Assembly: GCA_902614655.1 (NCBI GenBank)
Contig: CACMLX010000004.1
Location: 2,930-66,929 of the forward strand
Reading direction: 5' to 3'
Source of the DNA: an uncultured Pelagibacteraceae bacterium
Lineage (GTDB): Bacteria; Pseudomonadota; Alphaproteobacteria; Pelagibacterales; AG-422-B15
Length of the DNA stretch: 64,000 bases
Shown here in pieces: positions 1 through 64,000 of this stretch. Each line of letters begins with the position of its first letter. Within the stretch, counting starts at the first letter, position 1. The translations under genes and the position numbers were made by a program. The notes under the pieces were generated by a model, which worked only from the letters and a program-made list of their open reading frames with translations, ran no database searches and had not been told where the DNA came from.

Positions 1-128
1 TCTACTTTAATTGAGTCGAGCATACTTGGTGATGCTCTGCCAGCTCTAATTCCAGACATTTCAGATTTAGCGGATGCTAAAGTTGATCCCATGCGTTTTT
101 CAATATCATCTTTAATTTGTTCAAACAT
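1..128 (-). CDS. frr: Ribosome recycling factor, N-terminal part (runs off window start)
   Basis: Hand translation from ATG at 128: MFEQIKDDIEKRMGSTLASAKSEMSGIRAGRASPSMLDSIKV, with the RRF IRxGRA motif. It follows pyrH with a TAATG overlap. Confidence 0.95.
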   Translation of the reverse strand, partial: MFEQIKDDIEKRMGSTLASAKSEMSGIRAGRASPSMLDSIKV

Positions 129-838
129 TATTTTATTACTGAATAGTCCTGTTTATTATAATATATTTTTTTAAAGCAATCTTTATTTAAAATCGAAAAT
201 ATCTTTATTGGAATTTGATTTTCTCTAGCAACGCTTATTGCGGCGCTATCCATAACCTTTAAATTTTTTGATAAATAGTCACTATATGAAATAGATTTAT
301 ATTTCTTAGCGTTTTTAAATTTTTTTGGATCTTTTTCATAAATACCATCAACTTGTGTAGCTTTATAAATGAAATTACAATCTAGCTCAGCAGCCCTTAG
401 TGATGCAGCTGTATCAGTTGAAAAATATGGATTACCAGTTCCAGCAGCACAGATGATTAGTCTTTGTTTTTCCATGTGCCTAATTGCTTTTCTCCGAATA
501 TAAGTCTCACACACTGATTGTATTGGAAATGCTGACATTACTCGAGTATCAATTTTGAGTTTTTCAAGTGAATTTTGAATAGCAAGACTATTCATTACTG
601 TAGCAAGCATTCCCATATAGTCTGCATTTGCTCTATCCATTCCTTTAGCGGATGCTGCTAATCCTCTAAATATATTTCCTCCCCCAACTACCAAGCATAT
701 TTGTATATTGCATCTTTTTAAACTTAATAAGTCTCTTGCTAATCTGTCGACAGTTTTGAGTTGAATTCCATAATCTTCATTACCCATAAGTGACTCACCG
801 GATAATTTTATTAATACCCGTTTAAAATTTTTTTTCAT
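128..838 (-). CDS. pyrH: UMP kinase
   Basis: KLSGE, GGGNIFRG, GNPYFSTD motifs; tsf-pyrH-frr synteny. Confidence 0.97.
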   Translation of the reverse strand: MKKNFKRVLIKLSGESLMGNEDYGIQLKTVDRLARDLLSLKRCNIQICLVVGGGNIFRGLAASAKGMDRANADYMGMLATVMNSLAIQNSLEKLKIDTRVMSAFPIQSVCETYIRRKAIRHMEKQRLIICAAGTGNPYFSTDTAASLRAAELDCNFIYKATQVDGIYEKDPKKFKNAKKYKSISYSDYLSKNLKVMDSAAISVARENQIPIKIFSILNKDCFKKIYYNKQDYSVIK

Positions 839-843
839 TTTTT

Positions 844-1668
844 TTAAGAACCTATTTGGTATCTAAGATATTTGTTTATAGATATTTTACACCCTAAACT
901 AGAGGAGCTCTCTTTAAGATATTGATCAACGCTTAAATTAGGATCAATTACATATTTTTGTTTTAAAAGAGTTGTTTCCTCAAAAAATTTGTTCAACTTA
1001 CCTTCCATCATTTTTTCTAAAATATTTTCGGGCTTTCCGGTTTCTTTTAATTGCTGTTTTATAATTTCTTTTTCATTTTCAATTATTTTTGTGTCTAAAT
1101 CCTCTTTAGAGATTGATTTTGGCGCTGCAGCAGCTATATGCATGCAAATATTTTTGCCAATTTCATCAACCTGCTTTTCAGCTTTAAGGTCTAATAGTAC
1201 CCCAATTTTTCCCATTCCTTCTTTGACAGAATTGTGAACATAACTATAAATATTGCCTTCAAACACATCTATTTTCTTCAATACAATGTTTTCGCCTATT
1301 TTACCAACCGCTTGATTTATTAGCTCTGATGCAGACTCTTTTGTTTTCTCAATATCTAGACCATTAGTAGTTGATAATTCCAGTATGCTATTAACAAGTT
1401 TATGAAATTCTGAGTTTCTTGAGACAAAGTCGGTTTCAGAGTTTAATTCAATTATTGTTGCAATATTATTATCTATTTTTATTCCTACTAAGCCTTCCTT
1501 AGCTTCTCTTGATGATTTCTTTTCAGCTTTTGCTATACCTTTCTCTCGTAATAATTTGAAGGCTTGATCAATATTTCCAGCGGCTTCTGATAAGGCTATC
1601 TTACATTCCATCATTCCTGCCCCTGATATTTTTCTTAGTTCTTGAACTTCTTTTGCGCTTACAGTCAT
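844..1668 (-). CDS. tsf: Elongation factor Ts
   Basis: LRKISGAGMMECK, ELNSETDFV, MHIAA motifs. Confidence 0.98.
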   Translation of the reverse strand: MTVSAKEVQELRKISGAGMMECKIALSEAAGNIDQAFKLLREKGIAKAEKKSSREAKEGLVGIKIDNNIATIIELNSETDFVSRNSEFHKLVNSILELSTTNGLDIEKTKESASELINQAVGKIGENIVLKKIDVFEGNIYSYVHNSVKEGMGKIGVLLDLKAEKQVDEIGKNICMHIAAAAPKSISKEDLDTKIIENEKEIIKQQLKETGKPENILEKMMEGKLNKFFEETTLLKQKYVIDPNLSVDQYLKESSSSLGCKISINKYLRYQIGS

Positions 1669-1686
1669 TTTTAAGATTTGTTTATC

Positions 1687-2457
1687 CTATTTAATTTCAT
1701 TAATGGCTAACGATTTATCCTGATTTTCTTTTTTTGTATCAGTATTTTGATTTTTCTCAAACTCTTCTAAAATACTTACAGAAGATGAGGTAATTGTTTC
1801 CTTAATAAGTGAACAGTATAAATTTATAGACCTTCTAGAATCATCATTACCAGGTATTGGATAATCAATTAATTCAGGGTCGCAATTAGAGTCGACAATA
1901 CCAATAATTGGTATATTTAGATTCTTTGCCTCAGATACCGCTATATGTTCTAATTTAGTATCAATAATGAATAAGAGGTCTGGAGATTTCTTCATTTGAC
2001 TAATTCCATGCAGTGACTTGACAAGCTTTTGGTGTTGATTTGTGATTTTTAGAATTTCTTTTTTTGTAAATTCATTATTAGGATTAGATTTTAAGATTTC
2101 TAAATCATTCATTTTATTAATTGATTTATTAATAGTTGTCCAATTTGTTAACATACCACCTAACCACCGATGATTTACATAATATTGACCAGTTTCAGTA
2201 GCGAGCTCAGCTATTTTAGAAGAAGCTTGCTTTTTTGTAGCTACAAATAAAATTTTACCACCTTTCGAAACTACATTATCTATTACAACCAAGGCTTCAT
2301 GTAGCATTTGAACTGTATGATTTAAATCTATGATGTGAACATTCTCCCTTGTGCTATGTATGTATTTTGACATTTTTGGATTCCATCTTTGTGATTTATG
2401 GCCAAAGTGGACGCCAGCTTCTACTAAGTCTTTGAGTATAATATTAGGTATTGTCAT
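1687..2457 (-). CDS. rpsB: 30S ribosomal protein S2 (start moved to ATG at 2457, MTIPN)
   Basis: [26 protein letters not shown] motifs; GGAG SD just upstream of ATG 2457. Confidence 0.97.
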
Positions 2458-2459
2458 AT

Positions 2460-2535
2460 GATTTCTCCGGTTATTCATCCACAGCAATTTGACCTCAAGA
2501 GGACCGGACAGCTTTACGCTATCGCCGTGTGATAT
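2460..2535 (-). ncRNA. rpsB leader (t44-like S2 autoregulatory RNA)
   Basis: GC-richer leader on the minus strand, CACACGGCG...GGTC...GTGGATGAATAACC, directly upstream of rpsB; resembles the recalled t44/rpsB leader pattern. Confidence 0.6.
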
Positions 2536-2580
2536 TTAAAAAATTAGATATATTAAAATATAATAAATTACAACAGCTTA

Positions 2581-5500
2581 TTATGCGAAATCAATCTTTT
2601 TAACACCGGTGAGTTTTTTCATTTTATCTAACATTTCTGAATTGATATAATAATTACCAGGGATTTTAAGTAATTGATTATCAATGATTATTTCAACTCT
2701 ATTTTGACCCTTTATCCAATTAAGTTTTGCCAACTCATTTTTAGAAAAATTTCGATCAGCATAAATCTTTAATGTCTGTTGCTTAATATTTTGCTTTGTT
2801 TTTATTTTAAGATTTTCATTATTATTAAATTTTTCTATTTCTTCAAAGCTAAAAACTTTTTTTAGTTCACCTCTTAGCGTTCCGTTTTGAGTAGTAAAAT
2901 CTACACCTAAAACAAATGAATCACCTTCGATAAGAAGTTCTCTATATTTCCTGAGATTACTTTCAAAAATAATTAATTCATAAATAGAAGAAGGATCAGA
3001 AAAGTTTAGAAAAGCATAAGCATTACCTCTAGTAGATCTTTTTTCTTTTTTAGAAAGAAGTGTTCCGCCAATCAAGACATCCTTTTTATTGTGAAGGTCA
3101 GAATTTTCCCTAATTTCACTATACTCTTTCAGCAATAAAGAATTATAATACTTCTTATGTATCTCTATAGGATGTCCTGATAGATAAAAACCTAGCATTT
3201 CATATTCTTTCATTAATTTATAACTATGTTTCCATTCTTCATCATTAACTAAATCAAAATTTGACATGGTAGTTTTACTAAACATGTCCACTTGAGAATT
3301 ACCAGCATTGGTATTTAATAACTTGTGATATTTAACAATATCTGATGCTTGATTAAAAATAGCTGCTCTATTAATTTTAAATTCATCAAACGCTCCAGCG
3401 CACGATAATGCTTCAATTGTCTTTTTGTTAATAACTGAGTTACTGCATCTATTTATAAAGTCATTAAAGTCTCTAAAACTTCCATTCAATTTTCTTTCGT
3501 TATACAAATCCTTCATAGACTCAATTCCAACATTTTTAATTGCTCCTAAAGCATAAAGTATTGAGTCATTGTTTCTTAAAAAATTTGGCCCTGAATAATT
3601 TACACTTGGAGGTGATAATTTTATCTTGAGTCGATTTAACTCCTGCTGGAAAATTGATATTTTATCCGTATTGTTCATATCTAACGTCATTGATGCTGCA
3701 AAAAATTCTATTGGATAGTGTGCTTTTAAATAAGCTGTTTGAAAAGCAATCATAGCATATGCTGCAGCATGGCTTTTATTAAAGCCGTAATCAGCAAATT
3801 TTGATAATAAATCAAAAATTGAGCGTGCCTCCGTTGCTTTTATATTCTTTTTTAAACAACCATCTATAAATCTTTGTTTTTGTGCATTCATTTCTTTTTG
3901 AATTTTTTTTCCCATCGCTCTTCTAAGTAAGTCTGCCTCGCCGTCTGAATATCCTGACAATTCTCTGGCTACACCCATAACCTGCTCTTGGTATATTATA
4001 ACTCCATAAGTTTCCTCTAAAAGTTTTTCTAATTGAGGATGAATATAGTCTGGTTTTTCTCTGCCATGTTTTCTCTCAATATAGCTTGGAATATTTGCCA
4101 TAGGTCCAGGTCGATATAGAGCAACGATTGCTATGATGTCCTCAAACTTATCTGGCTTGAGTTGCTTAAGAGTATCTTTCATTCCAGCACTTTCTAATTG
4201 AAAGATTCCTGTTGTTTCGCCGGTGCTTAATAAACTATAAGTCTCTTGATCATTTATATTTATATTATCAATATTAAATTCAGGATTATTTACTTTTACT
4301 AATCTTACACAATTATCAATAAGCGTTAGAGTTTTTAATCCTAAAAAATCAAATTTTACCAAGCCTGCATTCTCTACCCATTTCATATCAAATTGGGTTA
4401 GCAGAATATCTGAGTCTGGATCACTATATATTGGAACATCTTTAAATACTTCTTCTTTTGAAATTACAACTCCAGCTGCGTGAATTGATGCATGCCTTTT
4501 AAGGCCTTCTAATTTTAAAGATATATCCAATAACTTTGCAATCTTATCATCTTTATTTGCCTCTTCATTAAGTCTTGGTTCTTCATCAATATATTGCTGT
4601 AAAGACATGGGTCTTGAAGGATCAAAAGGCATAAGTTTGCATAGGTAATCAACTTGACCATATGGCATGCCCAGGACTCTTCCTACGTCTCTAATCACAG
4701 CGCGCGCCTGTAATTTTCCAAAGGTAATTATTTGAGCAACATGATTATTTCCATATTTTGAGTGAACATATTCTAAAACACGGTCTCTTCCATCACGGCA
4801 GAAATCAATATCAAAATCGGGTAGAGATACTCTTTCAGGGTTTAAAAATCTTTCAAATATTAGACCAAATTTTATCGGATCCAAGTCTGTAATTTTTAAA
4901 CACCAAGCTACTAAAGATCCTGCTCCTGATCCTCTTCCAGGACCAACAGGTATATTATTATCTTTTGCCCATCTTATAAAATCTGAAACAATTAAAAAAT
5001 AACCCTCATATTTCATATCTATAATTATTTTTAACTCTTTTTCTAATCTGTCCTCATATTTCTTTTTTATATTTAATTGTAAGTTATTATCTATTTGTTC
5101 ACTCATAAATTTTTGTGCAAGATTTTGTTCAAGGCCTTGATGAGAAAGTTCTCTTAATAATTTTTTTTCTTGATTATCGTCATTATGATAAGATGGAAGC
5201 ACTGGCATTTTAATTTTAGGTCTATGAGAGCACCTTTGTGCGATCTCAATTGTGTTAAATAATGCTTCTGGAATATCTGAAAACAGTTCTTGCATCTCTT
5301 TTTGAGACTTAAAATAGTGATTTTTTGACAGTCTTTTTCTGTCTTTTTGTGAGACAAAAAGTTTTTTTTCTATACACATAAGAGCGTCATGTGCTTCAAA
5401 ATGATCAGGTCCCTCAAAGTAAACATCGTTAGTTGCAACTACTGGGATATTATTGTCATACGCTAAATTAAGAATTACCGCTTCATCAATTCTATAATCA

Positions 5501-6039
5501 TTCTCTCCGATTCTCTGAATTTCTATGTAAAAATTATCTATAAATTCTTTTTTGAAGTCAGCTATAAATGACACAGATTGTGAGGTAATGTTATTACCAG
5601 TAGAGTATTTTAAAATTGAATTGTTTCCCCCAGAAAGAACTAATAGACCTTCTTTATTTTTAAACAACTGCTCAATATCTACATAAGCATTTTCTTTATG
5701 ATTCATGTATGCTCTTGAAATAATATTTAATAAATTTTTATAACCATCTTCATTTTTAGAAAAAATATTAAGAAAGAAATGGAGATCTTCATCTTCAATG
5801 TTTTCATGAAGATAACTTTTAGGAGTTTTGATTTTTAAATTGCACCCTATTATGGGTTGAACCCCGACACTTGATACTTTCTCACTAAATTCCAAAGCTC
5901 CAAACATATTATTTGTGTCAGTGATGCCTACAGCCGGCATTTTAAAGGTCTGACATAGTTCTGATATACGCGCTATAGGCAAAGCACCTTCTGATAATGA
6001 GTATTCTGTTTTATTTGTTAAATGAATAAAGTCGCTCAC
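2581..6039 (-). CDS. dnaE: DNA polymerase III alpha subunit
   Basis: GPGRGSGAGS, PDFDIDF, KFDFLGL, YGFNKSHAAAY motifs; GTG start. Confidence 0.98.
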   Translation of the reverse strand: MSDFIHLTNKTEYSLSEGALPIARISELCQTFKMPAVGITDTNNMFGALEFSEKVSSVGVQPIIGCNLKIKTPKSYLHENIEDEDLHFFLNIFSKNEDGYKNLLNIISRAYMNHKENAYVDIEQLFKNKEGLLVLSGGNNSILKYSTGNNITSQSVSFIADFKKEFIDNFYIEIQRIGENDYRIDEAVILNLAYDNNIPVVATNDVYFEGPDHFEAHDALMCIEKKLFVSQKDRKRLSKNHYFKSQKEMQELFSDIPEALFNTIEIAQRCSHRPKIKMPVLPSYHNDDNQEKKLLRELSHQGLEQNLAQKFMSEQIDNNLQLNIKKKYEDRLEKELKIIIDMKYEGYFLIVSDFIRWAKDNNIPVGPGRGSGAGSLVAWCLKITDLDPIKFGLIFERFLNPERVSLPDFDIDFCRDGRDRVLEYVHSKYGNNHVAQIITFGKLQARAVIRDVGRVLGMPYGQVDYLCKLMPFDPSRPMSLQQYIDEEPRLNEEANKDDKIAKLLDISLKLEGLKRHASIHAAGVVISKEEVFKDVPIYSDPDSDILLTQFDMKWVENAGLVKFDFLGLKTLTLIDNCVRLVKVNNPEFNIDNININDQETYSLLSTGETTGIFQLESAGMKDTLKQLKPDKFEDIIAIVALYRPGPMANIPSYIERKHGREKPDYIHPQLEKLLEETYGVIIYQEQVMGVARELSGYSDGEADLLRRAMGKKIQKEMNAQKQRFIDGCLKKNIKATEARSIFDLLSKFADYGFNKSHAAAYAMIAFQTAYLKAHYPIEFFAASMTLDMNNTDKISIFQQELNRLKIKLSPPSVNYSGPNFLRNNDSILYALGAIKNVGIESMKDLYNERKLNGSFRDFNDFINRCSNSVINKKTIEALSCAGAFDEFKINRAAIFNQASDIVKYHKLLNTNAGNSQVDMFSKTTMSNFDLVNDEEWKHSYKLMKEYEMLGFYLSGHPIEIHKKYYNSLLLKEYSEIRENSDLHNKKDVLIGGTLLSKKEKRSTRGNAYAFLNFSDPSSIYELIIFESNLRKYRELLIEGDSFVLGVDFTTQNGTLRGELKKVFSFEEIEKFNNNENLKIKTKQNIKQQTLKIYADRNFSKNELAKLNWIKGQNRVEIIIDNQLLKIPGNYYINSEMLDKMKKLTGVKKIDFA

Positions 6040-6696
6040 TTATAAATTTATCCTCTTATTTGCCTTAGATGCCAACTCCTCATCATGAGTAGCTACAATA
6101 AGTGTCATATTTTCTGATTCGACATAATTTTTTAAATAATTAAACACCAAATCAGAATTCTTACTGTCTAAATTACCAGTTGGCTCATCGGCAATTATGA
6201 ATTTTGGATTATTTACTAAAGCTCTTGATATTGCTACTCTCTGCTGCTCTCCTCCTGATAATGAATTTGGAAAATGTAAAGATCTATCATCAATCATAAA
6301 TACCTTCATTATATTTTCTGCCCTTTGTATCGCCTCGACCTTACTGTATCCATTTAAGATTAGCGGTAATGCAACATTTTCTATTGCATTAAAATTTTCC
6401 AATAAGTTATAGTTTTGATAGATAAATCCGTAATTATTTCTTCTAAATTTATTCTTCTGTTCACTATTTAAATTCGTGAGATCCTTACCGTTGAATAAAA
6501 TAGTGCCTTCATCAAATGTGTCGAGTAACCCTACCAAGTTAAGTAGAGTAGTTTTTCCTGAACCTGAGGGACCTGTAACTGCAATAAAATCATTACTTTT
6601 AACTTCTAGAGAAATATCTTTTAAAATAGATAAACTATTATTAGCTTGATGGTAGGATTTTGAAATGTTTTTTAAAATTAGATTTGATTCAGACAT
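6040..6696 (-). CDS. lolD: Lipoprotein-releasing ABC transporter ATPase
   Basis: GPSGSGKT, LSGGEQQRV, ADEPTGNLD; adjacent to lolC/E. Confidence 0.9.
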   Translation of the reverse strand: MSESNLILKNISKSYHQANNSLSILKDISLEVKSNDFIAVTGPSGSGKTTLLNLVGLLDTFDEGTILFNGKDLTNLNSEQKNKFRRNNYGFIYQNYNLLENFNAIENVALPLILNGYSKVEAIQRAENIMKVFMIDDRSLHFPNSLSGGEQQRVAISRALVNNPKFIIADEPTGNLDSKNSDLVFNYLKNYVESENMTLIVATHDEELASKANKRINL

Positions 6697-7912
6697 TATT
6701 TAATATTCCTCTAATCTCTGTCTTAGAAGCTTTATAGGCTGGATATACAGTCGCTATTATTGATATAATTAATGAAAAGAAAATAATTAATATAATTTGA
6801 CTCATATCAATACTGGTTGGCATTTTATCAAGATAATAAAACTCAGATGGAAATAAATTTAAATTGAAAGTTGAATTTAGTAAATTTCTTATTATATCAA
6901 TATTTATTGTAAAAAGTATTCCAAGAATGGAACCTATGATCGTTCCACTAAACCCTATAAAAGTACCAACTAGCAAAAATATTCTTAAAATTGAACTATC
7001 ACTGCTACCAATTGTTTTGAGTACTGCTATTTCTCTATTTTTATTTTGTACTAGAATAAATAGGCTTGTAACAATATTAAATGCAGCAATTATAATAATA
7101 AGTGATAATACAAAGAACATCAATTCACGCTCCGTCGCCAACACTTCCCAAAAAGAACTATTTAGATCAATCCAATCTTTTACTAAATAACCATCATTAT
7201 AAATTTCCAGTAAATCATTCTTAACTTTTTCTACATCATTGATATCTTTTAAGTGTATCTCAATGGTTGATATCTCATTATTGAGACTCAAGAGTTTTTG
7301 AACATTTGCAAGTGAAGTAAACGCAAAATTTTTATCATATTCACTCATACCAGAACTAAATGTGGCCGATACTGTCATTTTGTGTGATCTTGGGATTTGA
7401 CCTAGTGGAGTAGAAATCATTGAAGAAGAAGTGACTTTTATTTTGTCGCCAGGTAATACACCTAAAGAAAAAGCTAGTTCTTCACCTAATATTATTGAAT
7501 CGGTAGTTAGTAGATTATCATTATTTAGATTATCAACAAATTCGTAAAATTTAATATTCTCATCATTGATCGATTTGATAACTATTCCATTGCTCTTATT
7601 CGCTGAACTTATTAATGCTTGAATAGATATATTTCTATCAATAAATAATATTTCCTTAATTTCAGAAAGACTTTTATCATTCTCAAAGTATGGCTCTATA
7701 TTTTTAATATAAATATGGCCATTGAAACCAATAATTCTTTTTTTTAGTTCATCATGAAAGCCATTCATTACAGACATCACAATTATTAATGTTGCAACGC
7801 CAATACAAATCCCAATAAATGATAGCCATGAAATTACTGATAACAACCCACCTTTTCTCAAAGGAACCAAATACCTAAAAGCTATAAATCTCTCAAAATA
7901 ATTAAATGGCAC
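6689..7912 (-). CDS. lolC: Lipoprotein-releasing ABC transporter permease LolC/E
   Basis: IIVMSVMNGF, AAFNIV, REIAVLKTIG, ATVYPA motifs. Confidence 0.9.
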   Translation of the reverse strand: MPFNYFERFIAFRYLVPLRKGGLLSVISWLSFIGICIGVATLIIVMSVMNGFHDELKKRIIGFNGHIYIKNIEPYFENDKSLSEIKEILFIDRNISIQALISSANKSNGIVIKSINDENIKFYEFVDNLNNDNLLTTDSIILGEELAFSLGVLPGDKIKVTSSSMISTPLGQIPRSHKMTVSATFSSGMSEYDKNFAFTSLANVQKLLSLNNEISTIEIHLKDINDVEKVKNDLLEIYNDGYLVKDWIDLNSSFWEVLATERELMFFVLSLIIIIAAFNIVTSLFILVQNKNREIAVLKTIGSSDSSILRIFLLVGTFIGFSGTIIGSILGILFTINIDIIRNLLNSTFNLNLFPSEFYYLDKMPTSIDMSQIILIIFFSLIISIIATVYPAYKASKTEIRGILNNV

Positions 7913-7916
7913 TTTT

Positions 7917-9242
7917 TTAAACGTTCATTTCTTTTAGAAATTTACCTAATTTATCAAGGTTAATGAATTCTGTTTCTCCACTTTTTCTATTTTTATGCTC
8001 AACTATACCCTCTGACACAGCTTTGCTTCCTATTATAATTTGATGCGGTAAACCTATTAAATCCATTCTAGAAAACTTTACTCCTGCGTTATCATTTTTA
8101 TCATCAAATAAAACTTCAGATTTATCATTAATTTGATTGTAAACTTTATTAGCAATTGAGGAGACTTCATCGTCTTTTGGTTTCAAGTTTATAACACCAA
8201 GTGCAAATGGTGACACTGCATCAGGCCATATTATTCCACTTTCATCATTAGAGGATTCTATTACAGCGCCCACTAGACGTGAAATTCCTATTCCATATGA
8301 TCCCATGTGTACCGTTTTTTCTTTTCCATCATAATCTAACACATTTGCCTTCATTGATTTTGAATATTTTGTTCCAAAATGGAATATGTGACCCACTTCA
8401 ATTCCTTTTGAATTCATTTGTTTTTCTTTTTGAACTATTTCATCAAATTTAGCCTTGTCATGTTTCTCATCTGAAGCAGTGTAATAACTTTTAAATTTTT
8501 CAACAATTGTATTTAGGTCATCGTCATAGCTAATGTCAGAAATCTTATTTCCTTCATTTAGTATATTATTATCAAAATAAATATCACTTTCCCCTGTATT
8601 AGAAATAATTATGAATTCATGTGAGAGATCTCCACCAATGGGCCCTGTATCAGCAGCCATAGGTATTGCTTTGAGACCTAATCTTGCAAATGTTTTTAAA
8701 TAACAAATAAAAAAACGATTATAAGTATCTTCTGATGACGCCGCATCAATATCAAAAGAGTACGCATCTTTCATTAAAAATTCCCTACCTCTCATTACGC
8801 CAAATCTTGGCCTTAATTCATCTCTAAATTTCCACTGTATATGGTAGAGCAGCATTGGAAGCTCTTTATAGGACTTAACATTTCTTCTAAATATGTCTGT
8901 AATTTGCTCCTCGTTTGTCGGGCCATAAAGCATTTCTCTTTCTTGACGATCATTAATTCTTAACATCTCTTTTCCATAATCTTCATATCTTCCACTTTCT
9001 TTCCATAAATCTGCTGGTTGAATAGTTGGCATTAGTATTTCATTAACTCCCGCCCTATTCTGTTCATCTCTGACGATATTTTCAATTTTTTTTAAAACCT
9101 TTAGCCCAAGAGGCAGCCAAGAGTAAATACCAGAACTTGATTGACTGATCATACCAGACCGCAGCATAAGTTTATGAGAAACAATTTCTGCTTCACTAGG
9201 AGACTCTTTTAATACAGGTAGAAAATAATTAGATAACTTCAT
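7917..9242 (-). CDS. proS: Proline--tRNA ligase (short form without editing insertion)
   Basis: [46 protein letters not shown]. Confidence 0.97.
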
Positions 9243-9498
9243 TTATGTAAAAAAGCTTTAAGATATACATCAGAAAGCCTTCATTATTTAGAAAACTATA
9301 TATGATAAACCAGATGACTATTGAGACAACTGTTGTAATTAAGAATTTTCTAAATAATTGTGGATTATTAGGCGCTCCAGGGTCTTCCCCTTCTATATAG
9401 TTTCCTGACCTGCTTTTATTTATATTAATTGGGAGTGATATGAAAAAAATTAACCACCAAATTAATAAAAAAATGATAATTGAGCCAGTTATACCCAA
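9229..9498 (-). CDS. DUF1467-family small membrane protein
   Basis: [10 protein letters not shown] and GEDPGAP motifs; conserved alphaproteobacterial position between mce and proS. Confidence 0.8.
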
Positions 9499-9499
9499 A

Positions 9500-9904
9500 T
9501 TATACTTCTTCTAACTCTATGAGTGTTCCGTTACAGCTTTTTGGATGAAGAAAAACTACTGGTTTACCGTGAGCACCAATTTTTGGTTTACCAGTACCAG
9601 TTATTGATACTTCATGAGTATTTAATTTATCTATAGCAGTATTAATGTCATTTACTTCTAGGCAAATATGATGCATTCCACCTTTTGGATTTTTATCAAT
9701 AAAGTTTTGAATTGGAGACCCCTCACCTAGAACTTCTAACAATTCTATTTTTGTATTACCTAAATCTATAAATACTGTTGTTACGCCATGATCGGGTTGT
9801 TCAACAGGTTCAGATACCTTTGCACCAAAAATGTTTTTATATTGCTCAGCAGCTTCTTTTATATTTGGTACCGCAATAGCGATGTGATTTAATTTTCCGA
9901 TCAT
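9500..9904 (-). CDS. mce: Methylmalonyl-CoA epimerase
   Basis: LNHIAIAV, GGMHHICLEV, GAHGKPVVFLHPK, GTLIELEE. Confidence 0.93.
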   Translation of the reverse strand: MIGKLNHIAIAVPNIKEAAEQYKNIFGAKVSEPVEQPDHGVTTVFIDLGNTKIELLEVLGEGSPIQNFIDKNPKGGMHHICLEVNDINTAIDKLNTHEVSITGTGKPKIGAHGKPVVFLHPKSCNGTLIELEEV

Positions 9905-9909
9905 ACTAA

Positions 9910-11577
9910 CTAAATATGAACAATACTTATGTTTGTCAAAGGTTTTTTACGAGTATGCTTGAAAACAAAATTTCGTGATAATGTCTCGAGCTTTTGATAT
10001 AGTTTTTTTTCTTTTTTTGATAAATTTGTCTTATCCTCAAAAAATTTATAAATTTCCTCTTCTAATAAATATACCATCTCATCGTTCTCATATTCTTGAT
10101 CGCTTACGATGCCACTGCTAATAATCAATGGATTTTCTTTTAAATTCATTTTTTGATCAATTATACATGTAACATTCAATACGCCATTGTAAGCCATTCT
10201 TTTTCTATCTTTAATATGACTGCTTTCACTTTTTACTAATCTATTTCCATCAAAGTACTGTCTGCCAGAGTCACACTGATCAACCACGTATGGCGATCCA
10301 GGGGCAATTTGCAATATATCGCCATTAGAAATTAGCATTGGAAACTTAACACCCATTTCCTTCGCAAGATTTGAATGCCTTTTTAAGTGTCTGTGTTCAC
10401 CGTGAACTGGAACTGAAATTGCAGGTTTAATATTTTCATACATATCAACCATTTCATCTAAGCATGGATGACCCGATACATGTATATTTTCATCATACTC
10501 AGTTATAACATTTGCACCTAACTCTGAAAGCCGATTAAACAATTGGAAGATTTTCTTCTCATTGCCAGGTATAATTTTTGATGAAAAAATAATAGTATCA
10601 TCTAAATCAATATCGACATGAGGAAAGTCTTGATTTGCAATTCGCATCATTGCGCCCCTTGGTTCACCTTGACTGCCTGTACAGAGGTACAAAACTTCTT
10701 CCCTCTTTTTTTTAACTGCTTCCTTTTCAGATAAGATAACATCTATATCATTAAGAATACCATTTTGCCTTGCGACACTTATCATGCGATGCATAGATCT
10801 GCCTAATACGACTAACGATCTATTTGTTTCCTTTGCAGCGTGGGCGATTGTTTCAAGTCTTGCTACATTTGAAGCAAAAGATGTTACGAAAACTCTATTC
10901 TTTATCCCTTTTATAACTTCAGTTAAATTATTTTTAACTTCTGACTCTGATCCGGATCTTCCTTTTGTTAAGACGTTTGTTGAGTCGCAAACCATTGCTA
11001 GAATATCTTTAGTATTTGATTTGAGTTCGTTAAAGTCAATAGCTTTTCCTACAACTGGATCATCATCAATTTTCCAGTCGCCAGTATGATATATATTCCC
11101 TAGCTCTGTTTTTATGATAAGTGAATTTGGCTCTGGTATTGAGTGCGTGAGAGTTTGAAGTTTTATATCGAAGGGTTTTATTCGTATTTCAGAAGACAGA
11201 TCTATTACATTCAAATAACCTTCATGATCTAATCCTCTTTCTTCAAATTTAAGTCTTATTATTGAAGCTGTAAATGGAGTAGCATAAATAGGACATTTTA
11301 AATCTGGCCATAGATATGCAAGACCGCCAACATGATCTTCATGAGCATGAGTTATTATAATACCAGATAAATTATCTTTTCTTTCCTTTATAAAATCATG
11401 ATCAGGTAAAATAATGTCTACACCTGGTGTGGTCTCATCCCCAAATGTGATACCAACATCAACAATTAGCCATTTCATGTCATCAATCTCTTTACCGTAT
11501 CCGTAGAGATTCATGTTCATCCCAATTTCACCAGTGCCTCCTAAAGGCAGAAATACTAATCTATCACCTTTGGTCAT
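9910..11577 (-). CDS. rnj: Ribonuclease J
   Basis: PLGGTGEIGMN, THAHEDH, HVSGH, PVHGE. Confidence 0.95.
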   Translation of the reverse strand: MTKGDRLVFLPLGGTGEIGMNMNLYGYGKEIDDMKWLIVDVGITFGDETTPGVDIILPDHDFIKERKDNLSGIIITHAHEDHVGGLAYLWPDLKCPIYATPFTASIIRLKFEERGLDHEGYLNVIDLSSEIRIKPFDIKLQTLTHSIPEPNSLIIKTELGNIYHTGDWKIDDDPVVGKAIDFNELKSNTKDILAMVCDSTNVLTKGRSGSESEVKNNLTEVIKGIKNRVFVTSFASNVARLETIAHAAKETNRSLVVLGRSMHRMISVARQNGILNDIDVILSEKEAVKKKREEVLYLCTGSQGEPRGAMMRIANQDFPHVDIDLDDTIIFSSKIIPGNEKKIFQLFNRLSELGANVITEYDENIHVSGHPCLDEMVDMYENIKPAISVPVHGEHRHLKRHSNLAKEMGVKFPMLISNGDILQIAPGSPYVVDQCDSGRQYFDGNRLVKSESSHIKDRKRMAYNGVLNVTCIIDQKMNLKENPLIISSGIVSDQEYENDEMVYLLEEEIYKFFEDKTNLSKKEKKLYQKLETLSRNFVFKHTRKKPLTNISIVHI

Positions 11578-12329
11578 TGTAACTTATTGCTTACGATTAA
11601 AAGACCTTCAAGAGTAAGATCTCTCTCGAAATAATTAATGCATTTAAGGTCATTTTCAAATAGTTTTGACAAACCTCCAGTTGCTATAGCTTTTGCATTG
11701 TAGCAATCGTGAGAAGTTTTTAATCTCTCAATCAAGCCCTCGATTAAACTAATATACCCCCAATAAATACCCGATTCCATTGCTGCAATTGTATGTTTAC
11801 CGATTAATGTTTCAGGCTTTTTAAAAGTTATAAGTGGTAATAACGCTGCACCATCTGACAGTGACTTAATTGATAAATTGACACCAGGACAAATTAACCC
11901 TCCACAATATGCACCACTCTTATCTACAACATCTAAAGTGGTAGCTGTCCCAAAATCTACAATTATGAAAGGAGGTTCATACTTATCTATAGCTGCTATT
12001 GAGTTAATGATCCTGTCATCTCCAACTTCGGCTGGGTTGATAACATTGAATTTTATAAATAACTCTAAGTCAGAAGTATTTAATTCTCTAGTTGGTAGAT
12101 TTTCAAAATTTTTTGAGATCAAAATTCGTAAATTTTTTTGAGCTTGTGGTACGACACCCGAAATTAAAACGTATTCTACATTAGCTAAAAAAATGCTAAG
12201 AGATTTCAATATATCATCTGGTGAACTTATAACAATGTTAGTTTCAAATCGTACTTGATCAATTAATCTCGAATTGTCATATTTCCCCATTAATACATTT
12301 GTATTTCCTATATCAACTAAAACCTTCAT
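11574..12329 (-). CDS. coaX: Type III pantothenate kinase
   Basis: DIGNTN, VGDDR, VDFGTATT, ATGGL. Confidence 0.93.
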   Translation of the reverse strand: MKVLVDIGNTNVLMGKYDNSRLIDQVRFETNIVISSPDDILKSLSIFLANVEYVLISGVVPQAQKNLRILISKNFENLPTRELNTSDLELFIKFNVINPAEVGDDRIINSIAAIDKYEPPFIIVDFGTATTLDVVDKSGAYCGGLICPGVNLSIKSLSDGAALLPLITFKKPETLIGKHTIAAMESGIYWGYISLIEGLIERLKTSHDCYNAKAIATGGLSKLFENDLKCINYFERDLTLEGLLIVSNKLQ

Positions 12330-12331
12330 GA

Positions 12332-13072
12332 TTAGTAACTAAATGACAGTTCTCCTGAATTGAATTTTTTAAGCTCTCCATTCACTTTAATTTGAATCTC
12401 AAATGTATCAGTTATATCATCTAATATACCTTCAAATTCAATATTATTTTGAAAAAAACGAACCCGATCTCGCATTTTCCAGCAATTATTTTTATATAAC
12501 TCAATTAACTCTGAAATATCATCACTGTTAAGAATATTTAAGTAATTATTGATATTGGAGTCTAATGTTATAAGTATCTCTTTTGGCATAACTTCATTTT
12601 CGATTATAGATTTTATAGAGTTAGTTTTATGATTATTTATATTTGGTGAATTTTTTAAATTAATACCAATTCCAATTATAGAAAAACTCGCATTTTCACC
12701 TAGTAAATTTTCTATTAATATTCCAGCTAATTTTGCGTCATTATATAGTATATCGTTAGGCCATTTAATTTTTAAGAGGGCATTATTGGGTAAAAGATTT
12801 TTAATTGCATCATATACCGACAAAGAAGTTATACATGAAATAAACGGTATCTTTCTGTGATCCAAATTAATTGGCAAGACATATGAGCCATAAAAATTAC
12901 CTTCCTCTGAAACCCATTTATTATTATTTCTGCCTTTACCTGAAGTTTGTCTATTAGCTATAATCCAAGTTGCTTTATTTATTTTGTCATTTTCAATTAA
13001 TCTTTTAGCTTCTACATTCGTGCTATCGATTACTTCATGAAAAATAACTTCTGATTGAATTTGATCTAACAT
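12332..13072 (-). CDS. birA: Biotin--acetyl-CoA-carboxylase ligase (no HTH domain)
   Basis: DSTN, QTSGKGR, KWPND, KLAGILIE, GIGIN. Confidence 0.93.
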   Translation of the reverse strand: MLDQIQSEVIFHEVIDSTNVEAKRLIENDKINKATWIIANRQTSGKGRNNNKWVSEEGNFYGSYVLPINLDHRKIPFISCITSLSVYDAIKNLLPNNALLKIKWPNDILYNDAKLAGILIENLLGENASFSIIGIGINLKNSPNINNHKTNSIKSIIENEVMPKEILITLDSNINNYLNILNSDDISELIELYKNNCWKMRDRVRFFQNNIEFEGILDDITDTFEIQIKVNGELKKFNSGELSFSY

Positions 13073-14481
13073 TAAATAATTGATTGAATGGCATATTCAG
13101 AAATATTTATTACTGGCGATGGATAAATAAAGAAAATAATAATTAGTATTGATGAAGGATAATAAAGCAGATTAAGTGATTTGATACTTGATCCATCAAA
13201 TTCTTCTCTAGGTTCATCAAAATACATTATCTTAACAATCCTTAAATAATAAAATGCACTGATAACACTTGCCATGACGCCAATGATTGCGAGAAACAAC
13301 ATTTCAGATTCAATAGCTGCAACGAAAATATAAAATTTACCAAAAAAGCCAGCTAGAGGCGGGATGCCAGCTAGAGAAAACATAATCAAGGCAATCAGCA
13401 TGGTCCTTAAAGGATGATTTTTATGCATTCCAGATAAATCTGAAATATTTTCAAAATATCCATCGTTTCTTTTTAAAGACAGTAAAAAAGCAAAAACAGC
13501 AATGTTCATAATTAAATAAATCATTAAATATATTAATAATGACCTTAACCCCTCATCGGTAAAAGAGGCCACACCTATTAAAGAATATCCAATATGACCT
13601 ATTGAACTATACGCCATTAGTCTTTTTAAATTGGTTTGAGCAATGGCAGCAAAGGCAGCGAGCATCATCGATGCGATTGATATGAAAAAAATAATTTGTT
13701 GCCAGTCAATATAAATCTCACTAAATGAATTGAATAAGAATCTAACAAGTAAACCCATTGCAGCAATTTTTGGAGCAAGCGCAAAGAATCCTGTAATCGG
13801 AGTAGGTGCTCCTTGATAAACGTCAGGCGTCCACATATGGAAAGGAACTGCTGACACTTTAAAAGCTAGTCCTGCCAATACAAAAACTATACCAATAATT
13901 AAACCCAGACTTTCAGGGTTAATATTCACAGCGATTAGATTAAAGTTTGTATTTCCTGAAAATCCATAAATATATGAGATTCCAAAGAGTAATAAACCTG
14001 AGGAAAGAGCTCCGAGGATAAAATATTTAATTCCTGCTTCTGATGACAATAAGCTGTTTCTGTTCAAAGCCGCAAGAACATAAAGGCTTAATGATTGAAG
14101 CTCTAATCCTATAAACATTGCAAGCAAATCATTTGCTGAAACCATCACCATCATACCTATGGTTGAGAAAATTATTAAAATTGGAAATTCATAAATATTT
14201 ATATTTAGATCGTCTTTACTTGATACAAACATAATCAATGAAGCAATGGAGCCGATCAGTATCATAACTTTTAGTACTAGTGAAAATTCATCTACGACAA
14301 AACTATTTAGAAAGGCTGATTGAAAGGGTTGATTTAAAATTAAGATAACTGTGACTAAGAGAGAAAATATAGCAATCAAGTTAATAAGCTTTATATTTTT
14401 CAAAAACAAGCCAGTCACTAACAAAACTGTTGCAACTATAAATAAAAATATTTCAGGTAATATGTATACTAAACTTTGCAT
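13072..14481 (-). CDS. nuoN: NADH-quinone oxidoreductase subunit N
   Basis: FKVSAVPFHMWTPDVYQGAP, KRLMAYSSI. Confidence 0.97.
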   Translation of the reverse strand: MQSLVYILPEIFLFIVATVLLVTGLFLKNIKLINLIAIFSLLVTVILILNQPFQSAFLNSFVVDEFSLVLKVMILIGSIASLIMFVSSKDDLNINIYEFPILIIFSTIGMMVMVSANDLLAMFIGLELQSLSLYVLAALNRNSLLSSEAGIKYFILGALSSGLLLFGISYIYGFSGNTNFNLIAVNINPESLGLIIGIVFVLAGLAFKVSAVPFHMWTPDVYQGAPTPITGFFALAPKIAAMGLLVRFLFNSFSEIYIDWQQIIFFISIASMMLAAFAAIAQTNLKRLMAYSSIGHIGYSLIGVASFTDEGLRSLLIYLMIYLIMNIAVFAFLLSLKRNDGYFENISDLSGMHKNHPLRTMLIALIMFSLAGIPPLAGFFGKFYIFVAAIESEMLFLAIIGVMASVISAFYYLRIVKIMYFDEPREEFDGSSIKSLNLLYYPSSILIIIFFIYPSPVINISEYAIQSII

Positions 14482-14482
14482 T

Positions 14483-15964
14483 TTAATCTAATTTCATTTT
14501 AATTTGATTTACAATTTTTTCTGTTGAAGGCTCAATTATATTTATGATTGGTTTTGGATATAAGCCTATGAATATTGTTAGGATAATTAAGGGAAGAAAA
14601 ATAATTATCTCTCTTCTTGTTAAGTCAAACATTTCAGATAGATCATCTTTAATTAAAGCGCCAAATATTATTCTTCTATAAAGCCATAACGAATATGTGG
14701 CTGCCAACACAACACCTGTAGTCGCAAATATCGCAAAATATGTATTTACCGTAAATATAGAAAGGAGTACTAAAAACTCACCAACAAAACCACTTGTTCC
14801 AGGCAAGCCAAGACTGGCTAATATAAAAATCATAAATGAAAATGAATAAAAAGGCATTTTACTAACTAAGCCTCCATATCTTGCGATTTCTCTTGTATGG
14901 AGACGATCATATACTACGCCAACACACAAAAATAATGCCGCAGAAACAATGCCATGACTTATCATTTGAATTATGCCGCCTTCTATTCCTTGTACAGTAA
15001 ATGTAAATATTCCTAATGTTACAAATCCCATGTGGGCAACTGATGAATAAGCAATTAGTTTCTTCATATCTTCTTGCACTAATGCAATTAGAGAAGTCAC
15101 TATTATTGCTATGACACTAAGAGAAAATATAAATGGCGCAAAAAATTCTGATGCATCCGGAAAAAAACCAATAGAAAATCTTATAAAGCCATACCCAGCC
15201 ATTTTTAATAGAACGCCCGCAAGTATAACTGATCCAGCTGTCGGTGCTTCTACGTGGGCATCTGGTAGCCAAGTGTGAAAAGGCCACATTGGTATCTTGA
15301 CCATGAATGAAGTAAAAAATGCGATCCACAATATTAACTGTTCGTTTGTAGTAAAATTATACAACAAGAGTGTTTCAACATCAGTTGTGCCTGTAGAAAT
15401 GAAAATATAAATTATTGCAAGTAGCATAAATACTGAGCCAGCAAGTGTATAAAGAAAAAATTTGAAAGTTGAATAAACCCTTCTTTCTCCACCCCATATC
15501 CCAATGATTAAGAACATTGGAATTAAACCTCCTTCAAAAAATAGATAAAATAGGACAAGATCAAGAGAGCAGAAAACCCCAATCATAAAGGTTTCTAAAG
15601 CTAAAAATGAAATTAAATATTCTTTTACAGAAAATTTAATGCTTTCATAGCTTGCAAGTATGCAAATAGGTACGAGCATTGTTGTCAGTATTACAAATAA
15701 AATTGAAACTCCATCTATACCTAAATGATAACTGATACCACTTTCTATCCATGCGTATTTTTCTACAAATTGAAAATCTGGATTATTTAAGTCAAATGAA
15801 AATAGTAATGATAATGATATAATAAAATTTAAAAAAGTGATCCATAAGGCGGTGTGTTTTAAATTTTGCGAGCTTTGGTCATCATTATTTCTTATCAATA
15901 ACATAAAAAATATTCCAACGACCGGTATAAAGATTAAAATACTTAAGATTGGAATCTCACTCAT
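14483..15964 (-). CDS. nuoM: NADH-quinone oxidoreductase subunit M
   Basis: WPFHTWLPDAHVEAP, GLPGTSGFVGEF. Confidence 0.97.
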   Translation of the reverse strand: MSEIPILSILIFIPVVGIFFMLLIRNNDDQSSQNLKHTALWITFLNFIISLSLLFSFDLNNPDFQFVEKYAWIESGISYHLGIDGVSILFVILTTMLVPICILASYESIKFSVKEYLISFLALETFMIGVFCSLDLVLFYLFFEGGLIPMFLIIGIWGGERRVYSTFKFFLYTLAGSVFMLLAIIYIFISTGTTDVETLLLYNFTTNEQLILWIAFFTSFMVKIPMWPFHTWLPDAHVEAPTAGSVILAGVLLKMAGYGFIRFSIGFFPDASEFFAPFIFSLSVIAIIVTSLIALVQEDMKKLIAYSSVAHMGFVTLGIFTFTVQGIEGGIIQMISHGIVSAALFLCVGVVYDRLHTREIARYGGLVSKMPFYSFSFMIFILASLGLPGTSGFVGEFLVLLSIFTVNTYFAIFATTGVVLAATYSLWLYRRIIFGALIKDDLSEMFDLTRREIIIFLPLIILTIFIGLYPKPIINIIEPSTEKIVNQIKMKLD

Positions 15965-15967
15965 TTT

Positions 15968-17890
15968 TTAAAACCTGAAAATTATGAAAGTAATAATGAT
16001 TGAAAGACCAATTAAAATGGCAAAAGCATAATGGTAAATAAATCCAGATTGAACTTGCTTTGCTTTAATTGATATTCTGCTCACTAATGCAGCTATTCCG
16101 TTAGGTCCGTAACCATCAATAATTAAACCATCAATAAACTTCCAAAAAATCTGGCCAATTGCCATAGCTGGTTTTACAAAAATAGAATTATATAACTCGT
16201 CGAAATACCATTTATTTAATAGAAAGTTGTAAAGCGGTTTATTTAACTCGGCTATATTCTTAGCCATATTTGATTTTCGAATATACATGAACCAAGCGAT
16301 AATAAATCCAACTACACCTAAAATTGCAGGCAAATAATATATTAAGAGAGGAATTGAATGGTGATCTTCATGGTGGACGACAATTGAGCCATTCCAAAAT
16401 ACATCACTGTAGTAACCGATGAAATAACTTTTGAATAAAAATCCGAAAAACAACGCTCCAATTGCCAAAATTATTAGAGGAATTAACATTACTGAGGAAG
16501 ACTCATGAACTTTACTAAGATCTTCTTCAGCCATTCTTGTTTTTCCATTGAAAACAAGAAACATAAGCCTCCATGAATAGAAAGATGTCATCACAACACC
16601 GACTGTAAGTAAGATATACGCGTAGTCTGCGAAATTGGAATTAGACAAATAAGCTGTTTCTATGATTGCATCTTTTGAGTAATAGCCAGAAGTGAATGGA
16701 AAACCCATAAGTGAAATTGTTCCAATTATCATCATTAATTGAGTTATTGGAACAAAATTACTTATACCTCCCATTTTCCTTATATCCTGTTCTTCGTGAA
16801 CGGCATGAATAACTGATCCAGCTCCTAAAAATAGAAGTGCTTTAAAAAATGCATGTGTAAATAAATGGAACATAGCTGCACCGTAAGCTCCAAGTCCAGC
16901 TGCAACGAACATGTAGCCTAATTGACTGCAAGTTGAATATGCAATAACACGCTTAATATCATTTTGAACCAGCCCAACGGTAGCTGCAAAGAATGCAGTA
17001 CTTGCACCAATCAAAACTACAAAGTCCAGAGCAACAGGAGCCAAATCAAATAAAGGTGAACATCGTACAACAAGAAATACTCCAGCTGTAACCATTGTTG
17101 CCGCATGTATCAATGCAGATACTGGTGTTGGGCCTTCCATTGCATCAGGAAGCCATGTATGAAGAAATAATTGAGCTGACTTGCCCATTGCGCCAATAAA
17201 TAAGAAAATACAAATTAAAGTCAATGCATGTAGTTCAATACCTAAAAAATTAAAATTTACGTTCTTAAAAGATGAGGCATTACTAAATACTGTCTGGTAT
17301 TCGATGCTGCCAAAAACAATAAATATTGTAAAAATACCTAAAGCTAATCCAAAATCACCTATGCGATTTACTATAAATGCTTTAATTGCAGCGGCATTTG
17401 CAGTTGGTTTTTTATACCAAAACCCAATTAATAAATAAGAGGCAAGTCCAACACCCTCCCAGCCAAAGAAAAGTTGCAAAAAATTATCTGCTGTAACAAG
17501 CATCAACATAGCAAATGTGAATAATGATAAGTATCCCATAAAACGAGGCTTACTATCATCATGAGACATATAACCAATTGAATAAATATGAACTAACGCT
17601 GATACGCTTGTAATTACTACAAGCATTACTCTTGTGGCTGTATCTAGATAAATTGACCAATCGGCATTGAATGAACCAGAGGATATCCAGTTAAATAGTT
17701 TGATTGATACTACCGATGGGTCCCCAATATTATCAATAAAAATATAAAACGAAAATATTGCTGTAATAGTAATAAATAATGAAGTTATAATCTCTGCTGC
17801 TCGGTCAATAAATTTATTAGATTTAAAAAATGATAACGAACAAGAAATCAAGAACCCGATCAGGGGTAATAAAATTATACTATGCGCCAT
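15968..17890 (-). CDS. nuoL: NADH-quinone oxidoreductase subunit L
   Basis: GKSAQLFLHTWLPDAMEGPTPVSALIHAATMV, HAFFKALLF. Confidence 0.97.
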   Translation of the reverse strand: MAHSIILLPLIGFLISCSLSFFKSNKFIDRAAEIITSLFITITAIFSFYIFIDNIGDPSVVSIKLFNWISSGSFNADWSIYLDTATRVMLVVITSVSALVHIYSIGYMSHDDSKPRFMGYLSLFTFAMLMLVTADNFLQLFFGWEGVGLASYLLIGFWYKKPTANAAAIKAFIVNRIGDFGLALGIFTIFIVFGSIEYQTVFSNASSFKNVNFNFLGIELHALTLICIFLFIGAMGKSAQLFLHTWLPDAMEGPTPVSALIHAATMVTAGVFLVVRCSPLFDLAPVALDFVVLIGASTAFFAATVGLVQNDIKRVIAYSTCSQLGYMFVAAGLGAYGAAMFHLFTHAFFKALLFLGAGSVIHAVHEEQDIRKMGGISNFVPITQLMMIIGTISLMGFPFTSGYYSKDAIIETAYLSNSNFADYAYILLTVGVVMTSFYSWRLMFLVFNGKTRMAEEDLSKVHESSSVMLIPLIILAIGALFFGFLFKSYFIGYYSDVFWNGSIVVHHEDHHSIPLLIYYLPAILGVVGFIIAWFMYIRKSNMAKNIAELNKPLYNFLLNKWYFDELYNSIFVKPAMAIGQIFWKFIDGLIIDGYGPNGIAALVSRISIKAKQVQSGFIYHYAFAILIGLSIIITFIIFRF

Positions 17891-17896
17891 TCAACA

Positions 17897-18202
17897 TTAC
17901 CCCTTTAAGGCGTTAATTTTCTCAATCTCTATATTGCCAGCATTTCTGTTATAAATTACAAGTATAGCAAGTCCGATTGCAGCTTCAGCGGCAGCAACAG
18001 TAAGTACAAAAAGAGAGAATATTTGACCAGTTAGATCATTTAAAAAATATGAAAAAGCAATAAGATTTAAATTAACAGAGAGCAAAATGATTTCAATTGA
18101 CATTAAAATGATAATCACATTTTTTCGGTTTAAAAAAATACCAATAACGCCAATTGCAAACAATAAAGCAGATAAAATTAAAAATTGATTTAATTCAATC
18201 AT
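17897..18202 (-). CDS. nuoK: NADH-quinone oxidoreductase subunit K
   Basis: [19 protein letters not shown]. Confidence 0.97.
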
Positions 18203-18816
18203 TAAATATCAACACCTTTTCCTGATTTTACATCTACTAAATTAATTTTGCCCTGTCGTTGTAGTTGTTCTGAAACAACTTGCCTCTTTACGCCTTCTCT
18301 TTCGCGGAGAGTTAATACAATAGAACCAATCATTGCAACTAACAGAATTACACCTGAAAGTTGGAAATATAGAATGTAGTCTGTGTACAAAACTGAGCCA
18401 ATTGCTTCTGTATTAGACTTGCCAGTAAAATCTGAAAGAGGATTTGGTAACACTTGAATATTAGACAAGTCAAACTTTGTATTGATTAATACAATTATTA
18501 ACTCTGCAATAAAAACTACACCAATCAAAATTCCTATCGGAATATATTGTAAAATATTATCCTTATTGATTGATGTTTTAAAATCTAACATCATTACAAC
18601 AAATAAAAAAAGTACTGCAACAGCACCAACATAAACAATTATGAGTATCATTGCCAAAAATTCGGCGTGAAGAATAACGAATAAGCCGGCGGCATTCAAA
18701 AATGAAAGAATTAGGAACAATACTGAATGGACTGGGTTTTTAGTTGAAATAACCATCAATGAAGAAATTAAAATAACCCCTGAAAATAAATAGAATGTTA
18801 ATAATTGAGCTGTCAT
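18202..18816 (-). CDS. nuoJ: NADH-quinone oxidoreductase subunit J
   Basis: [26 protein letters not shown]. Confidence 0.97.
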
Positions 18817-19302
18817 TTATCTATATTTTGCATCGGCTTCTAAGTTCTCAGCGATAACTGTTTCCCACCTATCACCGTTTTCAAGCAATTTTTCTTTCGT
18901 GTAATAAAGTTCTTTTCTCGTTTCAGTTGTAAATTCAAAATTTGGACCTTGTACAATTGCATCAACTGGACACGACTCTTCACATAAACCGCAGTAAATG
19001 CATTTAACCATGTCAATATCATACCTTAGTGTTCTTCTTGTTCCATCATCGCGGGGTTGAGTTTCAATTGTTATCGCTTGAGCTGGACATACAGCCTCAC
19101 ACAATTTACATCCTATACACCTTTCCTCACCACTCGGATATCTCCTCAAAGCATGCTCTCCTCTGAATCGAGGGCTTAATTTACCTTTTTCAAAAGGATA
19201 ATTGATTGTTGCTTTTTTTCTAAAAAAATATTTTTGAGCTAAATAGAAAGCTTTTAAAAAATCTAGAAGAAGAAACGATTTTAAAAAATTAATTATTTTC
19301 AT
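18817..19302 (-). CDS. nuoI: NADH-quinone oxidoreductase subunit I
   Basis: Two CxxCxxCxxxCP motifs; [11 protein letters not shown]. Confidence 0.97.
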
Positions 19303-20315
19303 TACATTCCTGGAGCTAGATTAAAAAAGAACAATATCGAAGATGTTGCTACAACTGCAAACAGTGATAAGGGCAAGAAAACTTTCCAGCCAAGTCGCAT
19401 TAGTTGGTCATATCGATATCTTGGAACAAATGCTTTAACCATAGCAAATAAGTAAAAAACAAAAATTACTTTCAATAAAAACCAAACAAATCCAGGAACA
19501 GCATTGAGTGGATAAATATCAATTGGCGGCAACCACCCCCCAAGGAATAGGATAGTGGTCATTGCGCACATTAATAAAATATTTATGTATTCTCCAAACA
19601 GAAACAAAACGAATGGCATTCCTGAATACTCTGTTTGATATCCAGCTACTAACTCAGACTCTGCTTCAGGAAGATCAAATGGAGGTCTGTTCGTTTCAGC
19701 TAGTGCGGATATAAAAAAAACAATAAACATTGGAAATAAAGGTATGAAAAACCACATTGTCTTTTGAGCCATTACTATTTCAGTCAAGTTGAGTGAGCCT
19801 ACACATAGCAAGACAGTTATTATTACAAAACCTATGGAAACTTCGTAAGAAACCATTTGAGCAGCTGATCTTAGAGCGCCAAAAAAAGGATACTTACTGT
19901 TTGAAGACCATCCAGCCATCAGAATTCCATAGACACCAAGAGAGCTAATTGCAAAAATGTATAAGATTCCTACATTTATATTAGCCAATACTACGCCCGC
20001 CTGAACTGGTACAACTGCCCAGGCTGTAATTGATAGAGCAAGAGTAATAATAGGAGCAATTAGGAAAACTGTTTTGTCAGAGCCGTCGGGTAAAATAATT
20101 TCTTTAAAAATAAATTTTAATCCATCAGCAGGAACTTGGAACAAACCATACGGGCCAACCACATTTGGGCCTCTCCTTTTTTGAACTGCTGCCCATATTT
20201 TTCTATCTGCATATAACGCCATTACAACACCTAGAAGTAAGGGAACAAAAATAAGTAGGCAATAAAGAATAATGGTCATTACTTCGATAATGTACGTTTG
20301 AGCTAAGCTAATCAT
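19302..20315 (-). CDS. nuoH: NADH-quinone oxidoreductase subunit H
   Basis: [37 protein letters not shown]. Confidence 0.97.
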
Positions 20316-22825
20316 TATGAGGCCTTTTCCGTTACCGATGACCTTACTTCACTTCTAGCTCGGCTGCATTCGGCCATCGTACTAGAATGTCTTGTAATTG
20401 AGTCATTTATATAAAAGTCTTCAATACTGAAACTTAAGTTTTTAATTTTAAAGTTAATTTCTTTTGGTTGAGCATAGTATGCCTCTTGATTGTCGTTTAA
20501 AACGACAATTCCATCAGGTGAAAAATTTGCGTCATCTGCTAATCCAATTAAATTATTTTTATTTCTTTTAGTATAAGCCCATTTCTTTTGATTATAAGTA
20601 AGATCATTCCAAGCTTTTCCTATACTATTTGCGTATTGATCCTCATAGGGCAACACGACGTTATTCTTCTTCTTAATATCATTAACAACTTTAAAGCCAT
20701 AATGCTCTGTAAACTCTGACCATGTCTCAGGATAATTATATTTTCTCAGATACTCTCTCTGGCGATCATTTAGATCAGCCCAAGCTGTATTAAATATTTT
20801 TTTTGCAGAATTTTCCTCAAAGCTCTTGATGTTACCATTAATTGTATCATTCTTTTTTTCTTGGCTTGATCTTGTATCCTTATTAATGATTTCTACTTCT
20901 TCATTAGCTTTATTATCAATAATTTTAACGAGTCCATTATTTTGATCATTAAAGTCTTCTTTAAGATGGGGAAACTTGGCAAACATCTCATTTCTTACAT
21001 CATACAATTCTAAAAACGACCACTTTAGTTCAAGGACTTCACTGAATTGATTAATAATTTTCCAATCTTCCCTAGCTTCACCTGGAGGAAAACTTGCTTT
21101 ATTTGCGTATTGAACTCTCCCTTCAGTGTTTATAAAAATTGCATCTTTTTCAGTATATGCTGCTGCAGGCAATATAAAATCAGCGGCGTTTGCGCCTCTA
21201 TCTCCATGTGTGCCCATATAAACTATTTTACAATTAGAAAAATTTTCATAACTGATTTCATCAGCGCCAAATGAAAACACTAATTTGAATTTACCTTTTT
21301 CTGCATCGGCAACCAAATCATCGACTGATTTATTTTTTTGTATAAGACCCATCTCAAGAATACCTGCTCTTGCAGCGGCAAGCTGTAATACATTAAATCC
21401 ATTCCAATCTTCCTGAATGAGATTGAATTTATCTGTAAATGTTTCAAGTAGAGAGTAAATCTGCAATGAGTCATCACGGTTTAACACGGACTGGCCAATA
21501 ATAATCATTGGCTTTGAGGCATTTATTAACTTTTTATAAAATGAGTTTTTTTCATTTAAAAGATCTATAAGGATATTTATATCATCGCCCAAGTGATTGT
21601 ATTTATATGTAAGATCCACATTTTTCCCAATCAGTGCAACTGGAATATTTGATGAAATAACTCTTTTCCTTATTCTTGAATTAATAATTGCAGCTTCTTC
21701 GCGCGTGTTCGTTCCAATCATTAAAATGCAATCTGTTTCATCAATGCCTTTAATTTTAGAATTAAATAAGAACTGAGATCTATGGTTGAATGGAACTTTA
21801 CATCCTTCCTGTCTTCCATCAACTGCCTTGATACTTAGATCTTCCGATAATTTTTTTATTAAGTAGCTTGTTTCTAAATCAATAAAATCACCTACTAAAA
21901 ACGCAATTTCATCAGGATCTGAGTCCATAACAAGTTTTTTTAATTGAGAAAAAGTTTCTCCCCATGAAACTTGCTCTAATTTGTTATTCTTTTTTATGTA
22001 GGGTGTGTCTAGACGTTGATTTAAAAGCCCATCGCATGCATACCTTGTTTTATCTGATATCCACTCTTCATTAATATCTTCATTAAGCACGGGTAATACT
22101 CTTTTTACTTTCCACCCGTAAGTATCAACTCTAATATTCGACCCTACCGCATCCATAACATCAATCGTTTCTGTCTTCTTTAATTCCCAAGGTCTGGCTT
22201 CAAATTGATATGGTTTCGATGTAAGTGCACCTACCGGACATAAATCAACGATATTAGCCGATAGCTCGGAGTCTAATGTCTTTTCTAAATAAGTTGTTAT
22301 TTCCATATTTTCGCCGCGATTTACTGCTCCTAATTGATTTACTCCCGCTACTTCATCTGCAAATCGGATACACCTTGTGCAGTGAATGCATCGAGTCATA
22401 TAAGTTTTAATCAATGGGCCCATATGCTTTTCTTCAACTGCCCTTTTATTCTCTTCGAACCTTGAATTTTCAGGACCAAAAGCAATAGTTTGATCTTGTA
22501 GATCGCACTCACCGCCTTGATCACAAACTGGGCAATCTAGTGGGTGATTAATTAGCAAAAATTCCATTACACCTTCTCTCGCTTTTTTTACAGACTGAGT
22601 ATTTGTATGAATTGACATGCCTTCGTTAATTGGCATCGCGCACGATGCTACTGGTTTAGGTGAACCTTCCACATCAACAAGGCACATTCTACAATTACCT
22701 GCGATTGAAAGACGATCATGGTAGCAAAATCTTGGTATTTCAATTCCTGCCTCTTCACATGCCTGCAGTATCGTCATGCCATCAGATACTTCAATCTCGG
22801 ACCCATTTATTTTTACTTTTGCCAT
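20315..22825 (-). CDS. nuoG: NADH-quinone oxidoreductase subunit G with ~150-aa C-terminal-region insertion
   Basis: [39 protein letters not shown] and C-terminal DFYxxxxITRxSxTMAEC; 836 aa. Confidence 0.96.
20489..20509. repeat. Perfect inverted repeat (10-bp arms, 1-nt centre) inside the nuoG insertion
   Basis: ATTGTCGTTT-A-AAACGACAAT read directly. Confidence 0.9.
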
Positions 22826-24093
22826 TATGCAGCCTTAGTCTTTTTAAGTTGCTCTTCTATTTCATCTCTAAAATGCCTAAACAAACCTTGAATTGGCCAT
22901 GCCGCAGCATCACCAAGCGCGCAAATTGTATGGCCTTCGATTTGCTTTGTTACATCAAGTAACTTATCAATATCATTTGAACTTGCACGACCGTTTCCAA
23001 TCTTCTCCATCATTCTCCACATCCACCCTGTTCCTTCTCTACAAGGCGTGCATTGACCGCAACTTTCGTGTTTATAAAAGTGAGATAGCTTAGAGATAGC
23101 TTTAACGAGGTCAGTGCTTTTATCCATTACGATTACAGCGGCTGTGCCTAACCCACTTTTGACTGCAGACAGTGAATCGAAATCCATCAGGACAGTATCG
23201 CAAGTTGATTTTGGTATAAGTGGAACAGATGAGCCTCCAGGAATTACAGCTTTAAGATTATCCCATCCACCAGTTACTCCTCCAGCATGCTTTTCTACAA
23301 GCTCCCTAAGAGGAATGCTCATTTCTTCCTCTATATTGCAAGGATTGTTAACATGACCAGAAATACAAAAAACTTTTGTCCCTGTATTTTTTGGTCGACC
23401 AAAAGATGAAAACCATTCTCCACCTCTTCTTAAAATCGTTGGAACAACAGCTATGGTTTCAACATTATTTACAGTAGTTGGCGATCCGTATAGACCTTTA
23501 TTAGCGGGAAAAGGAGGTTTGAGTCTTGGTTGGCCCTTTTTTCCCTCCAAGCTTTCAAGTAGAGCTGTCTCCTCACCACATATGTATGCTCCTGCGCCTC
23601 GATGTAAAAATATATCGAAATCCCAACCCGACTTAGCAGCATTTTTCCCAATTAACCCAGCGTCGTATGCTTCGTCAATCGCTTTTTGAAGAACAACAGC
23701 TTCATTAAAATATTCACCGCGAATATAAATGTAACAAGTATGAGCATTCATAGCAAAAGATGCTAACAAACATCCTTCAATAAGCTTATGAGGCTCATTT
23801 CGTATCATATCTCTATCTTTACAGGTACCTGGTTCAGACTCATCTGCATTAACAACAAGGTAATTAGTAAGCTTTGAATCTTTAGGCATAAATGACCATT
23901 TTAATCCGGTAGGGAAACCTGCACCTCCTCTTCCCCTTAACTCAGATTTTTTCATCTCATCAATTATCCATTCTCTTCCTTTTTTAATAAGTTCTTTTGT
24001 ATTATCCCAATCACCTCTTGCCTGTGCATTTTTTAAATGAAAAGGCTCATCGCCAAATAAATTAGTAAATATTTTATCTTTTTCTTTTAACAT
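22825..24093 (-). CDS. nuoF: NADH-quinone oxidoreductase subunit F
   Basis: [35 protein letters not shown]. Confidence 0.98.
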
Positions 24094-24650
24094 TAAGACA
24101 CTGCCTTTGAACTTTTACGGCCACTTTGTGAACCTATACTCAGTGGCGAGCCATCTATAAGAGATTGCAAAACGTTTTTTGTTGTATCGTAAGTCAAATC
24201 TTCATAATAATCGTCATTGATTTGAACAAGTGGAGCATTCACACAAGCACCAAGACACTCAACTTGCATCCATGAAAATAAACCATCGCTTGAGACTGTA
24301 TTTGGTTCTGGTGAAATAACTTCTTTGCACGCTTTTATAACTTGATCTGAACCCCTTAACCAACAAGGTGTTGTTCCACAAACTTGTACTAAATATTTTC
24401 CGTTATATTTTGTGTAATACATTGAATAAAAAGTAACTACTTCCCAAGCCTTAATAAAAGGCATTTCTAAGTAATCCGCTACATACTCAACTATATCCCT
24501 GCTCAACCAGTTTTCATTTTGTCTTTGCGCTAAATCAAGCAAAGGCATGATTGCACTTTGCCTTCTATCAGTTGGATATTTAAGAAGAATTTCTTTTGCC
24601 TTAATTTCATTTTCCTTATTAAACACAAAGGCGTTTTTTTGATTGCTCAT
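24093..24650 (-). CDS. nuoE: NADH-quinone oxidoreductase subunit E
   Basis: CGTTPC and ECLGAC 2Fe-2S ligands. Confidence 0.97.
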
Positions 24651-25819
24651 CTATCAACCTCACCGAAAACTATTGCAATTGATCCAAGAATTGCAGGGAC
24701 ATCTGCTAGAAGATGGCCTTTTGAGAGCAAATCAAATGCCTGCAAGTGAGCAAATCCAGGGGCTCTAATTTTACACCTATAAGGTCTGCTGGTTCCATCA
24801 GAAATTAAATATACCCCAAATTCACCTTTAGGAGCCTCAACGGCAGAATAGATTTCTCCTTCAGGTACATGAAAGCCTTCAGTAAAAAATTTAAAATGGT
24901 GGATTATGGCTTCCATTGATTGTTTCATATCTTCCCTTTTGGGTGCTGCAATTTTGGAATCTCTATTGATCACTTCTCCTTTAGGCATCTGATCAAGACA
25001 TTGAAGCATGATTTTCGTACTTTCTCTCATTTCTTCAATCTGACATAGATAACGGTCATAACAATCACCGTTTTGACCAACTGGAACTTTGAATTCAAGT
25101 TTGTCGTAACAATCATACGGTTGGGACTTTCTTAAATCCCATGGTACACCGCATGCTCTTAATATGAATCCGCTAAAACCACGATCAACAGCATCTTCCT
25201 TTGATACTTTGCCAATATTTACATTTCGTTGTTTAAATATTCTATTTTCAGTCAACATGCTTTCAATATCATCAATTGCTTTTGGGAAATTATTACAAAA
25301 ATTAAATATCTTATCAGTTAACCCGTCTGGAAGATCTTGATGAACACCACCTGCTCGAAAATAGGCTGCATGAAATCTCGATCCAGATACTTCCTCGTAA
25401 AAATCTAATAGCTTTTCTCTTTCATCAAAACCCCATGTGATTGGTGTCATAGCTCCCACATCCATCGCTGTTGTGGTAACATTTAGAAGGTGGCTTAAGA
25501 GACGTCCAATTTCGGCAAATAGAACCCTAATATATTGTCCTCTCAAAGGCACTTCTACATTTAGCAATTTTTCTATTGCTAATGCAAAAGCATGCTCCTG
25601 GTTCATGGGTGCAACATAATCCAATCTGTCAAAATATGGTATTGCTTGAAGATAAGTTTTATGTTCGATAAGTTTTTCAGTGCCCCTATGTAAAAGCCCG
25701 ATGTGCGGGTCAGCCCTTTCTACAATTTCTCCATCTAGATCAAGAATGAGTCTCAAAACGCCATGTGCTGCGGGGTGTACTGGTCCAAAATTAACAGTTA
25801 CAGTTTTATTATTACTCAC
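24647..25819 (-). CDS. nuoD: NADH-quinone oxidoreductase subunit D
   Basis: [33 protein letters not shown]. Confidence 0.97.
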
Positions 25820-26405
25820 TTTCTTTTGCTTCCTTATCTAAATACTTTGTTCCTTCCCAGGGACTTTGAATGTCAAAATTTCTAAAATCTTGCTGTAGCT
25901 TAACAGGCTCGTGAACTATTTTTTTATCAATTTCGTCATATCTGATTTCGACATTACCTGTTAATGGAAAGTCTTTACGTAGAGGATATCCCTCAAAACC
26001 GTAATCAGTTAAAATTCTTCTTAAATCAGGATGATCCGTGAAAGTTATTCCATACATGTCAAATGCTTCTCTCTCAAACCAATTAGCTGCAGGAAAGATT
26101 GATGTTATGCTGGGCAAGGACTCCACTTCACTTATCTGGGTTTTTACTCTTAACCGTAAATTAAACCTAAAACTCAAAAAATGATAAATAACTTTAAATC
26201 TTTTTTCATTTTCTGGAAAATCCACTCCAGCAATATCTGTAATTTGCTTAAATTCACAGCTTGGATCATTCTTAACAAAATCAATAACCAGTATTAAATT
26301 CGCTGGATCAACCGATAGCTGTAACTGTCCTAAATTTACATCTATATCATTCAATTTACAGTTTTTTTCAATGGCAGCTTTTGCCATTTCAATTTGCTCG
26401 CTCAT
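25812..26405 (-). CDS. nuoC: NADH-quinone oxidoreductase subunit C (start moved to ATG 26405)
   Basis: [27 protein letters not shown]; ATG overlaps the nuoB stop (TAATG). Confidence 0.95.
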
Positions 26406-26926
26406 TATCTTTTGATGTTGCCTTCTCTTCTTATTTTTTTCTGTAACTGTAATAATCCATAAAGCAAGCCTTCTGCTGTAGGCGGACACCCTGGCACGTA
26501 AACATCGACAGGTATTATTCGATCACAACCTCTAACAACAGAATATGAGTAGTGATAATACCCTCCACCATTCGCACAACTTCCCATGGAAATAACATAT
26601 CGAGGTTCTGGCATCTGATCGTAAGCTTTTCTTAATGCCGCTGCCATTTTATTTGTCAACGTACCTGCCACTATAAGAACGTCTGCATGTCTTGGTGATG
26701 CTCTTGGAGCTGCGCCAAAACGCTCAACATCGTAGCGCGGTGTTCCTACATGCATCATTTCGACAGCACAACAAGCTAATCCAAATGTCATCCAATGCAG
26801 AGAGCCTGTTCGAGCCCAGTTAATAAGGTTATTGATACTGGTGACAACAAACCCCTTATCAGCATACAACTTCTTTAGTCTTTCTAGTTCCGGACTTGTC
26901 TCTTCAATGTTTGTATTTATTGCCAC
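26405..26926 (-). CDS. nuoB: NADH-quinone oxidoreductase subunit B (probable GTG start at 26926)
   Basis: [23 protein letters not shown]; AGGAG upstream of the GTG, which overlaps the end of nuoA. Confidence 0.93.
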
Positions 26927-27282
26927 TCCAATGCTCCTTTTTTCCACTCGTATATGAAACCAATTGTTAGTATAGCTAGGAAAACCATCATTGAAACAAA
27001 GCCAAATACGCCCAAAGTTCCAAATGTAACAGCCCAAGGAAATAGAAACGCGACTTCTAGGTCAAAAATAATAAAAAGTAATGTGACTAAATAGAAACGA
27101 ACATCAAACTTCATTCTAGAGTCTCCAAACTGCTCAAATCCGCACTCATAGGCAGAATTCTTTTCAGGATCAGGGTTGTTTACTGCAACTAAGAAATTTG
27201 CCAAAACAAATAGACAGCTAATCGCTAACGCGACAAACATAAAAATTAGTATTGGCAAATAATCAGCTATCGCTATGTCCAT
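26917..27282 (-). CDS. nuoA: NADH-quinone oxidoreductase subunit A
   Basis: [28 protein letters not shown]. Confidence 0.97.
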
Positions 27283-27621
27283 ATTTTAGAATCGTATTAG
27301 TGTCATCGAAAATATATATTCAAATCATTCGAAAACAATAGAAAATATGGGAAAAATTGTGCTTCCGACCGTTAGCGATTAATTTTTAAGGAAATTTACC
27401 TAAATTTATAAAAGAACAGAGTAAAATTAAATTAACATATTCGAAAATATACAAAAAAATGTAAAATTTCCTAATTTTTCAACGGTATTTGACCTTTGAT
27501 CAGTGACTTTTAACATCAATTAAACTCTCAAAAAATTTAGTGAGTATCTGTATACACTTAATTTGCTGGTAAATAGCCATATAATAGTTTTGAATTAGAA
27601 TAATCAATAAAATTAGGAAAT

Positions 27622-28539
27622 ATGAATAATAATTTCAAATTAATCGCAGATAACCTTCACTTTTCTGAAGGTCCAAGATGGAAAGATAGCAAACTTTGGT
27701 TCTCAGATTTTTACCATCATGCTGTGATGACCGCAGATGAGGTGGGAAATGTCGAAAAAATAGTCGATGTACCTAATCAACCGTCTGGCCTGGGGTGGTT
27801 GCCAAATGGTGATCTCATTATTGTCTCTATGCTCGATAGAAAACTACTAAAGTTTAAAGATGGCAATCTTACTGAGCATTCAGATATGTCAAAACTTACG
27901 CCTTTTAGGTGCAATGACATGGTGGTCGACAAAAACGGTAATGCCTATGTTGGTAATTTTGGATCAATACATCACGGAAAAGATATAAAGCCAACTATTC
28001 TGATAAAGGTCGATCCTGATGGAAACGCCTCAATTGCTGCTTCAAATTTAGACTTTCCAAATGGAACTGTAATTACACCTGATGGTAAAAAACTTATTAT
28101 TGGCGAAACCTATGCGGGAAGACTTACTGCATTTGATATAGATAAAGATGGTGATCTTTCTAATCGGAGAGTATGGGCTTATATGATGCCTAATCTATTT
28201 TATTACTACACAAAAACTATGCGTTTTTTAAAAATTACTCCAAAAGAAGGTAAAGGAATACCTTACCCTGTCCCAGATGGTATTTGTTTGGATGAAAAGA
28301 TGGGTATCTGGATAGCTTCTCCAACTACCTCAGAAGTGGTTAGGTATGAAGAAGGTGGAAAAATAACAGATAGGATTGCTACTCCAAATAGAGCATATGC
28401 ATGCATGTTGGGCGGATCAAACGGCAACACTTTGTTTGTATGTACTGCAGACGCTTCAGAGCCGGATGCAGCCAAAGCAATAAAATCAGGGAAAATTTAT
28501 TCTATTAGTGTAAATCACGCCAAAGCCGGATCGCCTTAG
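27622..28539 (+). CDS. SMP-30/gluconolactonase/LRE-family beta-propeller lactonase
   Basis: FSEGPRW, CNDMVVD, FPNG, PDGICLD metal-ligand motifs. Confidence 0.88.
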   Translation: MNNNFKLIADNLHFSEGPRWKDSKLWFSDFYHHAVMTADEVGNVEKIVDVPNQPSGLGWLPNGDLIIVSMLDRKLLKFKDGNLTEHSDMSKLTPFRCNDMVVDKNGNAYVGNFGSIHHGKDIKPTILIKVDPDGNASIAASNLDFPNGTVITPDGKKLIIGETYAGRLTAFDIDKDGDLSNRRVWAYMMPNLFYYYTKTMRFLKITPKEGKGIPYPVPDGICLDEKMGIWIASPTTSEVVRYEEGGKITDRIATPNRAYACMLGGSNGNTLFVCTADASEPDAAKAIKSGKIYSISVNHAKAGSP

Positions 28540-29153
28540 TGAAATACCAAATTTATGGCAGATCAGAAACGGGTTCTGATATAATTGAGTATCTTTTTCA
28601 TGAGCTTTCAATTGATTATGAGTTTATTGAGGTTGATGAAAAAAATGTTAAAAGCGATGAAAAAATATTAAAAATCAATCCCCTCGGAAGAGTTCCAATG
28701 GTGAAACTACCAGATGGAAAATTTTTAATTGAGAGCTTAGCTATTGTATATCACTTGCTTAAAAGGGAAAATCACCTGCTACCTAGTACAGAAACTGAAA
28801 TGAATGAGTTTCATCAAATCATGGCTTTTATGTCTTCATCGTTTTACCCAATTATTCTACTTTTTTATCATCCAGATCATTACGTTTCAGATAAAAACTC
28901 AGAGGATTTAATAACTAAATCGCAGAATATTTTGCATCGATATTTAAATTTTATTGAAGATAAAATAGGAGAATTTGTAATTGGAAATGAATTGTCTGCA
29001 GCTGATTTTTACTTGTTCACATTACTATTCTGGTTAGAGGAGGATCATTTTCTTGAAAATTACCCAAAAATACAAAATTTCTACAATAAAATGTTAGAGA
29101 ATCAGACAATAATAAAAGTGAGGAATATACAAAATGAGAGAAAGACAGTTTAA
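28539..29153 (+). CDS. Glutathione S-transferase family protein
   Basis: INPLGRVP, LIESLAI, LSAADFY. Confidence 0.88.
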   Translation: MKYQIYGRSETGSDIIEYLFHELSIDYEFIEVDEKNVKSDEKILKINPLGRVPMVKLPDGKFLIESLAIVYHLLKRENHLLPSTETEMNEFHQIMAFMSSSFYPIILLFYHPDHYVSDKNSEDLITKSQNILHRYLNFIEDKIGEFVIGNELSAADFYLFTLLFWLEEDHFLENYPKIQNFYNKMLENQTIIKVRNIQNERKTV

Positions 29154-29721
29154 AAAATTTTTTATCGTATACGGTCATTACGACGATAACTCTTTTAATG
29201 CCGCAATAAGAGACACATTTATTGAAAGCGCAAAGAAAGCTGGACATTCAGTGGATATGGTTGACTTATATAAAGAAAAATTTGATCCTGTATTTGCTGG
29301 AGGTAATCCTGGACCAGATGTTTTGGATCATCGAAGAAGGATAGAACAAAGCGATACAATTGTATTAATTGCTCCAATATGGAATTTTAGAATGCCCGCA
29401 ATCCTGGAGGGTTGGATCGATAAAGTTTTAGCTCCTCCATGGGCATTTACTTTTAAACAGCTGGTTGGCAACTATGGTTACCCTCAAGGTAATCTAGGTA
29501 ACAAAAAAGCAATAATATTTTGCACATATGGCTCCCCTCGATTGGCAATAACTACATTCTTTCTCAATTTGCCAATTAGACGCTTGAAAAGGGGTGTTTT
29601 TCACATATGTGGTATAAAAAGCATTCTTTACAAAAGATACTTTGCGGTACCCTTTGTTGCTGACAAAGTCAGAAAAAAATTTCTAAAGGATGTGAAAGAT
29701 ACAGCGACTCTATTTCAATAG
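29134..29721 (+). CDS. Flavodoxin-like NAD(P)H-dependent (quinone) oxidoreductase
   Basis: GH..SFN, DLYKEKFDP, PIWNFRMPAILEGWIDKV (Flavodoxin_2 type). Confidence 0.85.
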   Translation: MRERQFKKFFIVYGHYDDNSFNAAIRDTFIESAKKAGHSVDMVDLYKEKFDPVFAGGNPGPDVLDHRRRIEQSDTIVLIAPIWNFRMPAILEGWIDKVLAPPWAFTFKQLVGNYGYPQGNLGNKKAIIFCTYGSPRLAITTFFLNLPIRRLKRGVFHICGIKSILYKRYFAVPFVADKVRKKFLKDVKDTATLFQ

Positions 29722-29728
29722 GAATTAA

Positions 29729-30037
29729 GTGAAGAAGATAATAGACATATTTAAAAGTTTTTGGTCGCCCATAATGGACTCAAATGTGAATCCATTAAAA
29801 AATATAACAAATCTTAAAATTCGTCATATGGTCATGCAAATTCTAGCATTTATGTGGAGTGGTGTATTTTCACTTTATATCGTTGACAGTGTTTTTGTGT
29901 TTGGTTTTACTGCAATTGCCCACGCTTTATTAATTGCTGCACTTTTTATAACAATGTTCGTATTTTTCACAGCTGAAAAAAAACCTCAAATTTATGACTT
30001 AAAATTTTTCAGAGGCAAAGACGGTGAGCACGAGTAA
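29729..30037 (+). CDS. Hypothetical 2-TM membrane protein
   Basis: AGGA SD plus GTG start, two hydrophobic helices, operonic spacing. Confidence 0.75.
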   Translation: MKKIIDIFKSFWSPIMDSNVNPLKNITNLKIRHMVMQILAFMWSGVFSLYIVDSVFVFGFTAIAHALLIAALFITMFVFFTAEKKPQIYDLKFFRGKDGEHE

Positions 30038-30045
30038 TTTAACTA

Positions 30046-30921
30046 ATGAGGATTGTAAGCCTAACTCCAAGTGCTAGTGAAATAATATTCGAACTGGGTC
30101 TAGGTTCTAGTTTGGTCGGCGTTAGTCATGAATGTAATTTTCCAACTGAAGTCAACAAACTAGAAAAATTATCGAGTTCGTCAATTAACCCTCATGGATC
30201 TCAGAGCGATATTGACTTTCAAGTGCGTGAAACACTTCAAACTAACGATTCCCTTTATCAAATAAATACTGAACGTTTAAATGATTTAAAGCCTGACTTC
30301 ATTATTACCCAGGGTATATGCGATGTCTGCTCCATATCCAGTAGTCAAATCGAAGTTGAATTAAAAGGAACTTTATGCACCTTGCCTTCATCGACAAAAA
30401 TAATTTCTTTAATTGGAAGAACGTTTGATGGAATCTGTGACGATATAATAATGCTAGGAAATAAACTTAATTCAATAATCTCAGCAAAAAATCACATAGA
30501 TAAAGCTCGAGAAAAAAGAGAAAGACTTAAACGTCAAACAAAGTATGATCACCGAATTCTTTGTTTAGAATGGATAGACCCTTATTTTTCTGCTGGTCAT
30601 TGGGTTCCAGAACAAATTGAATTAGCTGGCTTTAACTCAGCAATTGGACAAACAGGTGACCAATCAAGAATTTTGTCTGCTGATGAAATAGTCGATTCAG
30701 ATCCATATGCGATTGCCTTAATTTGCTGTGGCTATAATCTTGAGCAAAATTTGACTTTTTCATCACAATTATTTCATGACGATCGATTAAATCACCTGAA
30801 TCCATTTAAAGAAAACCGAGTATATTCATTTGATGCTGATTCCTATTTTAGTCGTCCTACTACAAGAATACTTGAAGGATCAATTCAACTTAGAAGTCAA
30901 ATTTTAGGTAATCAAATATAA
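30046..30921 (+). CDS. BtuF-like (cobalamin/Fe-siderophore-binding fold) protein without signal peptide
   Basis: MRIVSLTPSASE, GVSHEC, LKPDFIITQ..C.VC, LEWIDP..GHWVPE, YFSRP. Confidence 0.8.
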   Translation: MRIVSLTPSASEIIFELGLGSSLVGVSHECNFPTEVNKLEKLSSSSINPHGSQSDIDFQVRETLQTNDSLYQINTERLNDLKPDFIITQGICDVCSISSSQIEVELKGTLCTLPSSTKIISLIGRTFDGICDDIIMLGNKLNSIISAKNHIDKAREKRERLKRQTKYDHRILCLEWIDPYFSAGHWVPEQIELAGFNSAIGQTGDQSRILSADEIVDSDPYAIALICCGYNLEQNLTFSSQLFHDDRLNHLNPFKENRVYSFDADSYFSRPTTRILEGSIQLRSQILGNQI

Positions 30922-31328
30922 ATTTTATTTGACAATCCAAGAATTAAGATAATTGACGATATAAGTGTAAATGTATTGACCGCCAAGTCAGTTACTGAAT
31001 TTTTGGTACCTTTATCATTATCAACTTTTTTGAGAAAAACGGCCGCGTCATAAACAGAGAGAATTACAAAGTTTATAAAGATTAAGTTATAGTAAACCCA
31101 TGCCCCCTCTGGCCCATTCGGTCGAAAAATCAAATAAATACCAATCAAAAAAAATGGTGCCACAAATGTTCCAAGGACCCTAACTATATACACACTACTC
31201 TGATCCATATTAAACTCCTTAACCATCCCCTCAGGCTTAAAAAGTGCTCTGAAAGTATAAATGCCAAATAACGCTGTCATTAAAATATGAAGTATGAGTA
31301 AATATAAATGTTCAAAATTTTCAATCAT
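30912..31328 (-). CDS. Hypothetical ~4-TM membrane protein
   Basis: 138-aa ORF with four hydrophobic segments; no recognised motif. Confidence 0.7.
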   Translation of the reverse strand: MIENFEHLYLLILHILMTALFGIYTFRALFKPEGMVKEFNMDQSSVYIVRVLGTFVAPFFLIGIYLIFRPNGPEGAWVYYNLIFINFVILSVYDAAVFLKKVDNDKGTKNSVTDLAVNTFTLISSIILILGLSNKIYI

Positions 31329-31363
31329 AAGTTAATACTGTGGGATTCTTTTAAAAAAATCAA

Positions 31364-31441
31364 TGGCGGGAGTGACGGGACTCGAACCCGCGACCTCCTG
31401 CGTGACAGGCAGGCGCTCTAACCAGACTGAGCTACACCCCC
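31364..31441 (-). tRNA. tRNA-Asp(GTC)
   Basis: GGGGGTGTAGCTCAG...CTGTCAC...GTTCGAGTCCCGTCACTCCCGCCA cloverleaf with encoded CCA. Confidence 0.97.
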
Positions 31442-31474
31442 ACAGTTAAATTTTTTCCATCTCGTGGGAGGAAA

Positions 31475-31550
31475 TGGTGGGCGATGAGAGGTTCGAACTC
31501 CCGACATTCACGGTGTAAACGTGACGCTCTTCCAGCTGAGCTAATCGCCC
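31475..31550 (-). tRNA. tRNA-Val(TAC)
   Basis: GGGCGATTAGCTCAG...TTTACAC...GTTCGAACCTCTCATCGCCCACCA. Confidence 0.97.
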
Positions 31551-31598
31551 GGAAAGACTGTTATATATCTATTTTAGTGAATATTCACAGATATTTAT

Positions 31599-31641
31599 AA
31601 AAAAAATCCGACCACGCTTTGTTTAAGAGTGATCGGATTTT
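31599..31641 (-). terminator. Rho-independent terminator after hup
   Basis: AAAATCCGA..CAC/GTG..TCGGATTTT stem followed by a U-run on the minus strand. Confidence 0.75.
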
Positions 31642-31667
31642 AAATAATTTAGTCAGCAGTTAAGGAA

Positions 31668-31961
31668 CTACATTCCTCCACCGCCAGCATTATTAACAGC
31701 TTCTTTCAAACCTTTACCTGCAGTAAACTTAGGTCTAGTTGACTCAGGGATTTGAATAACCTCATTGGTACGTGGATTTCGCCCTTGAGATGCTTTTCTA
31801 ATTGATGTTTTGAATGTGCCAAAGCCCACCAATCTTACTTCTCCTCTTGCTTTAAGAACATCAGTAATTTGGTCAAAAACTGCATTTACTGCCTTTTCTG
31901 AGTCAGATTTTTGCATACCTGTAACATCAGCTACTTTTGCTATTAAGTCTTGTTTGTTCAT
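31668..31961 (-). CDS. hupB: HU DNA-binding protein
   Basis: MNKQDLI, VRLVGFGTF, GRNPRT, PKFTAGK; follows lon. Confidence 0.93.
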   Translation of the reverse strand: MNKQDLIAKVADVTGMQKSDSEKAVNAVFDQITDVLKARGEVRLVGFGTFKTSIRKASQGRNPRTNEVIQIPESTRPKFTAGKGLKEAVNNAGGGGM

Positions 31962-32101
31962 AACCCCCCCCTTTTTTTTAGGAGTTTTTGATTCGTAATA
32001 TAACTATGAGACCTGAACTACTATATATAGTCAAGAAAAAGCCCAAGAAAACTGCTAAAAATTAAAATTTAGGTATCTTTATTCAAGAAAATATAATTGA
32101 A

Positions 32102-34510
32102 TCAGTGTGTTATAGGATTATCCACATCTTGATCAGCATCATCTTCAGATATATCGCTAGAAGACTTAGGTGAATCCTCTTCGTCCCACTCAATAGGCAG
32201 GAGAGGCTTTGTCAAAGCTATTTTTAAGACCTCATCAACATTATCAACAAATATTAGTTCCAGTCCATCTTTTACATTATCTGGTATATCAGCCATGTCT
32301 TTTTCATTTTCCTTTGGAATTATAACTGTTTTTGTTCCAGCTCTGAGAGCGGCTAATAGTTTTTCTTTTAAACCACCAATCCCAAGTGCCTTTCCACGAA
32401 GTGTCACTTCACCTGTCATAGCAATATCTTTTCTAACGGGTATACCTGTCAATACTGAAACAATGGATGTAACCATACCCAAGCCAGCGGATGGACCATC
32501 TTTTGGAATTGCACCTTCTGGTACATGAATATGAATATCACGTATCGGAAAAATAGTTGGTTTTATTCCAAACTCAATACATCTTGAACGAACATAGGAT
32601 TTTGCGGCTTGAATAGACTCTTTCATTACATCACCTAATTTTCCAGTAATAGTCATGCGACCTTTTCCAGGCATTATAACAGACTCTATTGGCAATATAT
32701 CGCCACCAACTTCTGTCCAAGCAAGTCCTGTAACTATCCCAACCTGGTCGTCGTTATCAATTTCGCCAAATTTAAATTTTCTAACACCTGCAAACTCATG
32801 CAGGTTATCTTCATTGATTGTTAGTGATCCAATGTCACCTGCTACAATTTTTTTAACTGTTTTGCGAGCAAGATTAGCGAGTTCTCTTTCTAAACTCCTT
32901 ACACCTGCTTCCCTAGTATAATATCTTATTAATCCAGTTATCGCACTATCGTCCAGTATAAGCTCACCACTCTTTAAGCCATGCTTCTCTAACATCTGTG
33001 GTGCTAAATGTTGTTTTACAATTTCTACTTTTTCATCTTCTGTGTAGCCTGCAATTCTAATAATTTCCATTCTGTCTAAAAGTGCAGGAGGCATTCTTAA
33101 CGTATTAGCAGTTGTAATAAACATTGTGTCGGACAAGTCATAATCAACTTCTAGATAGTGATCGTTAAATGAATTATTTTGCTCTGGATCAAGCACTTCC
33201 AATAAAGCTGACGAAGGATCACCTCTGTAATCAGCGCCTAACTTATCTATTTCATCTAATAGAAATAATGGATTAGACGATCCTGCTTTTTTCATCATTT
33301 GTAGAACCTTTCCTGGCAGAGATCCTATGTAAGTTCTTCTGTGTCCTCGAATCTCAGCTTCATCTCTCACTCCTCCGAGTGACATTCTTACAAATTTTCT
33401 TCCCGTAGCTCTAGCAATCGATTTACCCAATGACGTTTTACCTACGCCTGGAGCTCCAACTAAACATAAAATTGGACCTTTCATTTTCCTTATTCTTTGC
33501 TGAACGGCCAAGTATTCTAGTATTCTCTCTTTAACTTTTTCAAGGCCATAGTGATCTTCATTGAGAACACTCTCTGCGAAATTGATATCTTTTTTAACTT
33601 TTGTCTTTTTGCCCCATGGTATTGTTAATATCCAATCTAAATAATTTCTTATAACACTGGATTCAGCAGACATTGGACTCATTGATTTCAATTTTTTAAT
33701 TTCTGAGTAGCACTTTTCTTTTGCTTCTTTTGAAAGCTTAGTACTCTCAATTTTCTCCTCATACTCCTGAATATCGTCTTTACCATCATCGCCTTCTCCA
33801 AGCTCCTTTTGGATGGCTTTCATTTGCTCATTTAGATAATATTCCCTTTGAGTTTTCTCCATTTGATTTTTTACACGACCTCTAATCTTTTTTTCAACCT
33901 GCATAACATCGAGTTCGGCTTGAATAAAATTCATTATTTTATCAAATCTTTCAGTAAGGTCGATTGCTTCTAATATATCTTGTTTATCAGACAACTTAAT
34001 TGACAGGTGTGATGCAATTGTGTCACTCAACTTAGCTAAATCATCAATTTCATTAATTGTTCCAAGTACTTCAGGAGGAATTTTTTTATTTAAATTTACA
34101 TATTTATCAAAAAGATCTGTTATTGATTTAGATAGTGCTCTTAATTTTTTATCTGAGCTATCATTGTTCTCATCAATAAGATCAATGTTGGAAACTAGAT
34201 AGTCCTCATTATCAGTAAACATGTTAATTGAAGCTCTTTGAAGTCCCTCGACAAGTACTTTAACTGTACCGTCAGGTAATTTTAATAACTGTAAAACATT
34301 TGCAATTGTTCCAAAGTCAAAAAGGTCATCTTTTTTTGGATCATCCACGGAAGCACTTTTTTGAGTGATGAGCATAATGCGTTTATCACCAGCCATGACT
34401 TTTTCTAGCGCCTTTACCGACTTATCTCTACCAACAAACAATGGAACCACCATATGAGGAAACACAACTATATCTCTTAATGGTAAAACTGGAATGTTAT
34501 TTTCAATCAT
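32102..34510 (-). CDS. lon: Lon protease
   Basis: PVLPLRD, GAPGVGKT, PKDGPSAG, IGGLKEK. Confidence 0.98.
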   Translation of the reverse strand: MIENNIPVLPLRDIVVFPHMVVPLFVGRDKSVKALEKVMAGDKRIMLITQKSASVDDPKKDDLFDFGTIANVLQLLKLPDGTVKVLVEGLQRASINMFTDNEDYLVSNIDLIDENNDSSDKKLRALSKSITDLFDKYVNLNKKIPPEVLGTINEIDDLAKLSDTIASHLSIKLSDKQDILEAIDLTERFDKIMNFIQAELDVMQVEKKIRGRVKNQMEKTQREYYLNEQMKAIQKELGEGDDGKDDIQEYEEKIESTKLSKEAKEKCYSEIKKLKSMSPMSAESSVIRNYLDWILTIPWGKKTKVKKDINFAESVLNEDHYGLEKVKERILEYLAVQQRIRKMKGPILCLVGAPGVGKTSLGKSIARATGRKFVRMSLGGVRDEAEIRGHRRTYIGSLPGKVLQMMKKAGSSNPLFLLDEIDKLGADYRGDPSSALLEVLDPEQNNSFNDHYLEVDYDLSDTMFITTANTLRMPPALLDRMEIIRIAGYTEDEKVEIVKQHLAPQMLEKHGLKSGELILDDSAITGLIRYYTREAGVRSLERELANLARKTVKKIVAGDIGSLTINEDNLHEFAGVRKFKFGEIDNDDQVGIVTGLAWTEVGGDILPIESVIMPGKGRMTITGKLGDVMKESIQAAKSYVRSRCIEFGIKPTIFPIRDIHIHVPEGAIPKDGPSAGLGMVTSIVSVLTGIPVRKDIAMTGEVTLRGKALGIGGLKEKLLAALRAGTKTVIIPKENEKDMADIPDNVKDGLELIFVDNVDEVLKIALTKPLLPIEWDEEDSPKSSSDISEDDADQDVDNPITH

Positions 34511-34589
34511 ATTCTACTCGATAATCCTTTTATCAATAAGATGACCAATACTAAAACTAGTAAAGTTATTTATTTTTCTACTACTCTTT

Positions 34590-34617
34590 AAATGTGTATA
34601 AATTCCTAATTTTCAAG
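34590..34617 (-). promoter_or_regulatory. Putative sigma-32 (RpoH) promoter of lon
   Basis: CTTGAA-N14-ACACATTT versus consensus CTTGAA-N13/14-CCCCATNT, upstream of a heat-shock protease. Confidence 0.6.
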
Positions 34618-34635
34618 GAATAAAGGATTTGCGGG

Positions 34636-35904
34636 CTAAGCGCTTGTTTCTGAAGCTTTTTTACCGTCTGTGTAAGTGTAGAGCGGACGAGCACGGCCCT
34701 CTGCGACTTCAGCATTAATCACGACCTCTTCAACGCCTTCAAGGGATGGTAATTCAAACATAGTATCGAGCAAGATACTTTCTAGTATAGACCTAAGTCC
34801 TCTTGCGCCTGTTTTTCTCTCAATTGCTTTTTTTGCGATAACGCTGAGAGCTTCATTTGAAAGTATTAGTTTAACATCTTCCATGTTAAATAATGTTTGA
34901 TATTGTTTCACCAGTGCATTTTTAGGTTCTTGAAGAATTTTTACTAGTGACTCTTCGTCTAAGTCTGTGAGAGTTGTGACAATAGGTAGTCTTCCTACAA
35001 ATTCTGGTATCAGCCCATAACTCAACAAATCTTCAGGCTCCAAATGTTTTAAACTGTTCCCTCCAGATTTCTCTTCGTAGCTTTTCACATTTGCTTGAAA
35101 TCCAATACCTGACCCTTTTGATCTTTTGTTAATTATTTTATCTAACCCAGAAAAAGCTCCGCCACATATAAATAAAATATTTGTCGTATCCACTTGTAAA
35201 AATTCTTGCTGTGGATGTTTTCTTCCACCTTGTGGTGGTACACTAGCAACAGTTCCTTCCATTATTTTAAGCAATGCTTGTTGAACACCTTCACCTGAAA
35301 CATCTCTCGTAATTGATGGGTTTTCAGATTTTCTGCTAACTTTGTCAATTTCATCAATATAAACTATGCCTCTCTGTGCTCTTTCAACATTATAGTCAGA
35401 TGCCTGTAATAATTTTAAAATGATGTTCTCAACATCTTCTCCAACATATCCAGCCTCAGTAAGAGTTGTGGCATCTGCCATTGTAAATGGTACATCTAAA
35501 ATACGTGCTAGAGTTTGAGCCAATAAAGTTTTACCACAGCCAGTAGGTCCAATTAAGAGAATGTTTGATTTCGATAACTCTACATCTGACTTGAAATTGG
35601 AATGTTCAATTCTTTTATAATGATTATGCACAGCTACAGACAAATTGTACTTGGCATCTTTTTGTCCTATTACGAAGTCATCTAAAGTTGCACAGATTTC
35701 TTTAGGAGTTGGAATTCTACTTGATGATTTTGCCTTAGTCTCCTTATTCTCTTCTTGAATAATATCGTTACACAACTCAACGCACTCATCACATATGAAT
35801 ACAGTTGGCCCTGCAATCAACTTCTTTACTTCATGCTGACTCTTGCCACAAAAAGAGCAATAGAGCGTGTTCTTGCTTTTACTATCGTTATTATTTTCAC
35901 TCAT
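34636..35904 (-). CDS. clpX: ATP-dependent Clp protease ATPase ClpX
   Basis: CSFCGK Zn finger, [11 protein letters not shown] and IGF loops, GARGLR. Confidence 0.98.
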
Positions 35905-36025
35905 AATTCAATTTTTTTACAATCTTCGAATCAATAATTATTAAGAAAAACATTTCTGTAGAAAAAAAACAATTAATTTTAAAAAAAAGTGTTTATAAAC
36001 AGTGGATTAAATTGACTATTTGAGG

Positions 36026-36649
36026 CTATTTCTCAGTTTTTGGCTCAACTCTTTTTTCCTGAATGCTATCAATTATGCCAAATTTCTGAGCCTCTTCTGG
36101 TGACATGAAGTTATCTCTTTCTAGCGCCTCTTCGATTGTTTCAATGGGTTGGCCTGTATGTTTTGCGTAAATTTTGTTTAAATTTGCTTTCATTGCCAAT
36201 ACCTCTTTCGCATGAATTTCTATATCAGTTGCTTGACCTTGAAAGCCAGCAGATGGCTGGTGCACCATTATGCGGCTATTAGGTAAAGCATATCTTTTTC
36301 CTTTTTCACCTGCTGCAAGTAAGAATGAGCCCATTGAAGCAGCCTGTCCAAAACAAAGAGTTGTGACTGGAGACTGTATGAATTGCATTGTGTCGTAAAT
36401 TGCCAATCCATCACTTACAACTCCTCCAGGTGAATTTATATATAATGATATCTCTTTTTCGGGATTTTCAGATTCAAGAAATAAAAGCTGAGCAGAAACT
36501 AAAGAGGCCATATGATCGTTAACTGGCCCAACTAAAAATATTATTCTTTCCTTTAATAATCTTGAATAAATATCAAAAGCACGTTCCCCTCTTCCCGTTT
36601 GTTCAACGACCATTGGAACCAATTGATCAAAAATTTTATTATCAATCAT
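36026..36649 (-). CDS. clpP: Clp protease proteolytic subunit
   Basis: [27 protein letters not shown]. Confidence 0.98.
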
Positions 36650-36651
36650 TA

Positions 36652-38067
36652 TTATTTCTTAGTTTTTTTCTTAACTGTCTTTTTCTTTGCCACTTTTTTC
36701 TTCACTTCAGTCTTTTCAACTGAATTGACGTTATTATACATTTTGATAAACGAATCAACATCAACATCCTTTTTTTTCAATTTAACCTTCGAAAGTATAA
36801 AGTCTACAATTTTATTTTCATATAAAGGAGCTTGAAGTTGCATCGCTGCATCCTGATTATTTCTATAATAATCAATAACTTTTTGTTCTTGTCCTTTAAA
36901 ATTGCTTGCATATTCAAAAAGGGCTTTATTCATCTCTTCTGGCGTCACTGAGATTTCATTTACTTTCCCAACCTCTTGAAGAATTAAGCCCAGTTCAATT
37001 CTATTTTTTGCATCTTCCTTAAATTTAGCCTCATTATCAGAAGTCAATTTTTTATCTTTGATTTCCTTTTGATGATCAATCGATGATGGACTTTGTGAAT
37101 TTAAATAATTTGCAGATAAGTTCTGAAATTCAACATTTATAAGATCTTCAGGTAACTCAAATTTGTGCGCTGACTGGAGCTTTTCAAAAAGTACTTTTTT
37201 ATCAAGATTTTTTGTTAGATCTGAGTACTCACTTTGCATTTGATTTTCGACCTTACTTTTTAGATCCTTTAAATCAGTTGCACCCATTGATTTTGCCAAT
37301 TCATCATCTACCTTTGACTCAACGGGTGAACTTATTTTTTTAATATTGCAATCAAACACAGCATCAGCATTTTGTAACTCTTTTGCTGAATAATCTTCAG
37401 GAAACTTGACGTTTATCTTTTTGCTATCTCCACTCTTTAGACCCACAAGGCCATCTTCTAAATCCTTTATGTATCGTCCAGAGCCAATTACAATTGTCTG
37501 ACTTTCTGCTTTACCTCCATCAAAATTCTTACCATCGATGGTTCCTTCATAATCTAATAAGACAGAGTCCTCTTTCTTAGCTTTATAACCACTACCTTGC
37601 TCTTTATATGTTCTTTGAGATTTGGCAATTAAGTCTATTCGTTTATCAATTTCTTTTTTATCAAGCTTTACCAAAGTTGACTCAATTTCGATTTTACTAA
37701 AGTCGGCTAATTTTATTTCTGGAAAAACTTCAAACTCAATTTTAAACGTTTTATCAACATCTTTTTTTTCTTGTTCCTTATCTTTGTAATCAACCTTCGG
37801 TTGAGAAACAGGACGATGCTTTCCTTCTTGTATTATTTTTGAGACATTTTCATTTATTACAGAATTCAAAACTTCATTATTAATCGCATCACCATGTTTT
37901 TGCATAATAATATTATTTGGAACTTTACCTGGTCTAAAGCCATCAATTTTTAATGATTTTTTTACTTCCTCAATTTTTGACTCTAGCTTTGTGTTAAAAT
38001 CTGCAGATGCAATCGTGAACTCATAAGCTCTTTTCAAACCTTTATTTAATACTTCTTTATAATTCAT
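36652..38067 (-). CDS. tig: Trigger factor
   Basis: GFRPGKVP signature, FKBP domain; tig-clpP-clpX-lon synteny. Confidence 0.96.
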
Positions 38068-38088
38068 ATTATCTTCTTACTAACAAAT

Positions 38089-38173
38089 TGGTGCGGATAG
38101 AGGGACTCGAACCCCCATGAGTTGCCTCACTGGTACCTAAAACCAGCGTGTCTACCAATTCCACCATATCCGC
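38089..38173 (-). tRNA. tRNA-Leu(TAG)
   Basis: GCGGATATGGTGGAATTGGTAGACAC...TTTAGGT...long variable arm...GTTCGAGTCCCTCTATCCGCACCA. Confidence 0.96.
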
Positions 38174-38259
38174 GATTAATAGAAAATGCAAAATAGACTA
38201 TTTTTTAGATGTTTACAGTAAAATATTACAATTTGATGCTATAGTTTTGACCGTTAATT

Positions 38260-39201
38260 ATGAGAAAAAATATTGTGTTTTTAGATAGGTCCACTTTTCC
38301 TTCTAATATTATATTTCCAAAACTTGATTTTAATCACAAGTGGAAAAACCATAATTTTACAAAGGTGAAGGAAGTCAAAAAAAGGATTGAGAAAGCACAT
38401 ATAGTTGTTACCAACAAAATTGAACTAAATAAAAATAATTTATCTAATGCAAACAATTTAGAACTCATTGCGATAACTGCAACGGGAACGAATATAATAG
38501 ACCTAGAGTACTGCAGAAAACACAATATCTCTATATGCAATCTAAGAGACTATGCTTCTATTTCGGTTGCTGAGCACGTTTTAACTCTCATGCTTACGCT
38601 TTCTAAAAATATTAAAGGTCTTGAGAAAGATATAGGCAAGAGGCTTTGGCAAAAAAGAAAGGTGTTTGCATTACTTAGTAGAGATATAAATGACCTGTAT
38701 GGCAAAAAATTGGGCATCATTGGAAAAGGTTCAATCGGCATGAAAGTTGGGAGAATAGCTAAAGCATTTGGAATGAATGTTAATTATTTTTCGGTTAGAA
38801 ATTATAAAAAAACACAATTTTTAAAATTCTTGTCGTCGATTGATTATTTGTCTATTCATTGCCCTTTGAATGAGAAAACAAAAAATCTAATAACAATTAA
38901 AGAATTAAAAATAATGAAAAAAAATATGATCTTAATTAATACTGCCAGGGGTGGCATAGTTAATGAAAATGATCTGACAAAAGCATTAAAACAAAAAATC
39001 ATTGCAGGAGCTGGGGTTGATGTCACAACTAGTGAACCTCCAAAAAAATCTCACGCTTATTATAGCATATTAAATGAAGCAAATTTCATTTGGACACCTC
39101 ATACTGCATGGGCATCAAATGAAACCTTGCAAGAAGCAATCAATCAATTAATAAAGAATATAAATTCTTTTTATAAAGGCAGAAAAAGAAATATCGTTTA
39201 A
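38260..39201 (+). CDS. D-2-hydroxyacid dehydrogenase (glycerate dehydrogenase/hydroxypyruvate reductase-like)
   Basis: ATGTN, GKGSIG, HCPL, INTARG, EPP, TPHTAW. Confidence 0.85.
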   Translation: MRKNIVFLDRSTFPSNIIFPKLDFNHKWKNHNFTKVKEVKKRIEKAHIVVTNKIELNKNNLSNANNLELIAITATGTNIIDLEYCRKHNISICNLRDYASISVAEHVLTLMLTLSKNIKGLEKDIGKRLWQKRKVFALLSRDINDLYGKKLGIIGKGSIGMKVGRIAKAFGMNVNYFSVRNYKKTQFLKFLSSIDYLSIHCPLNEKTKNLITIKELKIMKKNMILINTARGGIVNENDLTKALKQKIIAGAGVDVTTSEPPKKSHAYYSILNEANFIWTPHTAWASNETLQEAINQLIKNINSFYKGRKRNIV

Positions 39202-39332
39202 GGCTTTTTTATTCCGGCACACTTTTTTGAACAGTATATTACTCTGTCCCAGTTCAATCTCCATTTTTTTCTCCAGTTGAAAGGGCGATTACAAACTGGG
39301 CATATTTTAGATGGCAAGTTTTCTTTTTTCAT
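39198..39332 (-). CDS. DUF2256-family 44-aa Cys/Trp-rich protein (not in ORF track)
   Basis: Hand translation MKKENLPSKICPVCNRPFNWRKKWRLNWDRVIYCSKKCAGIKKP*, matching the recalled LPxKxCxVCxRPFxWRKKW...YCSxxC pattern. Confidence 0.9.
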   Translation of the reverse strand: MKKENLPSKICPVCNRPFNWRKKWRLNWDRVIYCSKKCAGIKKP

Positions 39333-39351
39333 GATCTAATTATTAAATAAT

Positions 39352-39570
39352 ATGAAATTGTTTCAAGTCCATACAGGTTTTTATGATCCTAATATTTCAG
39401 ATGGCTTTTACGAAGGACACACTAATATTTTTGTCTGTGCGAATGATGAAAAAGAAGCTCGAGAAAAAGTGAAAGAAAAAGAAGAATATAAGAAATTTAA
39501 GATGCACATCGATGGCATACAGGAAATAACTATCGTGGATGACTATAAAGTTGAGCTAAATAAAATTTAG
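39352..39570 (+). CDS. Small protein, DUF1543-like
   Basis: KLFxVxxGxYDP...E.H...A...HIDxIxE...VDxYxV pattern. Confidence 0.65.
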   Translation: MKLFQVHTGFYDPNISDGFYEGHTNIFVCANDEKEAREKVKEKEEYKKFKMHIDGIQEITIVDDYKVELNKI

Positions 39571-41411
39571 GCTCTAGTGCACTTACCGCTCATAAAGGTT
39601 CTATAAATTTCATCCACTTCCTCGTCAGTAAGAGTTGTTCTATTAAACATTTTATCAATTATATTGCACTTTTGATCAACAGTTATGCTCTCACTAGATA
39701 TTCCTTGAAGAATTGAATTTGCCGATAAGGTATTATTAAACATTGCAATGCCCTTATCGTTAACAGAGTCAAATACGATAAACCTTTCGTTGTTATTTAA
39801 TTTATGCCATGGTTCCCACTCGGTAGACATATCATATGGGACTCTATTTGGATTCCCATCGTAAGCAAAATTTACCCAATATTGTCCCATTTTTGTAGAG
39901 AGCTCTAAATCAGTGGACCTGTTATTTTTATTATACATTATGTCATTTATTGCATCAGAGCTCTCGCCTAATAAACCATCTGATTTAAAAATAAATGCTA
40001 ACTCCATTCCATGTGCAGCTCCTAGTAGATTGGGCAAATCAACACCTAAATAGACATTTTGTTCATCCCAATCAAATCGATAAGCATAAACATTTGATTT
40101 TTTGTAATTTGATGTAAAGTCTGAAGGTAGGTCTACTGCCCCATATTTCCATGACTCTGCCATGTATTTAGCGTAGATATCATAATACTTTGGATCTTTG
40201 GGTTTTACATATAAATCAAGATATTCTGAGATTGGACTTAAAAAAGATAATGGCCTATTTACATATTCATCGTTCATAAACATAAACAGTTTATCTTCAT
40301 CTCGTGTCGAACCAAATATCATGGGTTTATCGTACATTTCCCCATCCCTATAAGCGCCATAAATTCCCTTATTTGGGATTACTACTCCATCAGGTATTAC
40401 ATTTGGAACATCAATTAATCCAGCTGCATCAGGTCTTGGCCTATAATATGATATAATATCGTTTGCATCTGCAGTTCTTAAAAGGTCAACAGAAAGAATC
40501 TGATTGCTCATGAAATTTGAAATTTCCTCATCAGATATTGATGTATTCTTTGATTTAATTAAGTGTCTTAATAAACTTTTTGATCCCGCTCTTTCATTAT
40601 TTTCTGCGAACTCTAGAGAGTCTGAGCCGAGATAACCACTTTGAGAAATTCCTCTTTGAAATAAGTCTTCACTTAAGGGTGAAGTCATAAGTGAAATTAC
40701 ATTTCTTGCTCCAGCAGACTCACCAAATATGGTAATATTATTTGGGTCACCATTAAAATTTGAAATATTCTCATTAACCCACTCAAGTGATTTTATAATA
40801 TCGAGAGTTCCAAAATTTGCACTTTGATCAAGTTCATTATTTGAGTCTTCATTTAGACCGCTGAAGGCAAACCATCCAAAAGGGCCTAATCTATAGTTTG
40901 TTGTGACTAAAATTACATCATGTTCCATTATGAAATCGCCTGAAGTATACAAGTTTGAAGCTGAATAACCCCACGTATTTCCACCTCCGTGTATCCAAAA
41001 CATGACTGGCAATTTCTTTTTACTATTGTATGCCTTTTCTGACAGATAAATATTTAAATAAAGACAGTCCTCAGATCCAATTATTGAACCTCCCTCAATG
41101 CCATCCATTGAGTCATAAAAATTACTAACTTGCATGCACCTATTAGGTAATGTTGTGGCTTCAAATGTATCGGGCAGCTGCTCCAATTCTCTGGGAGCTC
41201 TCCATCTTAATTCATCAACTGGAGGCTTTGCAAAGGGAATACCGACAAAAGAAATAGTTTTTAAACCATCTTTTTCTTTTGCTACTGATCCAATGAAATC
41301 AGTGTTTTTGGATTTAAATATATATATCTGGTCTTCTGCAAAACTTATATTCAAACAAAGTGTAAGAAAAAGAATTAGAAGTAATGATATCTTATTAATT
41401 TTCCTGAACAT
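39567..41411 (-). CDS. Secreted type-B carboxylesterase
   Basis: Signal peptide; GIPFAKPP, SEDCLYLN, WIHGGG, GESAG nucleophile, AAHGME His. Confidence 0.92.
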   Translation of the reverse strand: MFRKINKISLLLILFLTLCLNISFAEDQIYIFKSKNTDFIGSVAKEKDGLKTISFVGIPFAKPPVDELRWRAPRELEQLPDTFEATTLPNRCMQVSNFYDSMDGIEGGSIIGSEDCLYLNIYLSEKAYNSKKKLPVMFWIHGGGNTWGYSASNLYTSGDFIMEHDVILVTTNYRLGPFGWFAFSGLNEDSNNELDQSANFGTLDIIKSLEWVNENISNFNGDPNNITIFGESAGARNVISLMTSPLSEDLFQRGISQSGYLGSDSLEFAENNERAGSKSLLRHLIKSKNTSISDEEISNFMSNQILSVDLLRTADANDIISYYRPRPDAAGLIDVPNVIPDGVVIPNKGIYGAYRDGEMYDKPMIFGSTRDEDKLFMFMNDEYVNRPLSFLSPISEYLDLYVKPKDPKYYDIYAKYMAESWKYGAVDLPSDFTSNYKKSNVYAYRFDWDEQNVYLGVDLPNLLGAAHGMELAFIFKSDGLLGESSDAINDIMYNKNNRSTDLELSTKMGQYWVNFAYDGNPNRVPYDMSTEWEPWHKLNNNERFIVFDSVNDKGIAMFNNTLSANSILQGISSESITVDQKCNIIDKMFNRTTLTDEEVDEIYRTFMSGKCTRA

Positions 41412-42879
41412 ACGAATGCAGCTTTTTAATCATCAGGGGAATGTTGTCAATAAGATCCTCTGCAATTAGCCCGGGACCTATCATTTCTCCAAGTTTTGAG
41501 TGAATATATGCTCCAGCGCAAGTCGCATCAAAAGCATTCATCTTATTATCTCCAACAAGTGAAGCGATGATTCCAGCAAGAACATCACCTGATCCTGCGG
41601 TTGCTAGATATGGAGCTTCGCTTGCATTTATTACAACATTACCTTCAGGGTCAGCAATAACTGTATCAGCGCCTTTTAGTAAAACTATACTTCCTGCTAA
41701 TTTGGCTGCCTCAACACACTTGAGTACTTTATCTTCCATTAACGCAATACCTTCACCAAATAATCTTTTAAATTCACCTTCATGAGGTGTGAGTATTGTA
41801 TGCGGATAAGTATCTATAAATAATTCTTCTGGATTATTTTCAAAACATGTAATTGCGTCTGCATCAATTACACAATGATCCACAAAAGCCAGTGCCATTA
41901 AAGTTCTTGCTTTTGTTTCATCATTTACTCCATTTCCAGGACCTATGAGGACACTTGAAACTCTTTTGTCTTTTAAAAGTTTTTGAAAATCGTTTTTTTC
42001 TTTTATCACTGATAGTAATTCAACTGAGATTTGTGGTTCTAATATTTTTGCTGTTTCTTCATCGCAGACCATTGTTACTGCTCCTGCCCCAACGCGCATA
42101 GCTGATCGACCAGCTAATCGAGCTGCTCCAGTTTGAAATTGAGGACCAGTATTAATTACAAGCATTCCTCTTGAATATTTATGATCACTTGAAACTGGAA
42201 ATGGAAAATTCTTAATCCATAATGATGGATCATTTTTTTTTATATTCGGCATAATTTTATCTAATACGTTTTTTTTAATTCCAATATCCTCAACTACTAT
42301 TTCTCCACAATATTTTTTTCCAGGGTACAAATAATGACATTTTTTTTTATTAAAAAAAGTAATTGTTTTTGAAGCTTTAAAAGCTTCTCCAAGAACAGCA
42401 GATGTATCGCCATTAATGCCAGATGGAATATCTACGGAGAAAACATCTAATTTAGATTGATTAATTTTACTAACCAAAGAACTTAAATCATCTGACATTG
42501 TCCTTGATAACCCTGTACCAAACAAAGCATCTACTACATAACAATAATTTGATAAACTTCTAATTTTGGAAACAAATAATGATTTATTAAGTTTTTGTTT
42601 ATAATGTAAATTGTCATTACTTTCCTTGGCTTTACTAATAGGGCAATAAATATCAATTTCCATACCTTGCTTTAAAATAAGGTCAGCTGCAACATAGCCA
42701 TCGCCACCGTTATTTCCTGGACCACAAATAAAGAGCGCCCTTTTACCTCTTTGGACAGGAAGATTGTTGAAAACTTTCTTTCCTGCGTTAAACATCAGAC
42801 CCAAACTAGAAATACCAGATTCAATAGTTAAAAGGTCGGCCTTTGCCATTTCTTTATTACTAAGGATGTATTGAGTCAT
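41395..42879 (-). CDS. nnr: Bifunctional NAD(P)HX epimerase/dehydratase
   Basis: GPGNNGGDG, DALFGTG, HKYSRG, TPHEGEF, ATAGSGDVLAG. Confidence 0.95.
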   Translation of the reverse strand: MTQYILSNKEMAKADLLTIESGISSLGLMFNAGKKVFNNLPVQRGKRALFICGPGNNGGDGYVAADLILKQGMEIDIYCPISKAKESNDNLHYKQKLNKSLFVSKIRSLSNYCYVVDALFGTGLSRTMSDDLSSLVSKINQSKLDVFSVDIPSGINGDTSAVLGEAFKASKTITFFNKKKCHYLYPGKKYCGEIVVEDIGIKKNVLDKIMPNIKKNDPSLWIKNFPFPVSSDHKYSRGMLVINTGPQFQTGAARLAGRSAMRVGAGAVTMVCDEETAKILEPQISVELLSVIKEKNDFQKLLKDKRVSSVLIGPGNGVNDETKARTLMALAFVDHCVIDADAITCFENNPEELFIDTYPHTILTPHEGEFKRLFGEGIALMEDKVLKCVEAAKLAGSIVLLKGADTVIADPEGNVVINASEAPYLATAGSGDVLAGIIASLVGDNKMNAFDATCAGAYIHSKLGEMIGPGLIAEDLIDNIPLMIKKLHSYVQEN

Positions 42880-43051
42880 TTATTAGAAATCGCCTATAAG
42901 TGCATGTTTTAAATAAAGATATGTAAAATTTACCTCTACTTATAATTAAATCTATATGTCAATTTGGCATAAAAACATTATATATACATTCTATCATTAA
43001 TTTTAACTTCTTTCAGAAAATTAATGTATAAAACTTAAGAGTTAACTCATA

Positions 43052-43387
43052 ATGAAAAAAATCGAAGCTGTCATAAAGCCATTTAAGATAGATGATGTAA
43101 AAGAAGCACTTGAAAAAGTTGGGGTGCGTGGGATCACCATATCTGAAGCCAAAGGCTTAGGAAGGCAAAGAGGTTTTACTGAAGTTAACACTGGTGTTGA
43201 ATATGGTGATTTTCTTCCGAAAATTAGATTAGAAATAATCTTACAAGATGATCTTGTCGATACGGCCGTCGAAGCGATTAGGGCTTCAGCAAACACAAAT
43301 CGTATTGGTGATGGTAAAATATTTGTTTCTAACATTGAAACAGTTATGAGAATTCGTACAGGAGAGACTGGTTCGGACGCATTATAA
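43052..43387 (+). CDS. glnB: PII nitrogen regulatory protein (divergent T-loop)
   Basis: KKIEAVIKPFK, GRQ, DFLPK, IGDGKIF, RIRTGE; upstream of glnA, divergent from nnr. Confidence 0.92.
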   Translation: MKKIEAVIKPFKIDDVKEALEKVGVRGITISEAKGLGRQRGFTEVNTGVEYGDFLPKIRLEIILQDDLVDTAVEAIRASANTNRIGDGKIFVSNIETVMRIRTGETGSDAL

Positions 43388-43408
43388 ACTTAATTCAGGG
43401 AGAAATTA

Positions 43409-44389
43409 ATGTCAGATATGAAAACTTATGAATACATATGGCTTGATGGTTATACACCAGAGCCTTTTATGAGAAGTAAAGTAAAAGCAACCGAAGAAAA
43501 ATCAGCACCAGACTGGTCATTTGATGGTTCTTCTACTCAACAAGCAGAAGGAGGAAGCTCAGACTGTCTTCTTCTACCTGTTCAAACTTATTCTAATCCA
43601 AATGGACACGATATAGTAATGACTCAGGTACAGGCTGCAGACCATACAACTCATCCATCAAACTTTAGAGCGGCAGCAGCGGAAGTTGTTACTGATGAAT
43701 GGTGGTTTGGTTTTGAACAAGAATTTTTTTTAACTGACGCTAAAACAGGTGAGCCACTTGGCTGGGAAGATGGTACGCCAAGAGAGCAAGGTGAATTTTA
43801 TTGTGGAGTTGGAGCTGGTAATGTTGTTGGTAGAGCAATATCAGATGCACATTTAAAAGCTTGTATTGATCTTGGGATTACACTTACTGGAACTAATGCA
43901 GAAGTTGCACTTGGCCAATGGGAATATCAATGCTTTGGAAAAGGTATTAAAGCGGCTGATGATTTATGGGTAAGCCGATATTTACTCATGAAAACTGCTG
44001 AGGAACACGGCGTTGGAGTGAACTTTCACCCAAAACCAAAAACTGGTGATTGGAACGGTTCTGGTATGCACACTAATTTTTCTAATGAACAAATGAGATC
44101 CTCTGGATCAGAAGAATTATTTACATCAATGTGCGACAAGCTTGGAAAGGTTCATGAAGAAGGTATTGCAGCTTATGGATCTGACAATAATATGAGGCTT
44201 ACTGGACTTCACGAGACACAAAGTATCGACAAATTTTCATATGGTGTAAGTGATAGAGGTGCTAGTATACGTATCCCAGTTTATACTGTTGAACATAATT
44301 GGAATGGGTATCTTGAAGATAGAAGGCCAGCATCGAATGCTGATCCATACAAAATTGTATCACATATAGTTGGGACTTTGACTAAATAA
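43409..44389 (+). CDS. glnII: Glutamine synthetase type II
   Basis: EYIWLDG, FDGSSTQQAEG, GFEQE, NAEVALGQWEYQ, DWNGSGMHTNFS, RLTGLHET, DRGASIR, LEDRRPASNADPY. Confidence 0.93.
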   Translation: MSDMKTYEYIWLDGYTPEPFMRSKVKATEEKSAPDWSFDGSSTQQAEGGSSDCLLLPVQTYSNPNGHDIVMTQVQAADHTTHPSNFRAAAAEVVTDEWWFGFEQEFFLTDAKTGEPLGWEDGTPREQGEFYCGVGAGNVVGRAISDAHLKACIDLGITLTGTNAEVALGQWEYQCFGKGIKAADDLWVSRYLLMKTAEEHGVGVNFHPKPKTGDWNGSGMHTNFSNEQMRSSGSEELFTSMCDKLGKVHEEGIAAYGSDNNMRLTGLHETQSIDKFSYGVSDRGASIRIPVYTVEHNWNGYLEDRRPASNADPYKIVSHIVGTLTK

Positions 44390-44409
44390 ATCCATAATTA
44401 GGGGATCAT

Positions 44410-45819
44410 ATGGGTACTGCCAACGACGTACTAAAAAAATTTAAAAATGGTGAAGTCAAGTATCTCGATATGAGATTTACTGATCCAAAAGGCAAACTTC
44501 AACATTTAACGATGGACGGTACAGCAGTAGACGATGATCTCCTAAACAGCGGAGTCTTCTTTGATGGATCCTCTATATCTGGCTGGAAAGCTATAAATGA
44601 ATCAGACATGGTACTTAAGCCTGATCTGTCCACAACAGTGATGGATCCTTTTACTGCTCAACCAACTTTAATTGTATTTTGCGATGTTCTTGATGCAGTG
44701 TCAAAGGAACCATATGAGAGAGATCCAAGAGGAACTGCAAGAAAAGCAGAAGAGTATGTCAAAGCAAGTGGAATTGGCGATACTATATATATGGGTCCAG
44801 AAGCAGAATTTTTTATATTTGATGATGTTAAGTTTCAAGTTGATATGAACAAATCAATGTTTGAAATTGATAGTACTGAAGGTCCATATAATTCCGGACG
44901 CTCTTATGAAAGTGGCAACTTAGCACACAGACCAGGTGTTAAAGGTGGATATTTTCCTGTGCCACCCGTTGATAGCGCTCAAGATATAAGAACAGAATTT
45001 CTTGAAGAATTAAAAAATTTAGGACTTAAGATGGAAAAACATCATCATGAAGTTGCTCCAAGTCAACATGAATTAGGACTGAAGTTTGATACTTTACTTA
45101 AACAGGGCGATGCTATGCAGCTTTATAAGTATGGTGTACACATGGTCGCTAATGCATTTGGTAAAACTGCTACATTCATGCCTAAACCAGTTAAAGGTGA
45201 TAATGGAACTGGAATGCATACACACCAATCCATATGGAAAAGTGGCAAACCTCTATTTGCAGGAGATAAATATGCAGGCTTATCCGAGATGGCATTGCAC
45301 TACATTGGTGGGATCATAAAACATGGAAGGGCACTCAACGCGTTTACGAATGCTAGCACAAACAGTTATAAGAGACTGATACCAGGGTTTGAGGCTCCTG
45401 TAATACTTGTATACTCAGCAAGAAACAGATCTGCCTCATGTCGGATACCTGTTTCAGATAATCCAAAAGGAAAAAGAGTTGAAGTAAGGTTTCCAGATCC
45501 CTCAGCAAATCCTTATTTGGCATTTTCAGCAATGCTAATGGCGGGGATGGACGGTATAAAAAATAAAATTGATCCAGGAAATGCTGCTGATGAAGATCTT
45601 TATGAATTACCAGAGGCAGAGGTTAAAAAATTGCCAACTGTTTGTGGCTCTCTTAGAGAGGCACTTGAGGCGGTTGACGAAGATAGAGCTTTTTTAACTG
45701 AAGGTGGAGTTTTTACTGATGACCAAATTGATGCATATATAGACCTGAAAATGGAAGATGTATATGATCTAGAACATTCTCCTCATCCTATTGAATACAA
45801 AAACTATTTTAGTGTGTGA
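44410..45819 (+). CDS. glnA: Glutamine synthetase type I
   Basis: FDGSSI, GPEAEFF, HHHEVA, TFMPKP, RNRSA, EVRFPD; adenylylation Tyr in DLYELP retained. Confidence 0.97.
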   Translation: MGTANDVLKKFKNGEVKYLDMRFTDPKGKLQHLTMDGTAVDDDLLNSGVFFDGSSISGWKAINESDMVLKPDLSTTVMDPFTAQPTLIVFCDVLDAVSKEPYERDPRGTARKAEEYVKASGIGDTIYMGPEAEFFIFDDVKFQVDMNKSMFEIDSTEGPYNSGRSYESGNLAHRPGVKGGYFPVPPVDSAQDIRTEFLEELKNLGLKMEKHHHEVAPSQHELGLKFDTLLKQGDAMQLYKYGVHMVANAFGKTATFMPKPVKGDNGTGMHTHQSIWKSGKPLFAGDKYAGLSEMALHYIGGIIKHGRALNAFTNASTNSYKRLIPGFEAPVILVYSARNRSASCRIPVSDNPKGKRVEVRFPDPSANPYLAFSAMLMAGMDGIKNKIDPGNAADEDLYELPEAEVKKLPTVCGSLREALEAVDEDRAFLTEGGVFTDDQIDAYIDLKMEDVYDLEHSPHPIEYKNYFSV

Positions 45820-45875
45820 CTATTAGTTGAATTCTAAAGGGTGACCTTTTCAAATAAAATGCTATATATATTAAA

Positions 45876-47051
45876 ATGGAATTAACAACAGAACACGAAG
45901 AATTAAAGAGATCAGCTCTTAAATTCGTTGAAGATGAAATTAACCCTTATGTTGACGAGTGGGAAGAAAATGAAATTTTTCCAGCTCATGAGCTATTCAA
46001 AAAATTAGGTGATCAAGGATTTCTTGGAGTAACTAAACCTGAAAAATACGGTGGATCTGGATTAGACTATTCATACGGAGCAGTTCTCAATGAGGCATTG
46101 GCGCATATTAAATGTGGCGGTGTTCCAATGGCTATTGGTGTACAAACAGATATGTCAACTCCGGCATTGGCGCGCTTCGGCAGTGAAGAGATATGCAATG
46201 AATTTTTAAAACCGTCTATTACTGGAGATCTTGTTTCTTGCCTTGGTGTTTCTGAACCAAGTGCTGGTTCTGATGTGGCTGCTATTAAAACTCATGCAGT
46301 TAAGGATGGTGATGATTATGTAATCAATGGATCAAAGATGTGGATTACAAATGGCACTCAAGCAGACTGGATGTGTATGCTTGCAAATACTGAAACTGAC
46401 AATAAGAATAAACATTTAAATAAATCTCTTATATGTGTGCCCCTCAAGGAAGATGGCAAAAGGGCAAAAGGTGTCACAATTAATCGTAAACTAAAAAAAA
46501 TGGGTATGCATTCGTCTGATACTGCTGAAATATTTTTTGATGATGTAAGAGTGCCACAAAAAAATTTAGTTGGAGAAGAAGGTAAAGGCTTTATTTATCA
46601 AATGATGCAATTTCAAGAGGAAAGACTTTATGCAGCTATTGCTGGCTATACTGGCTGTGAATTAGCTATTAATGAAACTATTAATTATACAAGACAAAGA
46701 AAAACATTTGGCAAGCCAATTCTAGATAATCAGATTGTTCATTATAAACTTTCTGAGCTTATGACGGAAGTTGAAGCTCTAAAGGCTCTTACATGGAAAG
46801 GAATTGAGATACATGTAAATGGTGGTGATTGTACAAAGCTAGCTTCAATGTCAAAGCTAAAGGCGACACGACTTTCTAGAAAAGTTAATGATGAGTGCTT
46901 ACAATATTGGGGTGGAATGGGTTATATGAATGAGTCACCTATTTCAAGAGCATATAGAGATGGACGTTTAGGTTCAATTGGCGGCGGATCAGATGAAGTA
47001 ATGCTAGGCATTATTTCAAAATATCTCGACATTCTTCCAGGAAAAAATTAA
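45876..47051 (+). CDS. Acyl-CoA dehydrogenase (citronellyl-CoA dehydrogenase AtuD-like)
   Basis: CGGVPMAIGVQTDM, GVSEPSAGSDVA, KMWITNG, QFQEERL, SIGGGSDE. Confidence 0.85.
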   Translation: MELTTEHEELKRSALKFVEDEINPYVDEWEENEIFPAHELFKKLGDQGFLGVTKPEKYGGSGLDYSYGAVLNEALAHIKCGGVPMAIGVQTDMSTPALARFGSEEICNEFLKPSITGDLVSCLGVSEPSAGSDVAAIKTHAVKDGDDYVINGSKMWITNGTQADWMCMLANTETDNKNKHLNKSLICVPLKEDGKRAKGVTINRKLKKMGMHSSDTAEIFFDDVRVPQKNLVGEEGKGFIYQMMQFQEERLYAAIAGYTGCELAINETINYTRQRKTFGKPILDNQIVHYKLSELMTEVEALKALTWKGIEIHVNGGDCTKLASMSKLKATRLSRKVNDECLQYWGGMGYMNESPISRAYRDGRLGSIGGGSDEVMLGIISKYLDILPGKN

Positions 47052-48689
47052 TTACATTCTTGCAACGCCGAAAGTGTTTGGCTTTAATTCTCTTTTATCG
47101 CCATCACTGATGATGTTTAAGCATTCACCTAAAATCTTTCTTGTATCTTTTGGATCAATTATTCCATCATCCCATAATCTCGCTGAGCAAAATATTGCTT
47201 CACCTTCCTCCCGGTACTGATCAATTATTTTCTGCTTCATACCTTCAAGCATTTCAAGGTTCTCTCCGTAAATTTTTTTGGGGTCTTGACCTTTTCGTTC
47301 GGCACCTTCAAGAGCTACTTGAGCCATTGTTCTAGCAGCCTGTTCCCCTCCCATTACACTCATTTTTGCATTTGGCCATGAGAACAAAAATCGAGGATCA
47401 TAAGATCTTCCCGCCATTCCATATTCTCCCGCACCAAAAGAGGCTCCAATCCTAAGTGTTATTTTAGGAACGGTGCAATTAGTAACCGCCTGTATCATCT
47501 TTGATCCGTGTCTTATCATTCCTTTTGCTTCCTCTTTAGTTCCCACCATAAAACCAGTTATATTTTGAAGAAAAATTAGCGGCGTATTTGATTGAGAACA
47601 AATTTGTATAAATTGAGTAGCTTTATTTGCACTCTCAGAAAATATCGGTCCATTGTTCCCTAAAATTCCAACTTTATAACCTTGAATAGTTGCATGTCCT
47701 GTTATGAGGGTTTTACCCCAGCCTTCTTTAAACTCTAAAAAATCAGAACCATCAACAATTCTTGCAATCACTTCCCGACAATCATACGGGGTTTTATAAT
47801 CAACTGGAACAACTCCTGTTAACTCATCAGGTGAATAAACGGGCTCATCATACTCAGACTTTTGAGTAGAAATAAAATCATTATTCCATCCAATATTCTT
47901 CATGACATCTCTTGCAATCTCGATTGCATGTGCATCATCGTTTGCCATATATTCAGCAAGTCCGGAAACTGCAAAATGTAAATCTGCTCCACCAATTTCT
48001 TCGTCAGTAGCAATCTCGCCAAGTGAAGCTCTTAATAAAGGAGGACCAGCTAAAAATATTTTTGATCTTTCTTTAACTACAATTATATAGTCTGATAAGC
48101 CTGTCTGGTAAGCGCCACCTGCAGTTGATGAACCGTGAACTACGCCAATAGTCGGAATTCCCATTGCTGACATTTTAGAAAGATTGGCAAAACTTCTACC
48201 GCCTTTAATAAACATATCGGTTTGTCTCAGTAGATTTGCACCAGCACTCTCTATTAACTGAATAAAAGGTAATTTATTTTCAAAAATTATTTGAGCGCCT
48301 CTTAACGCCTTTTCAGTGCCCATCGCAGATGCACTTCCCCCTTTAATGCCCGCATCTGAAACACCAATCATGCAACGAACGCCTGCAACATAACCGATGC
48401 CACTAATAGAGTTTCCCCATCCAATATTTTTATCGCCATCATCATCACCAATTTTGTATCCAGCAAGGGTGGATAACGGAAGCCAAAAACTACCTGGGTC
48501 TAATAGTCTTTTTAATCTTTCACGAGGCAGTAACTGTCCTCTTTTATCAAACTTAGCCTTAGACCTAGCGGAATTATCAGCTATTTTTTGTTCTAAAGTT
48601 CTAATCTCATCAATAAGTTTTTGATGGTCCTCTTGATTTTTTTTGAAGGACTCTGAATTAATCATTATTTTTGATTCAATAACTGGCAT
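47052..48689 (-). CDS. Acyl-CoA carboxylase carboxyltransferase subunit (geranyl-CoA carboxylase AtuC-like)
   Basis: RGQLLPRER, ESAGANL, HGSSTAGGAY, FLAGPPL, NITGFMVG, FGVARM. Confidence 0.85.
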   Translation of the reverse strand: MPVIESKIMINSESFKKNQEDHQKLIDEIRTLEQKIADNSARSKAKFDKRGQLLPRERLKRLLDPGSFWLPLSTLAGYKIGDDDGDKNIGWGNSISGIGYVAGVRCMIGVSDAGIKGGSASAMGTEKALRGAQIIFENKLPFIQLIESAGANLLRQTDMFIKGGRSFANLSKMSAMGIPTIGVVHGSSTAGGAYQTGLSDYIIVVKERSKIFLAGPPLLRASLGEIATDEEIGGADLHFAVSGLAEYMANDDAHAIEIARDVMKNIGWNNDFISTQKSEYDEPVYSPDELTGVVPVDYKTPYDCREVIARIVDGSDFLEFKEGWGKTLITGHATIQGYKVGILGNNGPIFSESANKATQFIQICSQSNTPLIFLQNITGFMVGTKEEAKGMIRHGSKMIQAVTNCTVPKITLRIGASFGAGEYGMAGRSYDPRFLFSWPNAKMSVMGGEQAARTMAQVALEGAERKGQDPKKIYGENLEMLEGMKQKIIDQYREEGEAIFCSARLWDDGIIDPKDTRKILGECLNIISDGDKRELKPNTFGVARM

Positions 48690-48773
48690 ACTAAAATCCT
48701 AATAAATTCATGTTGTTAGAGTAAATAAATATTACACAAAGTAAAGAATCTATTATTAGTTGTATTGTTTGTT

Positions 48774-50771
48774 ATGAGAAAGAAACCAAAGAGAAATAAA
48801 TCAATAAAAAAGAAGAGTTCATCCAAAAAGACAATAAAAAATTCAAACTCATCTTACACCGCAAAAGATATTGAAGTCCTTGAAGGCTTAGAGCCGGTTA
48901 GAAAGCGACCTGGAATGTACATTGGGGGCACAGATATTATGGCAATGCATCACCTTGTAAGCGAAGTACTTGATAACTCAATGGATGAAGTTGTTGCTGG
49001 TTTTGCAAATAAGGTGGAAATTAAGCTTATTTCTCAGGACACCATTGAAATCTCTGATAATGGGCGAGGTATTCCTGTTGATAAGCATCCAAAATTTAAA
49101 ATACCTGCAGTTGAAGTCATTATGACAACACTACATTCTGGGGGCAAGTTTTCAAAAAATAATTACAAAACTTCTGGCGGTTTGCATGGTGTTGGAATTT
49201 CTGTAGTAAACGCGCTATCTAAAAAACTTACTCTTGAAATTGCAAGAGATAAAAAATATTTTGTACAAACTTATAGTCAAGGTTCTCCTAAAAATAAATT
49301 AAAAGCATCCGCAAAAGGTCCTCTTAAAAAGGGTACAAAAATAGTATTTTCACCAGACACAGAAATTTTTGGCAAAGAAATAGAATTTGATGCTTCAATT
49401 ATATATAATATGGCAAAAGCTAAAGCCTATCTTATACCAGATGTTGAAATTCATTGGTCATGCAGTAAGGCAACCGCCAAAAAAAATATTCCATTATCAG
49501 ATAAACTACATTTCTCCGATGGAATAAAAGATTATTTAAATAACCTTTGCACGCCCAATGACCCCATTTTTGAAGATCCATTTTATTTCAACACAGAGAC
49601 AGATGTTGATAGCGGTAAAATTGAGGGAATTATAAATTGGTTTGATGCGATGGAACCTATAAATGAGTCTTATTGTAACACTATTAAAACCCCACTGGGG
49701 GGTACTCATGAAAGTGGGTTCAAGTCAGGCATTTATAAGGCATTTAAAGACTTTTCAAAAATTAAATACGAAAAGAAATCATCTCAAATTAATCAAGAAG
49801 ATCTCTTTGGTTCATCTGGATCAATCTTATCTGCTTTCATAGAAAACCCTGAGTTTCAAGGTCAGACAAAAGAAAAGTTATCAAGTATAGAGCCTGGTCG
49901 TAAGATTGAAATGAAAGCACGACAACTATTTGAACAATGGCTTGCAAAAAAAACTAGGTCGGCAGAAGAATTATTTCAATATGCATTCAATCGATCACAG
50001 TTAAGACTGCAAAGCAAATCAAATCAAATCATAGAAAAAAATATAAAAAGAAAAAAAACAACCTTACCAGGTAAACTTGCTGATTGTTCAATTGATGGAA
50101 ATAAAGGAACTGAAATTTTTCTTGTTGAAGGAGACTCGGCTGGTGGATCAGCAAAACAAGCTAGAGATCGCCAAACACAGGCCATATTGCCTTTAAGGGG
50201 TAAGATTTTAAATGTGATCAGCGCTGGAAGAGATAAAATAAATGCAAACCAGGAAATTACTGATTTAATACAGGCTATTGGATGTAAGCGTGGAGATAAA
50301 TTTAATAGCAAGGATATTAGATACGAAAAAATTATAATCATGACTGATGCCGATGTTGATGGAGCTCATATATCTACCTTATTAATGGCGTTTTTCTATA
50401 AAGAGTTTCCAAAGCTTATCGATGATGGACATCTATACCTATCTGTGCCTCCTTTATACAAGATATCTAAGGGTGCAAAAACATATTATGCTATAAATGA
50501 TAAACACAAAGATGATATAATAAAAAAGGAATTTAAAAATTCAGACGTTACGATTAATAGGTTTAAAGGATTGGGTGAAATGATGCCCGCTCAATTGAAA
50601 GAAACAACTATGTCACAAGAAAACAGAACCTTATTAAAAGTTCAAATAGCCTCAAAAGATAAAAAGAAAACTCATAAATCTGTAGACTCACTTATGGGAA
50701 AGAAACCAGAGTTAAGATTCAAATTTATTACAGAAAAATCTAAAAATGTAATACTTTCAGAAATTATCTAA
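48774..50771 (+). CDS. parE: DNA topoisomerase IV subunit B
   Basis: EGLEPVRKRPGMYIGGTD, EVLDNSMDE, EGDSAGG, PLRGKILN, DADVDG, RFKGLGEM; lacks the GyrB insert. Confidence 0.9.
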   Translation: MRKKPKRNKSIKKKSSSKKTIKNSNSSYTAKDIEVLEGLEPVRKRPGMYIGGTDIMAMHHLVSEVLDNSMDEVVAGFANKVEIKLISQDTIEISDNGRGIPVDKHPKFKIPAVEVIMTTLHSGGKFSKNNYKTSGGLHGVGISVVNALSKKLTLEIARDKKYFVQTYSQGSPKNKLKASAKGPLKKGTKIVFSPDTEIFGKEIEFDASIIYNMAKAKAYLIPDVEIHWSCSKATAKKNIPLSDKLHFSDGIKDYLNNLCTPNDPIFEDPFYFNTETDVDSGKIEGIINWFDAMEPINESYCNTIKTPLGGTHESGFKSGIYKAFKDFSKIKYEKKSSQINQEDLFGSSGSILSAFIENPEFQGQTKEKLSSIEPGRKIEMKARQLFEQWLAKKTRSAEELFQYAFNRSQLRLQSKSNQIIEKNIKRKKTTLPGKLADCSIDGNKGTEIFLVEGDSAGGSAKQARDRQTQAILPLRGKILNVISAGRDKINANQEITDLIQAIGCKRGDKFNSKDIRYEKIIIMTDADVDGAHISTLLMAFFYKEFPKLIDDGHLYLSVPPLYKISKGAKTYYAINDKHKDDIIKKEFKNSDVTINRFKGLGEMMPAQLKETTMSQENRTLLKVQIASKDKKKTHKSVDSLMGKKPELRFKFITEKSKNVILSEII

Positions 50772-52224
50772 TCATTCTAGTTATGTTTTTTTCTGTCTTC
50801 TCATCGTAAGGAGGGAAAATAAGTTTTGTGGCATCTAAAAGATTGGAGCCTTTGAAAAAAGATCTTTTATGACTAAAGTTCTTAAATCCATCTTTTCCTC
50901 TATACGAACCCGAACCACTAGATCCAACCCCTCCAAAAGGGAGGTTGTATTGTGCTGTTTGAAATATTGTATCATTTACCACTAATGAACCAGAAGATGT
51001 TTTATCAAGCAGAGTATTGATCTCATTTTCATCTGATCCAAAGTAATACATTGCAAGAGGTTTCTGCTTCTTATTGATGTATTCTACAGTTTCATTGAAA
51101 TCTTTATAAGGTTTAATCGGCATTACAGGTCCAAAGATTTCATTTTTCATGATTTCCATATCGTCATTAACATTCAATACAAAAGTTGGCGGAATTTTGT
51201 GGTGTTCTTGCTGTGAAAAATCTTCATTCGCAGGATTAATTTCAATTATTTCAGCACCTTTAGATCTTGCGTCCTCAATATAACTCTTTACTCTTTCATA
51301 ATGAGATTGGTGAACTAAAGAAGTGTAGTCGGGATTATTTTTAATTGTTGGAAATTTTTCTGATATGAAGTTTCTTGAGGTTTCAATAAATTGCTCTACT
51401 TTTTGCTCTGGTATAAAACTATAATCAGGTGAAACACAAATTTGGCCTCCGTTTAATAATTTACCAAAAAGAATTTTATTAACACTTTTATCAATGCTTG
51501 CTCCGTTACTCAAAATTGTTGGTGATTTACCCCCTAGTTCTAAAGTTAAAGGAACAAGATTTTTTGCTGCTTCGCTTGATACTTTTCGAGCTATATCTGT
51601 CGAACCAGTATATATTAAATGATCAAATGGCAACTTTGTAAAATCAATTGAAGTTTGCATTCCCCCATTTACTACCACGACTTCACTTTCGTCAAATTTT
51701 TCACATATTAATTCTTCTAATAATCTACTCGTGGATGGAACAAATTCTGAAAGCTTAATCATGCCAGCATTACCTGCTGAAAAAGCATCTACGAGAGGTC
51801 CTATACTTAGATTAACTGGAAAGTTCCATGGAGATATAATTCCAACTACCCCATAAGGCTGATAATGAACTTTAGCTTTAGCTCCTAGTAAGTTAAGTGG
51901 AAAATTTGCGCTTCTTTTTTCCGGACCTATCCAAGAAGATAAATTCTTATAAGAATGGTTTGCAAATGATAAAGTGCTTCTCACGTCTGCCATTAAGCTT
52001 AATTGTTTGTGTCTAGTTCCAAAATCACTTTGAATAGCGTCTCCAAGTGCATCTGCATTATTTTCGACTATATCAATTAGCTTTTTTAATCTCTCTTTTC
52101 TCTCAGTTAACTTAGGAATATTACCTTCAATATACCTGGTCTTTAATTTATTGAGCTTTACTGATAAGTCATCATAAGAAATATCATCAAATATACTGTC
52201 AGTATTTATTCCACCTAAACCCAT
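50764..52224 (-). CDS. Coniferyl/fatty aldehyde dehydrogenase (CalB-like)
   Basis: PWNFP, FDHLIYTGS, LELGGKSP, GQICV, EIFGP, PFGGVG. Confidence 0.85.
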   Translation of the reverse strand: MGLGGINTDSIFDDISYDDLSVKLNKLKTRYIEGNIPKLTERKERLKKLIDIVENNADALGDAIQSDFGTRHKQLSLMADVRSTLSFANHSYKNLSSWIGPEKRSANFPLNLLGAKAKVHYQPYGVVGIISPWNFPVNLSIGPLVDAFSAGNAGMIKLSEFVPSTSRLLEELICEKFDESEVVVVNGGMQTSIDFTKLPFDHLIYTGSTDIARKVSSEAAKNLVPLTLELGGKSPTILSNGASIDKSVNKILFGKLLNGGQICVSPDYSFIPEQKVEQFIETSRNFISEKFPTIKNNPDYTSLVHQSHYERVKSYIEDARSKGAEIIEINPANEDFSQQEHHKIPPTFVLNVNDDMEIMKNEIFGPVMPIKPYKDFNETVEYINKKQKPLAMYYFGSDENEINTLLDKTSSGSLVVNDTIFQTAQYNLPFGGVGSSGSGSYRGKDGFKNFSHKRSFFKGSNLLDATKLIFPPYDEKTEKNITRMIR

Positions 52225-52303
52225 TTTCTCACCCTCATATATTGTTTAATGATTATAAAAATATACCTTTTTTATATATTTTAAAGGTATAATAATAGGA
52301 ATT

Positions 52304-53089
52304 ATGTCAGAAGCAGTCAAATGTGAAATAACTGAAGATGTCGCAGTTTTAACGCTCAATGATCCAAGTAAACTCAATGCGTTATCTAAAAAAATGATTT
52401 CTGAGCTACATGGATACATCAAAAAAATTATTAATGGCGAGTTAAAAGTGAGGTGTCTGGTTATTACTGGGGAAGGAAGAGGATTTTGCGCAGGAGCTAA
52501 TTTAGTCGAGGGAGCAGGATTAGGTGCTGATGTTAATCCGGGCGAGGAATTAGAAAAAGTATATCATCCTTTCTTAATTGATTTAAAAAATATTCCTATT
52601 CCTCTAATTACCGCAGTTAACGGAGTAGCTGCAGGTGCAGGATGTTCTATAGGAGTATTTGGTGATTTAGTATACGCATCAAAATCAGCATACTTCTACC
52701 AGGCATTTAAGTTCATAGGATTAGTACCTGACGCAAGTTCTACATATGTAATTCCCAGAAAAATTGGAATGGCGAAAGCAATGGAATTTTCATTAATAGG
52801 AGAAAAAGTGAGTGCTGAGAAAGCCCTTGAATGGGGACTTATAAATTATGTAGTAGATGACGATAAACTAATGGATACAGCTATAGAAACTGCTAAAACT
52901 CTTGCCTCTGGACCAACAGTGGCCTTGAAATTAATTAAACAATTATATTGGGATACCTTTTCAAACAATTTTGAAGGTCAACTTTCTGCTGAAAGCTCAG
53001 CACAAACCATTGCTGGCAAAACTGAGGATAGTAAAATTGGAGTAATGTCGTTCATTCAAAAGAAAAAAGCTGAATTCAAAGGTAAGTAA
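52304..53089 (+). CDS. Enoyl-CoA hydratase/isomerase (PaaG-like)
   Basis: GRGFCAGANL, AVNGVAAGAG, IGLVPDA. Confidence 0.87.
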   Translation: MSEAVKCEITEDVAVLTLNDPSKLNALSKKMISELHGYIKKIINGELKVRCLVITGEGRGFCAGANLVEGAGLGADVNPGEELEKVYHPFLIDLKNIPIPLITAVNGVAAGAGCSIGVFGDLVYASKSAYFYQAFKFIGLVPDASSTYVIPRKIGMAKAMEFSLIGEKVSAEKALEWGLINYVVDDDKLMDTAIETAKTLASGPTVALKLIKQLYWDTFSNNFEGQLSAESSAQTIAGKTEDSKIGVMSFIQKKKAEFKGK

Positions 53090-54193
53090 CTAAGATTTGT
53101 AAATTTCAAGAAATTTTTTTGAAAAAGATATAAAGCTATCCTCCTCTATAGACTTTCTAATATCTGCCATAAGTTTCTGATAAAAATATATATTGTGCAA
53201 AGAAAGTAACATGCCCCCTAGCATCTCCTTTGCATTAAATAAATGATGTATATACCCAGCAGAGTAATTTTTACATACAGGATTATCTGAGTTTTTATCA
53301 ATTGGATCATCTAAATGTTTGTATTTTGCATTTCTAATATTTATCGGTCCATGACAAGTAAAGGCTTGTCCATTCCTTCCGCTTCTAGTTGGCAATACGC
53401 AATCAAACATATCAATTCCTCTAGCAACACTACCAAGAATATCATCAGGCTTGCCCACACCCATTAAATAGTGTGGTTTGTCGTCAGGTAAATGAGGTGT
53501 GGTAAATTCAAGAACCTCAAACATTTGGTCTTGACTTTCACCTACTGCAAGACCTCCTACTGCGTAACCATCAAAATTTAGATCTTCAAGAGCTTGTACA
53601 GACTCTTTTCTTAACTTCTCAAATACGCTTCCCTGAACGATACCAAATAATTTGTTGTTATTTCTTTCTATGAAATAATCTTTACATCTTTTTGCCCATC
53701 TCATAGATAATTCCATAGAGTTTTTTGCTTGATCATGGGTACAAGGAAAAGCTGTGCATTCATCAAACGCCATTACAATATCTGAGTTTAAGTTAGTTTG
53801 TATTTCCATTGAACTTTCTGGAGTAAGCATTACTTCTTTTCCATCGATATGTGATGAAAACTTAACACCTTCCTCACTAATCTTTCTTAGTTTAGCTAGA
53901 GAAAATACTTGGTATCCACCAGAATCTGTGAGTATAGGTTTGTCCCAATTCATAAAATTATGAAGTCCACCGAATTCTTTTATTAGTTCGGACCCTGGTC
54001 TGAGCATTAGATGATAAGTATTTCCTAAAAGTATTTCTGAGCCTGTTTCAATAAGGTCCTTAGTAAAGACACCTTTGACAGTTGCAGCTGTACCAACTGG
54101 CATAAAAGCAGGTGTATTTATCTCCCCATGAGAGGTTATTAATTTACCTCTTCTTGCATTTCCATCTTTTTTTAGTATTTTAAATTCGCTCAT
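53090..54193 (-). CDS. tgt: Queuine tRNA-ribosyltransferase
   Basis: TPAFMPVGT, TDSGGYQ, GIVQG, YLMGVG, DCVLPTR. Confidence 0.97.
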   Translation of the reverse strand: MSEFKILKKDGNARRGKLITSHGEINTPAFMPVGTAATVKGVFTKDLIETGSEILLGNTYHLMLRPGSELIKEFGGLHNFMNWDKPILTDSGGYQVFSLAKLRKISEEGVKFSSHIDGKEVMLTPESSMEIQTNLNSDIVMAFDECTAFPCTHDQAKNSMELSMRWAKRCKDYFIERNNNKLFGIVQGSVFEKLRKESVQALEDLNFDGYAVGGLAVGESQDQMFEVLEFTTPHLPDDKPHYLMGVGKPDDILGSVARGIDMFDCVLPTRSGRNGQAFTCHGPINIRNAKYKHLDDPIDKNSDNPVCKNYSAGYIHHLFNAKEMLGGMLLSLHNIYFYQKLMADIRKSIEEDSFISFSKKFLEIYKS

Positions 54194-55212
54194 TTCTTAA
54201 ATAGTAAACTAACATCACCGTATGAAAAAAAACGGTATTTATTTGTTACAGCATGTTTATAAATTTTAAAAATTTCTTTAGTGCCTACAAATGCGGAGAC
54301 TAATAGTAATAAAGTAGATTTTGGTAAATGAAAGTTAGTCAATAGCATATCAACAATTTGAAACTTATATCCAGGCTTTATAAATATATTAGTTTCTCTA
54401 TTAAATTTCTCCACTTGATTATTTTTTGCGGCACTTTCTAAAAGTCTAAGTGTCGTTGTACCAACAGCAATAATTTTTCCACCTTTTTTCTTACATTGAT
54501 TAATTTTCAGTGCAGTTTTTTCATCAATTATTCCATACTCAGAATGCATTACATGATTATCAACATCCTCGTTTCTTATTGGTAAGAATGTACCGGCCCC
54601 AACATGTAAAGTAATCTCCACTAATTGATCACTCTCAACCAGTTTATTTATTATTGTATCATTAAAATGTAAACCAGCAGTAGGAGCTGCTACAGAACCT
54701 TTTTTCTTTGCATATACTGTCTGATAATCAGTAAAATCCTTTTTGTCACTTTTTCTTTTTTTTTGAATATATGGCGGCAGCGGCATAAGTCCAAATTGAT
54801 TCAAATAATTATCAAATTCTTCCTCACTGCAATTAAATTCTAATTCAACCTCACCATAATCTGATTTTTTTCTAACTATACAAGAGATCTCATTATTGAA
54901 ACTGATTATACTGTTTTCATTTACTTTCTTTGCGGGTTTCAAAAATGCAAGCCATTTATTGCTTGATAGTTTTTTATGAAGCGTAACCTTAATGTTTTTT
55001 TTTGAGTGAAATCCTTCAAGGAAAATAGGGATAACTTTTGTGTTGTTAATCACAACCAAGTCATTATGGCCAACATAATCAATAAATTTACTGAAGTTCG
55101 CATCAGATATTTCATTTTTATAAACCAACATCCTCGATTCTTCTCGAGGCTCACACGGTCTTTCAGCGATCAGATTATCAGGCAGTTCAAAGTCAAATTG
55201 ACTTAATTTCAT
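54190..55212 (-). CDS. queA: SAM:tRNA ribosyltransferase-isomerase
   Basis: PLPPYI, AAPTAGLHF, LHVGAGTF, TNFHLP, YRFFSYGD. Confidence 0.97.
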   Translation of the reverse strand: MKLSQFDFELPDNLIAERPCEPREESRMLVYKNEISDANFSKFIDYVGHNDLVVINNTKVIPIFLEGFHSKKNIKVTLHKKLSSNKWLAFLKPAKKVNENSIISFNNEISCIVRKKSDYGEVELEFNCSEEEFDNYLNQFGLMPLPPYIQKKRKSDKKDFTDYQTVYAKKKGSVAAPTAGLHFNDTIINKLVESDQLVEITLHVGAGTFLPIRNEDVDNHVMHSEYGIIDEKTALKINQCKKKGGKIIAVGTTTLRLLESAAKNNQVEKFNRETNIFIKPGYKFQIVDMLLTNFHLPKSTLLLLVSAFVGTKEIFKIYKHAVTNKYRFFSYGDVSLLFKK

Positions 55213-55217
55213 GAAAA

Positions 55218-55769
55218 TTATAGATCTGCAATGACCCTCACAGTTAACATTTCATCAGGGTCATCTACACTTCCAGAGCCTGGCTCTCCTCGTTTAATCA
55301 TGTCAACAAACTCCATCCCTTCTACGACTTGACCAAAAACAGTATACTGGCCGTCTAAATGTGGAGCTTCAGCAAAACAGATAAAAAATTGACTATTAGC
55401 TGAATCCGGGTCGGCTGTTCTTGCCATTGATACTGTTCCACGAAGATGAGGTGTATTACCAAATTCATTTTTCAAATCAGGTTTGGTAGATCCGCCTGTT
55501 CCATTTCTATTTTCGCCATCACCAGTTTGAGCCATAAAGCCCTCTATAACACGGTGAAAAGGTACTCCATCATAAAAGCCCTCTCTTGCAAGTTCTTTGA
55601 TTCTATTAACGTGATTTGGAGCAATATTAGGCAGTAATTCTATTATTACATTACCATCTTTCAGCTCTATTTGGATTGAATTTTCTGGATCATTTGCCAT
55701 GACAACTCCTTCTGCGATTAACGCTATAAAAAATGAAAATACAAAGATTAAAGTTCTTGTTAATTTCAT
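55218..55769 (-). CDS. Cyclophilin-type peptidyl-prolyl isomerase (signal peptide)
   Basis: FHRVIEGFMAQTGD, SMART, SANSQFFI, YTVFG. Confidence 0.93.
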   Translation of the reverse strand: MKLTRTLIFVFSFFIALIAEGVVMANDPENSIQIELKDGNVIIELLPNIAPNHVNRIKELAREGFYDGVPFHRVIEGFMAQTGDGENRNGTGGSTKPDLKNEFGNTPHLRGTVSMARTADPDSANSQFFICFAEAPHLDGQYTVFGQVVEGMEFVDMIKRGEPGSGSVDDPDEMLTVRVIADL

Positions 55770-55774
55770 TTTAT

Positions 55775-56254
55775 TTATTTGAATTTATCTTTTAATTTTT
55801 GCTCAACAAACTTATTTGTAAAATTACTGATATTTCCTCCCAAGCGTGCAATTTCTTTTACAAAATTAGAGGAAATTGATTGCCGTTGAGCGTCTGCCAT
55901 TAAGAATACTGTTTCAATATTATTATCTAATTGTCTATTCATACCCAACATCTGAAACTCATATTCAAAATCAGAAACAACACGAAGACCTCTTATGAGT
56001 ATCTTTGCATCTAGCGAATTAGCTAAATCAATTAATAAATTATCAAATGCAATTACTTCAATTTTATCATTTGATGAAAACTCATTTTCTATCATTTCCT
56101 TTCTTTCATCTAAATCAAATAAAGGAGATTTATGTGGGCTGTCAGCAACTGCGATATATAATTTATCAACAAGTTTTGTAGCCCTATTGATAATATCAAT
56201 ATGCCCTTTATGAATGGGATCAAAGCTTCCAGGATATATGCCAGTTCTTCTCAT
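55775..56254 (-). CDS. coaD: Phosphopantetheine adenylyltransferase
   Basis: YPGSFDP..KGH, RGLR..DFEYE, ISS. Confidence 0.97.
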   Translation of the reverse strand: MRRTGIYPGSFDPIHKGHIDIINRATKLVDKLYIAVADSPHKSPLFDLDERKEMIENEFSSNDKIEVIAFDNLLIDLANSLDAKILIRGLRVVSDFEYEFQMLGMNRQLDNNIETVFLMADAQRQSISSNFVKEIARLGGNISNFTNKFVEQKLKDKFK

Positions 56255-56297
56255 GTTTGGAATATATAATGATTATTTAAAGACCTCTAGTAATTTA

Positions 56298-59003
56298 TTA
56301 ACTATCTAGCTCAACTCTACTTGCAGAAACAACTTTTTCTTCTTTTGTTGTTTTAAATATACTTACTCCCTGAGTGTTTCTGCCAGCTACGCGAACATCC
56401 TTTACCGGGCAGCGAATTAATTGACCTGTTTTAGTTATCAGCATTATATCATCATCGTTATTGACTGGAAAAGAAGCCAGAACATCACCATTTCTATCTG
56501 ATGTCGCAATACACACAATGCCTGATCCTCCGCGGTTAGAAACTCTAAACTGGTAAGATGAAGATCTTTTGCCAAAGCCATTTTCAGTAACGGTTAAAAT
56601 GAATTGTTCACTCGCTTTTAATTCATCATATCGATCCTTAGATATTTCAATGTCAGAAACAGAGTTATCAATATCATTATCGTCACTCTCAGCTTCCTCT
56701 TGCATTCCTTTTTCCTTTGAAATCATTTTTAAGTAAGCTTTTGCTTCTGCTGACGATACATCAGTATGAGAAATGACAGAAATTGAAATAATTTTATCAT
56801 CTTTTGTTAGCCTGATGCCCCTTACACCTACCGAACTCCTACTTTTTGTTGTTCTCAATTTTGAAACAGGAGTTCGAATACACTTTCCATGTTTTGTTGA
56901 TAGTAAAATATCGTCTTCATCACTGCAAAGTTTTACACCTACGATTGCATTATTATTATCTAATTTCATTGCAATTTTACCATTTGCTTGAATCCTTTTG
57001 AAATCTTCTAAACTATTTTTTCTGATGCTACCGTCCGACGTTGCAAAGATTAAATAGTCATTACCATTTGATTGTTTATTTTCTGGCAACACAAGGATAC
57101 TTGATAGACTTTCAGTATTTTTAAGATTTAAGAGATTTATTATTGCTTTGCCCTTAGCTTGGGGTGATGACTCAGGAATCTTCCATGTCTTAAGTTTATA
57201 AGCTATTCCTCCAGATGAGAAAAATAGCATATTGTCATGAGTACTTGATGTAAAAACTTGAGTCACAAAATCTTCTTCATTTGTTTTCATTCCCGCTCTT
57301 CCTTTACCTCCTCTTTTCTGTGCTCTGTACATATTTAAAGGAACCCTTTTTATATAACCTGAGTTTGTTACACTCACGACCATATCACTTCTTTGAACAA
57401 GGTCTTCTTGATTAATATCTGTAGCCTCACCCTCATTGATTTCTGTTCTTCTTGGTATTGCAAATTGCTTTTTAATTTCATTTAGCTCAACATTTATTAC
57501 ATCATTTAATACCTCCGTATCCCTTAATATTGAGAGGAATTTGTTTATTTGACTGGAAAGATCTGACAATTCTGACTTGATCTCATCTTTACCTAGAGCA
57601 GTCAAACGTTGCAATCTTAACTCTAATATTGCTTTGGCCTGCTCGTCTGTTAAATAAATTTCTTTTTCATTTTTAATTTGCCTTGGGTCATCAACTAACT
57701 TTAACAAATCATCAATGTCCTTGCTTAGCCACTTAGTTTTAAGAAGCGAGGTTCTTGCCTCATTAGGATCTTTCGAGCTTTTAATAATTTCTATTATTTG
57801 ATCAACATTAGCTACAGCAACTGCTAGGCCAATCAATACATGGGCCCTATCTCTTGCTTTGCCAAGATCATGTCGAGTCCTGTTTCTGATTATTTCTTTT
57901 CTGAATTCTATAAAATGGTGAATGAATTCTTTTATATTCATTAATTTCGGTTTTCCGTTTACCAACGCCAATGAATTAACCCCGTAAGAACTTTGTAGTG
58001 CGGTAAATTTATATAATTTATTTAATACAACTTGTGATATTACTCCTTTTTTTAATTCAACAACAACCCTCACTCCTTGACGGTCAGACTCATCTCTTAA
58101 ATCACTTATACCATCAATTTTTTTATCTCTGACAAGTTCAGCTATTTTCTCAAGCAAAGATGATTTGTTAACTTGGTAGGGTACTTCTGTAAATACGATT
58201 GCCTCTCGATCTGTTTTAAATTCCTCTATGTTTGATTTTGCCTGAACAATGATTGAGCCTCTTCCTGATGACTGAGAGTCTTTTATGCCTTTTATGCCAA
58301 TTATTGTTCCACCCGTAGGAAAGTCTGGGCCTTTTATAATTTGATTTATTTCATCAAAAGTTACATCGGTATTTTTAAGGTAAGTAATACTAGCATCAAT
58401 GACCTCTCCTAAATTATGAGGTAAAATGTTAGTCGCCATACCAACAGCTATACCACCTGCACCGTTGACAAGTAGGTTTGGATATTTTGCAGGAAGAACA
58501 GATGGCTCACTCTCAGTTTCATCATAATTAGGTCTAAAGTCGACCGTTTCTTTTTCTATATCTTCAAGAAGGAAACTAGCAATTTTTGCCATTCTAACCT
58601 CCGTATATCTCATTGCAGCAGCCCTATCACCGTCCATTGATCCAAAATTACCTTGACCATCTAACAGTGGCACGCTCATTGAAAAGTCTTGGGCAAGTCT
58701 GACCAACGCATCATAAACAGCTTGATCTCCATGCGGATGGTATTTACCAATTACATCACCGACAACTCGAGCACTCTTTCTGTGTTGCTTATTCCACTCA
58801 TAGCCTGACTCATGCATTGCATATAAAATCCGTCTATGAACTGGTTTTAGTCCGTCTCGAACATCGGGTAATGCCCTGCTAACGATTACGCTCATAGCGT
58901 AATCGAGGTAAGAATTTTGCATTTCTGTATCGATTAATATGGGGATTACAGATTGCTCTTTACCTGTTTTAAGATCTTCGTTTTGATCCTTGGAATCAGT
59001 CAA
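56298..59003 (-). CDS. gyrA: DNA gyrase subunit A
   Basis: [22 protein letters not shown], GyrA-box QKRGGKG. Confidence 0.97.
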
Positions 59004-59081
59004 TTCTATTTCCTATTGAAGCGCTAAAAATCCCAAAAAAATAGGAAAAATAAGCACGATTTTGTTATAAAAATTAAGTTT

Positions 59082-59110
59082 ATTATACCAGAAAATTGCC
59101 CAGTTTTCGA
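59082..59110 (-). promoter_or_regulatory. Putative sigma-70 promoter of gyrA
   Basis: Extended -10 TGGTATAAT (59082-59090) with TCGAAA 17 bp upstream of the hexamer. Confidence 0.55.
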
Positions 59111-59125
59111 TTGAAAAAAGTAGAC

Positions 59126-59584
59126 TTAAAAAGGTATTTCGTCGTCTATATCAAGGTCAGGTGGAGCGCCTTCTCCCATATCTTGATTTATATCTGAACC
59201 CATATCTGGAATTGAATCGCCGCCTCCTGAGTTCCTTGAGTCAAGCATGGTAAGTGTGCCATTGTAGTTTCCAAGAACAATTTCAGTCGTATATTTTTCA
59301 ACTCCACTCTGATCTGTAAATTTCCTAGTTTGTAATTGGCCTTCAATGTAAATTTTTGAACCTTTTTTAAGGTAACTCTCAACAACACCTGCTAAACCAT
59401 CGTTAAATATGACTATTCTATGCCAACTGGTTTTTTCTTTTTTCTCTCCTGTAACCTTGTCTTTCCATGACTCGGATGTGGCTAAGCTAAGCTGGGCAAG
59501 CTTTTTTCCATCTTGAGTCTGACGCATTACGGGGTCTGCTCCAAGATTACCTATTAGCATTACTTTATTTAAACTAGCAGCCAT
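59126..59584 (-). CDS. ssb: Single-stranded DNA-binding protein
   Basis: [17 protein letters not shown]-terminal DDEIPF. Confidence 0.97.
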
Positions 59585-59693
59585 ATACTGTAATTTATCC
59601 AGATATTGATGCGCTGTACATACAAAAATCCCTATTTTACTGTTTATGCACAGGTTATCTTTAAATCAGGAGTGTTAAGATTAATTAATTCTT

Positions 59694-62522
59694 ATGAGTA
59701 AGACAATTTCCGTACAAGGAGCTCGTGAACATAATCTAAAAAATGTTAACGTCAAAATACCCCGTGAGAAGCTGACAATAATAACTGGTTTGTCTGGATC
59801 AGGAAAATCTTCTCTTGCATTTGATACTATTTATGCTGAAGGTCAAAGAAGATACGTTGAGAGCTTATCGGCTTATGCAAGACAGTTTTTGCAAATGATG
59901 CAAAAACCAAATGTTGATTTAATAGAAGGATTAAGTCCCGCAATTTCCATCGAACAGAAAACAACATCAAAAAATCCTAGGTCAACAGTTGGAACTGTTA
60001 CTGAGGTTTATGATTATCTTCGTCTTCTTTTTGCGAGGATTGGAATACCCTATTCTCCTGCAACCGGATTACCTATTAAAAGTCAGACAGTGACTCAAAT
60101 AGTTGATCGAATAAAAGAAAGAGAAATCGGTTCAAAGTTTCTAATATTGTCTCCAATTATCAGAGGAAGAAAAGGTGAGTATAAAAAAGAATTACAAGAA
60201 TTGCACAAAAAAGGTTTTCAAAGAGTGAAGATTGATGGAGAATTATACGAATTCGATTCCTTACCTGAAATTGATAAAAAGAAGAAACATGATATCGAGG
60301 TTGTAGTAGACCGTATCCTACTAAATGATGAGATAGGCAACAGGTTGGCGGATAGTGTCGAAACTGCTCTCAATTTAAGTGATGGATTGGTGATCGTTGA
60401 AAACTTCGAAAACAAAAATGGTAAAGTAGATAATGAACTATTTTCATCAAAATTTGCTTGTCCAGTATCCGGTTTCACAATTGACGAAATTGAACCCAGG
60501 TTATTTTCTTTTAATAATCCTTATGGAGCATGTGAGGAGTGTGATGGAATTGGAACCGATTTATCAATTGATCCTAATCTAGTTGTTCCAAATAAAAATC
60601 TGTCAATAAATGAGGATGCACTTGCTCCTTGGCCAGTCTCGAGATACGGGTATTTTAGAAATATTTTAAAGGTTGTAGCTAGAAAATATAAATTTTCACT
60701 TGATACACCCTGGAAATCACTAGGAAAAAAAATTCAAAACATAGTTCTTTATGGCTCTGGCGAAACAGAATTAAAGTTTACTTATGATGACGGTTATGAA
60801 TATGAAAGGCCTTTCGAAGGAGTAATTAATAATCTTGAGCGCAGATATCTAGAGACAGAAAGTGATTGGATGCGTGGAAGAATTGAGAGATATCAAAGTG
60901 AAGTAAGATGTCATGCATGCAATGGTTTTAGGCTTAAAGAGACTGCATTGGCTGTAAAGATAGACAAACTGCACATAGGTGAAGTATGCGACAAATCTAT
61001 TAAAGAACTTGTTATCTGGTTTCAGAAACTTGAAAAAAAATTAACTAAAAAAGAAAAAGAAATTGCATTTAGAATTCTTAAAGAACTCAATGAAAGAATA
61101 CTTTTTTTAAATAATGTAGGGCTTGAATATCTAACTCTTTCAAGAGGTTCGGGTAGTTTATCAGGCGGTGAATCACAACGAATTCGTCTGGCATCACAAA
61201 TTGGATCAGGTTTAACAGGAGTTCTATATGTGCTTGACGAACCTTCGATTGGCTTGCATCAGCGTGATAATGAAAGATTGTTAAAAACACTTAAAAGATT
61301 AAGAGATCTTGGAAATACAGTTATTGTCGTTGAGCATGATGAAGAGGCAATCACAACTGCTGATCATGTAGTTGACTTGGGACCAGCTGCTGGCGTCAAT
61401 GGTGGAAGAGTAGTTGCTGAAGGTAATGTTGCTAAAATTAAAAAAAATCAAAATAGCATTACTGGTCAATACTTATCTGGTAAACTAAAAATTGAAATAC
61501 CTAGTAATAGAAGAAAAGCACTAAATAATAAATATATCGAAATTATAAAAGCTGAGGGTAATAATCTTAAAAATGTCAATTGCGAAATTCCTCTTGGAAC
61601 ACTTACTTGTATTACCGGAGTTTCTGGTAGTGGTAAATCAACTTTAACAATTAATACGCTTTTTAAGTCAGTCGCCCAAACATTGAACGGGTCAAGGTAT
61701 ACACCTGCAAAACATAAGGAAATAAAGGGGCTTCAAGAGCTTGATAAAGTCATAGATATTGACCAATCTCCAATTGGAAGAACCCCAAGATCAAATCCTG
61801 CAACGTATACCGGAGCCTTCACTTTTATAAGGGATTGGTTTACTGGTTTGCCGGAGTCAAAAGCCAGGGGTTATAAAGCTGGAAGATTTTCATTTAATGT
61901 TAAGGGTGGTAGATGTGAAGCTTGTGAAGGTGATGGTGTAATTAAGATAGAGATGCACTTTCTTCCTGATGTATATGTCACCTGTGATGAATGTGAGGGC
62001 AAAAGATACAATAGAGAAACGCTTGAAATTAAGTACAAAGATAAAAGTATTGCAGATATTTTAGATATGACAGTTGAAGAAGGATGTTCTTTTTTTGAAG
62101 CAATTCCAATGATTAAAAAGAAACTCGACACACTTCAAAATGTAGGACTTGGGTATATAAAAATTGGTCAGCAAGCTACTACTTTATCGGGTGGTGAAGC
62201 GCAACGAATTAAACTTTCAAAAGAACTTTCAAAAAGAGCCACAGGTAAAACCTTGTATATACTTGATGAGCCAACTACGGGACTTCATGTGCATGACATT
62301 AAGAAACTTCTCGAGGTACTTCAAATTTTAGTTGATCAGGGCAACACTGTTGTTGTGATAGAGCATAATTTAGATGTAATAAAAACAGCTGATTGGATCA
62401 TTGACTTGGGCCCGGAAGGGGGTGACGGTGGCGGTGAAATAATAGGAAGCGGTTCACCAGAAGAAATTGCAAAAGTCAAAAAAAGTTATACAGGACAATA
62501 TTTAAATAAAATCCTAAAATAG
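59694..62522 (+). CDS. uvrA: Excinuclease ABC subunit A
   Basis: Two ABC modules ([23 protein letters not shown]), Zn fingers; divergent from ssb. Confidence 0.98.
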
Positions 62523-62570
62523 TTACATAAATATTTTACATACACGCATAAAACATGCTATGAATAGTTA

Positions 62571-63179
62571 ATGGCATCAATTTTACAATCATTACAGAGA
62601 ACAGTTATTCTTGGAACTCTGTTGGCAATTCTATTGCTCATTATGGTTACAGGCCACTATGGCGGTTTTGACCAACTATATTGGGCCTCACTCTCGAGAT
62701 TTCTTCACGTCATATCTGGAGTGATGTGGATTGGGCTTCTCTATTACTTTAACTTTGTGCAGATTCCTAATATGCCAAATATTCCTGATGAGCAAAAACC
62801 AGCAATAGGAAAAGTTATTGCCCCTGCGGCACTTTTCTGGTTCAGATGGGCTGCTTTAGCAACATTAATCACAGGACTTACAACTCTTGCTCTTTATTAT
62901 GGACATGAAGGATCAGTCAACGCTCTTACATTTACATTGGCTTATGGATTTAATGGTAAAGAACTTACAATAGGTATTGGTATGTGGCTTGCTATTATAA
63001 TGGCTTATAATGTATGGATGGTTATTTGGCCAAATCAAAAGAAAGCATTGGGAATTGTTGAAGTTGATGCAGATACAAAAGCAAAATCAGCTAGAACAGC
63101 TATGCTGTTCTCAAGAACGAACACAGTACTTTCCATTCCTATGTTGCTATCAATGGTAGTTGCACAAAATCTCTACTAA
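62571..63179 (+). CDS. Urate-oxidase N-terminal/PuuD-family membrane protein (COG3748-like)
   Basis: RFLHVISGVMWIGLLYYFNFVQ, ALFWFRW, NVWMVIWPNQKK, SRTNT. Confidence 0.8.
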   Translation: MASILQSLQRTVILGTLLAILLLIMVTGHYGGFDQLYWASLSRFLHVISGVMWIGLLYYFNFVQIPNMPNIPDEQKPAIGKVIAPAALFWFRWAALATLITGLTTLALYYGHEGSVNALTFTLAYGFNGKELTIGIGMWLAIIMAYNVWMVIWPNQKKALGIVEVDADTKAKSARTAMLFSRTNTVLSIPMLLSMVVAQNLY

Positions 63180-63180
63180 T

Positions 63181-64000
63181 TTATCTCGTAGAGTCTACTG
63201 CTGAAGTTGTATTCCACTCACGTTTAACATCAAGGTATCTAAGTAATGGTGCTGCTACAAAGATAGATGAATATGTTCCGACTACTACCCCCCAAATCAT
63301 TGCGAACGTAAACCCTTTAATCACTTCACCTCCAAAAATAAATAATGATAATAAAGCTAAAAGCGTGGTAACGGATGTTACGATTGTTCTTGATAAAGTA
63401 TCGTTGATCGACAAATTTAACAAATCTGTAATTTCCTTTGAACGGTACTTGCGTAAGTTTTCTCTGACCCTATCGTACACAACTACTGTATCATTCATAG
63501 AGTATCCAACAATAGTAAGTATTGCAGCAATGATAGGTAGATTGAACTCTAGTTGAGTAATACAAAAAACTCCAATCGTTAATATGACGTCATGAACAAG
63601 CGCTAGAACTGCACCAAGCGAAAATTGCCATTCAAACCTAAACCATATGTAAACAAGCATTGCAAATACTGCGACAAAAATTGCTATGGCACCAGATTGT
63701 ATTAATTCTCCACTAACTTTAGGTCCTACAACCTCAGTTCTTCTAAAATTAATATCTGTTGAAAGATAAGATTCTAAGCTTTCTTTTACAATTTGAACAA
63801 CATCTTGTTGAACTTGATCTCCACCTAATTGTTGCTCCACTCTTATTAGTAAATTTTTACTAGATCCAAATTCTTGAACTTGGACATCCCCTAGTTCAAG
63901 AGTATTTAAGTTATCCCTCAAGCCAGAAATTTCTATTTCTTGAGATGTTTCGATTTCAATAAGTGTGCCGCCCTTAAAATCAATTCCAAAATTTAATCCA
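63181..64000 (-). CDS. secF: Protein translocase subunit SecF (5' end beyond window)
   Basis: Frame open to the window end (GLNFGIDFKGGT); VGP, HDV, GYSMNDTVVVYDRVREN, GTYSSIFVA. Confidence 0.96.
   Translation of the reverse strand, partial: GLNFGIDFKGGTLIEIETSQEIEISGLRDNLNTLELGDVQVQEFGSSKNLLIRVEQQLGGDQVQQDVVQIVKESLESYLSTDINFRRTEVVGPKVSGELIQSGAIAIFVAVFAMLVYIWFRFEWQFSLGAVLALVHDVILTIGVFCITQLEFNLPIIAAILTIVGYSMNDTVVVYDRVRENLRKYRSKEITDLLNLSINDTLSRTIVTSVTTLLALLSLFIFGGEVIKGFTFAMIWGVVVGTYSSIFVAAPLLRYLDVKREWNTTSAVDSTR

Follow-up and report, generated by a model that had tools for sequence, protein, structure and literature searches.

A conserved 147-residue insertion near the C-terminus of NuoG in two genera of SAR11 bacteria

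SAR11 genomes are among the smallest of free-living bacteria, yet one lineage keeps 441 extra bases in a core respiratory gene, nuoG, and conserves them more tightly than much of the surrounding enzyme. What is this extra sequence, how did it arise, and what might it contribute to complex I? We considered these questions for a 64,000-nucleotide stretch of DNA from an uncultured Pelagibacteraceae bacterium (hereafter, the window), in which a sequence-only reading had proposed that a foreign domain of about 150 residues interrupts NuoG. The relevant features of the window are as follows:

13072..27282, minus strand: complete 14-gene nuoA-N operon (open reading frame list), with nuoG between nuoF and nuoH
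20315..22825, minus strand: nuoG coding sequence, 836 amino acids plus stop (open reading frame list, TIGR01973, Pfam and PDB matches)
20906..20965, minus strand: native N-terminal-side linker, residues 621-640, poorly conserved and also present in insert-less relatives
20465..20905, minus strand: 147-residue lineage-specific insertion, NuoG residues 641-787, a single gap block in alignments
20786..20905, minus strand: variable, highly charged N-terminal part of the insertion, residues 641-680 (deep-pair identity, consensus bins)
20465..20785, minus strand: highly conserved part of the insertion, residues 681-787 (deep-pair identity, consensus bins)
20318..20464, minus strand: native C-terminal tail, residues 788-836 (PF09326, NDUFS1 chains, insert-less SAR11 NuoGs)
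20366-20440, minus strand: NADH_dhqG_C helix, residues 796-820, within the native tail (Pfam)

The window NuoG is a canonical 75-kDa subunit of the alphaproteobacterial and mitochondrial type, with all of its Fe-S ligands. It scores 721.9 bits against TIGR01973 (NuoG; cut-off 470.05), and its Fe-S domains (residues 3-265; PF13510, PF10588, PF22117 and PF22151, all scoring above their cut-offs) are followed by the molybdopterin-oxidoreductase domain PF00384 (residues 271-597, 282 bits) and by the NADH_dhqG_C domain PF09326 (residues 796-820, 31.9 bits; cut-off 25). The ligands C34/C45/C48/C62, H94/C98/C101/C107 and C146/C149/C152/C196 are invariant in all 34 aligned sequences. In phmmer searches of the PDB, residues 2-623 match NDUFS1/NuoG chains with E-values of 1e-186 to 1e-203, and residues 797-825 align to the C-terminal segment of such chains. 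The start of the gene overlaps nuoF; its end overlaps nuoH through the TAATG that had been pointed out earlier and that can be read directly in the DNA. Its size of 836 residues, outside the usual range of about 675-725, represents a variant architecture and is no ground for excluding the protein from the NuoG family. The 75-kDa subunits 8qby_G (674 residues, presumably the NuoG of Paracoccus), 7zm7_A and 6g2j_G share with it the Fe-S and molybdopterin-like domains, the C-terminal helix and the operon position; the window protein differs from them in having 147 additional residues within a linker of about 32-35 residues, an addition present in none of the NuoGs examined outside two SAR11 genera.

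Alignments delimit the addition sharply. Against six insert-less SAR11 NuoGs, and likewise against 12 in alignment A3, it forms one clean, in-frame, gap-free block, located after the molybdopterin-like domain and before the C-terminal helix, and both of its flanks are homologous to the insert-less proteins (...NKA / insert / K-E-I-x-F...). The native tail that follows aligns both to insert-less SAR11 NuoGs and to the C-terminal segment of NDUFS1 chains. Between the two PDB-aligned blocks lie about 178 residues in the window NuoG as opposed to about 32-35 in two solved chains (660 to 695 in 7zm7_A, 648 to 680 in 9iho_G), close to the spacing of some 175 residues first noted. That an in-frame, non-degenerate insertion exists near the NuoG C-terminus is thus borne out, and the interval originally assigned to it (20426-20950, residues 626-800) does contain the whole insert; its borders were too generous, taking in 15 and 13 residues of native linker. 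The insert is 147 residues long in each of the 20 distinct sequences aligned. Its richness in Trp and Tyr, also noticed at the outset, amounts to 14 of 147 residues as compared with 24 of 640 in the core, and it contains no Cys and a single His. The conserved part, residues 681-787, has predicted helices rich in aromatic residues, followed by a segment (from N-L-I-G-L-A-D-D-A to Y-Y-A) that hardly varies and is predicted as a short beta hairpin.

Such a block might be an assembly chimera, or an intein- or intron-like element that is removed after transcription or translation, and we give this explanation next to no credence. A search of the bacterial family recovered full coverage of the C-terminal query, insert included, in 38 of 60 genomes (G000, 36 further genomes of the same genus, g1, and one of a second genus, g7), the insert is carried by 38 named SAG or MAG loci from independent assemblies, and one 90% cluster holds 809 member sequences. 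A DNA contig from marine metagenomes covers positions 20250-21150 free of gaps. Contigs from RNA libraries of three studies cross the junction at 20905 (X15, 20555-21043; X17, 20866-21150) and that at 20465 (X17, 20337-20536; X19, 20250-20560) with no joints, although they do not strictly prove transcription because such libraries can contain DNA. Both ends being bridged, the assembly chimera that the first reading had named as a possible refutation can be set aside. An intein was rejected as a candidate, in agreement with the earlier remark that intein ends are missing: the first residue is N641 and not Cys, Ser or Thr, the last are A-Q-P787 followed by K788 with no terminal His-Asn, the insert lacks Cys, and no Hint or intein family is matched in Pfam. 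Selection on the insert, moreover, works at the amino-acid level. The insert is taken as a predicted translated part of NuoG.

The distribution of the insert points to a single origin. Insert-bearing NuoGs form one clade with 98/99 support (22 rows on one side of the branch), and presence and absence map as one change on the NuoG tree. The insert is absent from the sister genera g5 and g6, from the other SAR11 family f2, and from all further NuoGs examined in SAR11 and the Alphaproteobacteria, which answers the concern that it might be widespread in the class. Stop-to-stop frames of other SAR11 NuoGs measure 673-711 residues among the full-length rows listed, and those of 124 other alphaproteobacterial families mostly 674-725, matching the size range that the first reading had given for the subunit. 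There are 19 alphaproteobacterial frames of at least 730 residues; in the six longest, which were the ones inspected (the other 13 measure 735-777 residues), the surplus precedes the start codon and none of it falls at the insert site. The operon was compared end to end by blastp with those of two sister genera lacking the insert, of one genome from the other SAR11 family and of one divergent genome that carries it; NuoG alone showed a large indel, and the remaining 13 Nuo subunits are collinear with their counterparts in insert-less relatives. The insert was gained once, in the common ancestor of the two SAR11 genera, and it has been inherited vertically.

Is the insert maintained, or only tolerated? 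In deep pairs, in which synonymous sites are saturated, residues 681-787 are 83-89% identical as compared with 76-79% for the NuoG core, and the value is higher in seven of seven pairs; residues 641-680 are 57-78% identical and the native linker (residues 621-640) only 30-60%. The fraction of residues matching the consensus, in bins of 20, is 0.76-0.81 for residues 641-680, and 0.84-0.99 for residues 681-780 versus 0.60-0.92 for domains B and C. Only one pair is unsaturated; there dN/dS comes to 0.062 in the insert and 0.041 in the core. A deep pair gives 0.049 for the insert, so that the check on dN/dS in relatives proposed with the original observation returns about 0.05-0.06. On the strength of these substitution patterns, the insert is under purifying selection as strong as that on the Fe-S domains. 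If a surface linker had expanded neutrally and the insert were a passenger without a function of its own, this would be in keeping with the position of the insert in a poorly conserved linker and with the low confidence of its AlphaFold2 (AF2) models. Such a passenger should not, however, show a dN/dS near 0.05-0.06 and an identity above that of the core despite saturated synonymous divergence, nor a length fixed at 147 residues in 20 of 20 distinct sequences, nor should it be kept in streamlined genomes of 1.1-1.3 Mb, and we regard this explanation as exceedingly improbable. Because the insert is both retained in such genomes and tightly conserved, it would mark a genuine adaptation of complex I in this lineage, be it of its stability, its regulation or the recruitment of partners.

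The clean in-frame boundaries and domain-like size of the insert are what one might expect of a domain acquired horizontally, or of a supernumerary subunit fused to NuoG, from a free-standing gene of the same lineage or elsewhere. Searches for such a source argue strongly against it. A profile search of 1.84 billion representative proteins gave 10 matches, all of them this NuoG: one full-length representative and nine fragments or chimeric pieces of 51-145 residues. No homologue was found in viral contigs, and no second copy elsewhere in the window's own genome. The GC content of the insert equals that of nuoG, as does its GC3 (0.259, with 0.263 in the remainder of nuoG). Homologues of NDUFA12, NDUFS4 and the zf-CHCC/NDUFS6-like protein, the subunits that might have been fused, are still encoded as separate genes and leave no Pfam match in the insert. 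Hence the epithet "foreign" finds no donor, the suggestion of a fused subunit fares no better, and we consider an external or fused origin very improbable.

Family and structure databases gave no lead. No Pfam family matches NuoG residues 626-800 at E<=1, and in a Pfam scan of 20 insert members no family appeared in more than two. With the insert as query, no family was recovered from PHROGs (best E 0.049, tape measure) or NCBIfam (best E 0.02, S25e), and the best PDB profile match had an E-value of 1.1. The ESM Atlas returned no usable match to the insert alone; when residues 676-790 were searched within the full protein, scores reached at most 0.86, with NADH_dhqG_C at the top and NarG domain V next, and these matches probably reflect context leaking in from the rest of NuoG. 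The available portions of the full-text literature on SAR11 NuoG, or on NuoG insertions in alphaproteobacterial complex I, yielded no description of such a domain. As far as these searches reach, the insert is an orphan, with no detectable homologue outside the NuoG of the two SAR11 genera; since it is without relatives, it may be a case of domain birth. Construction by duplication of a W-x-D-L-x-x-x-Q unit is suggestive but not established: in a single-sequence alignment the score was matched by 57 of 500 shuffles, and a profile-profile alignment of the two insert halves with hhalign gave P=0.011 and a probability of 3.9%. The W-x-D-L motif bears some likeness to an HMG-box helix pair, an idea that was dropped since no search supported it.

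Structure prediction did not succeed. Modelled by itself with a 20-sequence alignment, the insert had a mean pLDDT of 51.8 and a pTM of 0.35; full-length NuoG with 34 sequences had a mean pLDDT of 57.4, with the insert mostly below 50 and the Fe-S domains also poor. The positions of the helices within the insert agree between the two AF2 runs, both of low confidence and neither of them fit for deriving a fold or contacts. With the low-confidence insert model as query, Foldseek against the PDB (best E 2.3) and VIA-align against 48,161 chains (best Z 3.4) returned noise. Because prediction failed at a pLDDT of about 50, the function of the insert can only be inferred. A complex prediction of NuoG residues 241-640 plus the tail (788-836) with the insert gave scores of 0.07 and 0.01 relative to a mark of 0.32; run without controls, these scores count neither for nor against packing. 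At otherwise fixed positions of the core, only six clade-specific substitutions occur, conservative and scattered, and the NuoG core bears no sequence footprint of a new interface.

The role most likely, in our view, is that of a built-in accessory module that may act as a brace, a docking surface, or both. The conservation of the insert fits the functional module on the peripheral arm that the sequence-only reading had envisaged. The insert would fold into a mostly alpha-helical module on the surface of the peripheral arm, at the tip where NADH is oxidised; having no Cys and one His, it would not contribute to electron transfer. That residues 681-787 hardly vary suggests protein-protein contacts over most of its own surface. 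More specifically, we tentatively favour, at somewhat short of an even chance, a module that braces NuoG by packing on domains B and C and perhaps on neighbouring subunits. Against a brace stand the low confidence of the three-dimensional models, which bear out neither the fold nor any packing on domains B and C, and the six substitutions in the core, which, being unclustered, outline no interface.

The position of the insert invites comparison with known NuoG elaborations. According to PMC8762328, bacterial NuoG has domains A-D whereas NDUFS1 has lost domain D; NDUFA2 bridges domains B and C of NDUFS1 and has been proposed to compensate for that loss; and the G-loop and alpha10/alpha11 extension of E. 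coli stabilise NuoG in cis. Like domain D, the G-loop and the alpha10/alpha11 extension, which are proposed to brace NuoG where accessory subunits would otherwise do so, the insert is lineage-specific extra polypeptide within NuoG, and its placement after domain C, read against the same review, would correspond to that of domain D in other bacteria. In chain order, then, it would occupy the place of domain D in non-alphaproteobacterial NuoG. It nonetheless has no sequence similarity to domain D or the G-loop (no Molydop_binding match at E<=10 in 20 members), its models are mostly helical, at low confidence, in contrast to the beta-barrel of domain D, and by parsimony on the tree it was gained secondarily, in a lineage whose ancestors lacked domain D. 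The bracing role that we propose, making up for a missing domain D, parallels the one described for NDUFA2 in PMC8762328; NDUFA2, in contrast, is a protein of its own, with a thioredoxin fold and redox-active cysteines, and the insert is a covalent part of NuoG with no Cys and no family match.

Nor does the insert stand in for a lost accessory subunit, an idea discarded since homologues of NDUFA12, NDUFS4 and zf-CHCC co-occur with it. NDUFA12 (PF05071) is encoded separately in 48 and NDUFS4 (PF04800) in 46 of the 60 family genomes, and the zf-CHCC/NDUFS6-like protein (PF10276) in four of five genomes, including both that bear the insert. NDUFS4 escaped detection in 11 of 46 genomes of g1 (one of them rated 100% complete) or in either of the two of g7; its presence in 35 of the 46 g1 genomes means that there is no clean anticorrelation between NDUFS4 and the insert. 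As sister genera and other SAR11 without the insert keep the same set of accessory subunits, a purely stabilising need is not obvious.

The insert might instead be a docking or regulatory platform. As an exposed hub, it could bring a specific partner to complex I at its NADH-oxidising tip; this might be another respiratory complex, a soluble dehydrogenase, a regulator or a factor for assembly or quality control. Or the hub could serve in oligomerisation. Almost all positions of residues 681-787 are fixed, including many polar and charged residues expected on the surface; this part is more conserved than the adjoining domains B and C; and neither the NuoG core nor the other 13 Nuo subunits show compensating changes. 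There is also a precedent, described in PMC10068793, in the lineage-specific, signalling-type MSMEG_2064 bound to mycobacterial complex I. No partner is known or predicted, however, and Pfam recognises no interaction domain in the insert, and we hold docking to be possible but doubtful. So small a domain with almost no variable residue is no less in keeping with a partner-binding hub than with a brace.

A narrower version, which we think unlikely, is that the insert was born within SAR11 as a dedicated partner-docking site, possibly by duplication of a helix-loop-helix of about 45 residues carrying W-x-D-L-x-x-x-Q. Constraint would then equal that on the Fe-S domains because the insert docks a dehydrogenase, a regulator or another respiratory complex, and, if this were true, a partner would be tethered to complex I in very abundant bacteria of the ocean.

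As a built-in accessory module, the insert would offer a natural example of such a module arising within a core subunit, to be compared with the supernumerary subunits of mitochondrial complex I. A bacterial parallel is described in PMC10068793, where mycobacterial complex I has lineage-specific subunit extensions and a response-regulator subunit, MSMEG_2064. Both cases are clade-restricted structural or regulatory additions to the peripheral arm of bacterial complex I; the mycobacterial additions reported there involve other subunits and recognisable families, whereas that of SAR11 is an orphan sequence inside NuoG itself.

The gene under study lies between nuoF and nuoH in a compact 14-gene nuoA-N operon, and it encodes a NuoG/NDUFS1 family member of variant architecture. 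Its product scores 721.9 bits against the NuoG equivalog TIGR01973 (cut-off 470); among PDB sequences, chains of mitochondrial NDUFS1 and bacterial NuoG match residues 4-623 (E of 1e-186 to 1e-203), and their C-terminal segment matches residues 797-825.

Genes (window coordinates) and Pfam domains of the encoded NuoG
20315..22825, minus strand, nuoG, ORF of 836 aa
22825..24093, nuoF, neighbour of nuoG
19302..20315, nuoH, neighbour of nuoG
NuoG residues 3-76, Fer2_4
NuoG residues 83-122, NADH-G_4Fe-4S_3
NuoG residues 136-202, Fer4_Nqo3
NuoG residues 215-265, Fer4_NDSU1
NuoG residues 271-597, Molybdopterin
NuoG residues 796-820, NADH_dhqG_C

About 178 residues separate the two conserved blocks here, as against 32-35 in two PDB reference chains. 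When the protein is aligned by MAFFT with six SAR11 NuoGs lacking the insert, the excess resolves into a single clean block of 147 aa (residues 641-787; window 20465-20905) whose flanks are homologous on both sides. The ortholog alignment and the PDB spacing both bear out the sequence-only reading of an in-frame, domain-sized insertion near the C-terminus, whose proposed span (20426-20950) contains the insert but also takes in native linker, 15 residues on one side and 13 on the other. Hydrophilic and containing a single His but no Cys, the insert is indeed rich in W and Y (14 of 147 residues vs. 24 of 640 in the core); we likewise confirmed the lack of intein ends, finding neither intein termini nor an intein family match in Pfam, and the TAATG coupling, in which the nuoG stop overlaps the nuoH start. 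Each of the 13 remaining Nuo subunits is collinear with its counterpart in insert-less SAR11 relatives and aligns to it end to end. The nuoA-N operon itself is complete (window 13072-27282), with stop/start codon overlaps at several junctions.

The insert recurs across genomes: 38 of 60 family genomes cover the C-terminal query in full, insert included (the window's own, 36 others of its genus, g1, and one of a second genus, g7), and two additional g1 genomes carry contig-end fragments. Among named loci, 38 contain the insert, each bearing the title of a Pelagibacteraceae single-cell or metagenome assembly, and one 90%-identity cluster of insert-bearing NuoG has 809 member sequences. Among the sequencing runs listed, 20 (from 9 studies) also contain the stretch, and six of these runs are RNA libraries. 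Across the four runs examined, a DNA contig is gap-free over 20250-21150, both junctions are spanned by RNA-library contigs (upstream, 20905, by 20555-21043 and 20866-21150; downstream, 20465, by 20337-20536 and 20250-20560), and no joints or indels were seen in contigs across the insert. Because RNA libraries can contain DNA, these contigs demonstrate continuity and do not strictly prove transcription. Independent genomes and contigs over both junctions contradict a chimera, and we disfavour an artefact.

The distribution of the insert is narrow. In the sister genera g5 and g6 (5 of 6 and 4 of 5 genomes matched), NuoG frames are 688-694 aa and align to the query as two segments, one on either side of the insert. 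An order-wide survey of 251 genomes (completeness at least 70%; row G115 is an unpublished genome) returned full coverage only in g1, where 30 of 35 genomes had it and one more gave a fragment; in the second SAR11 family, 158 of 206 genomes matched, and among the matches listed, beyond which there were 48 more, full-length frames are 673-711 aa and only the flanks align. Matches from 124 of 150 other alphaproteobacterial families (row G297 is an unpublished genome) have frames mostly of 674-725 aa, in keeping with the usual alphaproteobacterial size of about 680-700 aa; 19 are at least 730 aa, and the six longest owe their extra length to sequence upstream of the true start, their core-to-tail spacing being normal. 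Both surveys contradict a widespread insert. In a maximum-likelihood tree built on core NuoG sequence (residues 621-795 removed), the 22 insert-bearing sequences form one side of a branch with support of 98/99; both sister genera and the second SAR11 family, all insert-less, fall outside it. This amounts to one change on the tree and, with the root placed among insert-less outgroups, to a single gain.

The segment had been called foreign, which our results do not support. Its GC content and GC3 (0.317 and 0.259) resemble those of the rest of nuoG (0.353 and 0.263), and no second copy was found in the genome at the protein, DNA or profile level. A HMMER profile of 20 insert sequences, searched against 1.84 billion representative proteins (E<=0.001), gave 10 matches: one represents the insert-bearing NuoG cluster, and the remaining nine derive from that gene too, as fragments or chimeric pieces of 51-145 aa. 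No usable match came from Pfam, PHROGs, NCBIfam, PDB sequences, viral contigs or the ESM Atlas. Acquisition from a foreign source is disfavoured by this similar composition, by the orphan status and by the lack of a match in viral contigs.

The insert is 147 aa in all 20 distinct aligned sequences. In a dN/dS check in relatives, the only pair whose synonymous sites are not saturated gave 0.062 for the insert and 0.041 for the core. Synonymous sites are saturated in deep pairs (pS 0.7-0.85), where insert dN/dS is about 0.05 if dS is computable. Identity over residues 681-787 (83-89%) exceeds that of the core (residues 1-620; 76-79%) in each of the 7 deep pairs; the insert's first 40 residues are looser (57-78%), and native linker 621-640 much looser (30-60%). 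Among seven sequences spanning the main lineages, consensus match per 20-residue bin over 681-780 (0.84-0.99) equals that of the Fe-S domains (0.93-1.00) and exceeds that of domains B/C (0.60-0.92). Neutrality is accordingly disfavoured: the insert is a translated, vertically inherited, strongly constrained and clade-restricted orphan segment in an otherwise canonical NuoG.

We infer that the insert folds into a mainly helical module at the surface of the NADH-oxidising N-module. Two AF2 runs, both of low confidence (mean pLDDT 51.8 and 57.4), share predicted helices at about 654-663, 666-678, 687-696, 700-721, 726-734 and 744-757; a short hairpin (773-785), equally of low confidence, comes from the insert-only run, and fold searches with this model returned noise. 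Both halves contain the pattern [IV]-x-x-[FY]-E-[ED]-x-x-A...W-x-D-L-x-x-x-Q (about residues 666-692 and 723-749), which may be a weakly supported trace of internal duplication (57 of 500 shuffles score as high; hhalign P=0.011).

Our best, still tentative, reading is that the insert would act as a built-in accessory brace of NuoG. A partner-docking or regulatory role is somewhat improbable in itself; we keep it close behind the brace because this small domain is nearly invariant and co-adapted changes in the core are nearly absent, fixed-position core substitutions between insert-bearing and insert-less sequences numbering only six, conservative and scattered. According to a review of complex I accessory subunits (PMC8762328), bacterial NuoG comprises domains A-D, NDUFS1 has lost domain D, NDUFA2 may make up for this as a bridge between domains B and C, and E. 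coli relies for stabilisation on in-cis extensions (the G-loop and alpha10/alpha11). The insert occupies the same chain stretch as domain D of other bacterial NuoG, immediately before the C-terminal helix, but no similarity to that domain was found, and on the tree it arose secondarily. Bacterial complex I is known to carry lineage-specific additions (PMC8762328; PMC10068793), which makes the insert a further variant rather than a separate kind. Literature on SAR11 and NuoG, or on NuoG, insertion, alphaproteobacteria and complex I, represented mostly by titles and the beginnings of abstracts, contained no description of it that we found.

The suggestion of a fused supernumerary subunit fails for the candidates considered, because free-standing genes are still encoded: NDUFA12 in 48 of 60 family genomes, NDUFS4 in 46 of 60 (35 of 46 in g1), and the NDUFS6-like zf-CHCC protein in 4 of 5 genomes tested, including both insert-bearing ones. 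Nor does the insert stand in for any of these three subunits. NDUFS4 was not found in 11 of 46 g1 genomes, one of them rated 100% complete. The zf-CHCC protein (PF10276) occurs in 4 of 4 genomes of the window's family and was not found in G028, a complete genome and the only one of the other SAR11 family tested; judged from that single genome, the families may differ in their complex I accessory sets. Outside the window, the NDUFS4-like gene of the window's own genome (G000:C1:140169-140446) matched in two pieces that overlap but lie in different frames, with the shift falling where ten G follow one another; a homopolymer error in the single-cell assembly is the probable cause, a pseudogene a possible one.
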